Shown piece after piece: positions 1-64,000 of a stretch of DNA of 64,000 bases. Source of the DNA: a virus (lineage: Duplodnaviria > Caudoviricetes). The stretch spans positions 30,010-94,009 of the IMG/VR virus record IMGVR_UViG_3300025858_000016, one strand, 5' to 3'. Every line of letters starts with the position of its first letter. Within the stretch, counting starts at the first letter, position 1. The position numbers and the translations under genes were made by a program. The notes beneath the pieces are model-generated. The model had not been told where the DNA came from and searched no databases. It saw only the letters and a list, made by a program, of their open reading frames with translations.

Positions 1-86
1 TTACAGATAATGCAGCATGGGCAGCCTTAACTACTTTAGCTAGATGTAGTTATAATAATGATGAAAGTAATGCAATTATCATATAA
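1..86 (+). CDS. 3' end of a gene truncated by the window edge (probably structural)
   Basis: Open frame from position 3 (TDNAAWAALTTLARCSYNNDESNAIII) to TAA at 84-86. Confidence 0.5.
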   Translation, partial: TDNAAWAALTTLARCSYNNDESNAIII

Positions 87-98
87 TTAAAATTTGTC

Positions 99-1958
99 AT
101 GCCTGAAATAAATGACTATACTAAAGTTGGTGGAGTTTTTGTAGACTCGGGTGATGGCGATATGGATTTTTATTCATATTGGTATTCTATTTGTTATTTA
201 GTTGGCATGCTTAATATTTATAGATATGTATTTAGAGATATTGATAATTATGATGAAATGGTTAGAAGATTTTTAAAATCAAGAGAAATTGCTTTTAGTA
301 ATGATTCAGATAGTTATTTGTTAGATTATTTGTATAAATACTGGAGAGAAGAAATAAGTAAACGAGGCACTAAACAAATTGATAATTATATTGGTAAATC
401 AGATGAAGTTGGATCAAATATGTATGAATTAACAGAAGATATAGAATCAGATATAGATAATAATAGTGGGATTGGTGTTATTGGTGGGGCTTGTTCATTA
501 GACACTTCTGTTTATTTAGGTTTTTTTCATTGTATAGAGTTTGATATTTTATTAAAAAATGGTGATACTTTATTAACTGTTGATGGCGATTTATTTTATA
601 GAACATTAAGTAGTTGTTTTATTCATATAAAGAAAGTAAGTGACCCAGACGAAAATAATATAGGAGTGTATAGTATTTCATATAATTGTTATACTAATGT
701 TTTAACATATAATGCATCATTAGATGTTACTATTGTTAATAATGTGAAGTTTATAAGAGTAGGCACTAATATTTATCTGTATATTAATGGTGAACTAATA
801 AGTAGTATAGTAGTTTCCACAGTTAATGCATATACGTTTATACACTTGTTTAATGGTTCATTACCTGTTTTAGCTAACCTTAGAGTTACTAAATATAATA
901 GTGATTATACTATTGATGATGTATATCAATGGAAATGTAATGAAGGAGGAGGATTTATATTAGATAGTAATAAAGCACCTTTATACCCCGGAGTAATGGG
1001 AGTAACTGTTGATGGTGTCTGGGATAGTAATTGGGTAAGAAATGTTGGATTTGATAATATTGATTATGTAAGAGTTGATGGAGAGATAAGAAGATTGATT
1101 AATCATATTGATGGTGAATGTTTAACCGAGTTGATAAAATCATCAGAATTAGGGTTAACTATTGATGTTAGCTCCCCTATTTCTCAGGAAGCAAGTTGCG
1201 TTAATTTAAACAAATCGTATGAAAAGGGAGTTGTAAATAGATTAAGTAGATATCCATTATTATGGACTAATAATATTAAGCCTATAATTAGTAATGGATA
1301 TATTCAATATTCTTTAGATTTTGAAAATCCTGGAGTATTTGGGTTAAATACTGTAGATGTTATGACTCTAGATTCTTATAAGCCAAATACTTTATTCCCA
1401 TTTTGTCCAATACCTATTGCTACAGACAGTGATGATATTTCCGGGTATGAAATTAGTTTTGTGATTAAAACAGATGCTAATATTAATTTACAGTTTGGTA
1501 TAAAGACATTAGATGTTGATTTCAATGAAGTTGATAAGACTAAGAAGTATAGTGATGATACAGCTTCTAATATGTTTATTGAAGACACTTTATTTTCATT
1601 GTGTAATGGTAGAGATTTATGGGTAAGAGGAGTATATTCATTGATAAAGTTACCAGATGTTGCTGATACGTTAAATATAAATATTGGCAGTAATTTGTAT
1701 AATGATTCTCAGAATGAAGTAAAATATTTGATGCCAGTAATTAATTTTTATTGTTCTGGTTTAGGAGCAGTTGTTAATATAAAAGATATTGTAGTCAGGC
1801 CATTGAGTTTGAATACTTCAAAAGGAATGATAGATAATAAAAATAAGATGATTTGTTTTTTAAAGAATAATTCAGGTATGTCAGATGAGTATATCAAAGA
1901 TTTCATTGATGATAAATTAATACCTTATAATTGTAATACCAATATTCAATTCATATAA
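99..1958 (+). CDS. putative baseplate/tail structural protein, possible LamG-like beta domain
   Basis: 619 aa; beta-rich segment VKFIRVGTNIYLYINGEL; context of structural-looking genes. Confidence 0.45.
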   Translation: MPEINDYTKVGGVFVDSGDGDMDFYSYWYSICYLVGMLNIYRYVFRDIDNYDEMVRRFLKSREIAFSNDSDSYLLDYLYKYWREEISKRGTKQIDNYIGKSDEVGSNMYELTEDIESDIDNNSGIGVIGGACSLDTSVYLGFFHCIEFDILLKNGDTLLTVDGDLFYRTLSSCFIHIKKVSDPDENNIGVYSISYNCYTNVLTYNASLDVTIVNNVKFIRVGTNIYLYINGELISSIVVSTVNAYTFIHLFNGSLPVLANLRVTKYNSDYTIDDVYQWKCNEGGGFILDSNKAPLYPGVMGVTVDGVWDSNWVRNVGFDNIDYVRVDGEIRRLINHIDGECLTELIKSSELGLTIDVSSPISQEASCVNLNKSYEKGVVNRLSRYPLLWTNNIKPIISNGYIQYSLDFENPGVFGLNTVDVMTLDSYKPNTLFPFCPIPIATDSDDISGYEISFVIKTDANINLQFGIKTLDVDFNEVDKTKKYSDDTASNMFIEDTLFSLCNGRDLWVRGVYSLIKLPDVADTLNINIGSNLYNDSQNEVKYLMPVINFYCSGLGAVVNIKDIVVRPLSLNTSKGMIDNKNKMICFLKNNSGMSDEYIKDFIDDKLIPYNCNTNIQFI

Positions 1959-1960
1959 AA

Positions 1961-3625
1961 ATGCAACAGACACCTAATTTCAATAGTAAACAGATAATTT
2001 CTAAAGAAGAATTAAGACTTTGGGATGAATCTTTGAGAGAGTTAGTTGGTAATGTATTACGATATAATCGTAATTCAGATTTAGTGGGAGGGTCTTTAGA
2101 TGCTTATGATACTAATACAAGTTCATTAATAAATGATTTTTTTAAAGTATCATTAGGATCTGTTCAAGTTGAGGGTTATAATACATTAAAGGTTGGAGTT
2201 GGACGTGGTGTTCTGTGTGTTGAAAATACAACAACAAAGAAAGTATCAGGGTTGGAGTATTATAATAACTCTCTTTCTAAGCAATTAGTGACATTGTTAA
2301 AATGGGAAGAGACTGATAATATCACAGTTGATGGTATAGAAACTTATGGTAGTGGAGATGAAGTTTATATGGGTCTCTCCCCTATTTGGGATCCATTAGA
2401 GGTTGGGTTGTGTAATATTTCTTCTTCTAACCAGGTTACTATAACTGGGGGAGATTTTACGAAATTAAGAGGACAATCTCTGAAGAATCCTACTAAAATA
2501 CGATTTTATACAGAACTTGGTGCAGCAGCTGTTAATAGTGAGACATATGAAGTAATATCAATTATAGATGATAATAATATTATTATTTCAGGTATAGTAA
2601 GTAATGAAACTAATGTAAAAATGTTGATTGTTGGGTCTTATGATTTAGATATTCAAGGCAGTTTGACAAATAAATTTTCATATGTTACTGCTAATGGGAA
2701 ATTAACGTTTACGGAGACAGCATCAGATATAACAGGGGCAGGTGGTTTTATTATTTGTAAATTAGTGTTTGGTTCAGGTGGGGCATTTACTGTAGTGGAT
2801 CTGAGAGGCGATTATTTGTTCAATTTTGCTTATTCACCTGATATAGTATATAAGAGTTTAGTTCAGACAATTACAGGTAAAAAGACTTTTTCAACAGCTG
2901 TGCCCTCGTTTGCTTCATTTTTAGAATATTATTTAGATTCTATATCAGCTGTTACTCCTATTACATTAACGAATGGGAATAATACTAGTAGTCTAGTTAT
3001 TCCTGATAGGAATGGATCATTGTTTTATATAACTGCTACTGGTGGATATGAATTAGTTAGTATTACTTGTACTAAATCAGTATTACCAGGGACTTCTTTG
3101 TTTTTAAAATTAGATGATAGTAGTGTCGATTTAACAATTGGAGTAAAAGTAAATTCTGATCCAGCTGTAGCTTGGTCTATAAAGACTAATGATTATGCTC
3201 TTAATTATGTAGTAGGGCCAAGAGTTGTGATAAAGAGTGGTAGTATTATACATTTAGTTTTAGATAAAGATAATGTTTGGAATTTAGTAAATATCAATTC
3301 AAGTTGGGTAGATTCTCCTTGGGTTCAAGTTGATAAGATGTATGATACTAATTCTGCTCTTATAAGTACTGCTACTAATAAGGTGTATTATAAATATGAT
3401 GTAAATAAATTAGTAATTAATATAGAACGCATTGCAATATCTGTAGCGGTACCTATTACTTTTGTAGTGCCATTTACATTTTCTCATAAAGTGGTAGATT
3501 TTCTACAATCTTATGATAGTATAGAGATGACTGGTAAGGTTACTATAGATATTAATGGGTTAGTAACGATTATGACCACAACTGGCATTGGGAATTGTTA
3601 TAAAACAGTAATTATATACTTCTAA
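1961..3625 (+). CDS. putative tail/baseplate or fibre-base protein
   Basis: 554 aa, T/S/G/V-rich; fibre-like QTITGKKTFS motif. Confidence 0.45.
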   Translation: MQQTPNFNSKQIISKEELRLWDESLRELVGNVLRYNRNSDLVGGSLDAYDTNTSSLINDFFKVSLGSVQVEGYNTLKVGVGRGVLCVENTTTKKVSGLEYYNNSLSKQLVTLLKWEETDNITVDGIETYGSGDEVYMGLSPIWDPLEVGLCNISSSNQVTITGGDFTKLRGQSLKNPTKIRFYTELGAAAVNSETYEVISIIDDNNIIISGIVSNETNVKMLIVGSYDLDIQGSLTNKFSYVTANGKLTFTETASDITGAGGFIICKLVFGSGGAFTVVDLRGDYLFNFAYSPDIVYKSLVQTITGKKTFSTAVPSFASFLEYYLDSISAVTPITLTNGNNTSSLVIPDRNGSLFYITATGGYELVSITCTKSVLPGTSLFLKLDDSSVDLTIGVKVNSDPAVAWSIKTNDYALNYVVGPRVVIKSGSIIHLVLDKDNVWNLVNINSSWVDSPWVQVDKMYDTNSALISTATNKVYYKYDVNKLVINIERIAISVAVPITFVVPFTFSHKVVDFLQSYDSIEMTGKVTIDINGLVTIMTTTGIGNCYKTVIIYF

Positions 3626-3628
3626 GAA

Positions 3629-4192
3629 ATGAAATTATACTATACTGTAGCATCAGCTCAGAATGATGTCCAATTTAAACCTGAACTAAGTTTAGGTGGA
3701 TATAAATCTGCTAATTTAGTTGAGAGTAATAGATTTGAAAATTTGTTTAGTGACATATCAATGTATACTGTTAAGAATAACAACAGTAATAAATATATTG
3801 GTCTAATTTTAGTTAATGAAGATTCTGTAGCACATTCAGATGTATATTTTTGGTTTAAATATCCAAGTTCTTGTTCTTCTAAATTTAGGGTAGCTATTGT
3901 CGATTTAGCTACTGATACAGACGGTATAGAATTTATGGAACATATTAGTAGTAATGAGAGTAAACCATTGTATGCAACATTTTATGAAGCTGATGGAGAA
4001 GATAATAAAATTAGTATAGGCAGTATAGCTTCAGGTGGTATGCTTGGTATTTGGTTTGAAAGAGAATTAAATTTAGATGCTATTAAGTTAGAACAAAATT
4101 CTATATATCAACAAGACTCTAGTGATCCATATCATTATAATGAGGTGGAACTTTCTAAAGAGGATATTATTGATATTAATTTTCAGTGGTAA
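3629..4192 (+). CDS. putative virion structural protein
   Basis: 187 aa, coupled to the upstream gene; SLGGYKS motif. Confidence 0.4.
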   Translation: MKLYYTVASAQNDVQFKPELSLGGYKSANLVESNRFENLFSDISMYTVKNNNSNKYIGLILVNEDSVAHSDVYFWFKYPSSCSSKFRVAIVDLATDTDGIEFMEHISSNESKPLYATFYEADGEDNKISIGSIASGGMLGIWFERELNLDAIKLEQNSIYQQDSSDPYHYNEVELSKEDIIDINFQW

Positions 4193-4269
4193 AAATATTT
4201 TTGGTTTTTTAAAGTTTATATTGATAAATTATATAATTTTATAAATTAAAATATAAAATTTATATTTAA

Positions 4270-4761
4270 ATGATAGATTTGGTTAAAGATATATTTAATA
4301 AAGTATACATGCAGATATATGGTTTTGAATATCATTTTAAGAATGATAAAGTTGAGAAATTAATAAAAGATTTTATAGATAAGATTAATATTAATGTTGG
4401 AGAACAGTGGTTGTTAGATTTTATTATTTTTCAGTTTTCATATTATGATGGTATGAAAACACGATTCGATAGGGTTTATTTGAATTGGATTTTTGGTGAT
4501 AAGGCAATTGAGAGATGGGAGAATAGGACAGAACAACAAGTTTATTTTGCTAATGAATTTAGAAGAAAATTAGGTATTAATAGAGAATTTGATAAATTAA
4601 ATATAAAAGAACATAATGAGAGAGAGAAATTAAGATTTACTGATATAAATGATAGATTATTATATTGTGATGAATTAAGTTTATTTAGCGATAGTTCTGA
4701 TATTTGTAAATGTTGTATTAATTACCAAATTTGTTATAATCATGTCAGACGGTTGTGTTAA
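4270..4761 (+). CDS. hypothetical protein with C-terminal Cys cluster
   Basis: ORF track; follows an AT-rich promoter-like gap. Confidence 0.6.
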   Translation: MIDLVKDIFNKVYMQIYGFEYHFKNDKVEKLIKDFIDKININVGEQWLLDFIIFQFSYYDGMKTRFDRVYLNWIFGDKAIERWENRTEQQVYFANEFRRKLGINREFDKLNIKEHNEREKLRFTDINDRLLYCDELSLFSDSSDICKCCINYQICYNHVRRLC

Positions 4762-5266
4762 ATGTGGTAGTTCTTATGTAACAAATAAGAAATACTGTTT
4801 ATGTGATAATTGTAATTTTATTAGATTACATGGTAAGAATAAGTTTGAATATGAATTAGATAAGCAAAGAAATAAAAGTATAGTAAAGAAAAAGAAATCA
4901 AGTGTTATTAGTAATTTGAAGCAAGAAAGAATTGATAAACGTAAAGAAGAACTCAGGTTGGATGAAGAAGTATATTATGAAGTTTTTTGCAGTCAACCAA
5001 ATAAGTGTGCAGAGTGTGAGACAGAATTGCCAGATATTTTTAGAGACAGTAATGGTTTTGTTATAGATAGATATCAGTATTCACATATATTGAGTAAGGG
5101 AGCATATCCAGAATTTAGAAGAAATAAGAAAAATTTTAATAGATTATGTCAAAGAGATCATACTAGGTGGGAAAGTGGTGATAGAGAGAATATGAAAATT
5201 TTTAAAATGAACCAAGAAATAATACAAGAATTATTTGATGAACAAATATCTAAAGGCAGCATCTGA
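4742..5266 (+). CDS. Zn-binding HNH-like nuclease
   Basis: CxxC pairs; CAEC...SHILSKGAYPEFR..KKNFNRLC..DH. Confidence 0.6.
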   Translation: MSDGCVKCGSSYVTNKKYCLCDNCNFIRLHGKNKFEYELDKQRNKSIVKKKKSSVISNLKQERIDKRKEELRLDEEVYYEVFCSQPNKCAECETELPDIFRDSNGFVIDRYQYSHILSKGAYPEFRRNKKNFNRLCQRDHTRWESGDRENMKIFKMNQEIIQELFDEQISKGSI

Positions 5267-5747
5267 TAGATACCCAGATGAAATCAAGGATAAACTCATC
5301 CATCCTATTTCTGATATAGATGGACAGATAGTTACTGAGATTATTGAGTTATTTAAGAAACTGAGATTTAAAGATGTGGTTGAAATATTGAATAATTATA
5401 AATATAAATCAGATGATGATATTGCTTTAGCCTTATTAGAAGTAAATACAAATATTACTAATAGTAAAGAGGGTGATAATAGTAATCCATTATTTCTTAG
5501 GTATTTAAATACTTGTGGTCGAAGATTAGATTTATTTTTATTGATCGGGTATGATTCTGTAGATTGGGTATCTGAAAAAGATGGTATAATCTATGTTATA
5601 AGATTGAACCCTACTCCAGATAATGCGAAACAAGTACCATTTTATGCTAACGAAATTTTAGAATATGATAATTTAGAAGATAGAGATAGTGTTCTTAAGA
5701 AATTAGATGATTATATGGAATTATATAGAGGGTTATTTTTAAGATAG
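5238..5747 (+). CDS. hypothetical protein
   Basis: ORF overlapping the upstream gene; ATG at 5238. Confidence 0.6.
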   Translation: MNKYLKAASDRYPDEIKDKLIHPISDIDGQIVTEIIELFKKLRFKDVVEILNNYKYKSDDDIALALLEVNTNITNSKEGDNSNPLFLRYLNTCGRRLDLFLLIGYDSVDWVSEKDGIIYVIRLNPTPDNAKQVPFYANEILEYDNLEDRDSVLKKLDDYMELYRGLFLR

Positions 5748-5778
5748 TATTTCGATTTATTTTTTATGTTTATGAAAA

Positions 5779-5982
5779 ATGTTAACAAACATAACACTTA
5801 CTTTTTTAGTAAGTTATCTTAATGAAAATTATAAGAAGAAGACTGGTAAAAAGTTTACTATTAGTGATGTTCAATCTTATATTAGACGTGGACATTTACC
5901 TAAATATTTAGGTGGTAATATAATTGTATTGAATAGCGAAATTAAATGTGTAAAACTATATAATCTTAAAAAGAATGGATAG
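5779..5982 (+). CDS. small putative DNA-binding protein
   Basis: Basic 67 aa; FTISDVQSYIRRGHLP is HTH-like. Confidence 0.45.
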   Translation: MLTNITLTFLVSYLNENYKKKTGKKFTISDVQSYIRRGHLPKYLGGNIIVLNSEIKCVKLYNLKKNG

Positions 5983-6625
5983 TCCATATCAAAATTTTAT
6001 TGTAATAGATGTAGAAACTGGGGGGCTCCCCAGTAAGATTAAGAAAGCAGTATTTGATATTGCTTTGACTGAAATAGCTTTAGTGGTTGTATCAAAAGAA
6101 TTAGAAATAATTGATCAGTATTCATGGTTGATTAAACCCTATAAAGAAGGTTTAGTATATTCACAAGAAGCAGCTGTTACATCTGGTATAACTAAAGAAA
6201 TGGTAGAAGAGCAAGGGGAAGATTTAAAAGAAGTCTGTATGAAAGTTATTGATGTATTTAAAAAATATAAAGTGGGAACTAAGTTACCAGTATTATTAGG
6301 ACATAATTTTATCAAATTTGACTCTGAATTTATGTTGAATATGTTTGAATTTTGTAAATTTGATTTGATGAAGTATGTTAACCCTGAACCTGAAGACACT
6401 ATTAAATGGTCACGATTGGCATGGGTAGAATCTGTTAATTATAAGTTAGGGACTTGTTGTGAGAATGCTAATATAACATTACAAGACGCACACAGAGCAT
6501 TAAGTGATACTATTGCTACTGCTAAATTATGGATTGAATTTATGAAGAGGTTGCGTGGTATGTCAACCAGTTGTAATGATCAGTCTGAAGTTAAAAATAC
6601 ATATAGAGTAAAATTTGAATTATAA
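5975..6625 (+). CDS. DEDDh 3'-5' exonuclease (Pol III epsilon-like)
   Basis: IDVETGG, GHN..KFD and HRALSD motifs. Confidence 0.9.
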   Translation: MDSPYQNFIVIDVETGGLPSKIKKAVFDIALTEIALVVVSKELEIIDQYSWLIKPYKEGLVYSQEAAVTSGITKEMVEEQGEDLKEVCMKVIDVFKKYKVGTKLPVLLGHNFIKFDSEFMLNMFEFCKFDLMKYVNPEPEDTIKWSRLAWVESVNYKLGTCCENANITLQDAHRALSDTIATAKLWIEFMKRLRGMSTSCNDQSEVKNTYRVKFEL

Positions 6626-8307
6626 TGTCATACTCATTATCGACTCACAAGAAAGCATTAACGAAATTACAGATACAAAATGTATATAGATATGTTGAAG
6701 AGATAATTAAGAATTTGCCTGATGTTGCTTTAAAGGAACTGTTAGAAGGTTATGATAATGATTTGAATAAATTGTTATCTGAATTGCTTGTTCAGACTAA
6801 TAATGTTATAAATAATAATGTTTCAAGTTTAGATTCTGAGAAATTAGAATATTTAGATTATTTTGAAAAGAGTTTAGATGATCAATATAAAATACTTTCA
6901 TATAATTATTTTAAATCAACATGTTTAACTAATTTTACTCAGAATTGGAGAAATTTAGAGTGGGGCAATTTAGTTCAACTTTACCCTTGGTCTGGGTATC
7001 TATGCCAACGTGGTAGTGGTAAAAGTTTTGAATTTACATATGCATTTCCACTTTGGAGGTTATATTCGTATAGAAGGCCTCATCCACTTATCCCAGATAC
7101 TAAAGATAATTTGTTAAGAAAAGAGACTTGTTTAATCACAAATGAGTCAAGATTAGGTAATTTACATATTAGTAAAATTGTAGAGGAGATAAAGATAAAT
7201 GATGTATTAGGAGAGAAGATTAATCCAACTGGTGGAGCTAATTTAGGCAAAGAGGGTATTACTTCAGAAGCTGGTGCAATTTTACATAAAAGATCATATG
7301 GATCATTTATACGTGGTCTTCATGTGGGTAGTTCTATTACAGACGATTTTTTAGATAAAAGTTGTTTGTATTCTAAAGATCAAAGAGGTAAGTTTCACGA
7401 AGTATTTTATGCTGAAATAAAGTCAATTGTTGAACAAGGTGGATATAATTTAGTATCTGGTACCCCTTTTCATCAGCAAGATTTATATGGTGATTTGATG
7501 AAAGATCAAATGTTTAAAGTGTTCACATACCCAGGCATACTTCCTAATAAAGAATTGTTAGCTCCTGATAGATTTACATATGATTATTTGATGGAGTTGA
7601 AAAAGTCATTAGGGACTATAGTATTTGCTAGAGAGATTTTAGTATCCCCTATTTCAGATTCTTCTTCTTTGTTTCCATATGAATATCTTATGAGATCAGT
7701 TATAGGTATGGAGAATATAGGGTATGTTGATAATATTGAATCATTCCCGATCAAATTAGAAAGAGTTGTTGTTGGTTGTGACTTTGCTATTTCTGGAGCA
7801 ATAGGAGCAGATTATACTGTATATACTGTATGGGGTCGAGATAAGTTTAAGAATTTATATTTACTACATATTTGGCGTAAGCAAGGTGCATCTCATGATG
7901 AACAAATTAATCAAATAGTAAGTTTGGATCAAAGATTCAAACCTAATAAAGTAGTTTGTGAAGATAATGGATTTCAAGGGATATTAAGTGATATGGCTAG
8001 AGCCAGAGGACTTAAGAATATAGAAGGATTTACTACTACTTCAGGTATTAAAAAGGATTTATATAATGGATTACCAGCTATGAGTGCAATGTTTGAGAGA
8101 GGCCAATTAAAATTGCCGTTTAGAGATGATGAAGATACAAGAAATACAACTAATTTGATTTTTGGGGAGTTTAATTCAATAACTTTTAATGAAGACACAG
8201 GAAAATTAGAATCTAGTGATCAACATGATGATATACCAATGTCTTCATTTATGGCAGTAAATGAATTAAGAGAAAAAGATTTACGGTTTGAATCTTTCTG
8301 GGTATAA
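6625..8307 (+). CDS. terminase large subunit
   Basis: Walker A QRGSGKS, IRGLH..ITDD, GTPFH, nuclease VVGCDFA and C-terminal HDDIPMS. Confidence 0.88.
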   Translation: MSYSLSTHKKALTKLQIQNVYRYVEEIIKNLPDVALKELLEGYDNDLNKLLSELLVQTNNVINNNVSSLDSEKLEYLDYFEKSLDDQYKILSYNYFKSTCLTNFTQNWRNLEWGNLVQLYPWSGYLCQRGSGKSFEFTYAFPLWRLYSYRRPHPLIPDTKDNLLRKETCLITNESRLGNLHISKIVEEIKINDVLGEKINPTGGANLGKEGITSEAGAILHKRSYGSFIRGLHVGSSITDDFLDKSCLYSKDQRGKFHEVFYAEIKSIVEQGGYNLVSGTPFHQQDLYGDLMKDQMFKVFTYPGILPNKELLAPDRFTYDYLMELKKSLGTIVFAREILVSPISDSSSLFPYEYLMRSVIGMENIGYVDNIESFPIKLERVVVGCDFAISGAIGADYTVYTVWGRDKFKNLYLLHIWRKQGASHDEQINQIVSLDQRFKPNKVVCEDNGFQGILSDMARARGLKNIEGFTTTSGIKKDLYNGLPAMSAMFERGQLKLPFRDDEDTRNTTNLIFGEFNSITFNEDTGKLESSDQHDDIPMSSFMAVNELREKDLRFESFWV

Positions 8308-8344
8308 AGAGATTTATTATTTTATAACTTAAAATTTCGTAACA

Positions 8345-9721
8345 ATGGCTAATGAAGTTCTTAGTACTAAATTCATAGAAGAGATATTCCGTTTGTGTTT
8401 TTTAAAGAAGAGTATTGTAGAGAGATTACAGGAGAATTTGAAGTATCAATATTTACCTACCCCAGAATTAAAACAGATATACAAAGATATAATTAATCAT
8501 TTTAAATTAACTGGGAAATTACCGACTTTTGGAGTAATTTATGAAAAGAATAAAAATGATGATAAGGTATTATTTGAATTAAATAAGATAAAAGATTGTG
8601 ATATTGTAGATCCAGAACCTGTACTTCACCAATTAGAAAATTATATTAAAGATATAAGATTTCAGTTATTATGGGATGATGTCATAGAAATTCATAAGAG
8701 TGGGGATAGAAAGAGAGCTATTGAAGTTATGTCTAAGAATAGTGTTGAGATAGCAGAGTTTTCAATTTTTAAGGGGTCAAGTAAATTTTTATATGTTTTT
8801 AATGATTTTCAACGTGTTCAATTAGAAAAGGCCATTAATAAAGAAGAGAAGATAGATAGAACAAAAATACCATTTGGTATTTTACCTTTAGACACTTTAT
8901 CAGAGGGAGGTATAGATAGGAAAGATACAGTTCTTTGGATAATGAGATCAGGAGTAGGTAAGTCAACAGTATTAAAATGGCATGGGATGTATGCTTGTAG
9001 ATTAGGGTATGATGTATTACATATTCAATTGGAAGGTAGTGAAGATGAAGCGTATGATAAGTATACACAGGTATGGTCTGCTGTCAATTATAGTAAAGTT
9101 AAGAATGGTAATATAGAAGGCGATGAGTATGACAAATTACTTTCTATAGCTCAACAGATGGTAGTTAATAGACAAGATATTGCAATACGTTCTTTTGAAC
9201 AATTTGATGAGGCTTCAATGTTAGATGTTAGAGACAGTATTATAGAATATAATAAAGAAAAGGGGAAGTTTCCAGATATATTAATTCTAGATAGTATAGA
9301 TTTATGTCATCCCGGAGATGGGTTACATTATGGTGTAGATACCCAGTCAATCAAAATGAAATTGAATAATGCTTCAAGAAAATTTAAGAATTTGTGTAAT
9401 GAGTTTGATATGCGGGGGATTACGGCGACCCAAACATCTGATGTCCCTATTATGATATGGAATGACCCAGATAAGGTTATTACACGTTCAGACTCTATGG
9501 GAGATAAAAATATTGCTAATTCTTATAGTTTTGTTTTAACGGGGAACCAAACAATAGATGAAGAAAAAAGAAGAGTAATGAGAATTTTTTGTGATAAATT
9601 TAGATATTATAGTCCTTCAGAAAGAACCTATCCTATTGCTACTAACTACAGTTTAGGGAGGTTTTATGATAATACTAGAACATTAAAGATTTACAAAGAT
9701 ATATATAATAAAGATGAATAA
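8345..9721 (+). CDS. DnaB-like replicative helicase
   Basis: SGVGKST, HIQLEG, LILDSID, TATQ motifs. Confidence 0.85.
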   Translation: MANEVLSTKFIEEIFRLCFLKKSIVERLQENLKYQYLPTPELKQIYKDIINHFKLTGKLPTFGVIYEKNKNDDKVLFELNKIKDCDIVDPEPVLHQLENYIKDIRFQLLWDDVIEIHKSGDRKRAIEVMSKNSVEIAEFSIFKGSSKFLYVFNDFQRVQLEKAINKEEKIDRTKIPFGILPLDTLSEGGIDRKDTVLWIMRSGVGKSTVLKWHGMYACRLGYDVLHIQLEGSEDEAYDKYTQVWSAVNYSKVKNGNIEGDEYDKLLSIAQQMVVNRQDIAIRSFEQFDEASMLDVRDSIIEYNKEKGKFPDILILDSIDLCHPGDGLHYGVDTQSIKMKLNNASRKFKNLCNEFDMRGITATQTSDVPIMIWNDPDKVITRSDSMGDKNIANSYSFVLTGNQTIDEEKRRVMRIFCDKFRYYSPSERTYPIATNYSLGRFYDNTRTLKIYKDIYNKDE

Positions 9722-10679
9722 AAGTAAGATAATATCAGAGTTTAATTTAAAGAAGTTTGGTCAAAAAGGGTGGCTTAGAGGTAATTTATTTTGTCCAGAA
9801 TGTGGACGTAATGACAAATTTGGTGTTTTATTTACTGATAATAGTGCTGTTTGTAAGTGTTTTTATTGTTCTAAATCTTATTCATTATTTTCAGTATTAA
9901 AGAGTGTAAGTAGGTTAGATTTATTGGATAAGGAATATTATTATGAAGAAGAAAAAACATTGCCTACGCTATCTAAAACGGTTAATGAAGTAAATAAAGA
10001 AGTTGAATTACCATTATGTTTAATAGATATTAATTATGATGATTATCTTAATGATAGAGGGTTTTTAGATTATCAATATAGAAAATTTAATGTGTGTAAG
10101 TCTGATGTAGACCCTAGAGTAGATAATATGATAGTATTTAAGATATTTCAAAATGGGGTTTTAAGTGGTTGGATAGCTAGATCAAGAAATAGTAAGGAAT
10201 GGCATCATGAAAATTTAAGAAGACATAAAGAGTTAGGTGAACCACTTGTTTTAAGGTATAGAAACTCGAACAATGATTTTTCGAAAATGCTTGGAGGGTT
10301 AGATGAAATAAATGATAAGACACATACATTAATACTAGTAGAAGGGTTATTTGATAAGGCTAATGTAGATAGGTTGTTGAGATTGGATGACATTGATGAT
10401 ATAAAGTGTTGTTTTACATTTGGGAGTAGCTTATCAATTGATCAAATTAATTTAATTCCTTCAACTATAAAAAGAGTTATTTTGATGTATGATTTGGGAA
10501 CTATAGATAGTATGAAGGATGCTGGTAGTAAATTATTAACAATGTTTGAAGTAGATGTGGCATTATTATCAGATGAAAATATTGACCCTGGGAATATGAG
10601 TTTTGAATATTTATGTTATTTGTTAAAGAATCTTAAGAATTTTATGCAATTTTTTTTACAATTAAAATCTTATAAATAA
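9714..10679 (+). CDS. DNA primase (Zn finger + TOPRIM)
   Basis: CPEC...CFYC; ILVEGLFD; LMYD; DPG. Confidence 0.85.
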   Translation: MNKSKIISEFNLKKFGQKGWLRGNLFCPECGRNDKFGVLFTDNSAVCKCFYCSKSYSLFSVLKSVSRLDLLDKEYYYEEEKTLPTLSKTVNEVNKEVELPLCLIDINYDDYLNDRGFLDYQYRKFNVCKSDVDPRVDNMIVFKIFQNGVLSGWIARSRNSKEWHHENLRRHKELGEPLVLRYRNSNNDFSKMLGGLDEINDKTHTLILVEGLFDKANVDRLLRLDDIDDIKCCFTFGSSLSIDQINLIPSTIKRVILMYDLGTIDSMKDAGSKLLTMFEVDVALLSDENIDPGNMSFEYLCYLLKNLKNFMQFFLQLKSYK

Positions 10680-11173
10680 TGACTTCTCAAGTAACTAAAT
10701 CTCGTAATTTGCCACTTACAGAGTATTACTCTATACTCCAGATGGAGTATATCTCCTATTATGTCAGATCAGTTATTTATCCTGGTAAGTATTCAGAGAA
10801 GTATAAACAATATTGTGTTCTTAAGAAAGAAAAGATTGATAAAATTGGTAGTAAAAATAATTTGCCATCCATATTTAATAATACATCTGTAAGAGAGAGT
10901 TATATTAATAAATTTTTTAACCCGTATGGATTACCTAATTTTGAGTATAGAGATGAAGAATCAATCAGAATGATGGGACGATGGGACAAGAATTATTGGT
11001 TTTCAGAGGGTACAAGTATACAAATAAGAGATAATGGTGGTATGGTGTGTACTAAGATAATTAAGAATCTTGGTAATGATAATTGTGTAGTAGCTGAGAT
11101 TAATGGTTTTACACGTAGATTTAGTTATGAATTCATTTCGAGAATTTTAACTGATAAATTGATAAATTTTTAA
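10679..11173 (+). CDS. hypothetical protein
   Basis: 164 aa ORF coupled to the primase. Confidence 0.6.
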   Translation: MTSQVTKSRNLPLTEYYSILQMEYISYYVRSVIYPGKYSEKYKQYCVLKKEKIDKIGSKNNLPSIFNNTSVRESYINKFFNPYGLPNFEYRDEESIRMMGRWDKNYWFSEGTSIQIRDNGGMVCTKIIKNLGNDNCVVAEINGFTRRFSYEFISRILTDKLINF

Positions 11174-11235
11174 TATAGATTTTATATTAGAATTGAAAAT
11201 TATTTATTAATTTTAAAACTTCAAATTAAGAAACT

Positions 11236-11808
11236 ATGTGGATAATCACTAAGCAGTTTGATTTTTGTTATGGCCATCGTGTTTGGTCTCAAACATTAAA
11301 TACTGATTTTTCTTTAGATTCATGTTTAAAGTGTAGACACTTACATGGACATCAGGGAGTAGTTAATATTTCATTATCTGGAGAAGAGTTGAAGAGTGGA
11401 ATGGTTACTGATTTTAAACATTTGAATTGGTTTAAAAAGTGGTTAGATGATACACTAGATCATAAATTTATTATAGATATTCATGATCCGTTGGTCGTGA
11501 GTGGTTGGTTTTCAGAATTAATAAAAGAGAAACGTAATGATAATAAACAGTATTCTGTAGTGGATAAAGAGTTATTTAATATTGATGAATATGGCGCAAT
11601 GACAATAAAACAAAAGCTTTATAGTTCATTTATAACATCCTATCGAGAACTATATGAAGGGATGGTGTTTGTCAATTTCGTTCCAACTTCAGAAAATCTC
11701 TCTAAGTGGATATTTGACATTGTTCAGAAGAAGATGTCAGAATTAGATGTTCAAGTTCATAGAGTTGAGTTTTTTGAAACTCCTAAATCACGAAGTATAT
11801 ATGAGTAA
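11236..11808 (+). CDS. queD: 6-carboxy-5,6,7,8-tetrahydropterin synthase
   Basis: F.YGHR, CRHLHGH, MVTDF, LDHKF, PTSENL, ETPKS. Confidence 0.92.
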   Translation: MWIITKQFDFCYGHRVWSQTLNTDFSLDSCLKCRHLHGHQGVVNISLSGEELKSGMVTDFKHLNWFKKWLDDTLDHKFIIDIHDPLVVSGWFSELIKEKRNDNKQYSVVDKELFNIDEYGAMTIKQKLYSSFITSYRELYEGMVFVNFVPTSENLSKWIFDIVQKKMSELDVQVHRVEFFETPKSRSIYE

Positions 11809-12556
11809 AATTATGATTGAAGGTAATCCTTCATTTAAAAAAGAAAAGCCACAGATTAATTATTTGAATGTTGCTGAGTTTTTCTGTGATACAATTCAAG
11901 GAGAAAATTTTGTAGGGTACCCAGCAACTTTTTTAAGATTACAGGGGTGTACATCCGTTTGTTCATATTGTGATACCTTGGAAGTATGGCGTTTTGGCAA
12001 CCCCTATACATTTGAAGAGCTTTTTGAATTGATTGAGAAATTTGATCTTGTTCGAAAGTTTAGAGAGGGACAACATTTAGTATTGACAGGTGGTTCGCCT
12101 ATGTTGCAACAAGACAATGTAGTTAGATTTATACAAGAGTTTATTAAGCGTTATGAATTTAAACCTTATATTGAGATCGAGAATGAATGTACTTTAATGC
12201 CACATGACCAATTAGTTGATATAGTTGATTTATGGAATAATTCACCTAAGTTACTAGACTCAGGGAGTGCAGATTTTATTCGTTATCAACCTCGTATACT
12301 CTCTTATCTCTCATCTTTAAAGAATGCTTGGTTTAAGTTTGTAATTAGTAAAGAAGAAGATTGGAAAGAGATTAAGTCAGACTTTTTAGATAAAAGATTA
12401 ATTAGAAAAGATCAAGTTGTTTTAATGCCTTTAGGCGCAACACGTCAGGAGTTAATTGAAAATAGAGAGAGAGTAGTAGAGATTTCAATACGTGAAAATG
12501 TAAGATATACAACAAGAGAACACGTTATAATTTGGGATAAAAAAACTGGAATATGA
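11801..12556 (+). CDS. queE: 7-carboxy-7-deazaguanine synthase (radical SAM)
   Basis: TIQGE, FLRLQGCTSVCSYCDT, LTGGSP, SPKL; ATG at 11801. Confidence 0.9.
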   Translation: MSKIMIEGNPSFKKEKPQINYLNVAEFFCDTIQGENFVGYPATFLRLQGCTSVCSYCDTLEVWRFGNPYTFEELFELIEKFDLVRKFREGQHLVLTGGSPMLQQDNVVRFIQEFIKRYEFKPYIEIENECTLMPHDQLVDIVDLWNNSPKLLDSGSADFIRYQPRILSYLSSLKNAWFKFVISKEEDWKEIKSDFLDKRLIRKDQVVLMPLGATRQELIENRERVVEISIRENVRYTTREHVIIWDKKTGI

Positions 12557-13143
12557 TTGATAGTGAAAAACTTATAGCGGCTGAACAAGCTTATGCTAAA
12601 TTTATGGATGTGGTTCTTCCTAATTGGAGAGAAGATCCAAATTCGAAAGATACCCCTAAGAGAGTTGCAAAAATGTTTCTTCAAGATTTATGGAAGGGAC
12701 TGTATAGTGAAGAACCTGTAATTACTGTTTTTGAAAATTGTGAAGTTTATGATGGGATTGTCTTTCAAGGGAATATTGAAGTGAAGTCTCAATGCTCTCA
12801 TCATCATATGCCCTTCTGGGGTAAGGCTTATGTAGCTTATATCCCAGGGAGTTCGAATCGTATTATTGGTCTCTCTAAGTTGAATCGAATTGTTGAGTAT
12901 TTTTCAAGAAGACCTCAAGTTCAAGAAAATCTTACAATGCAAATACATAATTTTTTGCAAGAGATTTTACAAGATAGTAAGGGGATAGCAGTGTTAATTG
13001 AAGCTCAACATACTTGTGTGTCTCATCGAGGTATAAGACAAGATTCAACTATGAAAACTTCTAAATTATCTGGTGTCTTCTTAGATAATACTGATAAATC
13101 AAGAGAAGAATTTTATCACTTTATAAATGATTTAAAAAAATGA
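12553..13143 (+). CDS. folE: GTP cyclohydrolase I
   Basis: TPKRVAK, SQCSHHHMPF, GLSKLNR, RPQVQE, HTCVSHRG. Confidence 0.95.
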   Translation: MIDSEKLIAAEQAYAKFMDVVLPNWREDPNSKDTPKRVAKMFLQDLWKGLYSEEPVITVFENCEVYDGIVFQGNIEVKSQCSHHHMPFWGKAYVAYIPGSSNRIIGLSKLNRIVEYFSRRPQVQENLTMQIHNFLQEILQDSKGIAVLIEAQHTCVSHRGIRQDSTMKTSKLSGVFLDNTDKSREEFYHFINDLKK

Positions 13144-13469
13144 TTTCTTTTAAAGAGTATAGTGAACTATCTAGTCAAGTTTTAATTTACCCTCGTAATA
13201 TAGCCCCACTCTATCTAGCTTTAGGGATTAATGGTGAAGCAGGAGAAGTAGGTGAAAAAGTAAAGAAGGTTTATAGAGACAATGCTGGGATATTTGGAGA
13301 AGAACATATAAATGCAATTAAGAAAGAGATTGGAGATGTATTATGGTATTTGAATCGTCTTTCAGAGGAGTTAGGATTTACTTTAGAAGAAGCTGCTGAA
13401 TTGAATCTTATTAAACTTGAAGATCGTATTCAACGTGAAGTAATTCAAAGTTCTGGTGATGATCGTTAA
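13140..13469 (+). CDS. MazG-like nucleotide pyrophosphohydrolase
   Basis: LGINGEAGEVGEKVKK...KEIGDVLWY. Confidence 0.88.
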   Translation: MISFKEYSELSSQVLIYPRNIAPLYLALGINGEAGEVGEKVKKVYRDNAGIFGEEHINAIKKEIGDVLWYLNRLSEELGFTLEEAAELNLIKLEDRIQREVIQSSGDDR

Positions 13470-13480
13470 ATTTATATAGT

Positions 13481-13915
13481 ATGACAACAATAAAATTTAA
13501 ACAACTTAGAGATAATTTTAAGTTACCTGAAAAAAGTTTCAGTACTGATGCTTGTTTCGATGTTGTAGTACATCATATAGAGAAATTAGGACATAAATGT
13601 ATCTGTTATTTAGGTTTTTCTACAGAGATACCTATAGGTTGGAAGGGGGTCATTGTACCAAGAAGTAGTATAACTAAGACTAATTGGACAATGCTTAATA
13701 GCCCAGGTCAGGTGGATTCTTCATATCGTGGTGAATGGCAAGTAAGATTTACTCATATTGATACTGGGGAGGAACCAGAATTCCCATATAAAATTGGAGA
13801 TAGAATTGCTCAAATTTACTTTGAAAAGGTAAATGAAGTATCTTTAGAGTTGGTAAATGAAGTAAGTGATACTGATCGTGGAACAGGTGGATTTGGGCAT
13901 ACTGGTTCTAAGTAG
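13481..13915 (+). CDS. dut: trimeric dUTPase
   Basis: ACFD, PRSS, GQVDSSYRGE, GDRIAQ, RGTGGFGHTG. Confidence 0.93.
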   Translation: MTTIKFKQLRDNFKLPEKSFSTDACFDVVVHHIEKLGHKCICYLGFSTEIPIGWKGVIVPRSSITKTNWTMLNSPGQVDSSYRGEWQVRFTHIDTGEEPEFPYKIGDRIAQIYFEKVNEVSLELVNEVSDTDRGTGGFGHTGSK

Positions 13916-13919
13916 TTTT

Positions 13920-13938
13920 ATTTAAAATCATTATAAAT
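13920..13938. promoter_or_regulatory. palindromic operator copy (Fur/PerR-box-like)
   Basis: ATTTAAAATCATTATAAAT, one mismatch to the repeated palindrome. Confidence 0.55.
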
Positions 13939-14028
13939 TTATGGTTTTTATAAATTATTTTGATTGAAAATTAGATTCGTAAATATAAATTTTATATTTT
14001 TAATCCATAATTCAAATACATAAAAATC

Positions 14029-14736
14029 ATGAAAACAAGAACAGATTTAGAGAAAATGACCACTTTATCACTTCGTGAAGAATGTAAAGGTAAGATTAAA
14101 AATTATGGTCGGATGACTAAAGAAGAGATGATCAACGCCCTTATTGAAAATCCTGCTACTGTGACTTCAGAGGAGATTTTTACTGATCGTCATAATCTCC
14201 CTATTAATAAGGGACAAAGAGTAAGTGTTAGAATAGGTGGGAATTGGTTTCCGGGAACAGTTGTTCGCTTGAAGAAAATACAGGGTGATGATTGTGCCTC
14301 TATTCTTTTGGATGGCAAAGATTTACCTAAGCTTTTTTACTCAACAGACATTGATATTGATGTGCCTGGCGATTTAAATAAGAAAGCAACATCTGTTAAT
14401 AAGACAGAGAAAAATACTATTGAAACAGTAATCTCTGAGATTAAAAAAGAAGAAGTTATTGCTTCCTTTACTGTTAGAGTAAAGAAGTATCAAGAATTTC
14501 TTGATTCTGTTGATAAAATGGGATATGAAATTGGACAAGATGTTACATTTGAAGTCTCAAAAAGAAGCAAAATAAATCCTGGGGCTATTTTATCAGGTAA
14601 AATAAAATCTTTTGTTTGGGATCCTCAGGGCAATTGTGCCTTCTTTATAATTAAAGTGGAGGGAGACAGTCGGGAGTTTTATAAGACCCCTAAATCTTTG
14701 TTCAACTTTGCTTCTACCTATTCTCAGAGTAAGTAA
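14029..14736 (+). CDS. hypothetical protein with Rho-N-like N-terminal helix pair and possible SH3/Tudor-like domains
   Basis: LEKMTTLSLREECK..IKNYGRMTKEEMINALIE; GQRVSVRIGGNWFPGTVV. Confidence 0.5.
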   Translation: MKTRTDLEKMTTLSLREECKGKIKNYGRMTKEEMINALIENPATVTSEEIFTDRHNLPINKGQRVSVRIGGNWFPGTVVRLKKIQGDDCASILLDGKDLPKLFYSTDIDIDVPGDLNKKATSVNKTEKNTIETVISEIKKEEVIASFTVRVKKYQEFLDSVDKMGYEIGQDVTFEVSKRSKINPGAILSGKIKSFVWDPQGNCAFFIIKVEGDSREFYKTPKSLFNFASTYSQSK

Positions 14737-14751
14737 TATAAGAGATAGCAG

Positions 14752-14792
14752 TATAGTATAGAGAGACTTTGACAAAGTCTCTCTATACTATA
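14752..14792. repeat. 41-bp inverted repeat with perfect 20-bp arms
   Basis: TATAGTATAGAGAGACTTTG-A-CAAAGTCTCTCTATACTATA. Confidence 0.9.
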
Positions 14793-14870
14793 TAATAAAT
14801 TAGTTTAGAGCTGATTATATTTGATATAGATATTGTGATATGTTAGAGTATATAAATACAACTTTAAGAA

Positions 14871-15665
14871 ATGAGAAAAATATCACATGAGTGCCCTCTA
14901 GCACTTTTATCAGAAAGTCGTAGTTTTAATGACTATGATTATGCACTAGTCCATTTATTTGAACAATATCCACAATATTATCAGTTTTTTGTAGAGTCAT
15001 TAAAGTTAGGTCGTGAAGTAATATTAGATAATTCGATATTTGAACTTGGGAAGTCTTTTGATAATGACCAATTTGCAACATGGGTAGAGAGACTACAGCC
15101 AACTTACTATATTATCCCTGATGTTCTAGAAGATAGTAAGGCTACAATTGAACGTTTACATAATTGGGTATCAAAGTATAATTTTTTGCCTGGAAAGAAA
15201 ATAGGGGTGGTCCAAGGGAAGACATATGAAGATTTAGTAGAGTGTTATCAAGAAATAGATAGATATTGTGATGTTATAGCTATTTCTTTTGACTATAGTT
15301 ATTATGAAAGTATATTTGAACTTACTAATAAATTTAAAAATTGGGTGTATGGGAGACAGTCTTTGATAGTAAAATTAGTGAGAGAGAGAATAATAAATAA
15401 AAAGAAACCTCATCATTTATTAGGGTGTAGTTTACCACAAGAATTTCTTTTTTATCAATCTAATGTCTATGATTTTATTCAATCTATTGATACTTCCTCC
15501 CCTATTGTACATGGTTTGTTAGAGATTTACTATGATCAATATGGGCTAGAGAAGAAGGAGTCTATTAAATTATTTGAATTGATTGATGCAAAAGTTACGG
15601 ATTTACAAAGAGTAGCAATTAATAATAATATTAAGATTTTTAAACAGTTAGTAAATGGGAACTAA
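14871..15665 (+). CDS. DpdA/TGT-like 7-deazaguanine transglycosylase paralogue
   Basis: ILDNS, IIPDVL, GVVQG, HHLLGC, SIDTSSP motifs of the TGT barrel; sits inside the que cluster. Confidence 0.7.
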   Translation: MRKISHECPLALLSESRSFNDYDYALVHLFEQYPQYYQFFVESLKLGREVILDNSIFELGKSFDNDQFATWVERLQPTYYIIPDVLEDSKATIERLHNWVSKYNFLPGKKIGVVQGKTYEDLVECYQEIDRYCDVIAISFDYSYYESIFELTNKFKNWVYGRQSLIVKLVRERIINKKKPHHLLGCSLPQEFLFYQSNVYDFIQSIDTSSPIVHGLLEIYYDQYGLEKKESIKLFELIDAKVTDLQRVAINNNIKIFKQLVNGN

Positions 15666-16194
15666 GATATTAATTACAGGGACACATAGTACAGGTAAAT
15701 CAACTTTACTTGAAGAATTGAAAAAGTTGGATAAGTTTCGAGATTTTAAGTTTATTGGTGGTGTTACACGAAGTGCTAGAAATTTAGGACTTGAGATCAA
15801 TGAAAGTGGAGATGAATATACACAATTATATTGTATGTGTAAGGATTTTTTAAATCTTATAGAAAATGAAGATAGTAAAGTAATTTATGATAGAAGTATT
15901 TTAGATACATTGATTTATTCATTATATTTATATGATAAATTACCAAGTTGGGTGATTGATATAAATCGAAGTATGTGTAATCTTCTTATTAAGAAGTTTG
16001 ATTTAATTGTATGGTTAAGACCTGAACAAGAGATAGATGATGACTCAGTTCGAAGTATGAATATGGATTTTCAAATTGAAGTAGATTATATGTTTGATCG
16101 ATTTTTTAAGCAAAATAATTTGCCAGTATTCCAGTTAAAGGGATCTATACAAGAACGAGTTGATCAATTTAATAAAATTTATAGTCATGAATAA
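15655..16194 (+). CDS. P-loop nucleotide kinase-like protein (NadR/AAA_28 type)
   Basis: ITGTHSTGKST; YDRSILDTLIY. Confidence 0.75.
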   Translation: MGTKILITGTHSTGKSTLLEELKKLDKFRDFKFIGGVTRSARNLGLEINESGDEYTQLYCMCKDFLNLIENEDSKVIYDRSILDTLIYSLYLYDKLPSWVIDINRSMCNLLIKKFDLIVWLRPEQEIDDDSVRSMNMDFQIEVDYMFDRFFKQNNLPVFQLKGSIQERVDQFNKIYSHE

Positions 16195-16999
16195 GTCAAA
16201 CAGTTTTAAATTAGGCCAGAAGACCCAATATGACAATGAGTATAATTCTGATTTAATTGATGTTTTTCCTCGTTCAGAGAGACGTAAGGGGATGTCATCT
16301 TTGATGTTTGGGATTGATATATGGACAGCATATGAATTTTCTTTTTTATTGAAAAGTGGGTTACCTTATTTTTGTGTACTACGAATTTATAATTTTGCAT
16401 ATTCTGAGTATATTTTTGAATCAAAATCTTTAAAGTTATATTTGAATTCATTTAATAATACATGCTTTTCAGGGATTGCAGAAGTTAAGCGAATTATTGA
16501 AAGAGATTTATCTAGGAAAGTTGGCACTGAAGTTTTTGTAGAGAAATTAAATAGTTTCCCAAGATCTAGAGTTGAAGATAAGATTTGTTTAGAGAGAGAA
16601 TGTAAAAGTATTAAAATTAATGAGTATGAGTATAACCCTAAATTACTTAAGTCTTATGAATCAGGTTATACCAAACAACTTTTATACTCTAATTTATTAC
16701 GTTCAAATTGTGAAGTTACAAATCAACCAGACTGGGGTCGTGTTACAATTGAATACATTGGGAGTCGTCGAGTTGACTACGAGTCATTACTTAAATATTT
16801 AGTATCATTTCGAAAACATCAAGGGTTTCATGAAGTTGTTTGTGAGAGAATTTATAACGATCTTTATAATGAATTAAAGCCTACTTATCTTTCAGTTTTA
16901 TGTCAATATACAAGACGGGGCGGAATTGATATAAACCCATTTAGATTGTCATACCCAGACTTTAATATGCCATCACTTTCTAAGTTATTACAACAATAA
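16187..16999 (+). CDS. queF: NADPH-dependent preQ0 reductase (bimodular)
   Basis: DIWTAYE, ESKSLKLYLNS, SNCEVTNQPDWG, FHE..CE, YTRRGGIDINPFR. Confidence 0.93.
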   Translation: MNKSNSFKLGQKTQYDNEYNSDLIDVFPRSERRKGMSSLMFGIDIWTAYEFSFLLKSGLPYFCVLRIYNFAYSEYIFESKSLKLYLNSFNNTCFSGIAEVKRIIERDLSRKVGTEVFVEKLNSFPRSRVEDKICLERECKSIKINEYEYNPKLLKSYESGYTKQLLYSNLLRSNCEVTNQPDWGRVTIEYIGSRRVDYESLLKYLVSFRKHQGFHEVVCERIYNDLYNELKPTYLSVLCQYTRRGGIDINPFRLSYPDFNMPSLSKLLQQ

Positions 17000-17036
17000 A
17001 TCTAAGTTTGAAATCAATTGTACTTAATTTTAAAAA

Positions 17037-17768
17037 ATGAAACACGCCGTTCTATCAATTAGTGGAGGTATGGACTCTACTTCTCTTTTACTACATCTTC
17101 TATCAAGAGATTATTTTGTACACTGTATTTCATTTAACTATGGGCAGAAACATGTTATAGAACTAGAAAGAGTTGAGAAGAATATAAGATTTCTTCAGAT
17201 ACTTACAGAATCAAAAATAGAGTGGGAAGTAATTGATCTTTCACAGATAATGAGAAAGTTTCATTCATCATTGACTTCTGATTCAATGAATGTGCCAGAA
17301 GGGCACTATGCAGATGAGAATATGAAGAGTACAGTGGTTCCTAATCGTAATGCAATCTTTTCATCTCTTATATATGGGTATGCGCTTTCACTATCTAAGA
17401 GTTTAGATGAAGATATTCAGATATGCTTAGGTACACATTCAGGTGACCATGCTATTTACCCTGATTGTCGTCCAGAGTTTCATACAGCATTAGATTATGC
17501 ATTTAAAATTGGTAACTGGGGGTCTGAACGTGTATCTAACTATCTTCCCTATCTTCAATTAGATAAGGCTGATATATTAAGAGATGCATTAGCAAGTTGT
17601 GTGATATTAAAGATTGACCCTTTTATGATTTTTGAAAATACGAATACATGTTACCGACCTAATGAAAAAGGTGAATCATGTGGAAAGTGTGGGTCGTGTA
17701 CAGAGAGACTGGAAGCATTTGATAGAGTTGGGATAGTTGATCCTGTAAAGTATGTGTCATATGAATAA
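17037..17768 (+). CDS. queC: 7-cyano-7-deazaguanine synthase
   Basis: SGGMDS, YGQKH, VPNRN, YPDCRPEF, CGKCGSC. Confidence 0.95.
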   Translation: MKHAVLSISGGMDSTSLLLHLLSRDYFVHCISFNYGQKHVIELERVEKNIRFLQILTESKIEWEVIDLSQIMRKFHSSLTSDSMNVPEGHYADENMKSTVVPNRNAIFSSLIYGYALSLSKSLDEDIQICLGTHSGDHAIYPDCRPEFHTALDYAFKIGNWGSERVSNYLPYLQLDKADILRDALASCVILKIDPFMIFENTNTCYRPNEKGESCGKCGSCTERLEAFDRVGIVDPVKYVSYE

Positions 17769-18099
17769 TGAAGAATTTCTTATCTATCATAAAGAATGTT
17801 GTGATAGAATACATAAAATAGTGTCTGCAAAGAATCATGATTATTCAGGTTTTGATAAACTTGATGCTTTTGCAAATTTCAAAGTTGTTGAAAAGATAGG
17901 GGTTGCTTCTGTAGAACAAGGTTTTCTAACACGTATGATGGATAAGATTTCGCGTGTAAATTCTTTTGTTCTACAGGGTGTTACTAGAGTAGAGAATGAA
18001 AAAATAGAAGATACATTACTTGATCTTGCTAATTATGCATTATTAATGTCTGGATACATTAAATCAAAGAAAGATGAAACTGATAAAACCAAGTTATAG
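17761..18099 (+). CDS. nucleotide-modification-associated helical domain protein (DUF1599-like)
   Basis: KNHDYS..FANF..RMMDKISR..EDTLLDLANY. Confidence 0.7.
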   Translation: MNNEEFLIYHKECCDRIHKIVSAKNHDYSGFDKLDAFANFKVVEKIGVASVEQGFLTRMMDKISRVNSFVLQGVTRVENEKIEDTLLDLANYALLMSGYIKSKKDETDKTKL

Positions 18100-18826
18100 A
18101 ATTGAGACTCCTATCAATGGAGAAGAGATTCTTATTGCTATTGAAGCTGCTGGGAGAACTGCTTATAAAAGTGAAGGTAAGATAGAGATTTTAGAACAGA
18201 GAACTAATATTGGAGGGAAAGAGTATTCACGAATTGGTATTTCAGCACATGAATTTCTTTCTAAACTTCTTAAACGTGGACATGAAGCGCCGCTTGAATT
18301 AGGTGGGATGATTAATGTTCGCTTTATTTGTGATAGGGGAGTAACTCATGAACTAGTTAGACATAGACTTGCAAGTTTTGTACAAGAAAGTACGAGATAT
18401 TGTAATTATGCTAATGGGAAAGATATTGAGTTTATTATTCCTAGTTGGTTAGATATTAAAGAGGGTGTCTATAATCTAAATAAAGACTATGATAATTTTA
18501 GTGAGTATGATGGTACTCTTACTTGGTTAGATAGTATTAATAAAGATGAAATAAAATATAATAATCTTGTTAATCAAATTAATCCTAAAACTGGTAAAGT
18601 AGATTTAAGATTTCGTAAGTGGTCTCCTCAAGAAGCTCGTAGTATCCTTCCTAATTCTCTTAAAACTGAGATTGTAATTGGTGCTAATATTCGTGAATGG
18701 AGATATATACTTAGACTTCGTACTGCTGAAGGTGTACATCCTCAAATGAGAGAGTTAATGTGTCCTTTATTAGAAGATTTTAAGAAACAGATTCCTATTT
18801 TATTTGATGATATAAAGGGAGAGTAA
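18074..18826 (+). CDS. thyX: flavin-dependent thymidylate synthase
   Basis: GHEAPLE, THELVRHRLASFVQESTRY, ARSILP, HPQMR. Confidence 0.93.
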   Translation: MKLIKPSYRIETPINGEEILIAIEAAGRTAYKSEGKIEILEQRTNIGGKEYSRIGISAHEFLSKLLKRGHEAPLELGGMINVRFICDRGVTHELVRHRLASFVQESTRYCNYANGKDIEFIIPSWLDIKEGVYNLNKDYDNFSEYDGTLTWLDSINKDEIKYNNLVNQINPKTGKVDLRFRKWSPQEARSILPNSLKTEIVIGANIREWRYILRLRTAEGVHPQMRELMCPLLEDFKKQIPILFDDIKGE

Positions 18827-18827
18827 A

Positions 18828-21800
18828 ATGCAAGAGTTAGTATCATATCTTATAAGTAAGAAAATAAAGTTTGAAGAAATTGATGATCAGCTTTTAAAAA
18901 TTGATGATCAGCTTTTTCAATTAGTAGCCCCTACAGAAGAGAAGTTGTTTAATGAAGATTTCCATTTAATTATAGATGATATTAAGGGTGAAAATTTAGT
19001 TTTTAATTTTGGTGGTAAGTGGTATTATATATCAAGTGATTCTGTTAATAACCCTCAACTAGTTAAGTTAAGATATTTAGGCAATTTACAAGAAGAAATT
19101 TTAACAACTTCATTTTTAGGTGTTAGAGGGATGTATGAGTTGTTAAATGGATCAGGACATTATAGTGAGTGGATTAGAAAAGCTAAGTTTTTAAATGTTA
19201 AATATTTGGGAATTTGTGAGAAAAATACATTAGCAGGGGTTTTACGATTTCAGAATCAGTGCCAAGCATCAGGAATATCTTCTATAATTGGTGCAACATA
19301 TACAGTTTATCAAAGTAAGACAGATTACAAGTATGATGTTAAGTGCTATGTTAAGAACTCAATAGGGTGGGAGAATTTATTATTAATTAATACTGAAGTA
19401 AATGTCACTAATAATAAGTTTATTAAACAGGAGAGATTTTTAGAGTTACTAGAAGGAATAGTAGTTGTATTAGATCCAAAGTCTATAAATTTTAATAGAG
19501 TATTAGATTTTCTTAATAAATTGGAGATTTACTATCAGTTAGACACTGTAGAATATGAAGATAAAGAAAGAGATCAGGAGTACTTAGTTAATCTTAAGAA
19601 GTTTGTAGATAGTAAACTATCTCCGATATCTATTACAGATGCTTTTTATTTAGATAAAGAGGACAGTTTTATTAAGACACGTTTAAATCAAATTTCAGAA
19701 ATAAAAGAATATAAATCTCTGAACCAATTTTTTAAAAGCAAGTTAGAATATTTTGATGAGTTAAGTGTTTTATTCAAGGATGAAGAACGTTTATTTAACT
19801 ATTTTGAGAGTGCATTATCTAATGAATTATTATTATGTTCCCAGTGTAATTTTCAAATTAGTTCTACAAAGAAATTTCTTCCAATTTATAAAATGACAGA
19901 TGAGCAAAGTAGAGAGTATAAAGATAATGAAGATTTATTTTGGGGGTTAATTGAGAAGGGAATAGAGAAAAGAGTCCCCAAAAATAGATATAAAGAGTAT
20001 TTAGATAGAGTTGAGAGAGAAGTTGAAGTAATTAAATTAGGTGGGTTTATTGATTATTTTTTAATTTTGTGGGATATTATACAGTGGAGTAACAGAAATG
20101 AGATATTGACAGGGATTGGGCGTGGATCAGCAGGTGGGTGTTTGGTTGCATATTGTCTAGGGATAACCCATCTGGACCCTATAGAGTTTGGGTTATTATT
20201 TGAACGTTTTCTTAATAAAGGGCGTGTGGAAGGGGGATCATTACCTGATATAGATTGTGATTTTGCTGGCGATAGAAGAGATGATGTTAAACATTATATG
20301 GAGAAACGATATGGAAAGTATCAAGTTTGTTCTGTTGGGACATATACTACTCTACAATTAAAGGCTGCAATTAAAGATCTATCAAGAATTTATAATCTTG
20401 ATATTGGAGACGTAAATTGGATTACTACAGTACTTAATGATGAAGATGATTCTATAGCTGGGATATTTAAAAATGCATTACAACATAGTAGAATAATGAA
20501 TTTTATTCAGAATCATGTTGACTTAGTAAACGATTTAGAATCAATTTTAAAATTACCAAGATCTCAATCTGTTCATGCCTGTGCTACTATTATTTTACCT
20601 GAGGACCGTGATATATTTCATTGGATCCCAGTAAAAAGTGTAATGACAAAAAATAATGAAAATTTATTAGTGAGTGAGTGGGAAGGCGGAGAATTAGAGT
20701 CAATAGGTCTTTTAAAAGAAGATATTTTAGGCATTAGACAATTAGATAAGTTTCAGTTTATTCTTTCTCTTATAGAAGCTAATGGGAAGAAGAGACCTGA
20801 TATTTATAAACTTTTTTATGATGATGAAATTGTATTTAAGTATTTTCGTAAGGGGTGGAATCAAGATGTATTTCATTTTGGAGCGAAGGGATTAACAAAG
20901 TATTGTAAAGAGAGTAAACCAGAAAATATAGGGGATTTAATAGCTGCTATTTCTCTTTATAGACCGGGGCCTATTGAATCTAATCTTCATAATGAATATA
21001 TCTTTCGTAAAGAAGGATCAAAAGAAGTCGAGTATCTTTGGGGTACTGAATCTATTACAAAAGAGACTTATGGGATTTTAATTTATCAGGAGCAGATTAT
21101 GCAAACATGTGTGCAAGTTGGTGGTTTTACACTTATTGAAGCAGATGAGATTAGAAAGGCCCTAGGGAAGATGAAGAAAAAATATTCTGACCCCTATAGA
21201 GAGCGTTTTATTAAAGGGGCAGAAGAGAGAGGTTGCCCTCATGATGAAGCAGTTCATATTTGGGAAGTTATGGAGAGATTTGCTTTATATGGATTTAATA
21301 AATCACATGCTGCAGCTTATACTATTACTGGGTATATATGTCAGTATCTTAAAGTACACTATCCTATTGAGTTTTGGACTTCTGCTTTTGAATTTATTGA
21401 TGAGAGTAGAAGAGAAGAACGTACATTTCAATTTGTTTCAGAGATTAATAAAACAGGCCATATAAAAATTAAATCTCCGAATATTAATGTTTCTGAATCA
21501 TCTGTGAAATCTGATCATCTTTCTAATATAATTTATTGGACTTTATCTTCTGTAAAGCAAGTAGGTGGGATAGCAATGGATCAAATTTTACAAGAACGAT
21601 CAAAAAATGGTAAGTATTTTAGTTTTGAAGAATTTGTCCAACGTCATACTTTTACTGGTAGTAAAGTTAATAAACTTCATATAGAGAATTTAATTTTTTC
21701 AGGTGCTTTTGATGAGATTGAAGATATTCAAACTTCAAATGGTCGGATTCGTTTATTAACACAATTTAGAGAGATAAAGAAGATTAAAGTGGATAAAGAG

Positions 21801-22250
21801 AGAGATTTATTTACACTTGATCAAGAGTTTGTTTATTATAATTGGTGGTGGGATTTACAACAGAAACGATTAACAGGGATTGCATTTTTTAATTATGAAG
21901 AGATTTGTGATAAATATTTAGTAGACTATACTTATATAAATAGTTCAGATATACAAGATGATACAAATGATAACATCTATTATGGGATTGGTGGGTATAT
22001 TATTGAAGTTATAGAACGAGAGAGTAAGAAGAAAGGGAAGTATTGTAGTATTAATTTAGACAGTAATAGTGAGTCAGTTTGGGTTAATATATTCCCAGAT
22101 CAATATAAACGTATTTTAGATTCAGGAATACAATTAGTTGGTTCAGAAAAAAAGCTTCTAATTATTACAGGGTTGATAAGAGAAGATGAATATAGAAAAG
22201 AAAAAGTAGTAAAAATTTGGGATAGTTCAGAGGTTATATTATTAGGGTAG
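18828..22250 (+). CDS. dnaE: DNA polymerase III alpha subunit (family C)
   Basis: PHP-like N-terminal region, GRGSAGG, LLFERFL, PDIDCDF, KEDILG, YRPGP, YGFNKSH. Confidence 0.93.
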   Translation: MQELVSYLISKKIKFEEIDDQLLKIDDQLFQLVAPTEEKLFNEDFHLIIDDIKGENLVFNFGGKWYYISSDSVNNPQLVKLRYLGNLQEEILTTSFLGVRGMYELLNGSGHYSEWIRKAKFLNVKYLGICEKNTLAGVLRFQNQCQASGISSIIGATYTVYQSKTDYKYDVKCYVKNSIGWENLLLINTEVNVTNNKFIKQERFLELLEGIVVVLDPKSINFNRVLDFLNKLEIYYQLDTVEYEDKERDQEYLVNLKKFVDSKLSPISITDAFYLDKEDSFIKTRLNQISEIKEYKSLNQFFKSKLEYFDELSVLFKDEERLFNYFESALSNELLLCSQCNFQISSTKKFLPIYKMTDEQSREYKDNEDLFWGLIEKGIEKRVPKNRYKEYLDRVEREVEVIKLGGFIDYFLILWDIIQWSNRNEILTGIGRGSAGGCLVAYCLGITHLDPIEFGLLFERFLNKGRVEGGSLPDIDCDFAGDRRDDVKHYMEKRYGKYQVCSVGTYTTLQLKAAIKDLSRIYNLDIGDVNWITTVLNDEDDSIAGIFKNALQHSRIMNFIQNHVDLVNDLESILKLPRSQSVHACATIILPEDRDIFHWIPVKSVMTKNNENLLVSEWEGGELESIGLLKEDILGIRQLDKFQFILSLIEANGKKRPDIYKLFYDDEIVFKYFRKGWNQDVFHFGAKGLTKYCKESKPENIGDLIAAISLYRPGPIESNLHNEYIFRKEGSKEVEYLWGTESITKETYGILIYQEQIMQTCVQVGGFTLIEADEIRKALGKMKKKYSDPYRERFIKGAEERGCPHDEAVHIWEVMERFALYGFNKSHAAAYTITGYICQYLKVHYPIEFWTSAFEFIDESRREERTFQFVSEINKTGHIKIKSPNINVSESSVKSDHLSNIIYWTLSSVKQVGGIAMDQILQERSKNGKYFSFEEFVQRHTFTGSKVNKLHIENLIFSGAFDEIEDIQTSNGRIRLLTQFREIKKIKVDKERDLFTLDQEFVYYNWWWDLQQKRLTGIAFFNYEEICDKYLVDYTYINSSDIQDDTNDNIYYGIGGYIIEVIERESKKKGKYCSINLDSNSESVWVNIFPDQYKRILDSGIQLVGSEKKLLIITGLIREDEYRKEKVVKIWDSSEVILLG

Positions 22251-22325
22251 AGAGTTTTAATATAATTTGTTCAGACTTAATTAGTGAAAAAGATTTTTAT
22301 TAATTTTAATAAATAAAACATTTAT

Positions 22326-22889
22326 ATGTCTAATGTAACAATATTCTTTGGTAATCAGACTGTTGTACTTCAATTTGAAGGGTTTAAAGATGAAGTGAAT
22401 GTTGATGAATTAACTTCTATAGATTATAGTAATTTGTATGGTGAGATAGTAACAGTTTCAGCTCTTTTGAATAAGATTGGGTTATTAAGAGCAGAGGCAG
22501 AAAGTGCTGTATCTTTAAAACAACTAGAATGTGATGTATATTCGGCAGATTTAGGTAAGAGATATAGAAGAGAAGCTAATGTTAATGGAGGTAAGTTTAC
22601 TATTCCAGATGGTGAACATTTGGTATCTATAAAACTTACTGAAGATTCTATAAATCAGGCAATAATTTTAGATCCTATTTATCAAGCTAAGAAGAATAGT
22701 CTAATTGAATCAAAAAAGAACTTTGGGTTTATAGATTCTTTGTATTGGGCCATACAAAGTAAGGATAAGAAATTGTCATTGATAACTAGACCAGTAACTC
22801 CTGAAGAATTTGTAAATGAAATTATTGAAGGAGAAATAAATGGAATGTTTATTAAAAAATTAAAAGATAATTGGACACAGAATTCATAA
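22326..22889 (+). CDS. hypothetical helical protein (possible recombination mediator)
   Basis: Coiled-coil character; lies upstream of SSB-like and RecA genes. Confidence 0.4.
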   Translation: MSNVTIFFGNQTVVLQFEGFKDEVNVDELTSIDYSNLYGEIVTVSALLNKIGLLRAEAESAVSLKQLECDVYSADLGKRYRREANVNGGKFTIPDGEHLVSIKLTEDSINQAIILDPIYQAKKNSLIESKKNFGFIDSLYWAIQSKDKKLSLITRPVTPEEFVNEIIEGEINGMFIKKLKDNWTQNS

Positions 22890-22902
22890 AACTCACAAAT
22901 AA

Positions 22903-23169
22903 ATGAACATTAAAATTGAGAATTATATTTTAAAGCCTTGCACCGGGGCATCAGAACGATGGGATTTAATTGAAGTTGTACAACGAAAGAGAGAGTCGGA
23001 TGGCAAGATATATGATGATTATAATGAAATTGCTTTCGGTATATCTTTAAAAACAGCTAAGCAGAAGATAGTTGGTATTATGTTGGCCAAGGATACACGA
23101 ACAGTTGATATAAAAACATTTGAACAAGAACTCACAAAACTCATAAATAAAATTGAAACATTAATCTAA
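22903..23169 (+). CDS. hypothetical protein
   Basis: ORF track. Confidence 0.6.
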   Translation: MNIKIENYILKPCTGASERWDLIEVVQRKRESDGKIYDDYNEIAFGISLKTAKQKIVGIMLAKDTRTVDIKTFEQELTKLINKIETLI

Positions 23170-23180
23170 AACAAAACATC

Positions 23181-24602
23181 ATGGACAGAAGTCAATTTAA
23201 AGGAGCAACATTAGGCTCTATCAAAGATGAACAAGAAAATGCCAAAAAGGCAATCCCTACTTCTGATGGAGAGGGTAGAGCCGGGTTTCACAAAATTGAG
23301 GATGGTGAAAATTGGCGTCGTATTGCACCAGCACATAAACCAGATCAACCGGCATATTGTGCTAAGTCAACAGTATTTCTTGAATGCGAAGTGGATGAAC
23401 TTGATAAAGAAGGTAATCCAACAGGCAGAAAAGAACTTAAAACTAAAAACATTTTTATTGCAACTCAGCATTCTAATGTTTTAAAGGAAGATCCTATTCT
23501 TCTTTATATTTCATTTGTTCAAAAACGTGCAAATGATGAGATTCAGGATAAAGATGAGCGACAGAAGTTTTTGTACCCTATAAATGGTTGGAGAGGTAAA
23601 GACGGTAAATGGAATTGGGGTATAAAACCTTCAATTGAGTATATTTGTTATGCTTGGGATAAAAATGGCAAATTAGGTAGAGAGACTCTTTATTCTTATA
23701 TGTTAGATAGTATGAAGAAAATTTCAGTTCAACAAGCACCAGAAAATACTGAAATTATCCCTGATATTTTTACTGACCCTGATGAAGGTTATCCATTAAT
23801 TATCACAAAAGGTAAAAATGATAAGGGAAAAATTGAATACACTATATCCTGTGAACTCCCTTCAAAAGAAAAGCGTGAATCTTGGGATGATTTTTTTAAG
23901 AGGACTAGAATTACTGATGAACAGTTTGTTGATTTCATGAAAAGAGAGAGTTTGTATGAATTATATAAGAATGTGTATACTATGCGTGATTTTGAGATGG
24001 CTATTGATGGATTGATGAGATTTGATAAAAGATATAAGTATAATATTTTTGAGAATGAAGAATTTCTTGAAAAGATAGCCAATCTTAAAAAACAAGTCCC
24101 TGCCTATACTCCTAAACAGTATGGAGCATCATCTGAAGAAAGATCTAATGATGAAAATCATAAGGAAGAAGTATCTGAGAAAAATATTGCTCCTGATAAG
24201 AAACATGGAACTGGTATTAAAAGTGAATCTTCAAAGGAAGTGACTAGTAATAATTTACCTGCTCCTATTCCAGCTATGAAACGTCAATTGTCGGAGTATA
24301 TTAAAGATAATTATGGTGATGATTATAAATTACCTGAGTTGTCAAGGGAACAGTTGATTGAATGGTATAAGTTAGCTAAGAATGGTGATGAATTACCATT
24401 TGATGAAATAGAATTAAAAGAAATAGGTCAGGACAATAAAATAACAGAACCGAAAGAAGAGTCAAAAATTGAGAAAGAAGAAGAACCTGAACAATCAAAT
24501 GAGTCATCTAATAAGCCTGAAGTTGTTGTAAATTCAAAACAGATTGATCCTGATTTACAGGCACAAATTGATGCTTTAAGAAAAAGAAGACAAAGTAAAT
24601 AA
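23181..24602 (+). CDS. putative phage ssDNA-binding protein (gp32-like) with charged tail
   Basis: GENWRRIAP, FTDPDEGYPLIITK, low-complexity charged C-terminus; replication context. Confidence 0.55.
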   Translation: MDRSQFKGATLGSIKDEQENAKKAIPTSDGEGRAGFHKIEDGENWRRIAPAHKPDQPAYCAKSTVFLECEVDELDKEGNPTGRKELKTKNIFIATQHSNVLKEDPILLYISFVQKRANDEIQDKDERQKFLYPINGWRGKDGKWNWGIKPSIEYICYAWDKNGKLGRETLYSYMLDSMKKISVQQAPENTEIIPDIFTDPDEGYPLIITKGKNDKGKIEYTISCELPSKEKRESWDDFFKRTRITDEQFVDFMKRESLYELYKNVYTMRDFEMAIDGLMRFDKRYKYNIFENEEFLEKIANLKKQVPAYTPKQYGASSEERSNDENHKEEVSEKNIAPDKKHGTGIKSESSKEVTSNNLPAPIPAMKRQLSEYIKDNYGDDYKLPELSREQLIEWYKLAKNGDELPFDEIELKEIGQDNKITEPKEESKIEKEEEPEQSNESSNKPEVVVNSKQIDPDLQAQIDALRKRRQSK

Positions 24603-24614
24603 TTTTCGTAAATT

Positions 24615-24650
24615 AATAGGAGTGGGATTAAATCACCCACTCCTATTTTA
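24615..24650 (+). terminator. intrinsic terminator
   Basis: AATAGGAGTGGG-loop-CCCACTCCTATT followed by T. Confidence 0.75.
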
Positions 24651-24662
24651 AAATTTTGTAAC

Positions 24663-25712
24663 ATGAAAAAGGAAATAGCAGTTATATCAACTGATTGGCA
24701 TTTAAAAGAAAGTAATATTGAACAAATAAAAGATTTAGTTAGACAAAAATGTGAACTAGCTAAATCTTTAGGAATAAAAGTATTATTTTGTTTGGGAGAT
24801 ATGTTAGATAGTAGACCCGGCCAGAAAGAAGTAGTTCTTACAGCTTTAAGCGATATAATTAATATGGTATGTACTCAGTATGAGTTTGATTTTTGGGTAA
24901 TTCCGGGTAATCATGATAAACAGAATTATTCAAGTTATGATAGTTATTTGAATAGTTATAAGTTTCACCCTAAATTTAAAGTAATAGATAGAAAGGGAAT
25001 GTATTCAGTAGGTGATGTTCTATTCCATATGATGCCCTTTTTTAAAGAAGATATGTGGTTCAAGGAACTTGAAGATTTTAAGGAATATATTGGAGAGTTT
25101 GATAAGAGTAAAAGATATGTTTTATTAAGTCATCAAGCTATTAATGGGTCAGTAAATAATGATGGGTCAAAAGTTCAATGTGGTATATCTGTTAATGATT
25201 TTAAAGGATTTAATTTAGTTTTATTGGGTCATTATCACAATGCTCAACAATTATCTAAAAATATCTTTCATATTCCTTCTATACAACAAAATAATTTTGG
25301 TGAAGATTCTGAAAAGGGATTTACTGTCGTGTATGATGATTGTACTATTGATTTAGTAAAGTCAAGTTTTAAAGAGTATGAGAAAGTAATAATAGATATG
25401 GATAAACATAACACTGATTATGTTGATGAACAGATAGTAAAGTATGCTAGTTTAAATAAGTTTATTAGATTTGAGTTTGTTGGGTCAGAAGATAGGGTTA
25501 AATTTATTAAGAAAGAAAAGTTTATTGCTGCTGGTATTGATGTTAAAATAAAAGTTAAGGAGATTGAAAAAGAGATAGAATATGCTTCTAATGAAATTAA
25601 GAAACATGATAAAGAGACTATTGTTGAAGAGTTTAAAGAATTTTGTGCTGAGAATAAAAAAGACTTCAATGAAGGCATTAAATTTTTAAATAAAAAATTG
25701 AATGGAAAATAA
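24663..25712 (+). CDS. SbcD/Mre11-like metallophosphoesterase nuclease
   Basis: TDWH, LGD..D, PGNHD, LGHYH. Confidence 0.88.
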
Positions 25713-26688
25713 TAAAATAAAAGATGCCATTTTTGCTTTAGAAAAGAAATTTGGTAAAAATACTATTATTGGTCTTGATGATGATGGTGAAAGCACATCA
25801 GGTATAAAGTTTGTTTCATCTGGTTCTATTACTCTTGATAATGCATTAGGGGGTGGTTATGCCAGAGGCAGAGTTATTGAAATATTTGGCCCTGAATCGT
25901 CTGGTAAAACTACATTAACCTTGCATGCTATTGCTGAAGTTCAAAAAGAAGGTGGTGTAGCTGCTTTCATTGATATGGAACATGCTTTTGATAGAGTGTA
26001 TGCTCAAAATTTGGGTGTTGATATTTCTAAAGAGAGTCTTTTGTTTTCACAGCCTAGTAATGGAGAACAAGCATTTGACATTGCTGAAACTTTGATTCGT
26101 ACGGGAGAAATAGATATTGTTGTTATAGATTCAGTTGCAGCATTGACCCCTAAAGCAGAAATAGAAGGTGATTTCGGAGATTCAAAGATGGGGTTACAGG
26201 CCAGATTAATGTCACAGGCTTTACGTAAACTAACTTCAATTGTTGGTAATACTGATACTATATTATTTTTTACTAATCAGTTGCGTGAAAAAATTGGTGT
26301 TATGTTTGGTAATCCGGAAACAACAACTGGTGGAAATGCTTTAAAATTTTATGCTTCACAAAGATTGGATATTAGAAGAATTAATATTAATAAAGATGGT
26401 GATGAAGCTATTAGTAACAGAGTAAAAGTAAAGGTAATAAAGAATAAAACAGCTCCTCCATTTAGGGTTGCAGAATTTGACATTATATATGGAGAGGGTA
26501 TTGATAAATTAAATGAACTTATTCAATTAAGTGTTGAATTAGGAGTAATTAAGAAAAGTGGGTCATGGTATTCATATGAAGATACTAAATTGGGACAAGG
26601 TATAGAACAAGTTAAAAAAATTATATTGGATAACCCTGAATTGCTTGGTGAACTTGAAGTTATTATTAATAAAAACTTTCGTAAATAA
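25702..26688 (+). CDS. recA: recombinase RecA (bacterial-like)
   Basis: [39 protein letters not shown]. Confidence 0.97.
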
Positions 26689-28703
26689 TGGAAATTAAAT
26701 TCTTAAAAGCTGTAAATTTTCAATCATTTCGTGGTGAAGTTTACTATCAGATCCAGAATGGATTACCTGTTCTAATAAAAGGTGATAATCAAACAGACCC
26801 TGGCCAGGAATCTAATGGGTCTGGGAAATCAGTATTGATGTCAATTGTGGAGTATGTATACTTACATATGACTTCTAAGAAAGTTACTGATGTTAATTTG
26901 ATTAATTGGTTAGAAGATAATTGCACTCTTTCTTCAGAAATTTATTGCCCTATCCGGAAGGAATCTTTGTTGATAGAACGTGAAATATCACGTAAAAATG
27001 GTGGTAGTAGTCAACTATCAGTAAATGGTAAGATAAAATATGCATTCGGAGATAAAATGGTCAATGAGATTGATAAGTTCATAATTGATTGGATTGGTAT
27101 TTCTAAAGAAGATTTGCAGAATTTTTTTATATTGAATAAGTTTAAGTATGTGTCATTCTTTGATTCATCTAATACTAATTTGATAAAATTAATTGGTAGA
27201 TTTTCTAATTCAAGTATTATTTCTGGTATAGATAGTGATATTTTGTCAAATATTGGAGAATTAGAAACTAATTTAAAATTATTACATGGTTCTAAAGAAC
27301 GTGTTCTAGGCAAGATTGAAGTTCATAAACAGAATATTGATAATGAAAAGAATATTGATAAAGAGGTCCTACTTGTTCAAGAAATGAATAAAATAGATGA
27401 ACAGATAATTGAAGAAAGTAATAAGATTATTGCGTACAGATCAGATATTAGTTGTAATAATGAAGAGATTGATAAATTATTATGTGATTTAAAAACTATA
27501 GATAGTCAGCTTGTTAAGATTAAAGAAGAGGTTAATGATTCAAAAAGTAAACTGTCGGTATTTGATTTAAAATACAAAGAGATTGATAGTAAGATTTCAA
27601 ATGTTAGAGTTGATAAAGATGTTGTAGATAATGAAATAAATAAATTAAATGATAATAAGAGAGAGATATTGTTAACTATTCAGGAAATAGAGATAAATTT
27701 GAAAGGTACTGTTGTTTGTCCTAAATGTAGTCATGAATTTATAGTTAGTAAAGAAGATATTGATGTTACACAGGAGAAAGAGGCTTTGAGTCAAGCTAAA
27801 GAATTAGTTGATAAAATAGAGAATAATTATAATTCTTTAAAAGAGAAGTTAAGGTTATATGATCAAAATATTACTTCATTAAAGAGAGACAGGCTAGTGG
27901 TGGAATCAGAAGAGTCAGAAATAAAGACATTAAATAATAAATTGAATCAGAGTATAGATAATAGCTTATTGTCAATAAGAAGAACAAATAATGATATTGA
28001 AGTTTTAAAACAAAGTTCTGATAGTAAGAAAAAATTGATAGAGATTTGTGATAGTAATATTAAAAATCTTGAGACCAGTAAGTCGAAATTAAATACTAAT
28101 AACTTTGATAATACTGATAAAATTAAAGCTATTGAACAAGAGATAAAAAATTGTGAAGATGAAATTGAAGATATTAGTTTAAATATTAATAAAATAGATG
28201 AAGAGATTTTGAATTATAAACAATGGGCTTTTACGTTCAAAGAATTTGTACAATATCTATCAGTCAAAACATTAAAGGTTTTACAGAGTTATGCTAATAA
28301 GTTCCTAAATGATCTAAAAACAGATTTAAGAGTACAATTAGAAGGATATAAGATAAAATCAGATGGTACACTGTCAGACAAAATAACAGCATATATTGTT
28401 AGGGATGGTCAAGTAAGAGAGTTTGGTAATTTCTCTGGTGGAGAGAGAGTAAGATTAGAAGCTGCTATGATTCTCACCATTCAACATGCTATAAATTCAA
28501 CACACCTTTATGGAGGATTGAATTTTTTAAGTATAGATGAAATATTCGAATCAGCTGATAGATTAGGTATTAATTTACTAACATCTTCATTGGTTGATCT
28601 TAAAAAGACAATTTTAATTACTACCCATATACCTGGTGATAATTATGAATGTCCTGTAGTTACTATTCAAAAAATAAATGGAGTCAGTAAACTTGTAAAT
28701 TAA
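26688..28703 (+). CDS. SbcC/Rad50-like ATPase
   Basis: NGSGKS, coiled coil, CPKC zinc hook, FSGGE, SIDE. Confidence 0.9.
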   Translation: MEIKFLKAVNFQSFRGEVYYQIQNGLPVLIKGDNQTDPGQESNGSGKSVLMSIVEYVYLHMTSKKVTDVNLINWLEDNCTLSSEIYCPIRKESLLIEREISRKNGGSSQLSVNGKIKYAFGDKMVNEIDKFIIDWIGISKEDLQNFFILNKFKYVSFFDSSNTNLIKLIGRFSNSSIISGIDSDILSNIGELETNLKLLHGSKERVLGKIEVHKQNIDNEKNIDKEVLLVQEMNKIDEQIIEESNKIIAYRSDISCNNEEIDKLLCDLKTIDSQLVKIKEEVNDSKSKLSVFDLKYKEIDSKISNVRVDKDVVDNEINKLNDNKREILLTIQEIEINLKGTVVCPKCSHEFIVSKEDIDVTQEKEALSQAKELVDKIENNYNSLKEKLRLYDQNITSLKRDRLVVESEESEIKTLNNKLNQSIDNSLLSIRRTNNDIEVLKQSSDSKKKLIEICDSNIKNLETSKSKLNTNNFDNTDKIKAIEQEIKNCEDEIEDISLNINKIDEEILNYKQWAFTFKEFVQYLSVKTLKVLQSYANKFLNDLKTDLRVQLEGYKIKSDGTLSDKITAYIVRDGQVREFGNFSGGERVRLEAAMILTIQHAINSTHLYGGLNFLSIDEIFESADRLGINLLTSSLVDLKKTILITTHIPGDNYECPVVTIQKINGVSKLVN

Positions 28704-28708
28704 AAAAT

Positions 28709-29236
28709 ATGAAAAAGTTGTGTATTGGTATTGATCCTGGTAAAGATGGGTATGTAGTAACATATAATGATGTTACTGGTAACAGAACTATGTTACCTAT
28801 TCCAAAGATAGGAGACAAAGTTGATGTACATGGTATATATGAATTGTTTGGTGTTATAAAAACCACATTTCATGACTATTCTATACAAGTATGTATAGAA
28901 GATGTTCATGCTATATTTGGAGCATCTGCAAAGAGTACTTTTGAATTTGGGTACATTAATGGTATATTAGAGATGGCTATTGTTTCTTGTGGATTTTCAT
29001 ATACTAAAGTAGCCCCTAAAAAGTGGCAATCATTAATGTGGCAAGGTGTACCTATACAGAAGAAAGTATCTTCAACAGGTAAAACTTTAGTTAATAATAC
29101 TAAAGCTATTTCAGAAATGGCAGCAAGAAGATTGTTCCCAGATATGGATTTTCGTCGTACAACAAGGTGCAAAAATAATGATGAAAATCTTATTGATGCA
29201 CTTTTGATATGTGAATATTGTAGGAGAAATTTCTAA
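28709..29236 (+). CDS. RuvC-like Holliday junction resolvase
   Basis: IGIDPGKDG, CIEDV, PKKWQ, DALLI. Confidence 0.8.
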   Translation: MKKLCIGIDPGKDGYVVTYNDVTGNRTMLPIPKIGDKVDVHGIYELFGVIKTTFHDYSIQVCIEDVHAIFGASAKSTFEFGYINGILEMAIVSCGFSYTKVAPKKWQSLMWQGVPIQKKVSSTGKTLVNNTKAISEMAARRLFPDMDFRRTTRCKNNDENLIDALLICEYCRRNF

Positions 29237-29565
29237 TGGCTATACTATCATGCCCTAATTGTGAGTATGAAGTTACTGTTCATAAAGTAACTTATTGCAA
29301 AGATGGTAAAGTTTTTAAAGTAAACAAAGTATGTCCTAATTGCGGTACAGCGTTAGTTGAAGAACCATCATTTATTAATGAGAGTGCTATAGAAGGATTT
29401 GAAGTATCAAGATGGGGGTCAATGGGAGAAAAAGAAAAGAGACAAGTTATTAAAGACAGAGCTAGACGTCATTATAATAATGTTGATAAGAAAGAAGCTG
29501 AACATAAGAGAGATGAAACAATAAAAAATATAAAACAACAATTTGAAAAAGGAAAACAAAAATGA
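29236..29565 (+). CDS. zinc-ribbon protein
   Basis: CPNC...CPNC. Confidence 0.6.
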   Translation: MAILSCPNCEYEVTVHKVTYCKDGKVFKVNKVCPNCGTALVEEPSFINESAIEGFEVSRWGSMGEKEKRQVIKDRARRHYNNVDKKEAEHKRDETIKNIKQQFEKGKQK

Positions 29566-29882
29566 TACAGGATCAAGATTCTTTACAGTACATTATTAAT
29601 AAAGTAGGTAAAACTATTTTAGTGATTCACGATGTTGATGATAAAGATTATTGTTATTTGATTGAAGAATTTAAACCAGCTAACCCTTCTAATCATATAC
29701 ATGATAATTTTGTGAAGGGAAGATGTATTAATGGAGTAATACAAGCATTGGGAAGTTTTTCTAATGGATTTAGTGTAGGAGATTTAACTTTGTCTCAAAA
29801 GATGATGGAGATACCTATACAAAATTTTGTTTTTAGTGATTTAAAATGGATATGGTTTAAAGGTTATGATAGTGTTATTTAA
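29562..29882 (+). CDS. hypothetical protein
   Basis: ORF track. Confidence 0.55.
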   Translation: MIQDQDSLQYIINKVGKTILVIHDVDDKDYCYLIEEFKPANPSNHIHDNFVKGRCINGVIQALGSFSNGFSVGDLTLSQKMMEIPIQNFVFSDLKWIWFKGYDSVI

Positions 29883-29911
29883 TTGATAGTTAATATAATA
29901 ATCAATATCCC

Positions 29912-30006
29912 TTATTTATAATCATTATAAATTAAGGATATTTTTAAAAATAATTGATTAATAATTTTGTTTGTGTTAATTATTATATTAATTTTACCGT
30001 GTTAAA
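29912..30006 (+). promoter_or_regulatory. 95-bp promoter module, copy 1 (palindromic box + TTTG...TAATTTTA)
   Basis: 92/95 identical to 51844-51938. Confidence 0.8.
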
Positions 30007-30039
30007 TCATTCAAACATTAATTAAAAAAACTTAAGATC

Positions 30040-31026
30040 ATGTCACACAATTTAGCAATGGATTCAAAATCAGGGGAAGCTGCTCTCTATCTTTTACAGC
30101 AACCCGCTTGGCATAAATTAGGCCAGGTCGTTGAAGAAGCAAAAACTTCAGAAGAGGTTCTTAAAATTGCCCATCTTGACTGGGAAGTTGAGAAAATTCC
30201 TAATTTTGTTAGTGTTAATAATGAATGGAAAGAAAGTGGTTCATTTTCCACCATTCGTACTGATAATGGGGATATTCTTGGTAACATTTTCGGAAATCAG
30301 TATTCACCTGTTCAAAACAGGGAGGCTTTTGATTTTCTTGATTCTTTAGTGAAAGATCAAAAGGATATCGTTTATCATACTGCTGGTGCACTCGGTAAGG
30401 GAGAAATTGTTTTCATTACTGCTAAACTTCCTAAATATCTTAAACTTGGTAAGTCAGATATTATGGAAGAATATCTATTGTTTTCAAATACACATAATGG
30501 AGCAGGGGGGTCTGTTCAGTTTACTAACATAAGAGTTGTTTGTAATAACACTTATGATATGGCAATGAAAGATTGTAAGAACAGAGTATCTTTACGTCAT
30601 ACTTCTGGTATTCATGATCGTCTCAAACTTGGCAGAGAGCTTATTGGTTTAGCTACTGAATGGTCAGATAAACTTGCTGAAGTATTACAACAACTTGGTA
30701 AGATACAAATCAACGACACTCAGGCAAAGGACATTCTGAATCATACTTTTCTTACTTCAGAAGAGTATGCTACTTTAGCATTAGGAGAAAGTCTATCTAC
30801 TCGTCGTTCGAATTTTATGCAGGAAGTTTACAATGCACTTTATTCAGCACCTGGTCAGAACATTGGTGAAGGTACTGGACTTTGGGTTTTAAATGGAGTA
30901 ACGTCATTCCTTCAAAATGTAAAATCATACAAAACAGAAGATCGTAAGATGTCTGGTCTTATGTTTCGGGGCGAAGAATCTCTACAATCACAGAAAGCAT
31001 TTGATCAATTAGTATCAATGATATAA
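30040..31026 (+). CDS. DUF932 family phage/plasmid protein
   Basis: PAWHKLG, YSPVQNREAFDF, TAGALGKG, RVVCNNT. Confidence 0.85.
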   Translation: MSHNLAMDSKSGEAALYLLQQPAWHKLGQVVEEAKTSEEVLKIAHLDWEVEKIPNFVSVNNEWKESGSFSTIRTDNGDILGNIFGNQYSPVQNREAFDFLDSLVKDQKDIVYHTAGALGKGEIVFITAKLPKYLKLGKSDIMEEYLLFSNTHNGAGGSVQFTNIRVVCNNTYDMAMKDCKNRVSLRHTSGIHDRLKLGRELIGLATEWSDKLAEVLQQLGKIQINDTQAKDILNHTFLTSEEYATLALGESLSTRRSNFMQEVYNALYSAPGQNIGEGTGLWVLNGVTSFLQNVKSYKTEDRKMSGLMFRGEESLQSQKAFDQLVSMI

Positions 31027-31039
31027 TTTACGTAAATAC

Positions 31040-31066
31040 AGGTGGGAGATTCATCTCCCACCTTTT
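31040..31066 (+). terminator. intrinsic terminator
   Basis: AGGTGGGAGAT-TC-ATCTCCCACCT-TTT. Confidence 0.8.
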
Positions 31067-31091
31067 GTAAAACTATCAAAAACTAATAAAA

Positions 31092-31565
31092 ATGACAACA
31101 CTTGATTTAGAACTTAGAGTTGAACAGTTGATTGACAATAGTGATAGAATCACCATTAATCAGATAGTAAATGAGTTTAAAGAGATTTCTGAAGATTTAC
31201 GATCATGTATAAGATCAATAGTTAGTCAGTTGATTGTCAAGAAGAATCTTAAGACAGAGTTTGTAAATGGTAGACTATTTGTTACCAACAAATCTGCTTT
31301 AGACAAAACTTCACAAGTAAAGTCTATTAAGCGATCTAATGGAGATGTAGATACAATTTCTCCTAAGTGTGTGCCAGCTGATGGGGATTGGATTGTTTAT
31401 TTAAGAGGAGATGATAAAGATCATATTTATGTTGATAAGAAATTCAATAGGACAGATGCCCGGTTGTTGTATTCTAAACTGAATAAAGTTGATTACAAAA
31501 AAGTCAATATCAAAATGTATCATAAAAAAGATGTTCTGATTGTTGCCCCTTATCAGTGGGATTAA
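31092..31565 (+). CDS. hypothetical protein
   Basis: ORF track. Confidence 0.6.
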   Translation: MTTLDLELRVEQLIDNSDRITINQIVNEFKEISEDLRSCIRSIVSQLIVKKNLKTEFVNGRLFVTNKSALDKTSQVKSIKRSNGDVDTISPKCVPADGDWIVYLRGDDKDHIYVDKKFNRTDARLLYSKLNKVDYKKVNIKMYHKKDVLIVAPYQWD

Positions 31566-31575
31566 TATTTTTAAT

Positions 31576-31648
31576 GGTCTCGTAGCTCAGTGGATAGAGC
31601 AGCAGCCTTCTAAGCTGCGGGTCGTAGGTTCGAATCCTACCGGGGTCA
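31576..31648 (+). tRNA. tRNA-Arg(TCT)
   Basis: GGTCTCG..TAGCTCAGTGGATAGAGC; GCAGC-CTTCTAA-GCTGC; GGTTCGAATCC; CCA not encoded. Confidence 0.95.
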
Positions 31649-31666
31649 CAAGTAAAAACTAAGATC

Positions 31667-33715
31667 ATGAAATCAATAAAAATACAACAAGAACAATCTA
31701 ATATCGTAAAAGAATTAGTAGGTGAAATCCAGTATCTCAATGGAGAGTATCGAGCTGGTAATCCTCAGGTATCAGATGAAGAGTATGATGAACTAATTGC
31801 AAAACTTGCATCAATTGATCCTGAAAATTCTATTCTAAAGAGGGGGATTATTGAGGAACAGAAAGACAATTCTCGTAAAAGAAAATTGCCTATTCCAATG
31901 ATGAGTATGAACAAATGTAAGACATTTGAAGAACTTAAAAGTTGGATTTACTCTACACTTAAAAAATTAAATTACTCTGATGAAGAAATTCAGAATGTAG
32001 AATTAGTTTTAACTCCTAAATATAATGGTATTTCTTTATTATATGATTCTAAAAACTTAGAAGCATTTACTAGAGGAGATGGGGAATTTGGTCAGAAATG
32101 TGATAATCATTTCTTAAAAATGGATATAAATTTTTCTGATGCTCCGGATATTTCAGATGGGACTTTTACTATAGGAGAAGCTATCATACCAACTTCTATT
32201 TGGGAAAAAGAATTTAAAGGTAAAGTTTCTCCTACCGGATTACCATACAAATTGAATAATGCTACAGTAGCAGGTTTATTCAATTGTGATGAACCATCTG
32301 ATATGTTACAGTATGTAACATTTATGAAATATGGTACACCAGTATTACCTCTTACTAATAAAGTTGAACAATTAGAGTATCTTAATGATATTTCAACACT
32401 AAAAGTTGATTTTCTTAAATTAAAATTCAGTGATCTTACTGAAGATATTTGTGATTTGATTTTTAAAAAGAATTCTAAACTGCTTCCTATTGATGGAGTA
32501 GTTGTTGAATTCAATGATAGAGACATTCGAAATAAATTGGGAAGAGAGCCTAATGGTAACCCAGCATATGCTCGTGCATTAAAATTAGATAAATGGTCTG
32601 AAGAAAAAGATACAGTAATTACTGGTTATGATTTTCAAATTTCAAAACAAGGTAAATTAAAGGGGGTTGTCACATTTGACCCTGTACTTATTAATGGTAC
32701 AGATGTTAAACAAGCTACTTTTTATAATGTTAAATTTATACGTAAGTATTGTTTATTTCCTGGTGTGAATATAACAGTAAAGAAAAGTGGAGAAGTTATA
32801 CCTAAAATAGTAGCTGTTGAAGGAATTAAATTGCCCACTGGATCAAATAGTGTTGAAGAATATGAGGTTAGTAAGAGGATATTTGAGACTGTTAAAGATA
32901 AGAAGTTTCCCAGTGATCAGGATATTATTAAATACTTCTTATCAACATTCTCCACTTGTCCATCATGTGGTTGTGGTTTAGTTGATGATGATACTTTTGT
33001 TGAACGTATCTGTAGTAATCCTAATTGTAAAGATAAACTAATTTCTAAATTGGAGCATTTTGTTACTGTATTAGAAATTGAAGAAGTTGGTCGTCCTACT
33101 ATTGAGGCAATGTTTGAAGCTGGTATTAATACTTGTGAAAAATTATATACTGTGTCAAAAAATGATTTAGCTAATATTTCAGGTTTTGGCGAATCAACAA
33201 TTAACACTATCGTTTCCCAATTCACTAAAGTGAGAGAAAGGGGAATTTCACTTGCTAAGTTAATGTATGCATTGGATATTTTTGAAGGTAAGATTGGTGA
33301 AAAGACTACTCAATTAATATTTGATTCTCTTGATATTTTTCTCGAAGAGAACCAAACAATTGATAAACTAAATAAGATAAAAGGTGTATCTGATATTACT
33401 GCAGGAGTATTCTTAGAAGGACTTGAGAAAATTAGTTCTAACACACTTTCTCTTTATAACGTGAATATGGTTGAGACAATACAGATAGTTCCTTCTGGGG
33501 ATAAATACCATGGTTTCTCAGTATGTTTCTCAGGTTTAAGAGATAAAGAACTTGAAAAGGTTATTATTGATAATGGAGGCAAGATTTCAGATAGTGTGAG
33601 CAAAAATACTACACATCTTATTGTTGCTGATATTAATCAGCATACTAGTAAAACTGTCAAAGCCAAAGAAATTGGAATTTATATAATGAGTGTTGAACAA
33701 TTCAAATCCATATAA
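31667..33715 (+). CDS. ligA: NAD+-dependent DNA ligase
   Basis: YRAGNPQVSDEEYD, PMMSM, KYNG (KxDG variant), TRGDG, IDGVV, SGEVIP, Cys4 finger, HhH, BRCT. Confidence 0.9.
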   Translation: MKSIKIQQEQSNIVKELVGEIQYLNGEYRAGNPQVSDEEYDELIAKLASIDPENSILKRGIIEEQKDNSRKRKLPIPMMSMNKCKTFEELKSWIYSTLKKLNYSDEEIQNVELVLTPKYNGISLLYDSKNLEAFTRGDGEFGQKCDNHFLKMDINFSDAPDISDGTFTIGEAIIPTSIWEKEFKGKVSPTGLPYKLNNATVAGLFNCDEPSDMLQYVTFMKYGTPVLPLTNKVEQLEYLNDISTLKVDFLKLKFSDLTEDICDLIFKKNSKLLPIDGVVVEFNDRDIRNKLGREPNGNPAYARALKLDKWSEEKDTVITGYDFQISKQGKLKGVVTFDPVLINGTDVKQATFYNVKFIRKYCLFPGVNITVKKSGEVIPKIVAVEGIKLPTGSNSVEEYEVSKRIFETVKDKKFPSDQDIIKYFLSTFSTCPSCGCGLVDDDTFVERICSNPNCKDKLISKLEHFVTVLEIEEVGRPTIEAMFEAGINTCEKLYTVSKNDLANISGFGESTINTIVSQFTKVRERGISLAKLMYALDIFEGKIGEKTTQLIFDSLDIFLEENQTIDKLNKIKGVSDITAGVFLEGLEKISSNTLSLYNVNMVETIQIVPSGDKYHGFSVCFSGLRDKELEKVIIDNGGKISDSVSKNTTHLIVADINQHTSKTVKAKEIGIYIMSVEQFKSI

Positions 33716-33717
33716 AA

Positions 33718-33939
33718 ATGACAACAAAAGAGCTTAAAAAGAAAGTCTATTCATCAAATGAATATGATGCATTACCTACACCTTGGGATGTTAAAGTTGT
33801 TCAGGAGACTCCTATTATCATAGATAGAGATGGTAATGAAGTTGCACAGGTAAGAATTTATGATAATGAAATGAATCCTTTATCAGAATTAGAGATTGTC
33901 GCAAATGTTAAAAGAATATTGATGAGTAATACTAAATAG
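33718..33939 (+). CDS. hypothetical protein
   Basis: ORF track. Confidence 0.55.
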   Translation: MTTKELKKKVYSSNEYDALPTPWDVKVVQETPIIIDRDGNEVAQVRIYDNEMNPLSELEIVANVKRILMSNTK

Positions 33940-33941
33940 TC

Positions 33942-34175
33942 ATGAATCAGAAAGAAAGAAGAATTTTACAAGAGTTTCCTAAAAAACTTGATGAAATAGT
34001 TAATGAAACTTTTGGTGAAGAAGTTAATTGTACGACAAAACTTAATTTCTTTGAAAATATGAGTTACACTACCTATTTTGAAGCCAAAGGAGAAAGGAGA
34101 AAAGAAATTGAGGCTTTTATTAATGGTTTTATGAAGGGTAATGAGGAATTAAGAACAAGATTAGAACTTGCATAA
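33942..34175 (+). CDS. hypothetical protein
   Basis: ORF track. Confidence 0.55.
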   Translation: MNQKERRILQEFPKKLDEIVNETFGEEVNCTTKLNFFENMSYTTYFEAKGERRKEIEAFINGFMKGNEELRTRLELA

Positions 34176-34178
34176 AAT

Positions 34179-34649
34179 ATGAAAAAGATTTTGTTAGTAA
34201 GTTTAGTTTTAATGTCTTTAAATTCCAGATCTCAATCTATCGGACTTGATTTTATGATGTCCTCAAAAGGATCATGTCAGTATGGCATAAATGTCGAATC
34301 ATTGTATAAGTGCTTCGGTGTTTATGCCAATACTCTTATTAAAGAGGACATTAATGCTGATATTACTTGGAGACATGATGGAGTAACTAATTATCATGGT
34401 TGGATAATAGGGGTAAGTTTGGATACAGGTTGGGATTTATTTCCTATTATTTGTATTGGTGCTGGTAAAACTAAATATATTCATTATGATTATTATGTTA
34501 CTGATATTATTAGTAAGCCTATATTTGAAGTAAGATCAGCAATACGTCTTTCTAAATTAAATAAAAGATTATCTTGGATTGATTTAGAATTTGGCATTAA
34601 TACTGAGATGCAGATAAATACTGGGGTGTTAATAAGATGTAAATTGTAA
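34179..34649 (+). CDS. secreted/outer-membrane beta-strand protein
   Basis: Signal peptide MKKILLVSLVLMSLNSRSQ; alternating hydrophobic strands. Confidence 0.5.
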   Translation: MKKILLVSLVLMSLNSRSQSIGLDFMMSSKGSCQYGINVESLYKCFGVYANTLIKEDINADITWRHDGVTNYHGWIIGVSLDTGWDLFPIICIGAGKTKYIHYDYYVTDIISKPIFEVRSAIRLSKLNKRLSWIDLEFGINTEMQINTGVLIRCKL

Positions 34650-34678
34650 AGGGTTATAGCCAGTTATTCATTTCAATC

Positions 34679-34912
34679 ATGGATGATAAATTAAGGCAAG
34701 AGCTAAGATCAAAGAAAATTAGGGAAATGAAAAACCCAACAATCGTAATGAATGAAAACGATTTTGAAGTTTTCAAAAAAGAAATTGAATCAAAAACAAC
34801 TGTTGTAGTTAGCGACAATCCAACTTATGAAGGTGTACCTATAAAGACAAATAATATAATTCAAAAAGGCAATATTGTTGTGTACGATGATGTTTCTCAT
34901 AATTGGCTATAA
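34679..34912 (+). CDS. cassette 1 hypothetical protein
   Basis: Stop TAA lies inside the CTATAAC inverse core. Confidence 0.65.
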   Translation: MDDKLRQELRSKKIREMKNPTIVMNENDFEVFKKEIESKTTVVVSDNPTYEGVPIKTNNIIQKGNIVVYDDVSHNWL

Positions 34913-34993
34913 CGTTTGAGTGTAAAAAAACGTTTTAATGTTTTTTACACTTTGTTATGTGCCGTTTTAATAAAAAATTAAAATCAAGAAACA

Positions 34994-35383
34994 ATGGAAA
35001 CAAAAATCGTTTACAGAATTGAAAATCCAGAAGATAAAGACGGGATGTGGTACACAAAAGATGGTATTCTTAGAAAGAAAATACACATACTTTGCCCTGA
35101 TGGGATAGCAAAAGATTTTCCAATGCCTTTTAACCCTATTCACAAAAAAGACGGTCATATTTGGCAAAGTGCAGGAAAGAGTGCTGAAAATATGAATCAA
35201 TGGTTCACAGCTTCTGATGCAATAAACTTATTCAATAACGGCTTTAAGTTATTTGAATTTGAAACCACAATGTTTCAGGAATTAGAAAATGAAATTCTTT
35301 TTTGTCTAAAAGGAATAGTCAAACAAAGAGAAATTCCATTGGAAAATGTTTGGGATATAGCTTCGGTGATTGGTCGCCCCTAA
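34994..35383 (+). CDS. cassette 2 hypothetical protein
   Basis: 129 aa; stop codon at the start of the TAAAATGGCACATAAC repeat. Confidence 0.7.
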   Translation: METKIVYRIENPEDKDGMWYTKDGILRKKIHILCPDGIAKDFPMPFNPIHKKDGHIWQSAGKSAENMNQWFTASDAINLFNNGFKLFEFETTMFQELENEILFCLKGIVKQREIPLENVWDIASVIGRP

Positions 35384-35480
35384 AATGGCACATAACGAAT
35401 GGCTATACGTAATAGCCTGAAAGCCTTGATAATTGCGGGATTTGAACTTTAGAGAAGATTTATCTATAAAATAAAGTAAT

Positions 35481-35687
35481 ATGACATTAGAGGGAATGAA
35501 AGAAAAGATCCTTAAATGGAAGGATTTCTATGGTGGAGATATTGCTGATTATGAAAGAGTAAATAGAGCAAATTCTAAAGAAGAATTAAAAACAATTCTT
35601 GAAGAACATAGATCATTCATGGAAGACATGTTGTCTGATGCTAATTCTCATTTAGATAATTTTGAAAAAGAATTAGGGATTTATTAA
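35481..35687 (+). CDS. hypothetical protein
   Basis: ORF track. Confidence 0.55.
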   Translation: MTLEGMKEKILKWKDFYGGDIADYERVNRANSKEELKTILEEHRSFMEDMLSDANSHLDNFEKELGIY

Positions 35688-35696
35688 AAATAAACT

Positions 35697-36047
35697 ATGA
35701 AAGAAAAACAATTTAACTATCGAAAATTTTATGAAAAATACTTGAGTCTCAAACTTGAGAATAATGAAGTTATTCATCATATAGATTTTGATAGAAATAA
35801 CAATGATATACTAAATTTAGTAGCCTTGCCTAAATGGTTACATAATAAATATCATATGTTATATAAAATTCATATGGGAAAATATTTTATTGATATCTCT
35901 TTAAACAACCCAGAGTTTGGTAATTCTATTAACAAAGAATATTTGAAGTCTTTATCAAAAATGATAGATGTGATTGAAGAGTGTAGAGCATATATAGAAA
36001 AACGAAATTCTATAATCTATAATAAACATATTGAGAATGAAAAGTAA
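35697..36047 (+). CDS. HNH endonuclease
   Basis: VIHHIDFDRNNNDILNLVAL...HNKYH. Confidence 0.8.
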   Translation: MKEKQFNYRKFYEKYLSLKLENNEVIHHIDFDRNNNDILNLVALPKWLHNKYHMLYKIHMGKYFIDISLNNPEFGNSINKEYLKSLSKMIDVIEECRAYIEKRNSIIYNKHIENEK

Positions 36048-36408
36048 AAGAGTTTTAACAGGCATTTGGATACCTATAGAAATATGGGAAGATACTAATT
36101 TAACTAGGGTAGAAAGAGATGCATTTGTTGAGATTATGCATTTAAGTAAATCATCTGAAAAAGGTTGTTTTGCTTCAAACTCTTATTTTGCTAAGATACT
36201 TAGAGTGTCAAATGGAAGAGTTAGCCAGATAATTAGTCATTTGAAAGAAATGGGGTATATTTTTGTTGATATGCAATACAAAGAATATTCAAAAGAAATT
36301 AATAAAAGGTATATAAGAGTTAATTACGCAAAAATTTATATAGAAGGTAATGAAGAATATGAGAGATTACTACTAAAAAGATTGTCAGAAAAATATGGGG
36401 GTATTTAA
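36037..36408 (+). CDS. HTH protein resembling the N-terminus of phage replication initiators (possibly truncated)
   Basis: GIWIPIEIW, GCFASNSYFAKIL.VS..RVSQIISHL..MGYI. Confidence 0.7.
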   Translation: MKSKRVLTGIWIPIEIWEDTNLTRVERDAFVEIMHLSKSSEKGCFASNSYFAKILRVSNGRVSQIISHLKEMGYIFVDMQYKEYSKEINKRYIRVNYAKIYIEGNEEYERLLLKRLSEKYGGI

Positions 36409-36457
36409 TTTATTAAATGGGGTATTTAATTTATTAAATGGGGTATTTAATTTATTA
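36398..36457 (+). repeat. 21-bp tandem repeat, about 3 copies (iteron-like)
   Basis: GGGGTATTTAATTTATTAAAT at 36398, 36419 and 36440 (last copy partial). Confidence 0.9.
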
Positions 36458-36520
36458 TAAGGATAGAATATAATAATAGATAATAATATTAGAAAATAGG
36501 AGGCGCAAGCGTACATTTTT

Positions 36521-38191
36521 ATGTCATTAAAAGAATATACAATAAGACATCACCTAATTAGTTTTAAAACTGATTATGATATTAACTTCATCACCTCTAT
36601 TAAAAATATTAGAGGCAGAAAATATGATGCAATAAATCATATTTGGTATTGCCCTATTAATTTGATAAATAAAGATGATATTGAAGATTTGATTTTAAAA
36701 TTTGGAATTCTTTGTTCTAATAATAGCGATTGTGATTGGAACACATATTTACTTGAAAATATAGATCTTTTATTAGAACAAAAGATAGACATGTTAGAAC
36801 GGAAAATAGAAGAGTTGAAGTTACCTTGGCTCGTTAGAGATTATCAATTTAATGGTATTGTTTATATGTTATATGCTAAAAGGTGTATTAATGGTAGTGA
36901 TATGGGAACTGGTAAGACTTTTATGTCTATTATGGCTGTTGAAACTGAGAATTTATTCCCATGTATAGTGATATCTCCTACTTCAGTTAAATATTATTGG
37001 GAAAGACAATGGAAATTTGTTAATAAAAATAGATTAATATCAGTTTTGGAGAATAATAAAATTGATTTTAACTCTGATGTATTAATATTTACTTATGGTT
37101 CACTGGGTAATAAGAAAGAAGAAGATGACAAAGTAAAGATTGATATAAAATATAAAGAATTATTAAATATAAGATTTAAATCAATAATTTGTGATGAATC
37201 ACATAACTTAAAATCTAGTAAAACCATAAGATCTAAATCTGTAAGAAAATTATCTAAGAATATTGATTATAGATTTTTTCTTACTGGCACACTTATTATG
37301 AACAGGCCATCAGAGGTTATAAATCAATTGAATTTATTAGATCAATTTAGTGATATTTTTAACTGGAATTATTTTATTGATAGATACTGTGGAGCATATA
37401 TGTCACCATTTGGTTTGAATTACTCAGGGGCAACTAATACATTAGAATTAAATACTATACTTAAAAAATATTGTTATTATCGTGTTGATAAGAAAGAAGC
37501 ATTACCCGACCTACCTAATAGAGTTGAAACTGTGTTGAGTGTTGATATTGATAATATGAAAGAGTATAAACATGCAAATAATGATTTTATCGAATATGTT
37601 AGAGAGAATATGGGTAATATTAAAGCTGAATCTGCTTTACTTGCAGAAACTATTGTTAAGATAAATTCATTGTCATATTTATCAGCTATTGGTAAGATAT
37701 CAAATATAGTAGAATGGGTTGAAGATTTTTTAGAGTCATCTAATGAGAAAATTGTTTTGTTTGGTATACATACAGATATTATAAAAGAATTATCCAGGAA
37801 GTTTAAATGTGATTATATTATAGGAGAAGTAAGTCAAAAGAAACGTCAAAATATAATTGATGATTTTCAGACTAATGATAAACGTATTTTAATAATGAAT
37901 ATTTTAACAGGTGGATTTGGGATAGATGGTTTGCAGAATATTTCTTCTAATATGTTGATTTATGAATTGCCTTGGCGTCCTACTGATATAGAACAGGTTA
38001 TTTCTAGATTAGAACGTAGTGGGCAAAAGAATAGTATTGGTGTTTATTTTATGCTAGGCAATAATACTATAGATATAAAAATTTGGGACATTATTTTACA
38101 GAAAGATAAAATTACTAGTAGTGTTAATAAGGGTGTGGAATCAGATAATAACAATAGATACTTGTATAATCTTATAGGTTCTTATTTATAA
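36521..38191 (+). CDS. SNF2/HARP-like helicase
   Basis: RDYQ, DMGTGKT, CDESH, LTGT, WRP...QVISRLERSGQ. Confidence 0.88.
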   Translation: MSLKEYTIRHHLISFKTDYDINFITSIKNIRGRKYDAINHIWYCPINLINKDDIEDLILKFGILCSNNSDCDWNTYLLENIDLLLEQKIDMLERKIEELKLPWLVRDYQFNGIVYMLYAKRCINGSDMGTGKTFMSIMAVETENLFPCIVISPTSVKYYWERQWKFVNKNRLISVLENNKIDFNSDVLIFTYGSLGNKKEEDDKVKIDIKYKELLNIRFKSIICDESHNLKSSKTIRSKSVRKLSKNIDYRFFLTGTLIMNRPSEVINQLNLLDQFSDIFNWNYFIDRYCGAYMSPFGLNYSGATNTLELNTILKKYCYYRVDKKEALPDLPNRVETVLSVDIDNMKEYKHANNDFIEYVRENMGNIKAESALLAETIVKINSLSYLSAIGKISNIVEWVEDFLESSNEKIVLFGIHTDIIKELSRKFKCDYIIGEVSQKKRQNIIDDFQTNDKRILIMNILTGGFGIDGLQNISSNMLIYELPWRPTDIEQVISRLERSGQKNSIGVYFMLGNNTIDIKIWDIILQKDKITSSVNKGVESDNNNRYLYNLIGSYL

Positions 38192-38202
38192 TGTTTATAA
38201 AT
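38184..38202. promoter_or_regulatory. palindromic operator copy
   Basis: ATTTATAATGTTTATAAAT followed by TAATGATA. Confidence 0.55.
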
Positions 38203-38294
38203 TAATGATAAATTATATTCGTATTTAGATTTTTTATAATTTTATTGTTCCAATTAAAATAAACAATGGTATTAATTAACAGAAAGAAAAACAG

Positions 38295-38648
38295 ATGAAG
38301 ACTTTCAATCAGGTCGTATTGGTTGGTTATGTAGGTGTAAAACCAACAGAAAAACATTTTGAAAATGACACAAGGTGTGTAAATCTTGTAGTTAAGACTC
38401 GTGAATTTTTTGGTCCCAAAGAAGACCGAAAGGTTGAGAAGAATTTCCATAATTGTATTCTTTGGAATTCAATTGGAGATGAAGCTATACGGATTCTTAA
38501 CAAAGGTGACAAAGTTATGGTTGTCGGTAAGTTAAAGACTAAGAAATTAGAAAAAGATGGAGAGTTTATCTATAAAACTGAAGTTGTTGTATCTGAATGG
38601 ACAAAAATTGCAGATAACGTAGATTTTGAGAAAACAGATGAAGATTAG
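38295..38648 (+). CDS. ssb: single-stranded DNA-binding protein (bacterial OB type)
   Basis: NQVVLVGYVG, FHNCILW, KGDKVMVVGKLKT. Confidence 0.85.
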   Translation: MKTFNQVVLVGYVGVKPTEKHFENDTRCVNLVVKTREFFGPKEDRKVEKNFHNCILWNSIGDEAIRILNKGDKVMVVGKLKTKKLEKDGEFIYKTEVVVSEWTKIADNVDFEKTDED

Positions 38649-39108
38649 TATCTATTGTGATGGTAGCTGTGATCATCGTAGTAGACTTGGTGGGATAGGC
38701 GTTTATATGAATGATGGTGATAGAGAATGGTTTCTTAGTGAAGGTTACAGAGATACCACAATATCACGTATGGAAGGGTTTGCATTATTACATGCATTAA
38801 GGTCTCTTAGTAAAGAGATTGAAATAAGTGCTAATGTATATTCTGACTCTGAATATATTGTTAGATCATTCACAGATAATCGTTTAACTAAGTGGGAGAT
38901 GATTGGGTGGTCAGGAGTAAAGAATGTTGATATGTGGAAAGCTATCATTGCAGAGATAAAAAATCATCCATTACTAACTTTAACATTTAAACACATTCGT
39001 GGGCACCAGACTAACATATCTGGTGCCCATGTTTTTGGTAATGCAATGGCGGATATGTTAGCAAATTATAAAACAAAGAATATTTATTTATCAGATAAAA
39101 TATCTTAA
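38638..39108 (+). CDS. rnhA: ribonuclease HI
   Basis: IYCDGS, RME, YSDSEY, KNVDMW, HIRGH, GNAMADMLA. Confidence 0.9.
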   Translation: MKISIYCDGSCDHRSRLGGIGVYMNDGDREWFLSEGYRDTTISRMEGFALLHALRSLSKEIEISANVYSDSEYIVRSFTDNRLTKWEMIGWSGVKNVDMWKAIIAEIKNHPLLTLTFKHIRGHQTNISGAHVFGNAMADMLANYKTKNIYLSDKIS

Positions 39109-39109
39109 T

Positions 39110-40702
39110 ATGCAAACACAAGAAATAACTATTGATACTAAAAAACTTCGTATTGGTGTAAATAAATTAGCTGATGCAGTAGGTAGTACTCTAGGAGCTA
39201 AAGGGAGAAATGTGATTATTGATAATGGATATATGTCACCTACTATTACTAAGGATGGCGTTACAGTTGCTCGTTCAATTACTCTTACTGATAGAGTAGA
39301 AAATATGGGAGCAAGGCTAATAAAAGATGTAGCTCATAAGACTAATGAAATTGCAGGTGATGGTACAACTACAGCTACAGTTCTTGCTGCTGCTATTCTT
39401 AATTCAGGGATGAAATATGTTGAATCTGGTTCTAATCCTATCTTCTTAAAAAGAGGTATTGATAAAGCAGTTAAAGTTGTTATTGATTATTTGAAAAGTA
39501 TAGCGGTTAAGAATGATGATACTAATAATATCAGAAGAGTAGCTACAGTATCAGCAAATGGTGATGAAGAAATTGGTGAAGGTATTTTTCATGCTGTTTC
39601 AAAAGCATCTAAAGATGGTATTATTTCAATACAAGAAGCATCTGGTATAGACACAGAGATTGAAGTTACAAAAGGTATGAAATTTGATAAAGGATTTTTA
39701 TCCCCTTATTTTGTTACAGATACTGTTAGAATGGAAGTTGTATTTGATAATCCCCTGATATTTTTGATAAATAAAAGAGTATCATTAGCTAGAGATTTAA
39801 TACAGTCATTAGAAATAGCTATTAAAGAAAAGAGACCTTTACTTATTATTGTTGATGATTTGGATTTGGAGGCTACCCAGATTTTAATTATGAATAAGGT
39901 CAAGAATGTGGTGCAAGTAGCTGCTGTTAAATCTCCATCATATGGAGCAATGAGAAAAGATATAATGCAAGATATTGCAATTTTAACAGGTGGTTTCGTA
40001 TATGAAGAAAATACTGGTTATAATTTGGAAGAAGTCACATTTGATACTCTTGGTAAAGCGAGTAAGGTTATAATTACTGCAAATGATACAGTTATTATTG
40101 ATGGCAAAGGAGACACGGAGGAAATAAAACAAAGGGTAGAATTAATAGATGAACATATAAAATTGGCTCCTAGTGAATATGATGCAGAAAAGTTACGTGA
40201 AAGGAAAGCAAAGTTAATTGGTGGAGTAGTGATAATTTATGTAGGTGGTATAAGTGAAGTTGAAATGAAGGAGAAAAAAGACAGATATGAAGATGCTCTT
40301 AATGCTACTAGAGCAGCTATTCAAGAAGGAATAGTTCCTGGCGGAGGTGTAGCATTATTACGTTGTATTAAAAGTTTAGATGATTGTGAATATGATAATT
40401 ATGATGAAAGATTAGGTATAGAAATTATACGTAAAGCTATAGAAGAGCCTTTTAAAGTTATAATGAAGAATGCTGGCTTGCCTGTAGATGTGATTATGCA
40501 TAGCATAATAAATGTTGATCCTAAAGTATATGATACAGGATATAATGTTTATAATGATAAATATGAGATGTTTTTTGATACTGGTATAATTGATCCCGTA
40601 AAAGTAACCAGAGTTGCTTTAGAGAATGCAGCTTCAGTTGCTGGATTATTACTTACTACTTCTTATACTATTTATAATGTTGGAGAAGAGAAAGATGAAT
40701 AA
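39110..40702 (+). CDS. groEL: chaperonin GroEL
   Basis: TLGAKGRNV, ITKDGVTVA, GDGTTTA, DALNATRAA, PGGG, DPVKVTR. Confidence 0.96.
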   Translation: MQTQEITIDTKKLRIGVNKLADAVGSTLGAKGRNVIIDNGYMSPTITKDGVTVARSITLTDRVENMGARLIKDVAHKTNEIAGDGTTTATVLAAAILNSGMKYVESGSNPIFLKRGIDKAVKVVIDYLKSIAVKNDDTNNIRRVATVSANGDEEIGEGIFHAVSKASKDGIISIQEASGIDTEIEVTKGMKFDKGFLSPYFVTDTVRMEVVFDNPLIFLINKRVSLARDLIQSLEIAIKEKRPLLIIVDDLDLEATQILIMNKVKNVVQVAAVKSPSYGAMRKDIMQDIAILTGGFVYEENTGYNLEEVTFDTLGKASKVIITANDTVIIDGKGDTEEIKQRVELIDEHIKLAPSEYDAEKLRERKAKLIGGVVIIYVGGISEVEMKEKKDRYEDALNATRAAIQEGIVPGGGVALLRCIKSLDDCEYDNYDERLGIEIIRKAIEEPFKVIMKNAGLPVDVIMHSIINVDPKVYDTGYNVYNDKYEMFFDTGIIDPVKVTRVALENAASVAGLLLTTSYTIYNVGEEKDE

Positions 40703-41036
40703 ATATTATATAATTAATCAAAGAGAGAACGTTGTAGACATTTCTAATGATGAGGTGTTTAAAGAATATTTGATATCTAAAGAAGATATTGTTGAACATT
40801 TGAGAGCACAGTTGATTTTTATGAAGGAACATAAAGATTATAGAATAAAACCAATTTTGATAGGTGTTACTACTGAGAAGTTTACTGAACTGGTAAGTCA
40901 TTTAAGTAGTAAGTATAAAGGATTTTTGTATAGTTATTTCGTTAATAGAAATCAGATACCTATATTACTTCAACCAAAAGGTGGTGTAATGATAGTTATA
41001 TTGGATTCTGAAAAAATGGCTAAAAACAATGACTAA
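40695..41036 (+). CDS. hypothetical protein
   Basis: Probable ATG at 40695, overlapping the groEL end. Confidence 0.55.
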   Translation: MNKYYIINQRENVVDISNDEVFKEYLISKEDIVEHLRAQLIFMKEHKDYRIKPILIGVTTEKFTELVSHLSSKYKGFLYSYFVNRNQIPILLQPKGGVMIVILDSEKMAKNND

Positions 41037-44000
41037 AGAAGAAATATTTTCATCAGTATGTGAATATTTTAATGGCGATGAACTAGCTGCTAATGTGTGG
41101 ATAGATAAATATGCATTGAAAGATAAAAATGGTGATATAAAAGAGAAGACACCTGAAGATATGCATAGAAGATTAGCTAAGGAGTTTTCTAGAATAGAGT
41201 CTAACTATCCAAATCCCATTTCTGAAAAGAAGATATTTGAATTGTTTGATAGATTTAGATATATAGTTCCACAGGGATCACCTATGTTTGGGATCGGGAA
41301 TGAATTTTCAATAACTTCTCTTTCCAATTGTTTTGTTATAGATTCTGCTATAGATTCTTATGGTGGTATAATGCGTACAGATGAAGAACAAATACAGTTA
41401 ATGAAACGAAGAGGTGGAGTTGGTCATGATTTATCTAATCTAAGACCGGCTGGGGCTTTAGCTAATAATGCTGCTTTAAATGATATGGCAGGATCAGTGT
41501 TGTATGCTCAGAGATTTTCTAATTCCACTAAAGAAGTAAGACAAGGTGATCGTAGAGGGGCATTGATGTTATCTATTTCTATTAAACATCCCGATGCTGA
41601 AAGATTTATAGATTCAAAATTAGAAAGTGGTAAGATAACAGATGCTAATATATCTGTTCGTATAACAGATGAGTTTATGGGAAGAGTAGTATGTGATGGT
41701 GATTTTTATCAAACTTTTCCTATTGATTTAGAGATACCATATTGTAGTAAAGATTATGATTTAATTAATAAATTAGAGTATAACAAACTACTAAAGGTTG
41801 ATGGTGGGTATATAAAGAAAGTAAAAGCAAGATATCTCTGGGATAAGATAATTAAGAATGCATGGAAATCAGCTGAACCGGGTATCCTCTTTTGGGATAC
41901 TATTATAAGAGAATCACCTGCAGATTGTTATGGAGAAGAGTGGAAGACTAAGTCAACTAATCCATGTTTAACTGGAGATACAATTATTGCTGTTGCTGAT
42001 GGAAGAAATGGTGTTACTATTAAAGAATTAGCTGATAAGGGAAGTAAATTTTTAGTATATTGTGCTGATAAGAATGCTTCTAACGGTAATAGAGGTGGAG
42101 GATGGAAAGTTAATATTAAAGAAGGTATTGCATTTAAAACTGGTATAAGAAAAGTTTTAGAAGTAATTCTTTCTGATGGCTCTTCTTTTAGATGTACTCC
42201 AGATCATTTATTAGCTACTTTTGATGGTAATTATGTTGAAGCAAAAGATTCTTTAGGAGTTAAGTTAGGTAAATTTTATTCTTTTTCTAATAAAAATAAT
42301 GGATCATCATATAGACATATTAATAGTAGATATAATGGGTATTCTAAACAATATAGAATGATTTATGAATATTTTTATGGTTCTTATGATGGTAAATTAT
42401 ATAATATTGATCATATTGATCGTGATTCTACAAATGATTCATTAAATAATTTAAGGTTATTAGATATAAATGAGCATGTTAAAATTACAGATAGAATTGG
42501 AGAATCTAATCCTATTCATAAGATAGTTGGTACAGAACGTTTAAGATTAATGAATAAACGTAAAAATATTTATGCAAATGCTAAAAAATATAATTGGGAT
42601 AATGATAGATTAGAAAATTCTTTAATGTTATTTGATAAGGAATTTGGTAATCTATTAAAAGAATTAGAACCTGAAGATATTAATGTTAATTTAGATGAAT
42701 CTATATATGTAGATAATATTATAGAACTTGCTAAAGAAGAAGTATATGATATTTATGTTGAAGATTATCATAATTTTTATATTATAACTAAAACAGATGA
42801 TGATAAATTCTTAAACAGTTCAGGTTTGTTAGTTCATAATTGTGGAGAGATTCCACTTTGTCCTCAAGACAGTTGTCGATTGATGTCTATTAATCTTTAT
42901 TCATATGTTGTTAATCCATTTGAGAAAGATGCATATTTTAATTTTGATTTATTCAAAGAACATGTAATTATTGCTCAAAGATTAATGGACGATTTAGTAG
43001 ATTTAGAACTTGAGAAGATAAACAGGATACTTGAAAAAATAGAAAATGATCCTGAATCAGATAGTATTAAGAGTGTTGAAAAAGAACTTTGGGAGAATAT
43101 ATTTTATAAAACTCAAGCAGGTCGTAGAACAGGATTAGGAACAACAGGAGAAGGTGATATGTTGGCTGCATTAGGGTTTACATATGGTTCTGGATTAGCT
43201 ATTGATATGAGTGAGAGAGTTCATGAACAATTAGCTATTTCAAGTTATGTATCATCTATTATAATGGCTAAGGAGAGAGAGTCATTTCTTAAGTGGGATT
43301 TTGAATTAGAAAAAAATAATCCATTTGTTAGTAGAGTTATTAATTGGATATCAGATTTTAATTATAGTGATTCTGAATTGGGGAGATTTGATTTAGTTTA
43401 TAAACAATATGGTCGTAGAAATATTTCTAACTTAACTATAGCCCCTACTGGGACTACTAGTATAATGACACAAACTACTTCTGGTATAGAGCCTTGTTTT
43501 GCTGTATTTTATAAACGTAGAAGAAGGACTATAGATAAGAGTAAAGCTACTTTTATTGATGAACATGGTGAGATGTTTGAAGAATATAATGTATTTCATC
43601 ATAAGTTTAAAGACTGGTATGATAAAAATTGGTATAAAACAGATATTAAATTGTTTGATATTGATTATAAAAAACCACTGGAAGATTATACTGATGAAGA
43701 ATTAAATATATTAGTTAGTAAGTCTCCTTATCATAATTCAACTTCATCAGATGTTAATTGGGTTGATAAAGTTAAATTGCAAGGTAGGGTACAAAAGTGG
43801 GTTGATCATTCAATATCTGCAACAACTAATATTCCAGAAAACACTCCTATTAGTGTTGTTGATGATATTTATATGACAGCTTATAAAAGTGGTTGTAAGG
43901 GAATGACAATATATAGAGAAGGATCAAGATCTGGTATATTAGTTAATGATAAGAAAAATAATTTTGAGTATGTTGACGCTGTTAAACGGCCAAAAGAGTT

Positions 44001-44481
44001 GGAGTGTGATATTTATCATAAAGTGGCATTGAAAATAAATTGGATGATTTTGGTAGGTAAATATGAAGGGAAACCATATGAAATATTTGCATTTCCAGAG
44101 TTACCTAATCATATTTTCCCTTATAAGATACAGAAGGGTACTATTAGAAAACTAAAGAGTAGAGTATATAAGTTAGTAGGTGTTGATAAGGAATTTGATA
44201 AATCTTATGAAATTCCTAATATAATTGATCTTATAGAGAATGAAGATCAAGTGGGTACACGTAAGTATTCCATGATGCTTAGACATAAGATAGATCCTAA
44301 GTTTATCGTTTCAGAAATAGAACAATATGCATTGGTTACTAGTTTTGATAAGGTTGTTCAAAGGGTTTTACGTAATTATATAGATAGTGAGTTTATAGAG
44401 TGTCCTGAATGTGGTAGTAAACTACAACCATCAGATGGATGTTGGAAGTGTTTGAATTGTGGGTATTCAAAATGTGGTTAA
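41029..44481 (+). CDS. nrdJ: class II (B12-dependent) ribonucleotide reductase with intein
   Basis: SNCFV, RRGALM, EPG, NP[intein]CGE, RRTGLG, APTGTTS, SGIEP, GCKGMTIYR, C-terminal Zn ribbon. Confidence 0.92.
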   Translation: MTKEEIFSSVCEYFNGDELAANVWIDKYALKDKNGDIKEKTPEDMHRRLAKEFSRIESNYPNPISEKKIFELFDRFRYIVPQGSPMFGIGNEFSITSLSNCFVIDSAIDSYGGIMRTDEEQIQLMKRRGGVGHDLSNLRPAGALANNAALNDMAGSVLYAQRFSNSTKEVRQGDRRGALMLSISIKHPDAERFIDSKLESGKITDANISVRITDEFMGRVVCDGDFYQTFPIDLEIPYCSKDYDLINKLEYNKLLKVDGGYIKKVKARYLWDKIIKNAWKSAEPGILFWDTIIRESPADCYGEEWKTKSTNPCLTGDTIIAVADGRNGVTIKELADKGSKFLVYCADKNASNGNRGGGWKVNIKEGIAFKTGIRKVLEVILSDGSSFRCTPDHLLATFDGNYVEAKDSLGVKLGKFYSFSNKNNGSSYRHINSRYNGYSKQYRMIYEYFYGSYDGKLYNIDHIDRDSTNDSLNNLRLLDINEHVKITDRIGESNPIHKIVGTERLRLMNKRKNIYANAKKYNWDNDRLENSLMLFDKEFGNLLKELEPEDINVNLDESIYVDNIIELAKEEVYDIYVEDYHNFYIITKTDDDKFLNSSGLLVHNCGEIPLCPQDSCRLMSINLYSYVVNPFEKDAYFNFDLFKEHVIIAQRLMDDLVDLELEKINRILEKIENDPESDSIKSVEKELWENIFYKTQAGRRTGLGTTGEGDMLAALGFTYGSGLAIDMSERVHEQLAISSYVSSIIMAKERESFLKWDFELEKNNPFVSRVINWISDFNYSDSELGRFDLVYKQYGRRNISNLTIAPTGTTSIMTQTTSGIEPCFAVFYKRRRRTIDKSKATFIDEHGEMFEEYNVFHHKFKDWYDKNWYKTDIKLFDIDYKKPLEDYTDEELNILVSKSPYHNSTSSDVNWVDKVKLQGRVQKWVDHSISATTNIPENTPISVVDDIYMTAYKSGCKGMTIYREGSRSGILVNDKKNNFEYVDAVKRPKELECDIYHKVALKINWMILVGKYEGKPYEIFAFPELPNHIFPYKIQKGTIRKLKSRVYKLVGVDKEFDKSYEIPNIIDLIENEDQVGTRKYSMMLRHKIDPKFIVSEIEQYALVTSFDKVVQRVLRNYIDSEFIECPECGSKLQPSDGCWKCLNCGYSKCG
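41965..42840 (+). mobile_element. intein (292 aa) with HNH endonuclease in the RNR active site
   Basis: Begins CLTGDT, block B CTPDH, block F VYDIYVEDYHNF, ends LVHN before CGE; internal DHIDRDSTNDSLNNL...EH. Confidence 0.92.
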
Positions 44482-44494
44482 ATAATAATTAAAT

Positions 44495-44710
44495 ATGAAT
44501 CTTACAGAAGAACAAAAACAAAAAATTTGTGATTTAATAGAAAAATCATTGAATAGTGTGACGTTGAGAGAATATAAAACAGATGGTGATGAAGAGTTGT
44601 TATTAATTGATTTAATATTTTCAATAATAGGAGATATAAATAAAACTAAGATAGAAATTGAAAATATAGTTGAACAGATTTATTTTGATATGGATGACTG
44701 GGATATTTAA
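44495..44710 (+). CDS. hypothetical protein
   Basis: ORF track. Confidence 0.55.
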   Translation: MNLTEEQKQKICDLIEKSLNSVTLREYKTDGDEELLLIDLIFSIIGDINKTKIEIENIVEQIYFDMDDWDI

Positions 44711-44757
44711 TTTTGTATAATTATATAAAATAAAAATAATAATTAAATACATTATTT

Positions 44758-44925
44758 ATGGCAAACAATGAAATTGGATTAGGCACACTTAATAAGAATA
44801 ATAGGTTAGAGGCTTTAAAGGTTTTAGAGAGGTTGAAAGCTAAAGAAAAGAAGATGAAAAGTGTTATAACATCTTCTGTTGAAAATGGTAGAACAACCAT
44901 TAGAGAACATTTTTTGAGAGAATAA
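44758..44925 (+). CDS. small hypothetical protein (55 aa, not in the track)
   Basis: MANNEIGLGTLNKNNRLEALKVLERLKAKEKK... Confidence 0.55.
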   Translation: MANNEIGLGTLNKNNRLEALKVLERLKAKEKKMKSVITSSVENGRTTIREHFLRE

Positions 44926-44927
44926 TT

Positions 44928-45000
44928 ATTTATAATCATTATAAATTAATGATAAATTAAAAATAAATTTTGTTTGTATTAATTATTATATTAATTTTAA
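44928..45000 (+). promoter_or_regulatory. promoter module (palindromic box + TTTG...TAATTTTA)
   Basis: ATTTATAATCATTATAAAT, then TTTGTTTGT..AATTATTATATTAATTTTA as at 29912. Confidence 0.7.
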
Positions 45001-45024
45001 TATGTTTTAAAGGATTAATAGTCA

Positions 45025-45237
45025 ATGAGTAAAGAAATTGAATTTGGTCGTTTAAGAAATTACGGTATTCAGAAATTGAAGAAACCAACTAGAGGTAAAT
45101 TAGTATTTATTGAAAATGGTAGAGAATCAGTGTTGTATGATGATAAACCGTTTGCTTGGTTGAGTTTTATGAAGAAAGAATTAATAAAACAGGGATACTC
45201 ATTTAAATCTTTAAAAGTTAAATACTATGTCAGTTAA
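45025..45237 (+). CDS. hypothetical protein
   Basis: ORF track. Confidence 0.55.
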   Translation: MSKEIEFGRLRNYGIQKLKKPTRGKLVFIENGRESVLYDDKPFAWLSFMKKELIKQGYSFKSLKVKYYVS

Positions 45238-45469
45238 ACCATTAATAATAATTCATGTTTCTGAAGTATTTTCACAAGAAGATATAAATAATTTTTTAGA
45301 GAGTTTTAGAAAATCTGAAATAAATAAAGAGTATTTTTGTCTTATAGTACCATGTGAAGAACGTAAGGGAGAAGTGAATGTGTATTACGAAAAAGATTTT
45401 GAACAGAAGAAAATAGAAGAAATTCAAAACGAAGTCATATCATTAATGAAACAAAACAATTTACAATGA
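45227..45469 (+). CDS. hypothetical protein
   Basis: ORF track. Confidence 0.55.
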   Translation: MSVKPLIIIHVSEVFSQEDINNFLESFRKSEINKEYFCLIVPCEERKGEVNVYYEKDFEQKKIEEIQNEVISLMKQNNLQ

Positions 45470-45699
45470 AAAACAGAATGAGAACTCGTAAGAGTGTAGG
45501 CAGAGTATCAAGATTCCTACAGGGATTAAAACGAAAGAATTCCGGAGCATCAGAAACCAGACGTATTATACGTAAAGCAAATGAGTATCCTAATTCAACT
45601 AAGGTTGGAGCATGTAACGTGGTAACATGTAGGAGAAGGTTACCTCAACAGGTATTACATCGTAGAAATCATCGAGTAAATGATATTGTTCAGGGTTAA
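45466..45699 (+). CDS. small Arg-rich basic protein
   Basis: 77 aa, very basic. Confidence 0.5.
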   Translation: MKNRMRTRKSVGRVSRFLQGLKRKNSGASETRRIIRKANEYPNSTKVGACNVVTCRRRLPQQVLHRRNHRVNDIVQG

Positions 45700-46030
45700 A
45701 TATTATCAATTTAATTGGTTTTTAACCATTATCCTACCTAAATGGGTAGGTGGTATAACAATAGCTCCTTTTGGTATATATTTAAGAGATATGAATGCAA
45801 GTAATTGTGTTAAAACTCATGAGTATATACATTGGGAACAACAGAAGGAGTTATTGTTTATATTCTTCTATATCATATATTTTATTGAATGGGTGATTAA
45901 ATTATTTGTATGTGGGGAAAATTCATATTATAATTTGTCATTTGAAAGAGAAGCTAGAAGTGGGGAGAAAAATTATTTATATCCATTAATTCGTAGTAAG
46001 TTTTGTTGGTTTAAATACATAATAAAATGA
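45680..46030 (+). CDS. HExxH membrane-associated metallopeptidase-like protein
   Basis: GITIAPFGIY, THEYIHWEQ, SFEREA. Confidence 0.65.
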   Translation: MILFRVKYYQFNWFLTIILPKWVGGITIAPFGIYLRDMNASNCVKTHEYIHWEQQKELLFIFFYIIYFIEWVIKLFVCGENSYYNLSFEREARSGEKNYLYPLIRSKFCWFKYIIK

Positions 46031-46506
46031 AGAAAAATAAAAAAGTAAATGAAAAGGTTGAGATATTATTGACTATTATTCTCCCTATTTTAATTTTTAT
46101 ATCTCCGGTTATTTTAGTTGCTATAACAGGTAATAAAATGTTTTATTGGGGCTTTTCGTTTTCTTGGGTTATTTCTATAGCTATAGCTATTTCTGGGTTA
46201 TTCATGGTGTATGGTAAGTTTGAAGAAACAGAAGTAGACAGTATGGATTGTAACTGTTGTAGTGGTTGTGTAAGTACAATTGAAGATTGTGAAATATGTG
46301 AATATAATAGTTAGTGTTATGAAGAGAGTGAGTGTTGTCCATTTTATGAAGTTACTTTTAAGAGAGTTAGAAATGGAGAAGTTGAAGATATATTATATAT
46401 TGAAAAAGTTGTATAAGTTGATAAAGATGAAGTAATACATGTTAATTTGTACAATAATTTGGATGATAAGTCTAAAAAACATTTTTTAAATAAGATAGGA
46501 AATTAG
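46027..46506 (+). pseudogene. membrane protein with Cys-rich domain; frame continues past two in-frame stops
   Basis: ORF ends at TAG 46314, then the same frame reads CYEESECCPFYEV...KVV*VDKDE...IGN*. Confidence 0.45.
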
Positions 46507-46530
46507 AAGACAAATAAACGTAAAAATAAG

Positions 46531-46716
46531 ATGACACATTTGAAGAAAGTTTCTTTAAAGAGTATTTTGAAAGAAGGTGAAAGTTTATCTTCTGAAAAAA
46601 TTATATTTACTGAGGAATTTAGTAATTTTATCATTGACTGCCAAAAGGAGCAAGAAAGGGTTTTACAAAGTAAAATAGTGACTAAAGAAGATTTGAATTT
46701 AGTAGTTAATATTTAA
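46531..46716 (+). CDS. hypothetical protein
   Basis: ORF track. Confidence 0.5.
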   Translation: MTHLKKVSLKSILKEGESLSSEKIIFTEEFSNFIIDCQKEQERVLQSKIVTKEDLNLVVNI

Positions 46717-46739
46717 ATTGAAGTAATAATTTAAAAACT

Positions 46740-46895
46740 ATGATAAAGAAAATTAAAACTATTTTAACTGTGACAGCAGTTTGCTTATTAATAATAGGTG
46801 TTATATATGGAATTGGGTATATTAATTATAAAACGTGGAGGGTAGAACATCCACAAGCAAAGACATGGACATTTTTCATTCATAATGATAGATAA
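46740..46895 (+). CDS. small membrane protein (51 aa, not in the track)
   Basis: MIKKIKTILTVTAVCLLIIGVIYGIGYINY... Confidence 0.55.
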   Translation: MIKKIKTILTVTAVCLLIIGVIYGIGYINYKTWRVEHPQAKTWTFFIHNDR

Positions 46896-46911
46896 TCTAG
46901 ATAAATAAAAA

Positions 46912-47193
46912 ATGGTAAGAAGTTTTAGAATAAGAAGTTGCAATATTACAACTGTTTTACGCCATAGATTTGAAAAATCTAAACGTATAGATAGAGTATT
47001 CTCAAAATGGGAAGTTGGGTTGTGGTTTAAAAGAGATAAGATTGTAGGTAGAAAGGATTTTAACCATACTAAAGAATGGGGTAATAATCTTGTAAATGCT
47101 TATGAGATTGGTATTAATCTAATATTAGTTAAAGCATGGGTATGTTGGAGCTTTAATGGTATGTATTTTGAAGAAAAGAAAAAAGAGTTGTAA
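46912..47193 (+). CDS. hypothetical protein
   Basis: ORF track. Confidence 0.55.
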   Translation: MVRSFRIRSCNITTVLRHRFEKSKRIDRVFSKWEVGLWFKRDKIVGRKDFNHTKEWGNNLVNAYEIGINLILVKAWVCWSFNGMYFEEKKKEL

Positions 47194-47295
47194 CAGTAAG
47201 GAAGTATAAGAAGGGTTGCAGAAATGTTCTTTCTGTGTATTTGATAATTGTGAACATTGGTATTAAATTAAACTAACAACATAAAAAATAAATAT

Positions 47296-48228
47296 ATGAA
47301 AACAGCATGTATTTATCACAACGTTGATCTTGATGGTTGGATGTCTGCAGCCATTGTTAAACATTGGTCTACAGAACACGTTAAAATTTATAAGTCTACT
47401 TCTAAGGATTATTTAGATTTTATAGGTTATGATTATGGACAATCTATTCCTGATTTATCAGGGTATGATAAAGTAATTATGGTTGATATTAGTTTTCCTA
47501 AAGAAGAGATTAAAAAGTTGAATAATAAGTCTCTATTATGGTTAGATCATCATATATCTGCTATAAAAGAAGTAAAAGATTATTTTCATAGTTTTAGAGA
47601 CAGTAAAATTAATAATAGTATTTGGGGAATTAGAGATATTAATTATGCTGCTTGTGAACTTACTTGGAAGTTCCTCTCCCCCAATGAACCTATGCCTGAA
47701 ATAGTAAGACTTATTGGTCGTTATGATTGTTTTGGTGGTATAGGCACTATTAATTGGAAAGATGTATTAGAGTTTCAATATGGTGTTAGATCAATAATTT
47801 CTAGTTATGAAGATGCTTATATATTTTTGCAAAGAAGTTTTAATTCTCCTATTAATAAAAGTGACATAGAAATAATTAAGAATGAAGGAAGAGTAATTTA
47901 TAAGTATCTCTGTACAGAAGCTAAACAACTTTATAAAAATGGAGTTGTTGTTACATTTTCTAACATTACTATTCTGGAAGAGGGATATAATTTTATTTGT
48001 ATTAATAGACAGAGACTTAATTTAACTGATTTTGGTATAGACTATCATAAAGATGGTTATGATGGGTGTGCCAGTTTTTATTATGATGGTTCAAAATGGT
48101 GTTTTAGTTTATATAATGATAACGGGCTTGTTGATTGTTCTATTATTGCTAAACAATATGGAGGTGGAGGTAATAAATGGTATGCTAGTTTTATAGTTAA
48201 AGATATTAATGATATTATTAATCTTTAA
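47296..48228 (+). CDS. DHH family phosphoesterase
   Basis: IYHNVDLDG, MVDIS, LDHH, AACELTW; GGGGN where GGGGH is usual. Confidence 0.85.
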   Translation: MKTACIYHNVDLDGWMSAAIVKHWSTEHVKIYKSTSKDYLDFIGYDYGQSIPDLSGYDKVIMVDISFPKEEIKKLNNKSLLWLDHHISAIKEVKDYFHSFRDSKINNSIWGIRDINYAACELTWKFLSPNEPMPEIVRLIGRYDCFGGIGTINWKDVLEFQYGVRSIISSYEDAYIFLQRSFNSPINKSDIEIIKNEGRVIYKYLCTEAKQLYKNGVVVTFSNITILEEGYNFICINRQRLNLTDFGIDYHKDGYDGCASFYYDGSKWCFSLYNDNGLVDCSIIAKQYGGGGNKWYASFIVKDINDIINL

Positions 48229-48236
48229 ATAAGATT

Positions 48237-48332
48237 ATGGATGATTTTCAAAGAATTCTAATACTAGAACACTCCCTAAAAGAAGTAAGGGATGTTGCAG
48301 AAGAAGCATTAGGCGAATTAGACATTTTATAA
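48237..48332 (+). pseudogene. probable 5' part of a gene interrupted by the TnpB element
   Basis: MDDFQRILILEHSLKEVRDVAEEALGELDIL*; can be joined in frame to LEEKKQLKEETVM after the element. Confidence 0.45.
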
Positions 48333-49597
48333 AATGTAGCGGATTTACAAAAAAGTATTATCTTTGCATAAATAAAACTATTTAATAGTATAATGAAGAC
48401 AATTTTTCGGACATATCAATTTGAATTGCAGCCAACACAAGAGCAAAAAGTGTTGTTGGATAAGCATTTTGGTTGTGTTCGGTTTGTGTTCAATCACTTT
48501 TTAAATGAAAGAAAAGAGCAATATCAAGCAGATAAAAAGTCTGATAGTTACTATAAACAGGCTGCTACATTAACCGAACTAAAAAAGAAAGAAGAAACTG
48601 CTTGGCTCAAAGAAGTGAATAGCCAATCATTACAATTTGCTTTAAGATGTTTGGATACTGCTTACGTAAACTTCTTTAGAGGTAACGCTAAGTTTCCACA
48701 ATTTAAGTCAAGGAAAAAGAAAAACTCATTCACAGTTCCACAGTTCGCAAAACTTGAAGTTGGTAGATTTTTTGCACCAAAATTCAAAGAAGGTATTAAA
48801 GTAAATGTTCACCGTGAAGTTAAAGGGGAAATTGGTAAATGCACTTTGAGCAAAACACCAACAGGAAAATATTTCGTATCAATACTATCAGAAGAACAAT
48901 ATCAACCAAAAGAAAAGACTGGTGCTGTTTGTGGAATAGATTTAGGTTTAAAAGACTTTGCTATTACTTCTGATGGTGTCAAATTCAAGAACAACAAATA
49001 CACAAAACAATATGAAAAAGAGTTAGCGAAAGCACAAAAACATCTTTCTCGTAAAGTAAAGGGTAGTAATTCGTTTGAAAAACAAAGACGAAAAACAGCC
49101 TTAATTTACGAGAAGATAACCAACTCACGAATGGATAACTTACACAAGGTATCTCACAAATTGGTAACTGATTATGATATAATCGCATTAGAAGATTTGA
49201 ATGTGAAAGGTATGGTCAAAAACCATAAACTTGCAAAACATATATCAGATGCCAGTTGGGGAACTTTTGTAAGATTACTTGAATACAAAGCAAATTGGAA
49301 TGACAAACAAATTGTTAAAATCAATCGCTGGTATCCAAGTTCAAAAACCTGTTGTGAGTGCGGTTGGATAAATCAAGACTTAAATCTTTCAATAAGAGAA
49401 TGGACTTGCAAAAATGGACACGTATTAGACCGTGACCTTAATGCAGCAAAGAACATTTTTAAAGAAGGATTAAAAATATTAAACTCGGCAGGAACTGTCG
49501 AAAACACGGATGGAGATGGTGTAAGAAGTAGTAATACTCAACTATCTACGAAGTCCGAAGCCCAACCCATCAGCTTTGCTGTGGGTGGGTAGTTCAC
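48325..49597 (+). mobile_element. IS200/IS605-family non-autonomous element (tnpB only); left end approximate
   Basis: tnpB ORF; right-end hairpin GCCCAACCCA...TGGGTGGGT and terminal TTCAC at 49593-49597; own TATCTTTG promoter box. Confidence 0.8.
48393..49592 (+). CDS. tnpB: RNA-guided endonuclease TnpB
   Basis: FGCVRFVFN, GIDLGLK, IALEDLNVKGM, SSKTCCECG, DRDLNAAKNI. Confidence 0.95.
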   Translation: MKTIFRTYQFELQPTQEQKVLLDKHFGCVRFVFNHFLNERKEQYQADKKSDSYYKQAATLTELKKKEETAWLKEVNSQSLQFALRCLDTAYVNFFRGNAKFPQFKSRKKKNSFTVPQFAKLEVGRFFAPKFKEGIKVNVHREVKGEIGKCTLSKTPTGKYFVSILSEEQYQPKEKTGAVCGIDLGLKDFAITSDGVKFKNNKYTKQYEKELAKAQKHLSRKVKGSNSFEKQRRKTALIYEKITNSRMDNLHKVSHKLVTDYDIIALEDLNVKGMVKNHKLAKHISDASWGTFVRLLEYKANWNDKQIVKINRWYPSSKTCCECGWINQDLNLSIREWTCKNGHVLDRDLNAAKNIFKEGLKILNSAGTVENTDGDGVRSSNTQLSTKSEAQPISFAVGG

Positions 49598-49632
49598 TAG
49601 AAGAGAAGAAACAATTAAAAGAAGAAACAGTT

Positions 49633-50163
49633 ATGAGAGACTTAAATGAAATACTCAATGAGACTTATAAACAGTCAGTTGAACAACGTTCTTCAGATTG
49701 GAGAAAGATTTGTTTAATAGCTATGGAAAAGGCTATTAAAGAAAGTAAAGAAGAAAGTGTGAGTGAAGAAATAAAATACCCTAAGCCTAATATCAAGACA
49801 TCTATAAAAAGGATAGAAAGGTTTATAGAGTATGGAAGATATGTTTATAATTGTGGAGAAACAGGCGAATTAATAGGGTCATCTATTAAAGATGAGTTTC
49901 TTAATGGTTTATATGGTTCTAAAGAAGATATGGTTGTGCAGGTAGATGAGGCTATTGAAACATTAAAATATATACTAGAAGAGAGAGTATATGATGAAAT
50001 TAAATTTTTTAAATTAGTTGATGAAGAAATGAATGATGTGAATAGAAAATTAATAGGTGAAGTTTTTCGTCCAATACAAGAACTTGATCGTATAAGAAGA
50101 AAAATTAGAGACAGAATAGAAAAATTAGAAGGGACTATTAAAGAGATAATTTTAATTTCGTAA
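49633..50163 (+). CDS. hypothetical protein (possibly the 3' part of the interrupted gene)
   Basis: ATG at 49633 in the track ORF. Confidence 0.55.
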   Translation: MRDLNEILNETYKQSVEQRSSDWRKICLIAMEKAIKESKEESVSEEIKYPKPNIKTSIKRIERFIEYGRYVYNCGETGELIGSSIKDEFLNGLYGSKEDMVVQVDEAIETLKYILEERVYDEIKFFKLVDEEMNDVNRKLIGEVFRPIQELDRIRRKIRDRIEKLEGTIKEIILIS

Positions 50164-50188
50164 AGGTAATAACACAGTCTAATACTAC

Positions 50189-51355
50189 ATGGATAGACTA
50201 TCTATGATACAAGATGATACCGACGTTCAGTATAACGAGCGTGGTATTGTCATACTTCCCAGAGAGTTTGATGATGCTCCTGAGGATATTAAACAGTTGT
50301 ATATCAATTGGTTACAACTAGGAAAAGAAACAAGGGAACATCCAAGACGATATTTTCAATTTGTAAATAGTAAGACAAAAGAGGTGGAAAGTGTTGATAC
50401 ACTATTGTTTAACGGGATGGCAGTTAAGAGAGCAAAAGAGAAGAATATTTCACCTACTGATTTGACATCATTGGAAGATTTATGTAAGGAGATGGAAGAA
50501 AGAAAGCATCAAAAGAGTAGATTAAAGTTTGCATGGCTAAAATGGATAAGACCAAGATTGGGAAAGGATATATTTGATTGGAGAAAGGCAGACATAATTG
50601 ATGAATTTGCTAAATATAAGACTTTTGAGGAAGTTGAAGAAATATTAAAGAATTGGGGGTATCAGACTGATAGTGTGTTAATATATAAGTTCTTCCTAAA
50701 GAACAAGGACACTATTGATAGAAAGAGAATGGAGTTTATACGATCAGCTAAAGATCATTATTTAGCTACTGATGCAGGACGTGTTGAAACTTTGTCTATA
50801 TTGTATAGTAAGTTTATGGCTATTTTTAATGATCTGTATAGTAAGAAAGATAGAGACACTACACAGATAAGAACTGAGTTAAAAGGGATAAGTCAAGAGA
50901 TCAGGGCTATCATTGAACAGGTAAGGAAAGAAATAAAGGGTGATGAAGTAAAGTTGACAATAGATGGTAAGATAGATGTTAATGCTACATTAATGGCAGC
51001 ATCTACTATTACTGATATAAGTAAGAAGGTCCCTATCCATTTAATACCAGTTTATCTAACTGCTGCCAAACAGCATATTAATCCACATATTATATTAACA
51101 GCACTAACTTCTTCTTTTTACAGTCAGTTTAATGGGTTTAGTAAGTTGTCTACAAATTTGGTACCTACTACAATGGATCTTATACGAAATTATGATTGGA
51201 ATGAGATAGAACAATATCAGAGGAGTAAACCAGATAGTAGTATACAAGATGTATCATATGAAGAACTTCCATTAAAGGATACTCAGAAGGTCCAGAGTAA
51301 TAGAGATAAGTTATTGGAGATAATTAAGAATGATCAGAATAGTATGGAGGAGTAA
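50189..51355 (+). CDS. hypothetical helical protein (possibly small-terminase-like)
   Basis: 388 aa; no diagnostic motif recognised. Confidence 0.4.
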   Translation: MDRLSMIQDDTDVQYNERGIVILPREFDDAPEDIKQLYINWLQLGKETREHPRRYFQFVNSKTKEVESVDTLLFNGMAVKRAKEKNISPTDLTSLEDLCKEMEERKHQKSRLKFAWLKWIRPRLGKDIFDWRKADIIDEFAKYKTFEEVEEILKNWGYQTDSVLIYKFFLKNKDTIDRKRMEFIRSAKDHYLATDAGRVETLSILYSKFMAIFNDLYSKKDRDTTQIRTELKGISQEIRAIIEQVRKEIKGDEVKLTIDGKIDVNATLMAASTITDISKKVPIHLIPVYLTAAKQHINPHIILTALTSSFYSQFNGFSKLSTNLVPTTMDLIRNYDWNEIEQYQRSKPDSSIQDVSYEELPLKDTQKVQSNRDKLLEIIKNDQNSMEE

Positions 51356-51370
51356 TTAAACATATTAATT

Positions 51371-51808
51371 ATGAAGACAATGAGATTATTTTTCTCTATA
51401 TTGGTGCTCATGCCTACTGTAGTGATGGCTCAATATAAGTTTCAGCCTGTACCAACAGGATTAATGTTTATATCTGGAGCAAGTAAAGGAACTGCCGATT
51501 TCCTGCAATTCCATTACACGGGCAATTCCAAGTTCTGGAATCCCGATTTAAGCTGGCAAAATAAGTGGAAAAACGGCGATCCTGCACAGGGTGAAAAGTT
51601 TCCGGGTTCATCAACAATCTTTGTCACATTTACCGATGGATGGCATATGATGAATACTTGTAATAAGTATTCAACAATATTAGCTATAACAGTTCAAATC
51701 GGAGGTAAGAAGAAGCCATTTAAATATTATTTGGATGATTTCGTGATTTATTCTTTAGCATATTCGGCTGGGTTTGTTATGACTTATGAGATAATATTTA
51801 AGGACTAA
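51371..51808 (+). CDS. membrane/secreted protein
   Basis: Signal-like N-terminus; KWKNGDPAQGEKFPGSSTIFVTFTDGWH; C-terminal TM segment. Confidence 0.6.
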   Translation: MKTMRLFFSILVLMPTVVMAQYKFQPVPTGLMFISGASKGTADFLQFHYTGNSKFWNPDLSWQNKWKNGDPAQGEKFPGSSTIFVTFTDGWHMMNTCNKYSTILAITVQIGGKKKPFKYYLDDFVIYSLAYSAGFVMTYEIIFKD

Positions 51809-51843
51809 AAAATATAGTGTGTATATTAGTAATAATGATAATA

Positions 51844-51938
51844 TTATTTATAATCATTATAAATTAAGGATATTTTTAAAAATAATTGACCAAAAATTTT
51901 GTTTGTGTTAATTATTATATTAATTTTACCGTGTTAAA
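51844..51938 (+). promoter_or_regulatory. 95-bp promoter module, copy 2
   Basis: 92/95 identical to 29912-30006. Confidence 0.8.
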
Positions 51939-51953
51939 GAAACAATATAGATT

Positions 51954-52151
51954 ATGGAAACAATTAAAACAAAACAGGAACAGAATAATTTGTACAATAT
52001 AACTGATTCGATGGGAAGAAAGACCGACGTTTATTATTGTGCATCAAATATTGATGAAGCATACAAAATGTTCAAAGATGATAAAGTCAACTTCTCAAAA
52101 TATTATTACGGTAAATTGAGAAGATGTTATAATGGAGGGGTAAGAGGGTAA
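51954..52151 (+). CDS. hypothetical protein
   Basis: ORF track. Confidence 0.55.
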   Translation: METIKTKQEQNNLYNITDSMGRKTDVYYCASNIDEAYKMFKDDKVNFSKYYYGKLRRCYNGGVRG

Positions 52152-52183
52152 TCATTCAAACAATAATTAAAAATCTAAGCAAA

Positions 52184-52432
52184 ATGAAAACAACAATCAA
52201 TGATTTAGCCGCAGTACTTAAAGAGAAATTTTCAGGAAAAACTTTCGACCCTTGTACCAGAAGAAATAAGATTCCAAGTAAAGGTTGGTGTGTAGTTGGT
52301 TATGCCGCAATTACAAAAGCTATAAAGCAAGCCGGGTTACCTTATAACCAATTTTGGAGCGGATCAAACCCTACTCCATCGACACAAGCCCCTATTGAAA
52401 TAGTCGTGTTTGCACAGTCATTGTGTTTTTAA
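52184..52432 (+). CDS. hypothetical protein
   Basis: ORF with the repeated TTCAAACAATAATTAAAAA leader. Confidence 0.55.
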   Translation: MKTTINDLAAVLKEKFSGKTFDPCTRRNKIPSKGWCVVGYAAITKAIKQAGLPYNQFWSGSNPTPSTQAPIEIVVFAQSLCF

Positions 52433-52517
52433 AATCTGTGTTTTCTGAAAAGTTTTGCAGCGTAGGTGATAACTATAAAACATCATTTATTCAAACAATA
52501 ATTAAAAAGTTAAGATC

Positions 52518-52757
52518 ATGTTACTAAGTGATGAATTACTGAAAATTGGACAGTTTGCCAACCCAAAGAACAATCTGTCAATGTATCAACAAGAATCGGT
52601 GATGATAACCAGAGTCAGAGAGGCTCATAAGAAAGGAAGTTCTATTAAGCAACTGTATAATATTGTAAACATGGTTTGCAATCAGTTGAACAAACAGGGT
52701 TACAACTACTTTAATGTCGATCATTTCTTTGTTAAAAATCAGGAAGGAGTAATGTAA
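52518..52757 (+). CDS. hypothetical protein
   Basis: ORF with the repeated leader. Confidence 0.55.
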   Translation: MLLSDELLKIGQFANPKNNLSMYQQESVMITRVREAHKKGSSIKQLYNIVNMVCNQLNKQGYNYFNVDHFFVKNQEGVM

Positions 52758-52849
52758 TGGAAGCAATGTTGACAATAGTTGTATTCGTTGCACTGGTAAT
52801 TGGTGCATTTTCAAGTGTCGATCCTATTGAAGTAGATGACGAGTTATGA
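52757..52849 (+). CDS. 30-aa membrane peptide (not in the track)
   Basis: MEAMLTIVVFVALVIGAFSSVDPIEVDDEL; start and stop overlap both neighbours. Confidence 0.5.
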   Translation: MEAMLTIVVFVALVIGAFSSVDPIEVDDEL

Positions 52850-53031
52850 AAATTAATAAAGAAGAATTAGACAAATTGAGTATGGCAGATTTTATAAAGA
52901 GGAAAAAGGAGATTGAAGCACATAATGCAAAGTTATCTGGTCTGATGGTGAAATTGGTAGACACGATAGACTTAAAATCTATTACTCATAGCGAGTGTGC
53001 CAGTTCGACTCTGGCTCAGACTACAAAATAA
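52846..53031 (+). CDS. hypothetical protein reading through tRNA-Leu
   Basis: ATGA-coupled start; 3' half overlaps the tRNA. Confidence 0.4.
   Translation: MKINKEELDKLSMADFIKRKKEIEAHNAKLSGLMVKLVDTIDLKSITHSECASSTLAQTTK
52939..53023 (+). tRNA. tRNA-Leu(TAA)
   Basis: GGTCTGA/TCAGACT acceptor, TGGTGAAATTGGTAGACAC, ATAGA-CTTAAAA-TCTAT, long variable arm, GCCAGTTCGACTCTGGC. Confidence 0.93.
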
Positions 53032-53290
53032 GTTCTTTGAAATTCCTGATTGAAGCAAACAAATTATAGAGCCTGCTTGGTACGACATATAGTCAAAAGT
53101 TATAATTAGACCTCTTGCAAAGGTCGTTGTTTGTGGATAGATAAAAGTTGACAAAGTGTTACATATTCAGTTGTCCAGATGCTCGGCGCAACCGACGGTG
53201 GGTAGCAGACTGTAGATTAGACTCAGATATGTATCACAGAGGTTAATGTATTATTCCGTAGGCATAACGGTCAGGAATTTTTAAAGGACT
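53030..53290 (+). ncRNA. unassigned ~260-nt multibranch structured RNA (RNA-1)
   Basis: Closing stem AATTCCTGA/TCAGGAATT, many internal helices, no ORF, higher GC than the genome. Confidence 0.7.
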
Positions 53291-53291
53291 A

Positions 53292-53680
53292 AAGTTCTTT
53301 GAATAATTGAAAATCTTTGGCTAAACATTGATCCTTTGTGAATAAAACTATCTCACAATAGTAATTATCTGTGTCATGCGCATGTCGCTTGTAAGTAAGC
53401 TAAAACTGGCAGATAGATTCACATAAAGATGATAATCCTGAATTGACAGGATGTTGAATATGCAACATACGATGGCAGAAATGCTGATAGGAGTTGTAGG
53501 CGTAAAAACATCAATGGAGTAATCCTATACGTGTTGTTCCCTTGAGAAAGGATACCATGATTCAATTCTTGATATGTAAAAATGGCATATCCAACACGAA
53601 TGAGTTCTCAGCATGACCCTACTACTCTCGTAAGAGATACGTGGAATAAATTTCAGTGAGTCTGAAGATAGAGGGTGCTA
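53292..53680 (+). ncRNA. unassigned ~370-390-nt ornate RNA with two predicted pseudoknots (RNA-2)
   Basis: About 10 helices, GNRA tetraloops, TGAGAA/TTCTCA loop pairing; no ORF. Confidence 0.72.
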
Positions 53681-53703
53681 AAACAATTTATAAAACAAAT
53701 ATT

Positions 53704-54021
53704 ATGACAACAGATAAATTAGAAAAAGCTAATGAATTAAAGAAGACTATTGATGACTATAAGAATAGAATTCGAGCATCAGTTTCTTTCAGGGATGAGA
53801 CATGTTCTTTAGTTAAGGACTGTTCTTTAAGTATTCAGACAGTTGTTGTGACTAAAGAAGGTGGGAAAGAATATACATCTGATAATTTTGGGACTGCTAA
53901 TGGTATATCTGAAGAATTAAAAAAGAAAGTAGTTGAAGAGATTCAAGAATGTGCTATTCGTATTGCAAGGATTTTTGAGAGAGAGATTAAGCATTTGGAA
54001 GAAGAATTCGAATCACTTTAG
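53704..54021 (+). CDS. hypothetical protein
   Basis: ATG at 53704 (the track's GTG start lies within RNA-2). Confidence 0.6.
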   Translation: MTTDKLEKANELKKTIDDYKNRIRASVSFRDETCSLVKDCSLSIQTVVVTKEGGKEYTSDNFGTANGISEELKKKVVEEIQECAIRIARIFEREIKHLEEEFESL

Positions 54022-54059
54022 GATTTTTAAATAAAGTGATTAGTAAAGTTCTTTGAAGA

Positions 54060-54125
54060 TATTGTTATATTGTTGACGTTATTTGTAACTATGTTTGGAC
54101 CGGGGTTCGATTCCCCGCAGCTCCA
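54060..54125 (+). ncRNA. ssrA: tmRNA acceptor piece (permuted gene)
   Basis: GGAC-CGGGG-TTCGATT-CCCCG-CAGCTCC-A; upstream part is complementary to the coding piece. Confidence 0.9.
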
Positions 54126-54155
54126 CATAATTCGCCTAATGCGTAATCGGTGAAC

Positions 54156-54289
54156 AGATAATAAACGATGTTGTTCTCGAGAAGAACTGAGGAAAGTTTG
54201 ATCCAAGAAGTAACCCATAATCCAGGGAGAGGTGGTTTTTTATATTTTTTTATACCCACCAGATGATGCCAGGTGATCGTTTATTATCT
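54156..54289 (+). ncRNA. structured RNA nested in the tmRNA intervening segment (RNA-3)
   Basis: Perfect 14-bp closing stem, three internal hairpins, GAGGAAAGT motif. Confidence 0.6.
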
Positions 54290-54297
54290 TCTTATTA

Positions 54298-54454
54298 GGG
54301 GCTGACTGGTTTAGACAGCATAAGTTGTGGATAAAAGAGATATAACAGTGCAAAATAGATGGCAACATCTTTACACAAAAACAGGAAATGAGATTAGCTG
54401 CATAAGCTGAATTTTATTTCTGATTAGGGTGGCCTGTCTAAGATAGACCACCCT
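54298..54454 (+). ncRNA. ssrA: tmRNA coding piece; tag (A)GNIFTQKQEMRLAA at 54361-54405
   Basis: 5' GGGGCTG pairs with CAGCTCC including G3-U70; tag frame ends LAA-TAA inside a hairpin. Confidence 0.9.
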
Positions 54455-54463
54455 TCTTATTTA
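54426..54463 (+). terminator. terminator hairpin ending the RNA island
   Basis: AGGGTGG.CTGTC-TAA-GATAG.CCACCCT then TCTTATTT. Confidence 0.7.
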
Positions 54464-54520
54464 TAATGAATAAAAATTAATGATAAATATAAAAGTTATA
54501 TTTATTTTTATTAATTTTAT
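54459..54520 (+). promoter_or_regulatory. degenerate promoter module
   Basis: ATTTATAATGAATAAAAAT-TAATGATA ... TATTAATTTTA. Confidence 0.5.
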
Positions 54521-54536
54521 GGCGTTAAAATAGAAT

Positions 54537-54674
54537 ATGAAAAAATATCATAAAATGAAGAAATATTGGGAAGCCATTTTAATGGTAAATTTGAATAAAT
54601 TGTTTAATGCTCCTAATTATTATTATACTTGGTGGCAAGTCAGATTAGATATGATTAAGAAAGGGTTGATATGA
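54537..54674 (+). CDS. small hypothetical protein (45 aa, not in the track)
   Basis: MKKYHKMKKYWEAILMV...; stop overlaps the next ATG. Confidence 0.45.
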   Translation: MKKYHKMKKYWEAILMVNLNKLFNAPNYYYTWWQVRLDMIKKGLI

Positions 54675-54880
54675 AAAGAATTTCAAAAGAAAAGAAATTG
54701 GCAGCTAAGAATAAACTGTTGAAGATAGTTAACAGTTGTACATCTCTAATCCATTTAGATATGGTATGTGTTATGATGGATAGATTTTGTGAATTATTTG
54801 TTGATGATGAAGAAGATTTTGGTTGGTATATGGAGATTGATAATGCTTATTCAGAAAAATTAAACTCCCTATTGATATGA
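54671..54880 (+). CDS. hypothetical protein
   Basis: ORF track. Confidence 0.55.
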   Translation: MKRISKEKKLAAKNKLLKIVNSCTSLIHLDMVCVMMDRFCELFVDDEEDFGWYMEIDNAYSEKLNSLLI

Positions 54881-55170
54881 AGATAGTTGAAAAAATTTTA
54901 AAGAAGTTTGGGTATGTAAGATTACCTGATGATTCTCATATTGTAATAAATATGAGTAATGTGATTAAGATAAGTAGTAGTAATAGATATTTAAAGTATA
55001 ATAAAATGATAGTGGGCAGACCAGATTATGAGAAACTAAAATATAATAATATTTTGTTATCATTACTTCAAGAAATACAAGATAAAAATTATGTTGAAAA
55101 GAAAGTAAGAGAGATTGATAATGATTTTGAAGAATTAACACTAACCCTTTATTTATTTGATAAGAGATGA
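54877..55170 (+). CDS. hypothetical protein
   Basis: ORF track. Confidence 0.55.
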   Translation: MKIVEKILKKFGYVRLPDDSHIVINMSNVIKISSSNRYLKYNKMIVGRPDYEKLKYNNILLSLLQEIQDKNYVEKKVREIDNDFEELTLTLYLFDKR

Positions 55171-55544
55171 AAATGACACAAGAAGAAATAATTGAAGGTA
55201 ATGAATTAATTGCTAAATTTATGGGTGCAACAGAATTGGGTAAATCTTCTGGGTTATCCGATCCATCAAAATGTTTAAACATGGTTCACCCAATTAATTG
55301 TGATGGGATAGAATATGTTTCTCTTTCAGAATTGAAATATCATTTCTCTTGGGATTGGTTAATGCCTGTTGTTGAAGAGATAGAATCTTTGGGCTGGATT
55401 GTTGAAATAATTGAGAAAAGTTGTGCCATTAGATGTGGTAATAAACCAAATAGATTTTTTGAGAATTTAGTCATATGTGATTCAAAATTAGAGGCTACTT
55501 GGTCTTCTGTTATTAAATTTATAAAATGGTATAAGAAAAAATAA
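55167..55544 (+). CDS. phage protein of the YH.SWDWLMPVV family (ABA-sandwich-like)
   Basis: GNELIAKFMG; LKYHFSWDWLMPVVEEIE. Confidence 0.65.
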   Translation: MKMTQEEIIEGNELIAKFMGATELGKSSGLSDPSKCLNMVHPINCDGIEYVSLSELKYHFSWDWLMPVVEEIESLGWIVEIIEKSCAIRCGNKPNRFFENLVICDSKLEATWSSVIKFIKWYKKK

Positions 55545-55556
55545 AATTAGATAATT

Positions 55557-55934
55557 ATGAAAAAGTTATTACTAATAGTAGTTTTAAGTGTTCTAACACT
55601 GGTATCCTATTCTCAGGATGGAAGTGTTTGGAAAGTGGAGAAGTATAAAGGAGAACAATTAATACACAGTGTCAGACTAAAGAATGAGAACATTCAAATA
55701 AACGAAGAAGGCAAGTTTATAGCTTTTAATGAAGCAGGTATATTTACTTTGATTGAGGCTATACCTGATTCAATTTGTAAAAGCTGTGTATCATCTTATA
55801 TAGGGGCAAGAGAAGAAGAATTGTATTGTGTTTATATTTTTGATGACAGAGTAATATTTATGCCTTTAATTGAAGATTGTGATGATTTTGTAGTTTATTA
55901 TTTCAGAAAGTTCAAACCCAAGACAGGGTATTAA
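55557..55934 (+). CDS. secreted hypothetical protein
   Basis: Signal peptide MKKLLLIVVLSVLTLVSYSQ. Confidence 0.6.
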   Translation: MKKLLLIVVLSVLTLVSYSQDGSVWKVEKYKGEQLIHSVRLKNENIQINEEGKFIAFNEAGIFTLIEAIPDSICKSCVSSYIGAREEELYCVYIFDDRVIFMPLIEDCDDFVVYYFRKFKPKTGY

Positions 55935-55952
55935 TAATACAAAACAATTGTT

Positions 55953-56426
55953 ATGAATCAGAAAATTTATGAGTTAGCTAAAAAGTTAAACAATACTATG
56001 ACATCTGAATGTTCAGAGTTTATAGTAACTGGGTCATTAGCTTTAAATTTATTTGGGTTAGTAAAAGATGATAATGTTAAAGATCTTGATGTTATACTTA
56101 TTCATCCGACAATAAGTTTGATTAAAAGTTTAAGATTATTAGAGAAGACTTCCCCTGCTATTGGTAGATCAGAATATCACATTAATCTACAAAAAGATGA
56201 TTTGATTAGAGTATCAATGAATGGTATTAATGTTGATTTCTTTATAGATACAAAAGAAAGAGAGTGTGTGAATCATTTTGGTATACTATTTAGTACAATT
56301 AATGAAATTGTTAAAGCTAAGAAGTTAATGGGTAGATTAAAGGATTATATTCAATTGATGGGAATAGCAAATGAAATTATATCAACACCAGAATTAGTTG
56401 AATTCTTAAATAAAAAGAATGTATAG
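55953..56426 (+). CDS. nucleotidyltransferase-superfamily protein
   Basis: IVTGSLAL...KDLDVI...VDFF. Confidence 0.65.
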   Translation: MNQKIYELAKKLNNTMTSECSEFIVTGSLALNLFGLVKDDNVKDLDVILIHPTISLIKSLRLLEKTSPAIGRSEYHINLQKDDLIRVSMNGINVDFFIDTKERECVNHFGILFSTINEIVKAKKLMGRLKDYIQLMGIANEIISTPELVEFLNKKNV

Positions 56427-56841
56427 AAAGATAATAAGAATATTAATAGTAACCATTTTACTTTTAACTCTCACACCTATAAAAGATGTGGGAGTTAATG
56501 ATTTAATCGGTATAGAGTTAGTTTGTAGTGAGATAGTAATAACTTGTTATAATCCAGTAATAGGTCAAACAGATAGTAATCCAGACATAACTGCAAGTGG
56601 TAAAAGGATAAATTTGAATGACCCTATTAATCATAGATGGGTAGCTATTTCAAGAGATTTAGAGAAGAGATTTAAGTTTGGTGATGAAGTTTATATTTGT
56701 GGTACTGGTTTATATGATGGTATATGGGTAGTGCAAGATAGAATGAATAAAAGGTTTAATAATAGAGTAGATTTGTTGGTAGGTAATAAAGATATTATTG
56801 ATAGGTGGGATAATGTGAGTGTTTATAAAATTTTTAGATAA
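56419..56841 (+). CDS. 3D-domain (cell-wall lytic-like) protein
   Basis: TM anchor; TCYNP..QTDSNPDITASG, VAISRD, VQDRMN..RVDL. Confidence 0.75.
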   Translation: MYRKIIRILIVTILLLTLTPIKDVGVNDLIGIELVCSEIVITCYNPVIGQTDSNPDITASGKRINLNDPINHRWVAISRDLEKRFKFGDEVYICGTGLYDGIWVVQDRMNKRFNNRVDLLVGNKDIIDRWDNVSVYKIFR

Positions 56842-56914
56842 ATTTTTATTTGTGTTAAAAGTTTTATAATTTTATTGCCTTAAATTATTTTGTTCTCATA
56901 GACACCATAAAAAG

Positions 56915-57886
56915 ATGGAAAATTTACTAAGAAGTGAAATAGAAAAATCAGTGAAATTAGGTGAGATTGAATGTTTTACAAGTGATCAAATAAGAAACTT
57001 TACAAAGGAATCTTACGAAGAGATTAATAAATCTATAGATAAAGAAGCCAGAGAGGAGATGATAGAATGGGTGGCATTAGAAGTTAAATCATTCAGACCT
57101 GTTGAAATTACAGATGATAATACATTACAGAAATCAGTTCAATTTATACGTCCATCTCAAATTGTATGGGACTTTTCTGAAGGAGACGATATTCAGAAGT
57201 CACGTACAGGTAAGTATCTTGATACGGAGTTAAATAGAAAACTTGGTCGTGCAGGTAAAAGGTATGAAGAAGTTAATAATATTGAGAAATCAATTGATAC
57301 AGATATTGAAAAAGGTGGCAAGAAGGCAGCTATTGGTGAAATAAGAGAATGGGGTGGAGTAAAGTATCGTAAGGTATCATCAACAGGTAATCCTAATAAG
57401 GATTGGCAGAAAGTTCAAGAAGGTGGTAAGAGTAGTGATATAGAGTGGAATAAGGATGAAGATGGTATTTATACTGCTGTAGTTGGAGATACTAATTTTG
57501 AAATAATGAGAACACATGTAAGTGGTGAATTTGTTTTGACTGCTAATGGGAAAGGTATTGTTAAAGGAACTTTAGGTGTATGTAAGGGTGCAGCTAAAGA
57601 CTATCTTGATGGTAAGATAGGTAAGAAAAAAGAAGACATTACTGTCGAAAATCAAAAACACGAATTAGACAGAAAAGCCAAAGATGAAGAGAACGAAAGT
57701 AAGAGTAAAAATTTAGATCTAGGTATTATTGCTAATAGCATTAATGATTTAATGTATGGTAGTATAAAAGCTGGTGGTAAGGAGATGAGTGAAAGTGAAA
57801 GAAGATCAGCAGTACAGTCATTAATTGATAAATTAGTTAAAGAAGGTAGAAGTGATTTAATAGTTCAAGCATTTACTAAGAAGTAG
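56915..57886 (+). CDS. putative head-associated protein
   Basis: Repeated [IL]xK[SG] motifs; IGEIREWGG..YRK motif shared with the 60320 protein. Confidence 0.5.
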   Translation: MENLLRSEIEKSVKLGEIECFTSDQIRNFTKESYEEINKSIDKEAREEMIEWVALEVKSFRPVEITDDNTLQKSVQFIRPSQIVWDFSEGDDIQKSRTGKYLDTELNRKLGRAGKRYEEVNNIEKSIDTDIEKGGKKAAIGEIREWGGVKYRKVSSTGNPNKDWQKVQEGGKSSDIEWNKDEDGIYTAVVGDTNFEIMRTHVSGEFVLTANGKGIVKGTLGVCKGAAKDYLDGKIGKKKEDITVENQKHELDRKAKDEENESKSKNLDLGIIANSINDLMYGSIKAGGKEMSESERRSAVQSLIDKLVKEGRSDLIVQAFTKK

Positions 57887-57937
57887 TTATTCAAAAAGTA
57901 AATTATAATTTCGCAATTCATATAACACATTATAAGA

Positions 57938-58501
57938 ATGAAACAGTTTATTTATTCACCGATAGATGAATCCTTCTTTGTCTCCTATTTGACTAATGCA
58001 GTAGGTACAAATGATCGTTTATTCATTAATGAGATTAAACATAGTACAGACGGTGAGAATTGGTTACCTGGTCTTGGTGCTAGTGGGGCAGCAGTTAATC
58101 TTTTTGGTGATTATCTTGAAACTACTCTTAAATTAATGAAGGCTAAAGCAGTTGCTTTAAATATGAATTTAAGGGTATATGAAGACAGACAAGCAGAGAG
58201 TAATATTAATGATGAGTTGTGTAATATTTTAGAATATTCAATAGGAGTAGAAGATGAAGTAGTAGTTATTGATCACGAAGAAGGCACTATTGATATAGAT
58301 GTACCAGCTGAAACAGTAGTAACAGCATTAAAGGCTACATTTAGACTTACTAACAGTGCAACAGCTAAAATTGGAGCAACAGCCCAGGTAAGTGGTACCA
58401 CAGAAAATGACTTTACTGCCGCTAAGACTTATCGTGTTACTGCTAAAGATACTGTCACCTATAAAGATTATGTGGTTACTGTAACAGTTTTATCTGAATA
58501 A
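57938..58501 (+). CDS. virion protein with C-terminal Ig-like domain
   Basis: IDVPAETVVTALKATF...QVSGTTENDFT...YRVTAKD...YVVTVTV. Confidence 0.65.
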   Translation: MKQFIYSPIDESFFVSYLTNAVGTNDRLFINEIKHSTDGENWLPGLGASGAAVNLFGDYLETTLKLMKAKAVALNMNLRVYEDRQAESNINDELCNILEYSIGVEDEVVVIDHEEGTIDIDVPAETVVTALKATFRLTNSATAKIGATAQVSGTTENDFTAAKTYRVTAKDTVTYKDYVVTVTVLSE

Positions 58502-58539
58502 TTTATTTTATTTCGGATATTTTTGATCTGTTATTAGTA

Positions 58540-59964
58540 ATGAGTGATAAAATCAGAGAGTATGATGAACAAATAGCTAAACTTCAAATTGAAAGAAATT
58601 TGAGGTTGGAGTCAGATTTACGTTCTAATGACCCTGATGCTATATTTAAAGCTCAGAATTACTTACAGGAGTCAAGAAGTAAAAAGAAGGATATACGTTC
58701 GTTTTTGTTCGATCCATTTGAGGCTTACTCAGCAACAGGTGGATATAAGCAGCAAAGGAAACGTGTATCCTTTGATATTTTAAAGAAAGTAGCTGATACT
58801 CCTATTATTAGTCAGGTAATTACAACTCGTATAGCTCAGGTTCAGAATTTCTTAAGATTTACTCAGAATGAACAAGAAGAAGGGTATACTATAAGAAAAA
58901 AGAAGAGTTTATTTGATGATGGTAAAAAGAAAGAATTGACTGATGAAGAAAAGAAGAAAATTGAGTATATTGTTAATTTTTTAGATAATGGGGGAGTAAA
59001 GAGTAAGTGGGATATTACTGATGATTTGCATAATTTTACTGCAAAAATATTAAAAGATTCTCTGAGTTATGATCAGATAGCTGCTGAGTGTGAGAGAAAT
59101 TATAGATTTGAACTTATTGGCTATAATGCTATAGATGCATCAACCATAAGATTATTAGAAACTATTGATCCAAGATTTACAGAACAGGCTAAGCAGAAAT
59201 ATAATGAAATGTTTGGATATTTACCTCGTTATGGCCAGGTATATCAGAGTAATATAATGCGTAATTTTAAGACTAATGAAGAAATAGTCTTTTATCCATG
59301 GGAGTTAATGTATGATCAGAGGAATCGTTCCACAGCACTTGAAAAGAATGGTTATGGTACATCTGAGATAGAGATCTTGTTAGATATTATTACTTGGGCC
59401 TTGTGGGGTATGCAATACAACGGTAACTTCTTTAAACAAGGAAGTAACCCAAAGGGATTTGTGAATATAAAGAGTAATGATGTGAATATGGATATTTTGA
59501 ATGATTTTAGACAGACATGGCGACAGATGTTAGCTGGAGTAAATAATTCACATAAAATCCCTATTTTTTCAGGTATAGATTTAGAGTGGGTGGATTTACA
59601 GATGAATAATAGAGATATGGAGTTTCAACAGTGGATGGAGTTTTTGATGGTTATGATATTTAGTACATTCACTATTGACCCTAGTGAGTTAGGCTATTCA
59701 TTTAAAGAACAGGCTCAGATATTTGGTCAGGATGGTCAGAAGGAGAGATTAAAACATAGTAAACATAAGGGGTTAAAACCTTTGTTATTGTTCTTAGAAA
59801 AGAATTATACTAAGTCTATTGTATCAGAACTTGATAGAGAGTATGAATTTATATTTACAGGTATAGATAGGGAAGATGAAGAGGTTGTGGTAGATATTAC
59901 AAAGAAGAAATTAGATGCAGGTATGATGCCATTAGAAGCAGCTTTTGAAAAGGAAATGGGATAA
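58540..59964 (+). CDS. portal protein (apparent frameshift near the 3' end)
   Basis: DSLSYDQ, AIDASTIR, GYGTSEIE, NFFKQGSNPKG, NRDMEFQQW, IDPSELG, GLKPLL. Confidence 0.85.
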   Translation: MSDKIREYDEQIAKLQIERNLRLESDLRSNDPDAIFKAQNYLQESRSKKKDIRSFLFDPFEAYSATGGYKQQRKRVSFDILKKVADTPIISQVITTRIAQVQNFLRFTQNEQEEGYTIRKKKSLFDDGKKKELTDEEKKKIEYIVNFLDNGGVKSKWDITDDLHNFTAKILKDSLSYDQIAAECERNYRFELIGYNAIDASTIRLLETIDPRFTEQAKQKYNEMFGYLPRYGQVYQSNIMRNFKTNEEIVFYPWELMYDQRNRSTALEKNGYGTSEIEILLDIITWALWGMQYNGNFFKQGSNPKGFVNIKSNDVNMDILNDFRQTWRQMLAGVNNSHKIPIFSGIDLEWVDLQMNNRDMEFQQWMEFLMVMIFSTFTIDPSELGYSFKEQAQIFGQDGQKERLKHSKHKGLKPLLLFLEKNYTKSIVSELDREYEFIFTGIDREDEEVVVDITKKKLDAGMMPLEAAFEKEMG

Positions 59965-60208
59965 ATTAGATCCTAAAAAGGATACTATATTAAATAGTGT
60001 ATATTTACAATCACAACAGATGAAGATGTATGGCGGAGAAGAACAAAATCAAATGGTTGATGAAATGACAAGTGAAGAAGAAACAGGTGTTCAAAATCCA
60101 TTTGATAAATTTGAAAATGGTGTTACTCCTGATATGAGAAAGTCTATAAATAGTAATCCTATAACGAGAGAGTGTTTGAAATACGTCGATTCTCAATTAA
60201 ATTCATAA
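59945..60208 (+). CDS. probable out-of-frame C-terminal part of the portal
   Basis: Overlaps the portal end; KLDPKKDTILNSVYLQSQQMK... Confidence 0.5.
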   Translation: MKRKWDKLDPKKDTILNSVYLQSQQMKMYGGEEQNQMVDEMTSEEETGVQNPFDKFENGVTPDMRKSINSNPITRECLKYVDSQLNS

Positions 60209-60319
60209 AGTCATGGATTATATTGATATATTACATAATTTAAAACCAAATGAATTTATAATTCATTAGTGTTGACTAATTTGTTAATTTATTCTGTATA
60301 ATTTTAAAATTAAAATAAA

Positions 60320-61858
60320 ATGGATATTGAACAGAAAAATAGAGAGTTATTACAATCTCAAAGAGATAATATTCGTAAGTCTTTATTAGAATTATCAGAT
60401 GATGTGCAGGATGAAATTATAAAAGCTAAAAGAGCTCAGGTTGGTGAAGTACGTAAATGGGCTGGCGGTTCATTTAGGAAGACAGAGAATGGTTGGGTAC
60501 CAGTAAAAGAAGGTGGAGAAAAAGCTCCTAAGACAGTTGAAGAAGAAACTAAGGAGGGTCCACAAGATATTACAGAAGCAGCTAAGAATGCTTCTGAAAG
60601 TGCTTTACAGAATGCTATAAAGGTTAGTAATGATCCTAAAGTAAGAGAGGCTGCACATAGGGAATTAGAACGTAGAAAGAATGAAGAAGCAACAGATACA
60701 TTTAAGGCACCTGAAGATTTTCCTCCATCAGAGTTAGGTAAACATGCTGATGAAGTTATGAAGGAACGTATGAAGAATACAGAATCTGAAAAGAGTAAAG
60801 ATAATGGTAAGAATAAAGATGAAACTAAGCAAGAAAACAAAAAGGAAGAACCTATTAGTGATAAAGATAAAGATATGTTAGATAAGTTTAAGAAACTTTC
60901 ATCTGAAGCACAGAAAAGAGTATTAGAAGATATGACTAATCCTGAGCAGAAGAAGAATGATTTACCAGATGAAGTAAATAAATTATTAGATAAGATGTCT
61001 CCTGAAGAACGTAAGAAAGTATTAGAACGGGCTGTTGGTGGGGAGAAGAAAGAAGAAGGCAAAAAGGGTAATACTGAGAAAGAAAAACAAACATATTCTG
61101 ATAAGTTTGATTATGATAATATAAGAGAGTGGTCTGGTGAAGATATAACTGATAAACAAATTAATGATGTTATGGGGACATTATTTGAAGAAGGGGAAGT
61201 AGATGTTAAAGATTTTAAAATAAGAGCAGAATCCAAAAATGAAGAGAGTAGAAAAAGCTGGGATAAAGTTGATAGATTAATGATGGAGGTAAAACCTGGT
61301 ATGTGGCCGGTTGATATGTCAGATAAAGATATAAAAGATGTTATATGGGGTGCTATTATGAATTATAACACAAGTTCTAAAAATATTGTAAAATCATTAC
61401 TTTTACAAAACATAGAAGATAAAGATTTAATTGAGAAGTCACATATCAATGAGTTTGTGTATAATAAAGATATGGAAATAAGCAAGACAGGTAAAGAATT
61501 AAAAGAAAAGTTTGGTGAGATGTTAAAGGAAGAGATTGACGATGTAAGAGGATTATCAACTAAGATAAATGAAAAAGTTGAAGAAATTAGTGAACGACCA
61601 ACTAAGAAAGTAAAAGATGTGTGGGGTTGGAGAATTGATGGTTGGGAAGATAAATTACCAGTATTACCTCTTGTATATAACGAAGAATATATAGTTGGTG
61701 GAGCACCAGATAAAGACAAGTGTGAATATGATCGATTAGTAAGTAGATTAATAGATTGTAGTATAGAGGTTATTATGTTGAACACTATGATAGATAATAT
61801 GAAAGACAGTAAAGAGTATAAGTTAACAGTAAGACAGGCTTCAATGTTAGGTTTTTAA
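60320..61858 (+). CDS. putative head-associated charged protein
   Basis: E/K-rich; IRKS, IIKA, IVKS and IEKS motifs; VGEVRKWAGG..RK. Confidence 0.5.
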   Translation: MDIEQKNRELLQSQRDNIRKSLLELSDDVQDEIIKAKRAQVGEVRKWAGGSFRKTENGWVPVKEGGEKAPKTVEEETKEGPQDITEAAKNASESALQNAIKVSNDPKVREAAHRELERRKNEEATDTFKAPEDFPPSELGKHADEVMKERMKNTESEKSKDNGKNKDETKQENKKEEPISDKDKDMLDKFKKLSSEAQKRVLEDMTNPEQKKNDLPDEVNKLLDKMSPEERKKVLERAVGGEKKEEGKKGNTEKEKQTYSDKFDYDNIREWSGEDITDKQINDVMGTLFEEGEVDVKDFKIRAESKNEESRKSWDKVDRLMMEVKPGMWPVDMSDKDIKDVIWGAIMNYNTSSKNIVKSLLLQNIEDKDLIEKSHINEFVYNKDMEISKTGKELKEKFGEMLKEEIDDVRGLSTKINEKVEEISERPTKKVKDVWGWRIDGWEDKLPVLPLVYNEEYIVGGAPDKDKCEYDRLVSRLIDCSIEVIMLNTMIDNMKDSKEYKLTVRQASMLGF

Positions 61859-61883
61859 TCGTTAAAAATTAAAGAAACTAAAT

Positions 61884-62516
61884 ATGAGACTTTACACATT
61901 TGATGGTAACAAGATAAATGGTATAGCATACCCACCTAATACTTTGGGATTAGGTATTACGGGTAATACTATTTCATTATATTATTTGTCTAATTTTTCT
62001 TTATGTTTGACAGCAAACTTGGAAGATATAGAAGATAGTAATGGAGATCCATTCACTACTATTGCTGATTTTATAACTTATTGGAATTCAGCATTTATTG
62101 ATACATCAAGTAATATAATAGCAGAACTACCTAAAGACACTATTGATCAGTTTGTCTTAACATCATTAGTTGATACTACTAATGTAACAGCTGGGACAAA
62201 TTATTACTCAGCTGCTGGCGGTATAAGTATGGATGGGTATAGTAGTTTATCATTAACCGGTAAATTAATAACTACTGGCACTATTACGATGACTGTTGAA
62301 GTAACTAATGATGAGGATACTGCTAATGCAGATTGGGTACAGAGTTATTTTTATGATTTGAAAAGTGATGGTTTTGTAAATTCTCTAACAGTCACTAATA
62401 CAACATTAACTTTTGCTATATTGATGAATGGTTTGAATTGCAGATTAGTTAGAATAAAGATAGTGGATAGTGCTTCTACTAATACTTATATTGTAAAATC
62501 AAGACGGGTATTTTAA
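61884..62516 (+). CDS. putative virion structural protein
   Basis: T/S-rich beta protein in the structural region. Confidence 0.45.
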   Translation: MRLYTFDGNKINGIAYPPNTLGLGITGNTISLYYLSNFSLCLTANLEDIEDSNGDPFTTIADFITYWNSAFIDTSSNIIAELPKDTIDQFVLTSLVDTTNVTAGTNYYSAAGGISMDGYSSLSLTGKLITTGTITMTVEVTNDEDTANADWVQSYFYDLKSDGFVNSLTVTNTTLTFAILMNGLNCRLVRIKIVDSASTNTYIVKSRRVF

Positions 62517-62517
62517 T

Positions 62518-63939
62518 ATGAAAAGTAGATTTGGATTTGAATTTTGTAATCAATTAGGCGAACTTGGAAACGTTCGACTTGGCTCAAAGTTGAACCCTCA
62601 ATACGGGGTGCAATGGGATACAACAGTACCTTCTACAATACTTACAAAAGTAGGTGCTGCAAGTGTTCATCTTGCACAGCCTATTTACAATAAGATCAGG
62701 TTTGCTTGCGTAAATGATGATCTGTCAATAAATTATTATCTTGACCCAACAAATCATAATTATAAAGAAAATGGTGATCCTTCAAATTTAACCGGTGCTG
62801 ATGGGCAGGTAATTGGTATCATCCCTGCGTTTTATGTTAAATTTTATTCAATAGGAACACAGCCTTATCTATTAGTGTCTGAATCACCAATTTCTGGCTA
62901 TACTTACAAGTTTCCAAGAACTGGTATTGGTAAGTATCTAGGTTCGATTGATAGCAACGGGAAACTTGCATCTGTGTCAGGAGTTATGCCTGCTGTAAAT
63001 TATGCTTGTAGTTTTGCAGCAAATAGTTTCGGCGCAAGAGCAAGAGCAAGGGGTGCTGGATGGAATCCTGTTACTGAATATCAGGCTTTGCAGCAACAGA
63101 TCATTGAACTGATTTTTACTGCTAATTTCAATGCACAATCTGCCATCAGTGCAGGTGCTACTAATGACGACGGGGGATGGTCATATCGTGGTTATGGTGG
63201 GATCAAGTTAAATGGGCTTTCAAATTCATACGGCAACTACACAGGCTCAATTCCTTTTACTGTAAACGATTGGTTTAAAGGTGCTACGACATCAACAGCA
63301 ACTAATAAAGTAATAAGCACAGGTCGTTTCGCAATAGCAAAAGGATGGAAAGCGGGATTGATAGGCCTGACGATTAAAAATACGACAACGAACGCAACTG
63401 CTGTGATTACTGCTAAAGATAGCGACAACCAGCTTTCAATAGATGCTGACATCTTCACCGCTACTGCTCAGAATTTCACAATTATCAATAGTACATTTTC
63501 GTCACAGGATGCCGTATTTGCCGGCTTTGAGGATTATTTCGGACAAGTTTACGAATGGCGCGCCGGCGCGCTCGTTAACTTCAGCGAAATAGGAGGAGCA
63601 ACACCGTTGGCGGAATTATATCGGTGCAAAGATGCCTCTAAAGCTGCTGACACGATCACGGCTGATTATGCGAAAGTAGGTGAGATGCCTACTGTTGGGG
63701 GATTTATCACGAGCCTAATTCCGGGCACCATGATGCCGCTCACGGTGGGAGGGTCGTCAGCTATATATATGGCAGATTACTACTATGCAAGCACCTCGAA
63801 CGGCGTCCGCCTCGTCCTCTCGGGTGGCCACCTGAACTCCTGGGCGTCTGCCGGCCCGCGCCCCGTGAATGCGAGCAGCGCTACCGACTACGCGCATGCC
63901 ATCATCGGCGCTAGGCTGGGCTTGACTTTCGCGGAATAA
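62518..63939 (+). CDS. fibre/adhesin-like protein with C-terminal CLec-like domain (DGR target-like)
   Basis: GFEDYFGQVYEW; GGSSAIYMADYYY; SGG..N....AG....N.......IGARL. Confidence 0.7.
   Translation: MKSRFGFEFCNQLGELGNVRLGSKLNPQYGVQWDTTVPSTILTKVGAASVHLAQPIYNKIRFACVNDDLSINYYLDPTNHNYKENGDPSNLTGADGQVIGIIPAFYVKFYSIGTQPYLLVSESPISGYTYKFPRTGIGKYLGSIDSNGKLASVSGVMPAVNYACSFAANSFGARARARGAGWNPVTEYQALQQQIIELIFTANFNAQSAISAGATNDDGGWSYRGYGGIKLNGLSNSYGNYTGSIPFTVNDWFKGATTSTATNKVISTGRFAIAKGWKAGLIGLTIKNTTTNATAVITAKDSDNQLSIDADIFTATAQNFTIINSTFSSQDAVFAGFEDYFGQVYEWRAGALVNFSEIGGATPLAELYRCKDASKAADTITADYAKVGEMPTVGGFITSLIPGTMMPLTVGGSSAIYMADYYYASTSNGVRLVLSGGHLNSWASAGPRPVNASSATDYAHAIIGARLGLTFAE
63808..63920 (+). repeat. 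putative DGR variable repeat (VR)
   Basis: GC-rich stretch; NNY codons at the positions where a template would carry AAY. Confidence 0.65.
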
Positions 63940-64000
63940 TTTTAAATAGAAATGTCATGTTAATAAATCAGAGTAGTGACTTTATAATGCCAGCTTTCTT

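Follow-up and report, generated by a model that had tools for sequence, protein, structure and literature searches.

Does a short run of small genes in the replication module of a phage, each gene closed in by its own inverted repeat, represent an array of mobile cassettes like those of integrons, and what could move such cassettes in a genome in which no integrase is found? The genes in question lie in IMG/VR record IMGVR_UViG_3300025858_000016, a 94-kb contig from an uncultured phage of activated sludge with approximately 29% G+C and every gene on one strand, the completeness of which is estimated by CheckV at 86%. Unless a locus name is given, coordinates refer to the window, the 64,000-nucleotide stretch of this record that was analysed. 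On one side the array is neighboured by a NAD-dependent ligase and on the other by an HNH endonuclease, a replication-initiator-like gene and an SNF2 helicase. A blastn search with 33700-36100 against a phage collection returned no matches, and searches for relatives with ORF1 and with the 156-aa gene upstream of it found no viral relative.

Several other features of this phage were recorded along the way. The HNH endonuclease gene (35697-36047) lies 300 nt downstream of the array, and the accessory regions of Polaribacter phage P12002L likewise have HNH genes nearby. Three tandem 21-nt repeats (36398-36460), which resemble the iterons of a replication origin, separate the replication-initiator-like ORF (36031-36408) from the SNF2 helicase gene. 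The phage also encodes a tRNA-Arg (31576-31649), a tRNA-Leu (52939-53024) and a circularly permuted tmRNA (54066-54405; Rfam RF04321, 62.3 bits, gathering score 47), the last of which is called by ARAGORN too, with the tag peptide GNIFTQKQEMRLAA.

Two boxed genes and the hairpin between them

Features of the two-cassette region, in window coordinates
Feature	Position	Strand	Description
Cassette 1	34653-34913	+	Boxed ORF1, without a hairpin of its own
5' arm, cassette 1	34653-34667	+	GTTA core, 6-nt specific box, G at arm position 11
ORF1 (cargo)	34679-34912	+	77 aa
3' arm, cassette 1	34899-34913	+	Ends in TAAC core; encodes the C-terminus HNWL and the stop codon
attC-like hairpin	34910-34957	+	48 nt from TAAC to GTTA; between the two units
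Cassette 2 as mobile module (best model)	34914-35396	+	Hairpin, 5' arm, ORF2, 3' arm, terminal TAAC
5' arm, cassette 2	34954-34969	+	GTTA core
ORF2 (cargo)	34994-35383	+	129 aa; matches phrog_23161 (function unknown)
3' arm, cassette 2	35381-35396	+	TAAC end; ORF2 stop codon at the inner edge of the arm
Further hairpin site, remnant	35397-35425	+	G, 3 nt, 6-bp stem-loop (35401-35417), no closing GTTA

The arms of cassette 1 pair at 14 of 15 positions and those of cassette 2 at 15 of 16, and in both pairs the sole position that is not Watson-Crick is a G in the 5' arm opposite a T in the 3' arm. Cassette 1 begins 3 nt after the stop codon of the upstream gene (34647-34649), with no hairpin site before its 5' arm. 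Its cargo, ORF1, belongs to no Pfam family and no PHROG family but has 39 homologues in metagenomes, with identities of up to 91%. Nearly all of these homologues retain the HNWL-stop encoded by the 3' arm, and those that are extended at the N-terminus read through the same 5' arm, in two frames, while the sequence before this arm is of at least four unrelated types. The arms of the ORF1 homologues were inferred here from protein extensions and not from DNA flanks. ORF2 has no match in a local Pfam scan; the protein-atlas clusters nearest to it (feature score 0.96) contain the T4 Y00F domain (PF26820), a family of unknown function, a likeness that can be taken only as a possible lead.

In the hairpin between the two units, an 11-nt loop caps a stem of 12 bp, which a bulge of 3 nt on the 5' side separates from the 5-bp base (TAACG/TGTTA); the fold has an energy of -7.9 kcal/mol (z = -5.1 relative to shuffles, DNA parameters). 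That it fits an attC was judged by folding and by eye, without an attC covariance model; its build matches that of a true integron site, and both build and loop motif are shared with sites in another phage contig, G002, and in Polaribacter phage P12002L. A search of the + strand at the hairpin turned up neither promoter-like nor terminator-like signals, and an Rfam scan of 33000-37000 at E <= 1 returned nothing. When cassette 2 is closed into a virtual circle, the junction forms one continuous hairpin of -21.2 kcal/mol (z = -10.2).

The original prediction, made from the sequence alone, had described this region as an integron-like cassette array, and its structural claims were borne out. All of its coordinates and strings are present in the sequence, and the claim that each 3' repeat complements the 5' end of its own unit holds for both units of the window and for 171 distinct units elsewhere. 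The proposed attC-like hairpin folds as expected, and the first stop codon (TAA, 34910-34912) does fall inside the inverse core, TAAC. The description of the second site as truncated is fair, as only its 6-bp hairpin is left, without a GTTA, and the sequence after the second TAAC folds no better than shuffles (z = -0.8).

Inverted repeats are not rare in this DNA. With at least 15 nt, at most one mismatch and arms 60-700 nt apart, the window holds 14 against 5.7 +/- 2.0 in dinucleotide shuffles, and a lone inverted repeat of such size is unremarkable. Another 15-nt repeat with one mismatch (38148-38162 / 38647-38661), for instance, spans a 117-aa ORF (38295-38648), lacks the GTTA...TAAC orientation and is perhaps a product of chance. 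What cannot be put down to chance is the occurrence of two adjacent one-ORF boxes with common GTTA and TAAC cores and a G:T at arm position 11. Across the 94-kb record, the only GTTA...TAAC pairs with G+C-containing boxes are the two window units, and the only complete TAAC-hairpin-GTTA site is that at 34910-34957; the hairpin criterion by itself yields 0-6 sites in shuffled genomes. The absence of an integrase, which had been claimed for the window, held and extends to the whole 94-kb record, where a search with PF00589 (Phage_integrase family) at E <= 1 gave no match.

Recurrence of the unit grammar next to a Xer-like recombinase

Homologues of ORF2 with 84-93% amino-acid identity are found in phage contigs that have no other detectable gene in common with this genome, indicating that ORF2 has moved horizontally. 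In two of the six contigs with a homologue, the gene is boxed by GTTA...TAAC arms in which the inner boxes are different yet complementary; a profile built from the homologues gained just one further locus. Scanning for the array pattern, GTTA plus a box followed by the complementary box plus TAAC, revealed that unrelated IMG/VR phages hold rows of 5-10 such units. One of them, G001, carries eight consecutive units and two more on a 43.9-kb contig that is rated complete and has no integrase; G004 carries five units and G002 three to four. The units follow the grammar GTTA-N6-G...T-N6'-TAAC and are separated by TAAC-hairpin-GTTA sites. Irrespective of sequence, all inter-unit spacers (48-131 nt) are built from a TAACG/TGTTA base, a 3-nt bulge, a stem of 18-22 bp and a large loop.

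Pairing between the arms extends beyond the stretch by which the units were selected. Arm position 11 is G:T in 145 of the 171 distinct units, and positions 12-15, which played no part in unit selection, are Watson-Crick in 89, 80, 78 and 62% of them, respectively. Wobble pairs at positions 12-15 of these units show no strand bias, so the folding strand remains undecided; positions 5-10 are biased by the unit filter and cannot be used for this test.

Stop codons in the arrays end either 1 nt or approximately 13 nt before the end of TAAC, and in several units the start codon is found within the hairpin loop. Given start codons in the loop and stop codons in or beside TAAC, the sites must be transcribed and, in part, translated. 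Many cargo genes encode small proteins of unknown function; others encode an RNA-repair-type HAD domain, a protein resembling RNA ligases and, judging by motifs recognised by eye, methyltransferase-like proteins. In three units (L026:1321-1392, L029:2716-2821 and L031:202-305), the stretch bounded by GTTA and TAAC is so short, at 72-106 nt, that no gene would fit; these could be empty cassettes or remnants of sites.

The arrays are linked to a recombinase. In G002, a 270-aa tyrosine recombinase starts 31 nt after the last TAAC on the same strand. Its best NCBIfam match is a XerA-type model (179 bits, cut-off 220), and against the integron-integrase model it reaches 158 bits (cut-off 265), its best alignment extending to about position 205 of 315. 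Four further array-linked recombinases have family scores like those of the G002 enzyme; the array-linked enzymes are 250-270 aa long and reach 137-160 bits on TIGR02249 (cut-off 265), and align with no more than approximately the first 160-210 of the 315 model positions. A search of viral contigs with the G002 recombinase gave 80 loci, from which 61 distinct loci, those with recombinase homologues of at least ~35% identity, were used for unit counts. In these, 135 perfect units lie directly upstream of the recombinase compared with 4 downstream, nine control cores give 1-13 upstream, and wherever 900 bp or more of upstream sequence is available (51 loci), one unit or more is present. The most distant or partial recombinase matches have almost no units. 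No strict units were found upstream of the nearest bacterial homologues (45-54% identity, all Bacteroidota), several of which have less than 1 kb of upstream sequence. At L050:6001-6807 the recombinase homologue has an in-frame stop codon, yet eight units lie upstream of it, possibly a decayed enzyme next to an intact array.

The distance from the last TAAC to the recombinase start is mostly 31-110 nt, and this interval contains a conserved terminal motif instead of a hairpin. The motif (L021-L082) comprises TAAC, then a TAYNATATAT-like sequence and then an AAC-rich stretch, and may be the primary insertion site, a counterpart of attI. Neither the terminal motif nor a recombinase gene follows the last TAAC of the window.

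Insertion at the TAAC core and mobility of the window's units

Two otherwise identical recombinase loci record the gain or loss of one cassette. L034 equals L036 plus a 797-nt insert at the terminal TAAC, in which a hairpin is followed by a gene between its 5' arm and a TAAC-terminated 3' arm; the flanks are 100% identical over 118 nt on the left and 377 nt on the right, and a CATAAC repeat is found at both ends of the insert. L033 and L035 carry a third, different last cassette, and their identity to L034 and L036 begins exactly at TAAC, while L033 and L035 diverge from each other exactly at the TAAC before the hairpin of their last cassette. These breakpoints place the crossover inside or right after TAAC, in the core that closes a unit on its 3' side and reads G/TTA on the complementary strand. 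With the crossover at the 3' TAAC, the hairpin must travel with the ORF that follows it and not with the ORF before it.

The distribution of the 6-nt boxes assigns the hairpin to the same gene. There are 98 kinds of box in the 171 units, and 272 pairs of units have the same box compared with 28 expected, with unrelated genes in 250 of these 272 pairs. Where the box is the same and the genes are unrelated, the upstream hairpins are at least 70% identical in 17.8% of pairs, against 1.8% of other pairs, and the downstream hairpins in only 2.1%, against 1.6%. As boxes go with the upstream and not the downstream hairpin, hairpin and arms constitute one site that is split around the gene when integrated. 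A model in which ORFs are inserted into the loops of pre-existing hairpins was dropped, as site families travel as an upstream hairpin plus arms.

Movement of the window's own units was examined in Logan contigs from four runs (X3, X4, X5 and X7) of four studies, which were compared with 34300-35800; only assembled contigs were used, and neither parts of the window without contig cover, such as ORF1, nor further runs with small shares were counted as evidence. In X4, X5 and X7, from three studies, one contig each aligns with the window solely between 34953 and 35394-35397, with approximately 97-98% identity. This segment is the complete ORF2 unit, bounded by its two cores, and is flanked by foreign sequence on either side. 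X3, from the fourth study, carries the ORF2 unit in pieces, and in contigs of all four runs the match sets in at 34953. To the left of the unit, all four runs have one common hairpin that is unlike that of the window; to the right, the flanks differ among the four. Within X3, a different cassette end is joined at TAAC to the 35397-35424 sequence of the window, and in another X3 contig the upstream gene and the 5' arm of cassette 1 match the window, with unrelated sequence starting right after the arm. These X3 variants suggest recent exchange at these cores in relatives of this phage. ORF2 is known with three different arm sets, and, given these and the differing upstream hairpins, exchange on the GTTA side or replacement of the whole site must also happen. 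Both units of the window are therefore mobile, on the evidence of assembled contigs and homologues and without read-level or experimental evidence of excision in this phage.

These results bear directly on the remaining claims of the original prediction. It had proposed that the phage gains accessory genes by cassette recombination, which the moved ORF2 unit and the L034/L036 insertion support, and had placed integration at G/TT, which needs correction, as the crossover maps to the 3' TAAC core. It would have been refuted had homologues lacked the boundaries and had relatives shown no precise presence or absence of a cassette. Instead, ORF1 homologues retain both arms, the ORF2 unit recurs elsewhere, its boundaries unchanged and its flanks different on either side, and presence versus absence of a single cassette at the core is seen between L034 and L036. 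The assignment to integron cassette grammar is supported as well, but the enzyme is not an IntI and the genes face the recombinase.

A probable orphan array, its rivals and known systems

We consider it likely (probability about 0.8) that the region is a short orphan array, in which two mobile cassettes of one gene each are part of an integron-like site-specific recombination system of phages, with Bacteroidota as the probable host phylum of that system. Because the 94-kb record contains no recombinase, the array is classed as an orphan, similar to a CALIN (a cluster of attC sites lacking an integrase). In the proposed mechanism, a cassette would comprise a hairpin site, the GTTA core, a specific 6-nt box, the gene, the complementary box and the TAAC core. 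In a circle or a single folded strand, both arms and the hairpin would stack as one long imperfect hairpin, the equivalent of an integron attC; that a folded single strand is the substrate is an inference. In related phages, the Xer-like tyrosine recombinase downstream of the array would most likely insert and remove cassettes via a crossover inside TAAC, catalysis that is likewise inferred. In the present phage, the cassettes may have been acquired in the past or may be moved in trans by a co-infecting phage or the host, and the most likely history would be acquisition by such a system with the enzyme supplied in trans, itself only inferred, or lost. This reading is limited by the lack of a recombinase and of a terminal site in a record that is 86% complete, and by the presence of only one complete hairpin site.

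Three other explanations were weighed. The stems might act in RNA, a long-range helix closing each gene's transcript and hairpins setting it apart from its neighbour for processing (e.g. by RNase III), stability or translational control, with gene mobility a by-product of ordinary recombination. In favor of this, the mismatch at arm position 11 is a G:T on the coding strand and would be a G-U pair in RNA, many hairpins have G:T pairs on the coding strand, and the positions of start and stop codons show the sites to be transcribed and partly translated. However, an RNA function leaves unexplained the one-sided linkage to a recombinase, the TAAC-bounded insertion between otherwise identical contigs and the breaks in homology at cores; moreover, wobble pairs outside position 11 are not biased to the coding strand, and neither an Rfam family nor a terminator-like site was found at the hairpin. 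We therefore regard it as unlikely as the sole explanation, although an RNA role in addition to the DNA role remains possible. Alternatively, the units could be ordinary bacterial integron cassettes with canonical attC sites, taken up by the phage out of a host integron and moved by a host IntI, and the array a fragment of a classical CALIN. The core and hairpin grammar of a true chromosomal integron (L125, below) is indeed equal, and HattCI called a P12002L site of the same build and loop an attC (PMC9892861, Table S3). Against this stand the opposite orientation of the genes relative to the sites, the recurrence of the units across many phage contigs, an adjoining enzyme that is Xer-like (137-160 bits versus 409 bits in L125, cut-off 265), and the absence of verified IntI1 junctions for that P12002L site (P12002L_attC1; PMC9892861); gene orientation, linked enzyme and this published negative result make capture by IntI unlikely.

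Least likely of all, the arms could be the terminal repeats of non-autonomous, MITE-like transposons, or chance repeats in AT-rich DNA. Terminal inverted repeats are a hallmark of DNA transposons, and 15-nt inverted repeats with one mismatch arise by chance approximately six times per 64 kb. Unlike transposase-binding ends, however, the inner 6 nt vary yet stay complementary while the cores are invariant; there are no target-site duplications, and inserts bear a hairpin on one side only. Chance is excluded by recurrence in 171 units and by the 135:4 asymmetry around the recombinase.

Beyond the orphan-array reading, a bolder one can be put forward, which we favor by a narrow margin: that Bacteroidota phages own an analogue of the integron, in which a Xer-like enzyme captures single-gene cassettes and orphan arrays are serviced in trans during co-infection. 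Its parts would include a site that folds on the coding strand, is split around the gene and is able to supply start and stop codons, the passage of cassettes between unrelated phages, and an integron design that arose, or was adopted, outside the IntI family. If this is true, pairs with the same site and different genes, or the same gene and different sites, record the making of new cassettes, a question that is open for integrons. As for the orphan array itself, its two genes move as separate modules between viromes of wastewater, bioreactors, digesters and groundwater, and cassette exchange offers a concrete explanation of how phage accessory regions come to be, in part, mosaic. The system also provides many paired examples of how genes become cassettes, as well as compact natural recombination sites. 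In the full-text literature that was searched, of which coverage was incomplete, we found no account of boxed units, of long arrays in phages or of the linked Xer-like enzyme.

Among known phage systems, the promoter-stem-loop cassettes (PeSLs) of T4-type phages are reported to be stem-loop elements that flank small accessory genes; they reportedly consist of direct repeats that carry an early promoter, with homologous recombination as their proposed mode of action (Arbiol et al. 2010). Both systems have small accessory genes in plastic phage regions, recurrent short stem-loop flanks and suspected modular shuffling. In contrast to PeSLs, the flanks of the window type are gene-specific inverted repeats with fixed cores, have no promoter- or terminator-like signal and are linked to a site-specific recombinase.

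A closer parallel is provided by the integrase-less attC clusters (CALINs) that Qi, Rajabal, Ghaly, Tetu and Gillings (2023; PMC9892861) described in phages, including Polaribacter phage P12002L. Their Table S3 lists P12002L_attC1, a published attC of the TAAC-hairpin-GTTA type that shares its loop motif with 34910-34957; of six sites, it alone lacks verified IntI1 x attI1 junctions. As in the window, integrase-less attC-like sites are found there between accessory genes (methyltransferases) of a virulent Bacteroidota phage. The CALIN sites differ in having been detected with integron tools and tested with IntI1, and we found no per-gene covarying arms, long arrays or linked Xer-like recombinase in the parts of that paper that were consulted. 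Our strict unit scan of P12002L found none in its accessory-gene region and one lone minus-strand match elsewhere; the grammar becomes visible in this phage only when intergenic stretches are read and folded. The window itself would fall short of the two predicted sites required in PMC9892861: only its site at 34910-34957 is complete, that at 35397-35425 is a truncated remnant, and an integrase is lacking.

Integrons are a textbook device of bacterial gene capture, held to depend on one dedicated clade of integrases. For direct comparison we used L125 (2003-6915), a canonical chromosomal integron in a gammaproteobacterial MAG, the integrase of which scores 409 bits on TIGR02249. The L125 cassettes, upstream of a + strand integrase, have the same cores, self-complementary ends and TAACG-bulge-stem-TGTTA build, and their detection by the GTTA...TAAC unit scan serves as a positive control for that scan. 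Like integron cassettes, those of the phage arrays are promoter-less single-gene units whose sites, judged by folding and by eye, are imperfect hairpins of 48-131 nt with AAC/GTT-containing cores. In both systems, a cassette has a 5' end that is complementary to the core region at its own 3' end, and the recombinase gene has the array on its 5' side. As in integrons, cassettes are added at the recombinase-proximal end by crossover at the core, which is shown in relatives and not in this genome. Phage site families are re-used with unrelated genes, and the attC families of chromosomal integrons are re-used in the same way. The differences are equally clear. The phage-linked enzyme is Xer-like and below the integron-integrase cut-off, the phage arms are 12-16 nt long with a conserved G:T at position 11 in place of a 7-nt R box, and the genome of the window has neither a recombinase nor a terminal site. 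In L125, genes are on the strand opposite the integrase and read away from it, the canonical orientation, whereas phage cassette genes read towards the recombinase, so that the hairpin lies 5' of its own gene and can supply its start codon. On this comparison, the phage arrays are integron-like in site, geometry and insertion point, and unlike integrons in gene orientation, arm length and enzyme: a cassette logic like that of integrons is present in phages, with a different recombinase and reversed genes.

Follow-up and report, generated by a model that had tools for sequence, protein, structure and literature searches.

Phage T4 carries a tRNA cluster that includes two co-transcribed stable RNAs, species 1 and 2, the precursors of which are cut by host RNases; like the locus described here, it groups phage tRNA genes with small RNAs of unassigned role. 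To our knowledge, the T4 cluster has neither a boxA nor a leader-trailer architecture of the rrn type, and T4 has no tmRNA. Bacterial rrn operons combine boxA with a dedicated antitermination complex (NusB-S10, NusA, NusG, SuhB, and S4) and a 16S leader-trailer helix that is cut by RNase III, and boxA, NusB-S10, and Rho are covered in the same literature (PMC10931766, PMC10250234, PMC5725501). The nut sites of lambdoid phages join boxA to boxB and, together with the N protein, serve read-through of early terminators into protein genes. The OM43 phage Melnitz and the pelagiphages are lytic-type phages with a circularly permuted ssrA (PMC9004378; tmRNA database PMC11915505), linked there to a riboswitch, and two-piece phage tmRNAs arise from one precursor transcript that is split by tRNA-processing enzymes (PMC9004378). 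In the literature that we searched, we found no published account of phages using host rRNA antitermination and processing for their own stable RNAs.

Here we describe a locus in a 64,000-nt stretch (the window) of the 94-kb record of an uncultured phage, in which a tRNA, a permuted tmRNA, and untranslated segments are punctuated by a motif identical to the rrn boxA of Bacteroidota, the phylum to which we assign the host from sequence features. Because the segments and the tmRNA are headed by exact copies of the boxA of the host phylum, the phage probably uses the host rRNA transcription and processing machinery for its own RNAs. The unit runs from ~51.85 to ~54.46 kb, beginning with a row of small translated ORFs and continuing with ~1.5 kb of mostly untranslated DNA that holds, in order, tRNA-Leu(UAA), RNA-1, RNA-2 with a small protein gene, and the two-piece tmRNA (Table 1). 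The tRNA, tmRNA, boxA, small-gene, and terminator features share the + strand. A recurrent promoter/operator-like element flanks the unit, with copies at 51844 and 54457; three more copies lie at 29911, 38179, and 44926, every one of the five is intergenic, and the copy at 51844 is likely an operator and promoter that heads the transcription unit. No Bacteroidota-type promoter was found inside the cluster. The row of small ORFs, none of which has a PHROG or Pfam match, reaches the tRNA directly, and its last member (52846-53031) overlaps tRNA-Leu. Closure by a single terminator, as an earlier note on this DNA had proposed, is borne out by the hairpin at 54426-54454 (-18.2 kcal/mol, z -3.8).

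Table 1. Features of the stable-RNA unit (window coordinates)
Feature	Position	Strand	Basis or remarks
Repeated intergenic element	51844-51945	+	Palindrome TTTATAATCATTATAAA and AT-rich promoter-like block; five copies
Five or six small ORFs, tightly packed	51954-52938	+	ORF list
tRNA-Leu(UAA), class II	52939-53024	+	ARAGORN; Rfam RF00005, 56.6 bits; CCA not encoded
boxA copy 1	53030-53041	+	Exact 12-mer; 5 nt past tRNA-Leu; 5' arm of RNA-1 closing helix
RNA-1, orphan folded segment	53031-53290	+	Arms 53031-53052 and 53267-53290; closing helix of roughly 22 bp
boxA copy 2	53292-53303	+	Exact 12-mer; 1-2 nt past RNA-1 trailer arm
RNA-2, 400 nt	53304-53703	+	No ORF (table 11, TAG=Q, TGA=W)
Small protein gene P0001, 105 aa	53704-54021	+	Coiled-coil-like; homologues
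Perfect 10-bp hairpin	54011-54041	+	ORF end, 4 nt 5' of boxA copy 3; read from sequence
boxA copy 3	54046-54057	+	Exact 12-mer; 2-3 nt 5' of first tmRNA helix
tmRNA acceptor piece	54058-54125	+	3' half of tRNA-like domain, T-arm and CAGCUCC-A; RF04321 alignment; CCA not encoded
tmRNA intervening segment (RNA-3)	54126-54297	+	Hairpin 54131-54154 and domain with perfect 14-bp stem
tmRNA coding piece	54298-54425	+	GGGGCUG acceptor 5' strand; ARAGORN; RF04321
Intrinsic-terminator-like hairpin	54426-54466	+	U-rich tail; closes unit

The earlier note had seen an identical 12-mer punctuating the cluster, and this observation is robust: AAGTTCTTTGAA has exactly three exact copies in the window, all on the + strand, and the eight matches found at ≤1 mismatch were reached by 0 of 100 shuffles. 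A search of the whole 94-kb record with the 9-mer core added one + strand occurrence, within an ORF; all three non-coding boxA copies of the genome lie within the RNA cluster. Judged by its sequence, the 12-mer is the Bacteroidota rrn boxA. Among 27 sampled genomes of the phylum, and counting at ≤1 mismatch to GTTCTTTGAA, GTTCTTTGA stands 82-217 nt upstream of 16S in 26, and all 27 have it a second time 3' of 16S, within the 16S-23S spacer. The 13-mer AAAGTTCTTTGAA is exact in two genomes, one of which shares the 21-nt context of boxA copy 2, and the flank of this copy (AAAGTTCTTTGAATAATTGAA) is the same as that of one host rrn leader (locus L136). The phage motif departs at one specified position from GYTCTTTAANA, the consensus of another group, the gammaproteobacteria (PMC5725501).

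Each of the three copies is followed by an untranslated segment, and a helix ends 1-5 nt in front of it, namely, the acceptor stem of the tRNA for copy 1, the helix closing RNA-1 for copy 2, and the 10-bp hairpin for copy 3. The last of these occupies a boxB-like position (local fold -16 kcal/mol, z -2.3). No boxC was recognized near the phage copies. In predicted folds, boxA copies 1 and 3 can pair into helices, so their sequestration would compete with NusB-S10 binding; copy 3 showed no significant pairing with either the 3' tail of the tmRNA or the intervening segment.

RNA-1 carries the comparison with rRNA further. Its predicted minimum free energy is -74.4 kcal/mol (z -4.2), against -55.2 kcal/mol (z -2.5) for the reverse strand, and among 229 windows of 270 nt it ranks second lowest in energy and fourth lowest in z. 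The predicted leader/trailer duplex, a long helix that joins the boxA side to the 3' flank, reaches -32.5 kcal/mol (z -3.9), a value matched by 1 of 300 shuffles. Host rrn loci show leader/16S-trailer pairing in 27 of 28 cases (z -3.3 to -12.4), and the paired leader span begins at or before boxA in 25 of these 27. The folding models thus place RNA-1 within a boxA-leader/trailer helix in the same arrangement as the host 16S. The RNA-2 and ORF unit has a weaker helix of this kind (z -2.4). As in an rrn operon, boxA is repeated before successive untranslated RNAs, a tRNA is co-located, one boxA forms the foot of a long helix around a folded RNA, and another boxA lies past the trailer. Unlike an rrn operon, however, the locus has no rRNA: its cargo is a tRNA, a tmRNA, two orphan segments, and a protein gene, its three boxA copies fall within 1 kb, and boxC was not identified. 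The analogy to an rRNA-type operon drawn in the earlier note therefore holds, and in a more specific form, given that the 12-mer is identical to the boxA of host-phylum rrn leaders and the RNA-1 helix is 16S-like.

The two known RNAs of the cluster were recovered as the earlier note had called them. ARAGORN and Rfam agree on a cloverleaf tRNA in which the variable arm is long and the anticodon is that of Leu; of the Leu codons in the phage, 54% are TTA. The permuted tmRNA (54066-54405) scores 62.3 bits against RF04321, for which the gathering cut-off is 47 bits, and ARAGORN makes a permuted call. Its pieces stand in permuted acceptor order, GGGGCUG pairs with CAGCUCC to give the G3:U70 pair, and the tag ORF (54361-54405) encodes GNIFTQKQEMRLAA, with a proteolysis-type end, before a stop. 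A role in controlling host translation, also suggested earlier, is plausible in an ordinary sense only, that of a tRNA for the commonest Leu codon and a ribosome-rescue RNA; the other suggestion, a counter to RNA-targeting defenses, gained no support. Melnitz and the pelagiphages resemble this phage in being lytic-type phages with a permuted ssrA; here, however, boxA heads the gene in place of a riboswitch link, and the tRNA-like half resembles the tmRNA of Bacteroidota, a phylum in which tmRNA was one-piece in 26 of 26 sampled genomes.

The remaining segments fared less well. The earlier note had placed RNA-2 and the nested RNA-3 in its stable-RNA operon, but as structured RNAs we do not uphold them: their folds are no better than shuffles (z -0.3 and -0.5, respectively), and neither they nor RNA-1 have an Rfam match, at the gathering cut-off or at E up to 10. 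A blastn search of 50,697 phage records at a distant setting matched the tRNA alone, and nhmmer searches, run first on 1.6 Mb and later on 3.3 Mb of related loci, returned no homologue of RNA-1, RNA-2, or the intervening segment. None of the three shows the homologues and compensatory changes of a structured RNA family, and RNA-1 and RNA-2 have no covariation support because no homologues were found. What stands for RNA-1 is a folded, strand-specific element, and what does not is its conservation. For the operon as a whole, the tRNA, the permuted tmRNA, the small gene, the 12-mers, the terminator, and the common strand all stand, whereas RNA-2 and RNA-3 as structured RNAs do not. No credible + strand ORF was found in 53025-53703, including under codes with TAG=Q and TGA=W. 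RNA-2 has an RNA-gene-like composition (C 15.5%; GC skew 0.11, a value within the lowest 6% of windows); two options are left for it, a long 5' leader for the small gene and an RNA without structure or of some other kind. Within the intervening segment, the hairpin at 54131-54154 is conserved, its loop being common to a second phage (L123) and its stem showing a compensatory change; it is the only such shared hairpin. The domain closed by the 14-bp stem is lineage specific, and the segment measures 45-187 nt among relatives. The cluster does contain the one small protein gene noted earlier, a member of a small protein family (homologues of about 100 aa, 34-52% identity) with no Pfam or PHROG family. 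We rejected this protein as an RNA-linked factor because in two other phages (L006 and L416) its homologues belong to ordinary operons of protein genes, with no nearby boxA or RNA genes.

The reading that fits these data best is an rRNA-style, antiterminated, and processed precursor, since RNA-1 has a 16S-like boxA/trailer helix with another boxA immediately behind it. Reasoning from rrn operons, we lean toward a model in which the locus forms an accessory transcription unit in this phage of Bacteroidota, built of boxA-headed modules and expressed as a Nus-antiterminated, host-processed precursor, and we infer co-transcription, Nus binding, Rho resistance, and processing on the same grounds. 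Each untranslated module begins with one copy of the rrn boxA of the host phylum, which, as nascent RNA, would bind host NusB-S10. With NusA, NusG, and SuhB, NusB-S10 would switch RNA polymerase into the Rho-resistant, RNA-chaperoning state in which it makes rRNA, and the modified polymerase would cross the untranslated stretch to the terminator 3' of the tmRNA. RNase P and 3' trimming would release the tRNA and both tmRNA pieces, much as, by analogy, two-piece phage tmRNAs are split from one precursor, and RNase III would cut the boxA-leader/trailer helix around RNA-1 as it does that of 16S. A new boxA would follow each cut point, comparable to the spacer boxA of rrn operons. As in lambdoid nut sites, a host-type boxA would lie on a phage transcript to serve a Nus-modified polymerase; unlike in those systems, no N-like protein, boxB-N pair, NusG, or NusB is evident in this phage (SmpB was not found either), and the purpose would be stable RNAs. 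Against this reading, the phage + strand, being generally G-rich and C-poor, should be a poor Rho substrate; the cluster is comparatively C-rich. A terminator-like hairpin within RNA-1 (53109-53125) also counts against it. It is possible, if somewhat doubtful, that RNA-1 represents a new family of stable phage RNAs and is built like a small-scale 16S, passing with the phage tRNA and tmRNA through host rRNA synthesis and maturation (Nus-modified polymerase and RNase III); in that case its target could be this same pathway or the ribosome itself, for instance by decoying rRNA-processing or assembly factors.

Another history, to which we give a small but real chance, is module shuffling without function, in which boxA belonged solely to the leader of a tmRNA or a tRNA-tmRNA pair and recombination at the short motif inserted two foreign segments, RNA-1 and RNA-2 with the small gene, duplicating the motif on each occasion and leaving RNA-1 and RNA-2 as spacer DNA or ordinary untranslated leaders. 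One relative (L037), with a tRNA-Gln, a single motif, and a directly adjacent tmRNA, resembles the empty site; all relatives lack RNA-1, RNA-2, and the small gene, the last of which occurs elsewhere with no RNA context; and boxA copies 2 and 3 have AGGA(A)TTTTTAAA in common as well, on their upstream side, a sign of duplication. Recently acquired DNA would likewise fit the region's low GC skew. All three copies and their A-rich 5' flank, however, fit the host rrn consensus exactly, which indicates selection rather than decay after duplication, and junk would not be expected to show the strand-specific fold of RNA-1 or an rrn-like leader/trailer helix. Origin by insertion is, moreover, compatible with function. 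RNA-1 might alternatively be a small mobile element or a gene cassette, bounded by terminal inverted repeats and a target duplication, in the manner of the integron-like cassettes of this genome: it spans 260 bp, has inverted termini of roughly 22 bp, and is flanked by direct repeats of 12-14 nt. We consider this very improbable, as the left target duplication itself lies inside the inverted repeat, an unusual geometry for a transposon, and RNA-1 occurs once, no second copy turning up in the rest of the genome or across 3.3 Mb of related loci. Nor are its ends shared with the cassettes at 34.6-35.4 kb, whose ends (GTTAT.. / ..ATAAC) are unrelated to the 12-mer; the 1-mismatch 12-mers at 34044 and 35246 lie in coding sequence, and we rejected an integron-like or MITE reading.

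We also think it improbable that, in place of an antitermination signal, the 12-mer acts as part of a promoter or as a site of cleavage or processing, such as one for RNase E that follows the tRNA and precedes each RNA. The motif is single-stranded and U-rich, is found 5 nt beyond the 3' end of a tRNA in each of three phages (this one, L037, and L123), and in phages and some hosts precedes the mature tmRNA structure by 2-15 nt. However, neither the Bacteroidota -7 box TAnnTTTG nor a sigma-70 pair is matched, and a promoter was rejected on this basis. The host rrn copy lies ~50 nt downstream of a TAnnTTTG promoter and so is transcribed, its location in leader and spacer is the textbook position of boxA, and a processing role would be compatible with boxA function. 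Should these boxA copies function like those of rrn operons, non-lambdoid phages would express stable RNAs by means of host rRNA antitermination and processing, a route of host takeover with no description in the literature searched. We know of no experimental test of boxA function in Bacteroidota, where the Nus-dependent machinery is barely studied, and this cluster, with three boxAs, a predicted leader-trailer helix, and known reporter RNAs, offers a compact natural construct for tests of Nus-dependent transcription in the phylum. A host-type boxA may also serve as a simple sequence flag for unannotated phage RNA genes, and RNA-1 is a candidate new RNA.

The tmRNA documents a phage-borne permuted lineage in a phylum whose cells use the one-piece form. 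Nine other phage or MAG contigs carry boxA at -49 to -54 from the T-arm, before homologous permuted tmRNAs, and some host ssrA genes have a boxA-like element at -15. A viral scan anchored on the T-arm plus TCGCC, an unbiased sample of the clade, finds boxA in a subset only; searched with no requirement for boxA, the clade yielded four exact boxA copies and one variant among about 26 unique sequences, and its boxA-less members begin directly after a TAnnTTTG promoter or a tRNA. Against the favored reading, only a minority thus carries it, and boxA is unnecessary for making this tmRNA. The element GTTC[AG]TTGA at -33 to -35 in other members was rejected as a boxA, as it aligns with the tmRNA body (TTGTTGACG in this phage). 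A metagenome scan with a tmRNA pattern lacking boxA was biased as a sample of the phage clade, the matches listed being mostly host one-piece tmRNAs; with the T-arm and acceptor pattern lacking an encoded CCA, the matches listed were mostly GENNYALAA-type tmRNAs, which supports the host assignment. We take the Shine-Dalgarno-like motif, found in just 3 of 62 ORFs, as further support, and the boxA motif with the tmRNA also occurs on contigs binned to Bacteroidales and Prolixibacteraceae. Relatives end in an equivalent GC-rich hairpin and U run 3' of the tag.

The 12-mer that punctuates the RNA cluster appears from its sequence to be boxA, the antitermination signal of rRNA (rrn) operons, in the version used by the phylum of the putative host. 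The gene complement of the virus record, 94 kb in IMG/VR and about 86% complete, is that of a typical large lytic phage, with DNA polymerase, ribonucleotide reductase, NAD ligase, SbcC, portal and tail genes; the window is ~30% G+C with essentially all long ORFs on the + strand. The tRNA-Leu, permuted tmRNA, small protein gene and terminator claimed in the earlier note were each borne out, as was the identical 12-mer, AAGTTCTTTGAA, present in three exact copies in the window; on the same strand of the whole genome, its 9-mer core has one further occurrence, within a coding region.

Features of the RNA cluster and of related elements (window coordinates)
Feature	Position	Strand	Remark
tRNA-Leu(UAA)	52939-53024	+	ARAGORN, Rfam
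12-mer, copies 1, 2, 3	53030, 53292, 54046	+	exact
RNA-1	53031-53290	+	
RNA-2	53304-53703	+	
P0001 ORF	53704-54021	+	105 aa
Perfect 10-bp hairpin	54011-54041	+	just before copy 3
RNA-3 (tmRNA intervening segment)	54126-54297	+	
Closing hairpin with U-rich tail	54426-54466	+	fold z -3.8
Intergenic element, five copies	29911-30010, 38179-38260, 44926-45030, 51844-51945, 54457-54530		~100 nt
tRNA-Arg(UCU)	31576-31649		

L037, a relative traced through a portal gene of 71% identity, carries a tRNA-Gln, four bases, ATGTTCTTTGAA and then a homologous permuted tmRNA. Scanning IMG/VR for GTTCTTTGAA 25 to 50 nt upstream of a tmRNA T-arm returned five more contigs, with the permuted tmRNA complete in four and cut by the contig end in one, and the same scan of GTDB genomes returned three contigs, two of them binned to Bacteroidales and Prolixibacteraceae. 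We fetched 16S loci around those binned genomes and counted only genomes with enough leader sequence (n = 27). The motif GTTCTTTGA(N) lies 82 to 217 nt upstream of the 16S start in 26 of the 27 sampled genomes of the phylum and recurs downstream of 16S, in the spacer, in all 27; AAAGTTCTTTGAA is exact in two, and 21 consecutive bases are common to copy 2 and one of these two. Leader and spacer are the textbook positions of boxA, the NusB-S10 binding site of rrn antitermination (PMC10931766, PMC5725501), and because the motif occupies them in host rrn loci, the 12-mer's earlier label of "boxA-like" is right, the match being to the host phylum's own version. The almost complete lack of Shine-Dalgarno motifs (seen in 3 of 62 ORFs, fewer than the 9% background) also supports a Bacteroidota host, as does the tRNA-like half of the tmRNA, which does not encode CCA and whose pattern retrieves mainly GENNYALAA-type tmRNAs among the matches listed.

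The resemblance to an rRNA operon proposed in the earlier note extends, as far as predicted pairing can indicate, to helix geometry. In host rrn loci, pairing between the leader and the 140 nt that follow 16S far exceeds that with shuffled trailers (27 of 28 loci, z -3.3 to -12.4), and the paired leader span begins at or before boxA in 25 of those 27. In the phage, copy 1 and the next ten bases (53031-53052) pair with 53267-53290 in a duplex of -32.5 kcal/mol (z -3.9, equalled by 1 of 300 shuffles), which would close RNA-1 much as the boxA leader and trailer close host 16S; copy 2 begins one or two bases past the trailer arm. Pairing of this type is weaker for the segment between copies 2 and 3 (z -2.4), and the duplex test against shuffles found none of the rrn kind around the tmRNA. 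Every boxA copy lies directly 3' of a helix, namely the tRNA acceptor stem, the RNA-1 closing helix and the 10-bp hairpin. This mimicry of the leader-trailer helix around an orphan RNA is what the cluster adds.

RNA-1 itself folds at -74.4 kcal/mol (z -4.2), against -55.2 kcal/mol (z -2.5) for the opposite strand, and it ranks second by energy and fourth by z, counting from the lowest, in a set of 229 non-overlapping 270-nt windows; the fold is unusual in the genome, though not unique. Its fold supports RNA-1 as an RNA, but no conservation was seen: no homologue of RNA-1, RNA-2 or RNA-3 was found in 50,697 phage genomes or 3.3 Mb of fetched loci, and the Rfam check matched the tRNA and tmRNA and none of these three segments. 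Stronger folds relative to shuffles occur in the 270-nt windows 14685-14954 (z -7.3) and 28725-28994 (z -5.1). A further window, 48975-49244 (z -4.8), lies inside a TnpB/IS605-type transposase gene (48393-49592; phrog_506, E 5e-133) and may be related to its guide RNA.

The other two proposed RNAs fared less well. RNA-2 gave no structural signal (z -0.3) and has no ORF under three genetic codes; in base composition it resembles coding DNA less than it does the tRNA and tmRNA (C 15.5% vs 10.6% genome-wide), and its GC skew is within the lowest 6% of windows, a composition that would fit an RNA gene, a long P0001 leader or recently acquired DNA. RNA-3 folds no better than shuffled sequence (z -0.5). 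The intervening segment, 172 nt here and 45 to 187 nt in relatives, is conserved only in its 5' part, a small clade-wide hairpin with a (U)CGCC(A) loop adjoining the acceptor 3' end. The hairpin at 54131-54154 (UUCGCC / UAAUGCGUAAUC / GGUGAA) and that of L123, a related locus read on the reverse strand (UUAGCC / CAAUGCGUAAUC / GGCUAA), agree at 11 of 12 loop positions and differ by a compensatory C-G to A-U stem change, and we consider this hairpin likely to be a processing signal rather than a nested gene.

The permuted tmRNA, which reaches 62.3 bits against RF04321 (cut-off 47), runs, from a first helix 2-3 nt past copy 3, through the T-arm and acceptor 3' strand, the intervening segment, GGGGCUG (G3:U70) and the tag GNIFTQKQEMRLAA. 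The block ATATTGTTA pairs with the coding piece immediately before the resume codon, and this pairing is retained despite sequence changes in the related loci L120 and L121. A boxA-free scan of viral records, anchored on T-arm, acceptor and then TCGCC, yielded 42 permuted tmRNAs, ~26 of them unique, with tags mostly starting GK(T/S)I. Exact boxA at -49 to -54 was confined to the four already known, with a variant in one; the remainder start immediately downstream of either a TAnnTTTG promoter or a tRNA, and a tRNA directly upstream is common. A boxA-like element stands at -15 before some one-piece host ssrA genes (3 of 25 in one order; 3 of 58 among the matches listed in a metagenome sample). 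Since most of the clade lacks boxA and few host ssrA genes have such an element, boxA is, on these sequences, an accessory that tmRNA leaders in Bacteroidota and their phages may carry or lack; special to this cluster are its triplication and its use ahead of non-tmRNA segments. In these host ssrA genes (L153, L158, L170; L216, L232, L287) the boxA-like element stands 14-16 nt upstream of where the mature RNA begins, with the TAnnTTTG promoter on one side and the RNase P site on the other. In L121 / L133 (reverse strand) a second boxA-like sequence, AAGTTCTTTTAA, follows the tmRNA terminator hairpin, before the next protein gene. The ~26 unique permuted tmRNAs (IMG/VR loci L338-L407; tags GK[TSVIL][IV]...) form a sizeable clade borne by phages linked to Bacteroidota; because all 26 sampled host-order genomes (L153-L178) have a one-piece tmRNA, this suggests a separate, phage-associated permutation lineage.

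Each intergenic element has a perfect palindrome, TTTATAATCATTATAAA, with a conserved AT-rich block after it; the phage probably uses these elements as a shared operator and promoter. One copy lies directly 3' of the terminator; after another, at 51844, five or six small ORFs run end to end, gapless into the tRNA, and neither a Bacteroidota-type TAnnTTTG promoter nor a convincing sigma-70 promoter was found within the cluster. Given these flanking elements, the gapless ORFs and the lack of an internal promoter, co-transcription from ~51.9 kb to 54.46 kb would be the simplest reading. The first kilobase of transcript would be shielded by translated ORFs; beyond it come 1.5 kb of largely untranslated sequence with a relatively high C content. 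By analogy with rrn operons, each boxA would recruit host NusB-S10 and other Nus factors, keeping polymerase Rho-resistant and aiding folding, with a fresh boxA after every helix that RNase III would cut away; RNase P and 3' trimming would release the tRNA and two tmRNA pieces. No phage-encoded NusG, NusB or SmpB was found in the genome, so the factors would be those of the host. These RNAs would provide ordinary translation support: the tmRNA would rescue stalled ribosomes, and tRNA-Leu(UAA) and tRNA-Arg(UCU) read UUA (54% of Leu codons) and AGA (61% of Arg codons), in each case the codon that the phage uses most. None of these findings bears on the role against RNA-targeting defences suggested in the earlier note. 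The tRNA-Arg is a single tRNA without boxA, flanked by translated genes. A 61-aa ORF (52846-53031) reads through the whole tRNA-Leu gene to a stop 7 nt beyond; RNase P cleavage of its transcript would give a non-stop mRNA, adjoining the tmRNA gene.

The main rival, and quite a possible one, attributes the extra boxA copies to recombination: a short shared sequence would have served as the crossover site, RNA-1 and the segment of RNA-2 with P0001 would have been imported there, and the copies would be the scars. L037 resembles an empty site, and some upstream sequence is common to copies 2 and 3; such an origin is compatible with function. Readings of the 12-mer as a promoter or nuclease site, and of RNA-1 as a mobile cassette, fit the data less well. 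Two-piece tmRNAs of phages are already known (PMC9004378, PMC11915505), and our literature search found no paper on a host-type boxA heading phage stable-RNA genes. Antitermination by boxA, lambdoid nut sites and phage tRNA clusters are likewise familiar. P0001 belongs to a family of small proteins of ~100 aa, and in two other phages the genes around its homologue form an ordinary protein operon, with neither boxA nor RNA genes close by; on this evidence it is a passenger rather than an RNA-specific factor. Elsewhere in the window, the ribonucleotide reductase large subunit (41029-44481) contains an HNH endonuclease domain at residues 414-486, which may be an intein or homing-endonuclease insertion.

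Follow-up and report, generated by a model that had tools for sequence, protein, structure and literature searches.

Phage T4 RNAs C and D, of about 120–140 nt, are small stable RNAs of unknown function that are co-transcribed with tRNAs and excised by host tRNA-processing enzymes, and we know of no boxA or long closing stem in either of them. The orphan structured RNAs GOLLD and ROOL are often encoded by phages or prophages near tRNA genes and have no known protein partner (10.1101/2024.12.08.627333). Here we describe RNA-1, a 260-base element (window 53031–53290, + strand) that is confirmed as a real folded RNA gene, not catalogued before. The window is the whole 64,000-nt stretch analysed, bases 30010–94009 of a 94-kb IMG/VR phage contig; its G+C content is ~30%, and the + strand carries almost every gene. 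Like GOLLD and ROOL, RNA-1 is tRNA-adjacent, phage-borne and without a linked protein; however, it has no sequence or structure match to them in Rfam scans and is 2–4 times smaller, and as to multimers the palindromic TTGCAA in one of its hairpin loops (P3) is only suggestive. It bears no sequence relationship to T4 RNAs C and D. With Y RNA/YrlA it shares a conserved long stem formed by its 5′ and 3′ ends and, in two copies (L108 and L107b), a variable module with a T-arm-like hairpin, but there is no Rfam match and the hairpin is missing from most copies. No Ro/Rsr gene was found in protein scans of 20 ORFs of this genome.

In layout, RNA-1 is comparable to the leaders and spacers of rRNA (rrn) operons, which combine boxA with an RNase III stem (Nus ‘rrnTAC’). 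The decamer that opens RNA-1 is the rrn boxA of Bacteroidota, it lies at or within an upstream arm whose partner sequence is made about 150–320 nt later, and several boxA-led units stand in a row with tRNAs. RNA-1 differs in that its cargo of 190–360 nt is phage-borne and unrelated to rRNA, and in that no part of its boxA stays unpaired once folding is complete; that Nus factors bind it and that RNase III cuts its stem is what we infer here. The lambda nut sites (boxA-boxB) likewise place a host boxA-type signal on the phage’s own transcript. RNA-1, however, has no boxB or N-type partner, and its boxA is of the rrn type and precedes RNA genes rather than protein operons.

Genes in the window include those for a DnaE-type polymerase, a ribonucleotide reductase, a ligase, GroEL and a portal protein, and between the replication and structural modules sits an RNA island in which tRNA-Leu(UAA), RNA-1, a further non-coding stretch, one small ORF and a permuted two-piece tmRNA follow one another. 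The features outside RNA-1 that are referred to below are:

48393–49592, TnpB/IS605-type transposase-like gene, 399 aa (phrog_506, E 5e-133)
52939–53024, + strand, tRNA-Leu(UAA), CCA not encoded (Rfam tRNA, 56.6 bits; ARAGORN)
53294–53303, + strand, second boxA decamer, at the start of the next non-coding unit (RNA-2)
54035–54496, + strand, permuted two-piece tmRNA gene (RF04321, 62.3 bits; ARAGORN)
54048–54057, + strand, third boxA decamer, preceding the tmRNA

The tRNA-Leu gene ends 6 nt before RNA-1 and is probably transcribed along with it, so that maturation of the tRNA 3′ end would release the 5′ end of RNA-1. A tRNA or tRNA-like gene lies 0–100 nt upstream in 6/9 copies of the family, the window included, and the order of RNA-1 followed by tmRNA is found again in L027. 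RNA-2 (window 53292–53700) folds no better than shuffles (z −0.33), and in L108, L027 and L107 no counterpart of it was detectable beyond boxA.

The tRNA-like genes just upstream of RNA-1 in L027 (3573–3646), L104 (7579–7670), L105 (1292–1383) and L107 (978–1053) are unusual. All four are called ‘tRNA-???’ by ARAGORN, with two-base ‘anticodons’ that denote abnormal anticodon loops, and the Rfam tRNA model reaches its gathering score in three of them (L027, L105 and L107), with no match in L104. These genes may be decoy or otherwise non-standard tRNAs.

A preliminary description of this DNA had read the element as a non-coding RNA with a closed multibranch fold that belonged to no family it recognised, a reading that is now supported by shuffles, homologues and Rfam alike. 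On the + strand, RNA-1 folds at −73.7 kcal/mol vs −55.9 ± 4.3 kcal/mol for 200 dinucleotide shuffles (z −4.16; 0/200 as good), and all nine copies of the family fold better than their shuffles (z −2.4 to −4.8). The − strand of the RNA-1 region has a z of −2.2, and fold z-scores alone do not tell the strands of the family copies apart. The + strand is indicated as the RNA by its wobble pairs: 39/328 paired cells (12%) of the family alignment are G-U, equivalent to A-C mismatches on the other strand, and they include a conserved U-G wobble in the closing helix P1 and an invariant G-U opening P2. Moreover, RNA-1 always has the orientation of its flanking genes, and in 6/9 copies a run of 4–6 T stands at, or no more than 2 nt from, the end of the P1 3′ arm; the window and L108 copies are without a T run and have another boxA unit directly after them.

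A protein-coding reading was dropped, in agreement with the earlier remark that no plausible ORF is present: an open frame was sought in all + frames of every family member and none was found, each frame holding 2–10 stops. Rfam 15 (4227 models, covering GOLLD, ROOL, raiA, Y RNA, 6S, RNase P, SRP, self-cleaving ribozymes and riboswitches) places nothing over RNA-1 in the window, either at gathering score or at E≤10. Eight loci scanned at gathering score likewise gave no match for the RNA. Of three homologue-bearing loci scanned at E≤10, L107 and L108 gave nothing, and the one match in L110, to a human lncRNA model and in the opposite orientation, was at chance level (17.8 bits vs a gathering score of 60, E 2.4).

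Common to all copies are a closing helix P1 of 19–21 bp, an invariant block of 35 nt and a 3′ block of 22 nt, with two variable domains between them. The elements of the window copy are:

53031–53049, + strand, P1 5′ strand, boxA in the outer half, covarying in the inner half (pairs with 53271–53290)
53032–53041, + strand, boxA-type decamer GTTCTTTGAA, in the outer 5′ strand of P1
53050–53054, + strand, J1/2, TTGAA, invariant in 8 copies (alignment A5); TTGAAAACA in the divergent paralogue L107b
53055–53060, + strand, P2 5′ strand, GCAAAC (pairs with 53129–53134, GUUUGU)
53061–53108, + strand, domain A (P2a), variable hairpin domain with a covarying closing stem, 37–165 nt in relatives
53109–53125, + strand, hairpin P3, GACCT-CTTGCAA-AGGTC (family form GACCY-CUUGCAA-RGGUC), predicted independently by RNAalifold
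53126–53143, + strand, invariant strand GTT-GTTTGT-GGATA-GATA within the 35-nt block: P2 3′ strand, J2/4 (GGAUA) and start of P4, or else the 5′ strand of Px
53144–53251, + strand, domain B, variable, closed by P4, 38–120 nt in relatives
53252–53270, + strand, 3′ block: P4 3′ strand TATT, then hairpin P5, CCGT-AGGCATA-ACGG; near-invariant in 9/9 copies
53271–53290, + strand, P1 3′ strand

In P1, the outer half pairs GUUCUUUGAA with UUCAAAGGAY and is followed by a hinge (a bulge or small internal loop) and then by the variable inner half. P2 encloses the variable domain A and P3, whose invariant loop contains the palindrome. In the window, P4 joins GATAA (53140–53144) to TTATT (53251–53255), and across the family GAUA and an extension to it pair with UAUY and a complementary extension. 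P5 abuts the P1 3′ strand. In eight copies the 35-nt block is identical at 34–35/35 positions. A tRNA T-arm-like hairpin, GTGGTTCGAMTCCAC, is present in domain B of L108 and L107b only.

To score the proposed structure, a MAFFT alignment (A5) was compared with controls in which the partners were slid by 1–3 columns and with 500 shuffles. The structure leaves 90.2% of cells paired, vs 36–51% with slid partners; double-sided changes occur in five pairs, a number equalled in 2/500 shuffles, and the covariation score lies above all 500, these shuffle statistics being inflated by shared ancestry because the alignment holds only eight distinct sequences, some of them close relatives. Alignment-free comparisons point the same way for two of the helices. 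Cognate P1 arms pair at −19.7 kcal/mol vs −13.9 kcal/mol for non-cognate arms (0/20000 permutations as good), each 5′ arm pairing best with a 3′ arm of its own lineage, and the flanks of domain A (P2a) pair at −3.9 vs −1.1 kcal/mol (6/50000 permutations as good); the flank-only test of P4 is weak (p about 0.1). Relatedness among the copies inflates these figures as well. Individual changes are consistent with this picture. P1 of L104 and L105 carries a 2-bp insertion on both arms; in L106 and L107b a U-to-A change within boxA is matched by A-to-U in the P1 3′ arm; P3 of L109 replaces U-A by C-G; and at the base of P4, G-U becomes G-C in two copies and the adjacent A-U becomes C-G in two. P1, P2a, P3 and the base of P4 keep their pairing through compensatory changes. 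P2 has as its sole change a C-to-U in L106 that keeps a U-G pair, and P2, being otherwise invariant, is beyond testing by covariation, as is P5, also too invariant.

All helices listed in the preliminary description are present in the sequence where it placed them, and comparison shows which of them are features of the family. The pairing of the ends (53031–53049 with 53271–53290) is backed by the comparative data, as are the internal helices GCAAAC/GTTTGT, ATTATA/TATAAT (P2a) and GACCT/AGGTC (P3). The other half of the internal set falls in the variable domain: GGATAG/TTGTCC, TGCT/AGCA around TCGG-CGCAA-CCGA, and CTGT.GAT/ATCACAG are peculiar to the window copy, and the domain that holds them varies in length (38–120 nt) and sequence in every relative. 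GTTA.TG/CATAAC competes with the conserved hairpin CCGT-AGGCATA-ACGG and is lost in relatives.

The invariant core admits two models. Without imposed structure, RNAalifold recovers P1 and P3, and in the core it replaces P2 and P5 by a helix Px, which pairs UGUUUGUGGA with UCCGUAGGCA, and lengthens P1 by UUG/CGG (model B). The segment UGUUUGUGGA (53126–53137) has as its partner either GCAAAC upstream (53055–53060) or UCCGUAGGCA downstream (53255–53264). Under constrained energies, the two models are near-isoenergetic: model A (P2, P4 and P5) is favoured in five copies and model B in four, and in the divergent paralogue model A is better by 10 kcal/mol. Covariation cannot choose between them because the segments of both are invariant. 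Among the few changes, the C-to-U in L106 and the U-to-C in L104/L105 fit model A, and two changes in L104 fit model B, one of which breaks P5. The core of RNA-1 may therefore be bistable, a conformational switch, and model A is adopted as the working fold; a segment bound to serve two alternative partners would help explain its own invariance.

Beyond the window, we found eight further copies (seven distinct) in six other phage or metagenome contigs, giving a family of nine copies, eight distinct sequences and seven contigs, with lengths of 189–359 nt (about 190–360) and with window/L108, L027/L110 and L104/L105 as close pairs. A neighbouring 388-aa protein, which as a single query returned no loci, led through an alignment of its relatives (24 sequences) to 80 viral loci, and the RNA was present only in L027, with a perfect match of 37 nt and a matching 5′ end. 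From the shared block, 20-mers then located L104 and L105 in IMG/VR and L106/L107, L108, L109 and L110 in metagenomes (L109 and L111 are one contig), and nhmmer block profiles recovered L107b, a divergent second copy in L107. The copy count rests on these 20-mers and block profiles, and the census leaves out near-identical 81-kb contigs and several relatives of 20–50 kb seen via the neighbour protein.

Other routes to homologues gave nothing further. A DNA search of INPHARED cultured phages matched the tRNA only; an exact 26-mer of the window’s variable domain had 0 matches in IMG/VR; the tmRNA T-arm, used as an anchor, gave 21 loci, none of them akin beyond the T-arm; and a literature look-up of sequence strings returned primers only. 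Scanning 185,579 GTDB species genomes for an 18-mer gave ten matches, all due to chance. L122, another chance 18-mer match, was dropped as a homologue. A BLAST of RNA-1 against 401 Bacteroidota genomes gave short chance matches only, none near RNA genes. With chance matches only in these two collections, the RNA appears confined to phage DNA within the searched data. The family is absent from Rfam, and its carriers are diverse tailed phages, probably of Bacteroidota.

By whole-contig tblastn, G005 (L027) and G007 are syntenic relatives of the window phage at 50–60% amino-acid identity, and the 82-kb G007 has no RNA-1, either at the syntenic place or elsewhere. G006 (the L105 contig, 99 kb) and G009 (the L109/L111 contig, 60 kb) have at most two or three weak protein matches with the window phage and have the same RNA core, and whole-contig tblastn found no protein common to all carriers. 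The same core in phages nearly without shared proteins implies horizontal movement of the module or, alternatively, very strong constraint. RNA-1 is thus a module complete in itself, either passed from phage to phage or kept under such constraint, and would need no phage-encoded partner.

The preliminary description had separately noted a boxA-like 12-mer and a stable-RNA operon. Both observations are supported, the 12-mer being boxA as found in the rrn operons of Bacteroidota. Three units of the island are headed by the decamer GTTCTTTGAA: RNA-1 (53032), the non-coding unit after it (53294) and the tmRNA gene (54048). Four copies are present on the + strand of the 94-kb genome vs 0.26 expected, three of them in the RNA island and the fourth inside an ORF. 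We compared it with 33 16S rRNA loci from sampled Bacteroidota genomes (L145–L178). GTTCTTTGAA occurs 75–210 nt upstream of 16S in 11/33 loci, and GTTCTTTGA[ACG] (GTTCTTTGAA or GTTCTTTGAC/G) occurs in the 16S leader and/or the 16S–23S spacer of about 30/33, at 75–210 nt upstream of 16S and/or 300–620 nt downstream, before 23S. These positions identify the RNA-1 decamer as a host-type boxA. In the operons L145 and L146, boxA runs straight into a 16S processing-stem arm that pairs with sequence downstream of 16S. The published boxA consensus is the gamma-proteobacterial GYTCTTTAANA (PMC5725501), to which the RNA-1 boxA has one mismatch.

Searches of RNA-1 blocks against rrn flanks with nhmmer gave no significant similarity beyond the decamer, and given this null the words TTGAAGCA and TTGTTTGTG, shared with two leaders, are not claimed as homology. 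The boxA core of L106 and L107b is GTTCATTGAA, with a compensating change in the 3′ arm; in these two copies selection may have kept the pairing and not recognition by Nus factors. RNA-1 has both a sequence equal to the boxA of rRNA operons and the placement of that boxA within the upstream arm of a long-range stem, and by these two features it appears laid out like a miniature rRNA gene, a host-type boxA joined to a long closing stem.

As separate observations, rrn spacers often have TTGAAAGAG 4–5 nt after boxA, much like the starts of RNA-2 (GTTCTTTGAATAATTGAAAAT) and of RNA-1, and four MAGs tried for boxA were without rRNA genes, the repeated motif in them being a coding tandem repeat.

With a host-type boxA in the 5′ strand of P1, RNA-1 is most likely made like an rRNA. 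RNA-1 would share a + strand transcript with the tRNA and tmRNA genes next to it, and its first ten bases (boxA) would recruit NusB/S10 and other Nus factors. P1 would close once its 3′ arm is made, through boxA/Nus tethering of a long-range stem, and release would come about by 3′ processing of the upstream tRNA together with cleavage in P1 by RNase III or another nuclease specific for double strands. Where RNA-1 begins and ends, how stable it is and how it is processed are in this scheme predictions from the sequence.

Conservation as strong as that of the RNA-1 core usually reflects direct contact with conserved cellular machinery. The core is invariant in phages without shared proteins, so the mature RNA, instead of partnering a phage protein, most likely attaches to some highly conserved part of the host's apparatus for translation or RNA processing, or forms an RNA-only structure. 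We favour, with somewhat better than even confidence, the reading that RNA-1 encodes a discrete non-coding RNA, both stable and structured, that is made in the manner of an rRNA and whose mature form likely engages conserved host machinery or acts as RNA only. In what is the weakest step of the scheme and is put forward with low confidence, the mature RNA could be a stable trans-acting RNA directed at conserved host machinery of translation or of RNA processing, or could act as RNA alone, like GOLLD and ROOL. A more specific proposal is tentative: some phages, probably of Bacteroidota, might carry ‘mini-rrn’ operons in which a host-type boxA hijacks the rRNA transcription and folding machinery and mass-produces stable RNAs, with RNA-1 as a conserved cargo, a trans-acting RNA of a new class, whose invariant and perhaps bistable core would during infection engage a host machine that is conserved universally, be it the ribosome, the RNA polymerase/Nus complex or an RNA-processing enzyme.

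The best-surviving alternative, which we hold to be unlikely, is that RNA-1 is only a cis-acting spacer for processing and folding, insulating and processing the tRNA and tmRNA transcripts, with an excised RNA that has no function of its own. Its boxA and long-range stem have exactly the layout of an rrn leader or spacer, and the window, L027, L107 and L108 copies lie between tRNA or tRNA-like genes and boxA-led units (called as tmRNA in the window and L027). However, the L104, L105, L109 and L110 copies stand alone between protein genes and are followed by a T run, and a spacer would have no need of a near-invariant 35-nt block and conserved loops inside the stem.

Less probable still is a self-cleaving or otherwise catalytic RNA whose junction core cuts the polycistronic transcript or another RNA. 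Ribozymes typically combine a multi-helix junction with unpaired strands that do not vary and peripheral domains that do, and RNA-1 lies between RNAs that need separation. Yet RNA-1 fits none of the self-cleaving models of Rfam 15 at E≤10, a conserved position at which it might cleave did not emerge, and host tRNA-processing enzymes with RNase III would be enough for the task.

We regard as highly improbable a mobile element or recombination site acting at the DNA level, with the arms as terminal inverted repeats (of a MITE or cassette) and the interior as a protein-binding site. The inverted terminal arms of ~20 bp, the presence in otherwise unrelated phages and the occurrence of the same 13–14-mer on both sides of the window and L108 copies would suit such an element. 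Nevertheless, RNA-1 is single-copy, with no second copy found in the 94-kb genome, and the flanking repeat is present in only 2/9 copies, where it is the next boxA. The arms hold conserved G-U wobbles that are mismatched on the other strand, and the internal helices P2a and P3 covary. RNA-1 does not show the combination of multiple copies, target-site duplication and arms that are repeats as DNA by which MITEs are recognised. There is likewise no linked transposase: comparison with four contigs that are related or carry RNA-1 gave no homologue of the TnpB-like gene (48393–49592). An attC-like cassette, recognised by end cores of the GTTRRRY/RYYYAAC type, was set aside: the ends of the integron-like cassettes at 34653–34913 and 34951–35399 read GTTAT...ATAAC, and the P1 arms do not.

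An equally improbable reading, that of a riboswitch-like cis-regulatory leader of the following gene, accords with a junction containing invariant nucleotides, a core with two near-isoenergetic folds, and several copies in which an ORF starts 20–30 nt after P1 and a T run follows P1, but RNA-1 is located in stable-RNA islands, its downstream genes are unrelated to each other and change with each lineage, and what comes next in the window and L108 is no gene but a boxA-led RNA. Two further candidates were rejected: a TnpB omega-RNA or IS200-IS605 end (the tnpB-like gene is 3.4 kb off and absent from other carriers, and both ends of RNA-1 are locked in P1) and a retron (no reverse-transcriptase gene came to notice near the RNA-1 locus).

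Returning to the favoured reading of a discrete, stable RNA made like an rRNA, the family adds a well-delimited structured RNA whose 35-nt block is kept in phages with proteins that are 50–60% identical or undetectably related. To our knowledge there is no earlier sequence-level evidence of phages placing a host rRNA-type boxA before stable RNA genes, and with boxA preceding RNA-1, a second non-coding unit and a permuted tmRNA, the use of the Nus-factor chaperone system by phages becomes testable. Furthermore, the type of boxA is a possible marker for host prediction, and L108, at about 190 nt, offers a compact natural model for boxA-assisted formation of a long-range helix.

Two of the metagenome contigs show further arrangements around RNA-1. 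L107 (minus strand, 1432–1) is a 1.4-kb contig made up almost entirely of RNA island: a tRNA end is followed by the divergent RNA-1 paralogue (1418–1062), the tRNA-like gene (1053–978), an unassigned boxA-led RNA (972–535) of ~440 nt, the canonical RNA-1 (530–234) and a strong terminator. In L108, a T-arm plus acceptor-like minihelix (~1555–1590), called by neither ARAGORN nor Rfam, lies between tRNA-Leu and RNA-1. After RNA-1, at ~1784–1960, come a boxA and then an apparent acceptor piece of a permuted tmRNA, ending ...ACTCCACA, and a further boxA-like GTTCTTTGAT stands ~180 nt later.

What the first reader, a model, noticed from the sequence alone, without database searches (positions are those of the whole stretch)
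53292..53680. RNA-2: ornate RNA with two predicted pseudoknots
CATTGAT (53326)/ATCAATG (53510) encloses CTTTGTGAAT/ATTCACATAAAG, TATCTGT/GCAGATA, TCCTG/CAGGA, TGTTG/CAACA and GGCA-GAAA-TGCT. ATAGGA (53487)/TCCTAT (53523) crosses that stem. CGTGTTG/CAACACG encloses a hairpin whose TGAGAA loop (53543) complements TTCTCA (53605) outside it. A final domain AGCA..CCCT/AGGGTGCT contains TCTC-GTAA-GAGA and TTCAG/CTGAA. Size and tRNA-adjacent phage context recall GOLLD/ROOL-type RNAs, but I cannot assign it.
Basis: partly seen in the sequence, partly recalled or inferred. Interest (0 to 1): 0.8.

Follow-up and report, generated by a model that had tools for sequence, protein, structure and literature searches.

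The report
Uncatalogued, abundant folded phage RNA gene
Bases 53319-53681 encode one copy of a widespread, highly expressed, intricately folded phage RNA that sits among tRNA and tmRNA genes, is missing from the RNA family catalogue (Rfam), and has no known job.

Summary
The stretch is a real non-coding RNA gene, on the + strand at 53319-53681 (363 nt). It matches no Rfam family even at E<=10, and its single-sequence folding energy is no better than shuffles (z -0.03). The evidence is comparative.

A scan of 185,579 prokaryote genomes gave only 4 MAG contigs.
- 97 copies are long RNAs like this one. 114 are the core alone, placed directly in front of tRNA-shaped genes.
- On 51 long members the family fold pairs 93% of cells, with 24 pairs changed on both sides against 10 in shuffles (0/500).
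The ATAGGA/TCCTAT pseudoknot is not: TCC belongs to a covarying GUAA hairpin.
- Two sludge metatranscriptomes hold perfect-match contigs at depth 217-552, against 0-4 on the flanks.
- A cultured member lies in Cellulophaga phage phi14:2, inside the 'g004-g005 junction' that was published as an abundant, persistent long non-coding RNA of unknown function.

The function remains unknown. My best guess is a stable, trans-acting scaffold, decoy or self-assembling RNA released from a tRNA/tmRNA transcript.

This scan had already met the family on other DNA (e1-5890671, e1-5938843, e1-5618128).

The parts
53290..53303 (+). 14-mer TAAAGTTCTTTGAA, 15 nt upstream of the RNA. Further copies lie at 53028-53041 (one mismatch) and 54044-54057. 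It may be a promoter, a processing signal or a cassette junction.
   Evidence: Three exact copies of its 12-nt core (AAGTTCTTTGAA) lie in the window. Allowing one mismatch there are 8 matches against 1.45 expected, and 0 of 100 shuffles reach 8. The same motif stands before the tmRNA of relative L009. Relatives' contigs join at these points (joints 53042>53319 and 53672>54046).
53319..53681 (+). The whole RNA gene (363 nt), a 'long-form' member of the family's long architecture.
   Evidence: The ends are set by the family alignment: 5' GGYTAAAC and 3' GGGTGCTAA. RNA-run contigs are confined to about 53326-53668.
53334..53428 (+). Helix Pa (53334-36 with 53426-28; 53337-43 with 53417-23), enclosing the variable insert V1 (53344-53416).
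   Evidence: 94.8% of cells pair and 4 of 7 pairs change on both sides. Relatives replace 53340-53416.
53432..53528 (+). Helix Pb. Outer part: AUA 53432-34 with UAU 53526-28. Inner part: GGA 53516-18 with UCC 53523-25, closed by a GUAA loop. It encloses the long-form insert 53435-53515, which carries the conserved hairpin 53435-40/53447-52.
   Evidence: All 6 pairs change on both sides, for example GC 23 / UG 12 / AU 6 / UA 5. The insert hairpin is conserved in 17 long-form members.
53530..53598 (+). Core three-way junction. S1 is 53530-36 with 53592-98. H1 is 53538-40 with 53550-52 and has a 9-nt loop at 53541-49. H2 is a variable hairpin at 53554-91.
   Evidence: The outer S1 pair covaries. 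The H1 stem covaries across scans, for example TCAC/GTGG in phi14:2 and also TTTC/GAAA and GAGC/GCTT. H2 is replaced in relatives.
53543..53610 (+). Pseudoknot PK2: loop UGAGAA (53543-48) pairs with UUCUCA (53605-10).
   Evidence: There are compensatory pairs in L248 (UGAUAA/UUAUCA), L275 (UUGGAA/UUCCAA) and L331 (UGAGCA/UGCUCA).
53611..53678 (+). 3' domain. The closing helix is 53611-13 with 53676-78. Helix Pe is CCCU 53617-20 with AGGG 53672-75. Two window-specific hairpins lie at 53623-39 and 53652-66. The hairpin Pd found in most relatives is absent here.
   Evidence: About 97-100% of cells pair, with single double changes. MAFFT misplaces the window's 3' domain, so the counts come from anchored extraction.
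52939..53024 (+). tRNA-Leu(UAA), the upstream neighbour on the same strand.
   Evidence: ARAGORN and Rfam, 56.6 bits.
54035..54496 (+). Circularly permuted (two-piece) tmRNA gene, the downstream neighbour. The Rfam core is 54066-54405.
   Evidence: Rfam tmRNA_permuted 62.3 bits; ARAGORN gives a tag peptide.

Best explanation
Bases 53319-53681 are a gene for a stable, highly expressed, structured non-coding RNA. It belongs to a large phage-specific family that is not in Rfam.

SHOWN:
- The family has a conserved ~90-nt core. The core is a three-way junction (S1, H1, H2) in which the 9-nt loop of H1 pairs with a downstream UUCUCA.
- The core occurs in two architectures. One is a 220-575-nt RNA with extra 5' and 3' domains, as here. 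The other is the bare core plus a hairpin, placed 4-8 nt before a tRNA-shaped gene.
- The helices are maintained by compensatory changes.
- This very locus is strongly over-represented in metatranscriptomes.
- The member in the cultured phage phi14:2 lies inside a published intergenic region that is transcribed from the earliest time sampled and does not decline.

INFERRED (biogenesis): the RNA is made as part of an untranslated tRNA / RNA / tmRNA transcript. It is cut free by the enzymes that trim the neighbouring tRNA-like ends (RNase P, RNase Z).

INFERRED (function, about 35% of my belief): the freed RNA acts in trans, without a phage-encoded protein partner. It would work as a scaffold or decoy for a host factor of translation or RNA processing, or as a self-assembling RNA whose UGAGAA/UUCUCA contact forms between molecules, as in GOLLD, ROOL or phi29 pRNA.
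For: - That is 267 distinct cores in 252 loci, 97 long and 114 short.
- Only 4 MAG contigs matched in 185,579 genomes.
- No Rfam match on the window copy or on 52 family loci, apart from tRNA and tmRNA.
- Covariation: 93.2% paired against 87.7% shuffled; 24 pairs with double changes against 10.1; score 0.159 against 0.066; 0/500 shuffles; slid controls 0.024-0.046.
- PK2 and the H1 stem have compensatory variants.
- Expression: perfect-match contigs in RNA runs X4 and X5 at depth 217-552 over 53326-53668. ORF105, the 105-codon ORF at 53704-54021, reads 0-2.4 and the tmRNA 4.3. DNA run X2 is flat at about 14-20.
- phi14:2: the member lies at about 2913-3360, in the g004-g005 junction. The paper calls that junction an abundant early and persistent long non-coding RNA of unknown function.
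- Context: a tRNA or tmRNA lies within about 800 nt of 68 of 149 cores. A tmRNA lies downstream on the same strand as the long form in the window, phi14:2, L205, L220 and L114 (within about 0.7 kb), and 3.8 kb away in L146. Some copies start 2-10 nt after a tRNA-like 3' end.
- No conserved neighbouring protein: the best cluster is present in 28 of 289 loci.
Against: - Nothing tested here bears on function. The scaffold, decoy or self-assembly idea rests on analogy.
- Logan contigs cannot show RNA ends, strand or true abundance, and the two RNA runs may come from one campaign.
- Several conserved blocks were fixed by my own search patterns, so their invariance is partly circular.
- Co-transcription with the tRNA and tmRNA is not shown. 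The repeated 14-mer could instead be a separate promoter for each RNA.
- The family-constrained fold of this copy (-57.8 kcal/mol without PK2) is much weaker than the unconstrained MFE (-81.4).
- The window copy is atypical in its 3' domain: it has no Pd hairpin and two private hairpins.
Confidence: 0.85

Rival explanations
1. A cis-acting leader element. The folded core would serve the neighbouring stable-RNA genes. It could guide or time RNase P/E processing, shield the transcript's 5' end, or make RNA polymerase resistant to Rho termination across an untranslated operon, as HK022 put RNA or rRNA boxA do. Its abundance would then be only the persistence of a stable by-product.
For: The short architecture lies 4-8 nt upstream of tRNA-shaped genes in 114 copies. 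Long forms abut the tmRNA in L205 and L220. No protein partner is conserved.
Against: In one set of 20 long-form loci scanned at Rfam's gathering threshold, no tmRNA was found and only 3 loci had a tRNA within about 150 nt of the RNA. In the window and in phi14:2 an ORF separates the RNA from the tmRNA. Conservation of about 200 nt beyond the core, and persistence to late infection, are more than a leader needs.
Confidence: 0.2
2. A new self-cleaving or otherwise catalytic RNA that punctuates phage tRNA-array transcripts.
For: The junctions and loops have near-invariant nucleotides. The core is pseudoknotted. The element sits exactly between tRNA genes, 3-4 nt after a tRNA or tmRNA 3' end in 8 copies.
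Against: There is no match to any ribozyme model. RNA-run contigs overlap across the whole RNA with no consistent break other than at variant branch points. No conserved candidate cleavage site was identified.
Confidence: 0.07
3. A highly diverged member of a described family (GOLLD, ROOL, raiA, RNase P RNA, a group I intron or phi29-type pRNA).
For: It shares its size range, phage origin and tRNA neighbourhood with GOLLD and ROOL. It shares a three-way junction plus complementary loops with pRNA.
Against: No Rfam hit at E<=10 on 421 nt or on 2.2 kb, and none at the gathering threshold on 52 other family loci. The RNA does not interrupt a gene, so it is not an intron. I saw none of the RNase P P4 consensus sequences that I recall, by eye only.
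Confidence: 0.03
4. Not a functional RNA: a decayed spacer, chance stems, or a missed protein-coding gene.
For: The MFE z-score is about 0. GenBank once annotated three small reverse-strand ORFs over the phi14:2 copy.
Against: Hundreds of homologues have covarying helices and inserts whose lengths vary freely. No ORF of 40 aa or more lies on the + strand inside the RNA. RefSeq removed the phi14:2 ORFs. Expression is strong.
Confidence: 0.01

Closest known systems
The abundant 'long non-coding RNA' of the g004-g005 junction of Cellulophaga phage phi14:2 (Drobysheva et al., bioRxiv 10.1101/2020.03.07.982082)
   Same: It holds a true homologue. A family member lies at NC_021806 about 2913-3360, with the same block order, the same core, the same 3' end and the long-form insert. 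The layout is also the same: RNA, then a small ORF, then a tmRNA.
   Different: The paper reports only a transcript from an intergenic region. It gives no structure, family or function. The H1 stem differs by two compensatory pairs. The two small ORFs are unrelated. The phi14:2 tmRNA is one-piece, whereas the window's is permuted. phi14:2 is crAss-like, whereas this phage's portal is closest to Chryseobacterium and Bacteroides phages.
GOLLD and ROOL RNAs (large ornate phage/prophage RNAs; Nature 2025, PMC12286853)
   Same: They are large, intricately folded and of unknown function. They are encoded by phages or prophages, often beside tRNA genes. Kissing-loop contacts are central to their architecture.
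   Different: There is no detectable sequence or structure match. This RNA is smaller, 220-575 nt against roughly 600-800 nt for ROOL and GOLLD as I recall. Self-assembly is not shown for it.
phi29 prohead RNA (pRNA)
   Same: It is a phage-encoded RNA built on a three-way junction, with two complementary loop sequences that covary.
   Different: There is no Rfam match. The pRNA loops pair between molecules to build a ring on the portal. Here the pairing could be in cis or in trans, and there is no link to packaging genes.
Phage T4 stable RNAs C and D (species 1 and 2) in the tRNA gene cluster
   Same: From my own knowledge, they are stable non-tRNA RNAs of unknown function, encoded within and processed from a phage tRNA transcription unit.
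   Different: They are much smaller (about 120-140 nt). No homology was tested or is expected.

Membership tests
Uncatalogued phage RNA family (the phi14:2 g004-g005 junction type) | Ordered conserved blocks: the 5' GGYTAAACATTGA block, ACATAAAGAT, the S1-H1 core with a CTTGAGAAA loop, CAACAC followed by TTCTCAGC, GACCCTA, and the 3' GGGTGCTAA. | tested here: met
   All blocks are present in order in the window copy and in 51-73 full-length members.
Uncatalogued phage RNA family (the phi14:2 g004-g005 junction type) | Helices Pa, Pb, S1, H1 and PK2 and the 3' closing helices are kept by compensatory change. | tested here: met
   The window copy forms all of them except Pd, which it lacks.
Uncatalogued phage RNA family (the phi14:2 g004-g005 junction type) | Phage-borne, on the same strand as nearby tRNA or tmRNA genes, and strongly transcribed. 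| tested here: met
GOLLD / ROOL / raiA / OLE | A match to the family covariance model. | tested here: not met
   cmscan against 4227 Rfam families gave no hit at E<=10 on 53285-53705 or on 52500-54700.
Group I or group II intron | A model match, and insertion inside a host gene with restorable exons. | tested here: not met
   No model hit. The element lies between an intact tRNA-Leu and an ORF.
RNase P RNA | A model match and the conserved P4 pseudoknot sequences. | tested here: not met
   No hit to any Rfam model at E<=10. I saw no P4 consensus by eye, from memory of that consensus.
phi29-type pRNA | A model match, and intermolecular loop-loop pairing that forms a ring on the portal. | tested here: not met
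   No hit to any Rfam model at E<=10. Whether the loop pairing is intermolecular cannot be tested with these tools.
Self-cleaving ribozymes (hammerhead, twister, pistol, hatchet, HDV-like) | A model match, or demonstrated site-specific cleavage. | tested here: not met
   No model hit.

The most novel reading that the evidence does not exclude
The conserved three-way-junction and kissing core is the functional unit of a new class of phage RNA. It would act as an RNA-only machine, either a homo-oligomeric assembly held by intermolecular UGAGAA/UUCUCA contacts or a ribozyme. It would work with the tRNA-shaped RNAs and tmRNAs it always accompanies, to reprogram or protect translation from the first minutes of infection. 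This would hold across crAss-like and unrelated Bacteroidota-type phages of sea, lake and sludge.
Probability: 0.2. Interest if true: 0.9.

Novelty: categorically new. Interest (0 to 1): 0.78.

Why it matters
This is one of the commonest unexplained RNA genes in uncultured phages. Capped scans returned hundreds of copies, from marine, freshwater and wastewater samples. In the one cultured carrier that has been examined, a crAss-like phage, it lies in an intergenic region transcribed above most protein-coding genes.

Its constant company of tRNA-shaped RNAs and tmRNAs points to an unknown layer of phage control over translation or RNA processing. phi14:2 and Cellulophaga baltica can be grown, and RNA-seq data exist (GSE133609). 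A well-defined fold with a proven pseudoknot therefore makes the question directly testable, by deletion, pull-down, probing and cryo-EM. Large natural RNAs of this kind have recently turned out to form unexpected RNA-only assemblies.

Tried and rejected
- Single-sequence thermodynamics gave no signal on either strand.
- blastn of 53025-53704 against 50,697 phage records found nothing at E<=1e-5. The phi14:2 homologue appeared only when a more typical family member was used as the query.
- Neighbouring proteins did not lead to homologues of the RNA. ORF105 has one 36%-identical relative, in a locus without the RNA. The 388-aa protein gave no pattern hit.
- 80 portal-related loci hold no RNA-2 by blastn or nhmmer, and the region between the conserved genes is hypervariable.
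- RNAalifold on the raw, gappy MAFFT alignment recovered only S1 and the inner part of Pb. It also proposed a long-range pairing that competes with the covarying Pb, which I discarded.
- MAFFT misaligned the window's 3' domain, so one helix (Pe) was mis-registered. I used the anchored counts instead.
- The sigma-70 promoter and terminator scan was at shuffle level.
- Clustering of neighbouring ORFs found no common partner. The clusters were homing-endonuclease-like, HTH, RNase H-like, SPFH and AAA_33 proteins, each in 28 or fewer of 289 loci.
- Literature searches by motif string returned only unrelated primers.
- The supplement of the 10,006-candidate viral RNA list (PMC10690425) is not held, so I could not check whether an unnamed entry there corresponds to this family.
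- Rejected: a link to the TnpB/IS605 gene at 48393-49592. It lies 3.7 kb away with genes in between.
- Rejected: homology between ORF105 and phi14:2 g005.

Full report
**Setting**

The window is the last 64 kb of a 94-kb IMG/VR virus record. CheckV estimates it 86% complete. GC is about 30% and nearly all genes are on the + strand.

The gene order around the finding is:
- a small ORF (52518-52757)
- tRNA-Leu(UAA) (52939-53024)
- about 680 nt without any ORF
- a 105-codon ORF (53704-54021), called ORF105 in this report
- a circularly permuted tmRNA (ARAGORN 54035-54496; Rfam 54066-54405, 62 bits)

The portal protein is closest to those of Chryseobacterium and Bacteroides phages, at 34-36% identity. 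A Bacteroidota host is therefore likely but not shown. DNA runs that hold the stretch come from activated sludge, biofilm and bioreactor samples.

**The observation**

They are not more than chance when judged on one sequence. The minimum free energy equals that of dinucleotide shuffles on both strands (z -0.03 and -0.28). No Rfam family matches, either at curated thresholds or at E<=10 on a 421-nt or a 2.2-kb slice.

**Finding relatives**

Gene-neighbour routes failed. The segment between two conserved genes is hypervariable in 80 portal-related phages, and none of them carries the RNA.

The break came from laying public runs on the locus. Two activated-sludge metatranscriptomes contain contigs identical to the window:
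- 53326-53453 at depth 322
- 53426-53545 at depths 370 and 552
- 53523-53668 at depth 218

By comparison, ORF105 reads 0-2.4, the tmRNA 4.3, and the upstream genes 0-2.7. A DNA run is flat at about 14-20 across the whole stretch.

Many other contigs, in both RNA and DNA runs, keep 53326-39, 53417-55, 53513-52 and 53592-613. They replace the segments in between. That pattern is the signature of a family with a fixed core and variable stems.

Contigs cannot give RNA ends, strand or true level, and the two RNA runs may belong to one campaign. The hundred-fold contrast with silent flanks in the same runs still argues for RNA rather than contaminating DNA.

**The family**

- An 18-mer from the most conserved block found 15 IMG/VR loci.
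They include Tara (ocean-survey) scaffolds, ENA marine assemblies and many JGI contigs. The same pattern found only 4 MAG contigs among 185,579 prokaryote species.

In what was fetched there are 267 distinct cores in 252 loci. The shared core is:
- stem S1
- a 4-bp stem H1 with a 9-nt loop
- a variable hairpin H2
- the return strand of S1
- seven or so bases
- UUCUCA

The core occurs in two architectures. In 97 copies it is embedded in a 220-575-nt RNA with a conserved 5' domain and a conserved 3' domain ending in GGGUGCUAA. The window copy is one of these, at 53319-53681. In 114 copies the UUCUCA is the loop of a 5-bp hairpin, and a tRNA-shaped gene starts 4-8 nt later. That gene often has the acceptor stem GUCAGG and a long insert. 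Some long RNAs start 2-10 nt after such a tRNA-shaped gene, and two loci (L148, L158) show more than one long copy.

**Structure**

I tested a family structure of 53 pairs on a 51-sequence alignment of full-length long members.

| measure | observed | shuffles |
|---|---|---|
| cells paired | 93.2% | 87.7% |
| pairs changed on both sides | 24 | 10.1 |
| covariation score | 0.159 | 0.066 |

No shuffle out of 500 reached the observed values. When the 3' partners were slid by 1-3 columns, the covariation score fell to 0.024-0.046.

The best-supported helices are:
- Pb, a hairpin closed by a GUAA tetraloop, where all six pairs covary
- Pa, with one pair at AU 27 / GC 20
- Pd
- the base of the 3' hairpin

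My patterns had fixed the core sequences, so I ran two scans that left either the H1 loop or the H1 stem free. The loop-free scan gave three independent double changes that keep the loop-to-downstream pairing:
- UGAUAA/UUAUCA in L248
- UUGGAA/UUCCAA in L275
- UGAGCA/UGCUCA in L331

The stem-free scan and phi14:2 gave compensatory H1 stems: TCAC/GTGG, TTTC/GAAA, GAGC/GCTT, TTGC/GCAA and TTAC/GTAA. These fix H1 as a 4-bp stem with a 9-nt loop, rather than the GNRA-type hairpin RNAfold prefers. That leaves UGAGAA free for the pseudoknot.

The first (ATAGGA/TCCTAT) fails. TCC is the 3' strand of the covarying Pb hairpin, TAT closes the outer part of Pb, and ATAGGA lies in a segment that relatives replace.

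The enclosing helix CATTGAT/ATCAATG is compatible in 13 of 20 members that carry the same 'long-form' insert. It cannot be proven, because its 5' strand never varies, and short-form members lack the partner.

The window copy lacks Pd and has two private hairpins in its 3' domain.

**A cultured member and published expression**

A typical family member used as a query matches Cellulophaga phage phi14:2 over 85% of its length (E 3e-21). phi14:2 is a crAss-like phage of the Steigviridae. Phages phi4:1 and phi17:2 match the 3' hairpin only.

In phi14:2 the RNA lies at about 2913-3360, between g004 and the former g005. Three small reverse-strand ORFs were once annotated there, and RefSeq removed them in 2020.

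[quoted passage not shown] The second junction holds an unannotated one-piece tmRNA at 4031-4502. ARAGORN finds it, and Rfam scores it 46 bits (E 1e-16), one bit under the cut-off. phi14:2 and the window therefore share the order RNA, small ORF, tmRNA, although the two ORFs are unrelated.

A tmRNA also follows the long RNA in these loci:
- L205, by 6 nt
- L220, by 15 nt
- L114, by about 145 nt
- L146, by 3.8 kb

One relative seen only as contigs joins the RNA's 3' end directly to the 14-mer before the tmRNA. The link is recurrent but not universal: 20 further long-form loci had no tmRNA at the gathering threshold.

**How it probably works**

Shown: it is a real, strongly expressed, structured RNA with a pseudoknotted three-way-junction core. 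It is confined to phages. It sits among genes for tRNAs, tRNA-shaped RNAs and tmRNAs on the same strand, and it has no conserved protein gene beside it.

Inferred: it is transcribed with its neighbours and released by the tRNA-end processing enzymes. Its ends abut tRNA-like ends in many loci.

Function is open. I give:
- about 35% to a trans-acting scaffold, decoy or self-assembling RNA
- about 20% to a cis-acting leader (processing, protection or antitermination)
- about 7% to catalysis
- very little to membership of a described family or to non-function
- the remainder, about a third, to roles I have not framed

Covariation cannot tell whether the UGAGAA/UUCUCA contact forms within one molecule or between molecules.

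**Novelty**

The family is absent from Rfam 15. I found no paper that describes it as a family or gives a structure. The only trace in print is the unexplained phi14:2 transcript. A 2023 list of 10,006 candidate viral RNAs could contain it unnamed, but I could not check its supplement.

Earlier agents of this scan met the same family on other genomes (e1-5890671, e1-5938843, e1-5618128). The first of those notes gave me the phi14:2 lead, which I verified independently.

New here:
- the two architectures that share one core
- compensatory proof of the pseudoknot and of the H1 stem
- metatranscriptome evidence for this locus
- identification of phi14:2's second 'lncRNA' as a tmRNA
- the cassette-like junctions marked by the repeated 14-mer

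Noticed in passing
window 53028-53041, 53290-53303, 54044-54057; L009 1074-1085: The 14-mer TAAAGTTCTTTGAA heads RNA-1, RNA-2 and the tmRNA. A near copy precedes the tmRNA of a related phage. One relative's contigs lack RNA-1 (joint 53042>53319) and ORF105 (joint 53672>54046), with the breaks at or beside these repeats. The RNAs therefore behave like cassettes. Whether the motif is a promoter, a processing site or a recombination site is open.
   Followed up: partly
window 53108-53289 (RNA-1): The neighbouring ORF-free RNA-1 is also covered in the RNA runs, at depth 35-84. It occurs with one mismatch inside otherwise different contigs of 3580 and 626 nt. It may therefore be a second conserved, mobile RNA element. 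No relative was found by blastn among the loci held.
   Followed up: partly
L246 (NC_021806) 4031-4502: Cellulophaga phage phi14:2 carries an unannotated one-piece tmRNA (tag GSSVQKLAMVA; Rfam 46 bits against a cut-off of 47). It lies in the published 'g005-g006 junction' long non-coding RNA region.
   Followed up: yes
L161 3631-4007 and many other loci: The short form of the core sits directly upstream of tRNA-shaped genes. These share the acceptor stem GUCAGG/CCUGAC and often carry a ~60-nt insert where the anticodon arm should be. ARAGORN usually does not call them.
   Followed up: partly
L415 (phi4:1) 1510-1592; also phi17:2: Only the 3' hairpin of the long RNA (GACCCUAC ... AGAGGGCGCUAA) occurs alone, about 10 nt upstream of a gene start. 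This part may be a separable module.
   Followed up: no
L158 and L148: In L158 two long-form copies lie in tandem: the 3' end of one is followed 5 nt later by the 5' end of the next. L148 also shows two 5'-end motifs of the long form.
   Followed up: no
window 48393-49592: A TnpB/IS605 OrfB-type gene (OrfB_IS605, Cas12f-like TNB and HTH domains) lies 3.7 kb upstream. Its guide (omega) RNA, if any, was not looked for.
   Followed up: no
window 41029-44481: The ribonucleotide reductase large subunit is interrupted by an intein with an HNH endonuclease domain.
   Followed up: no
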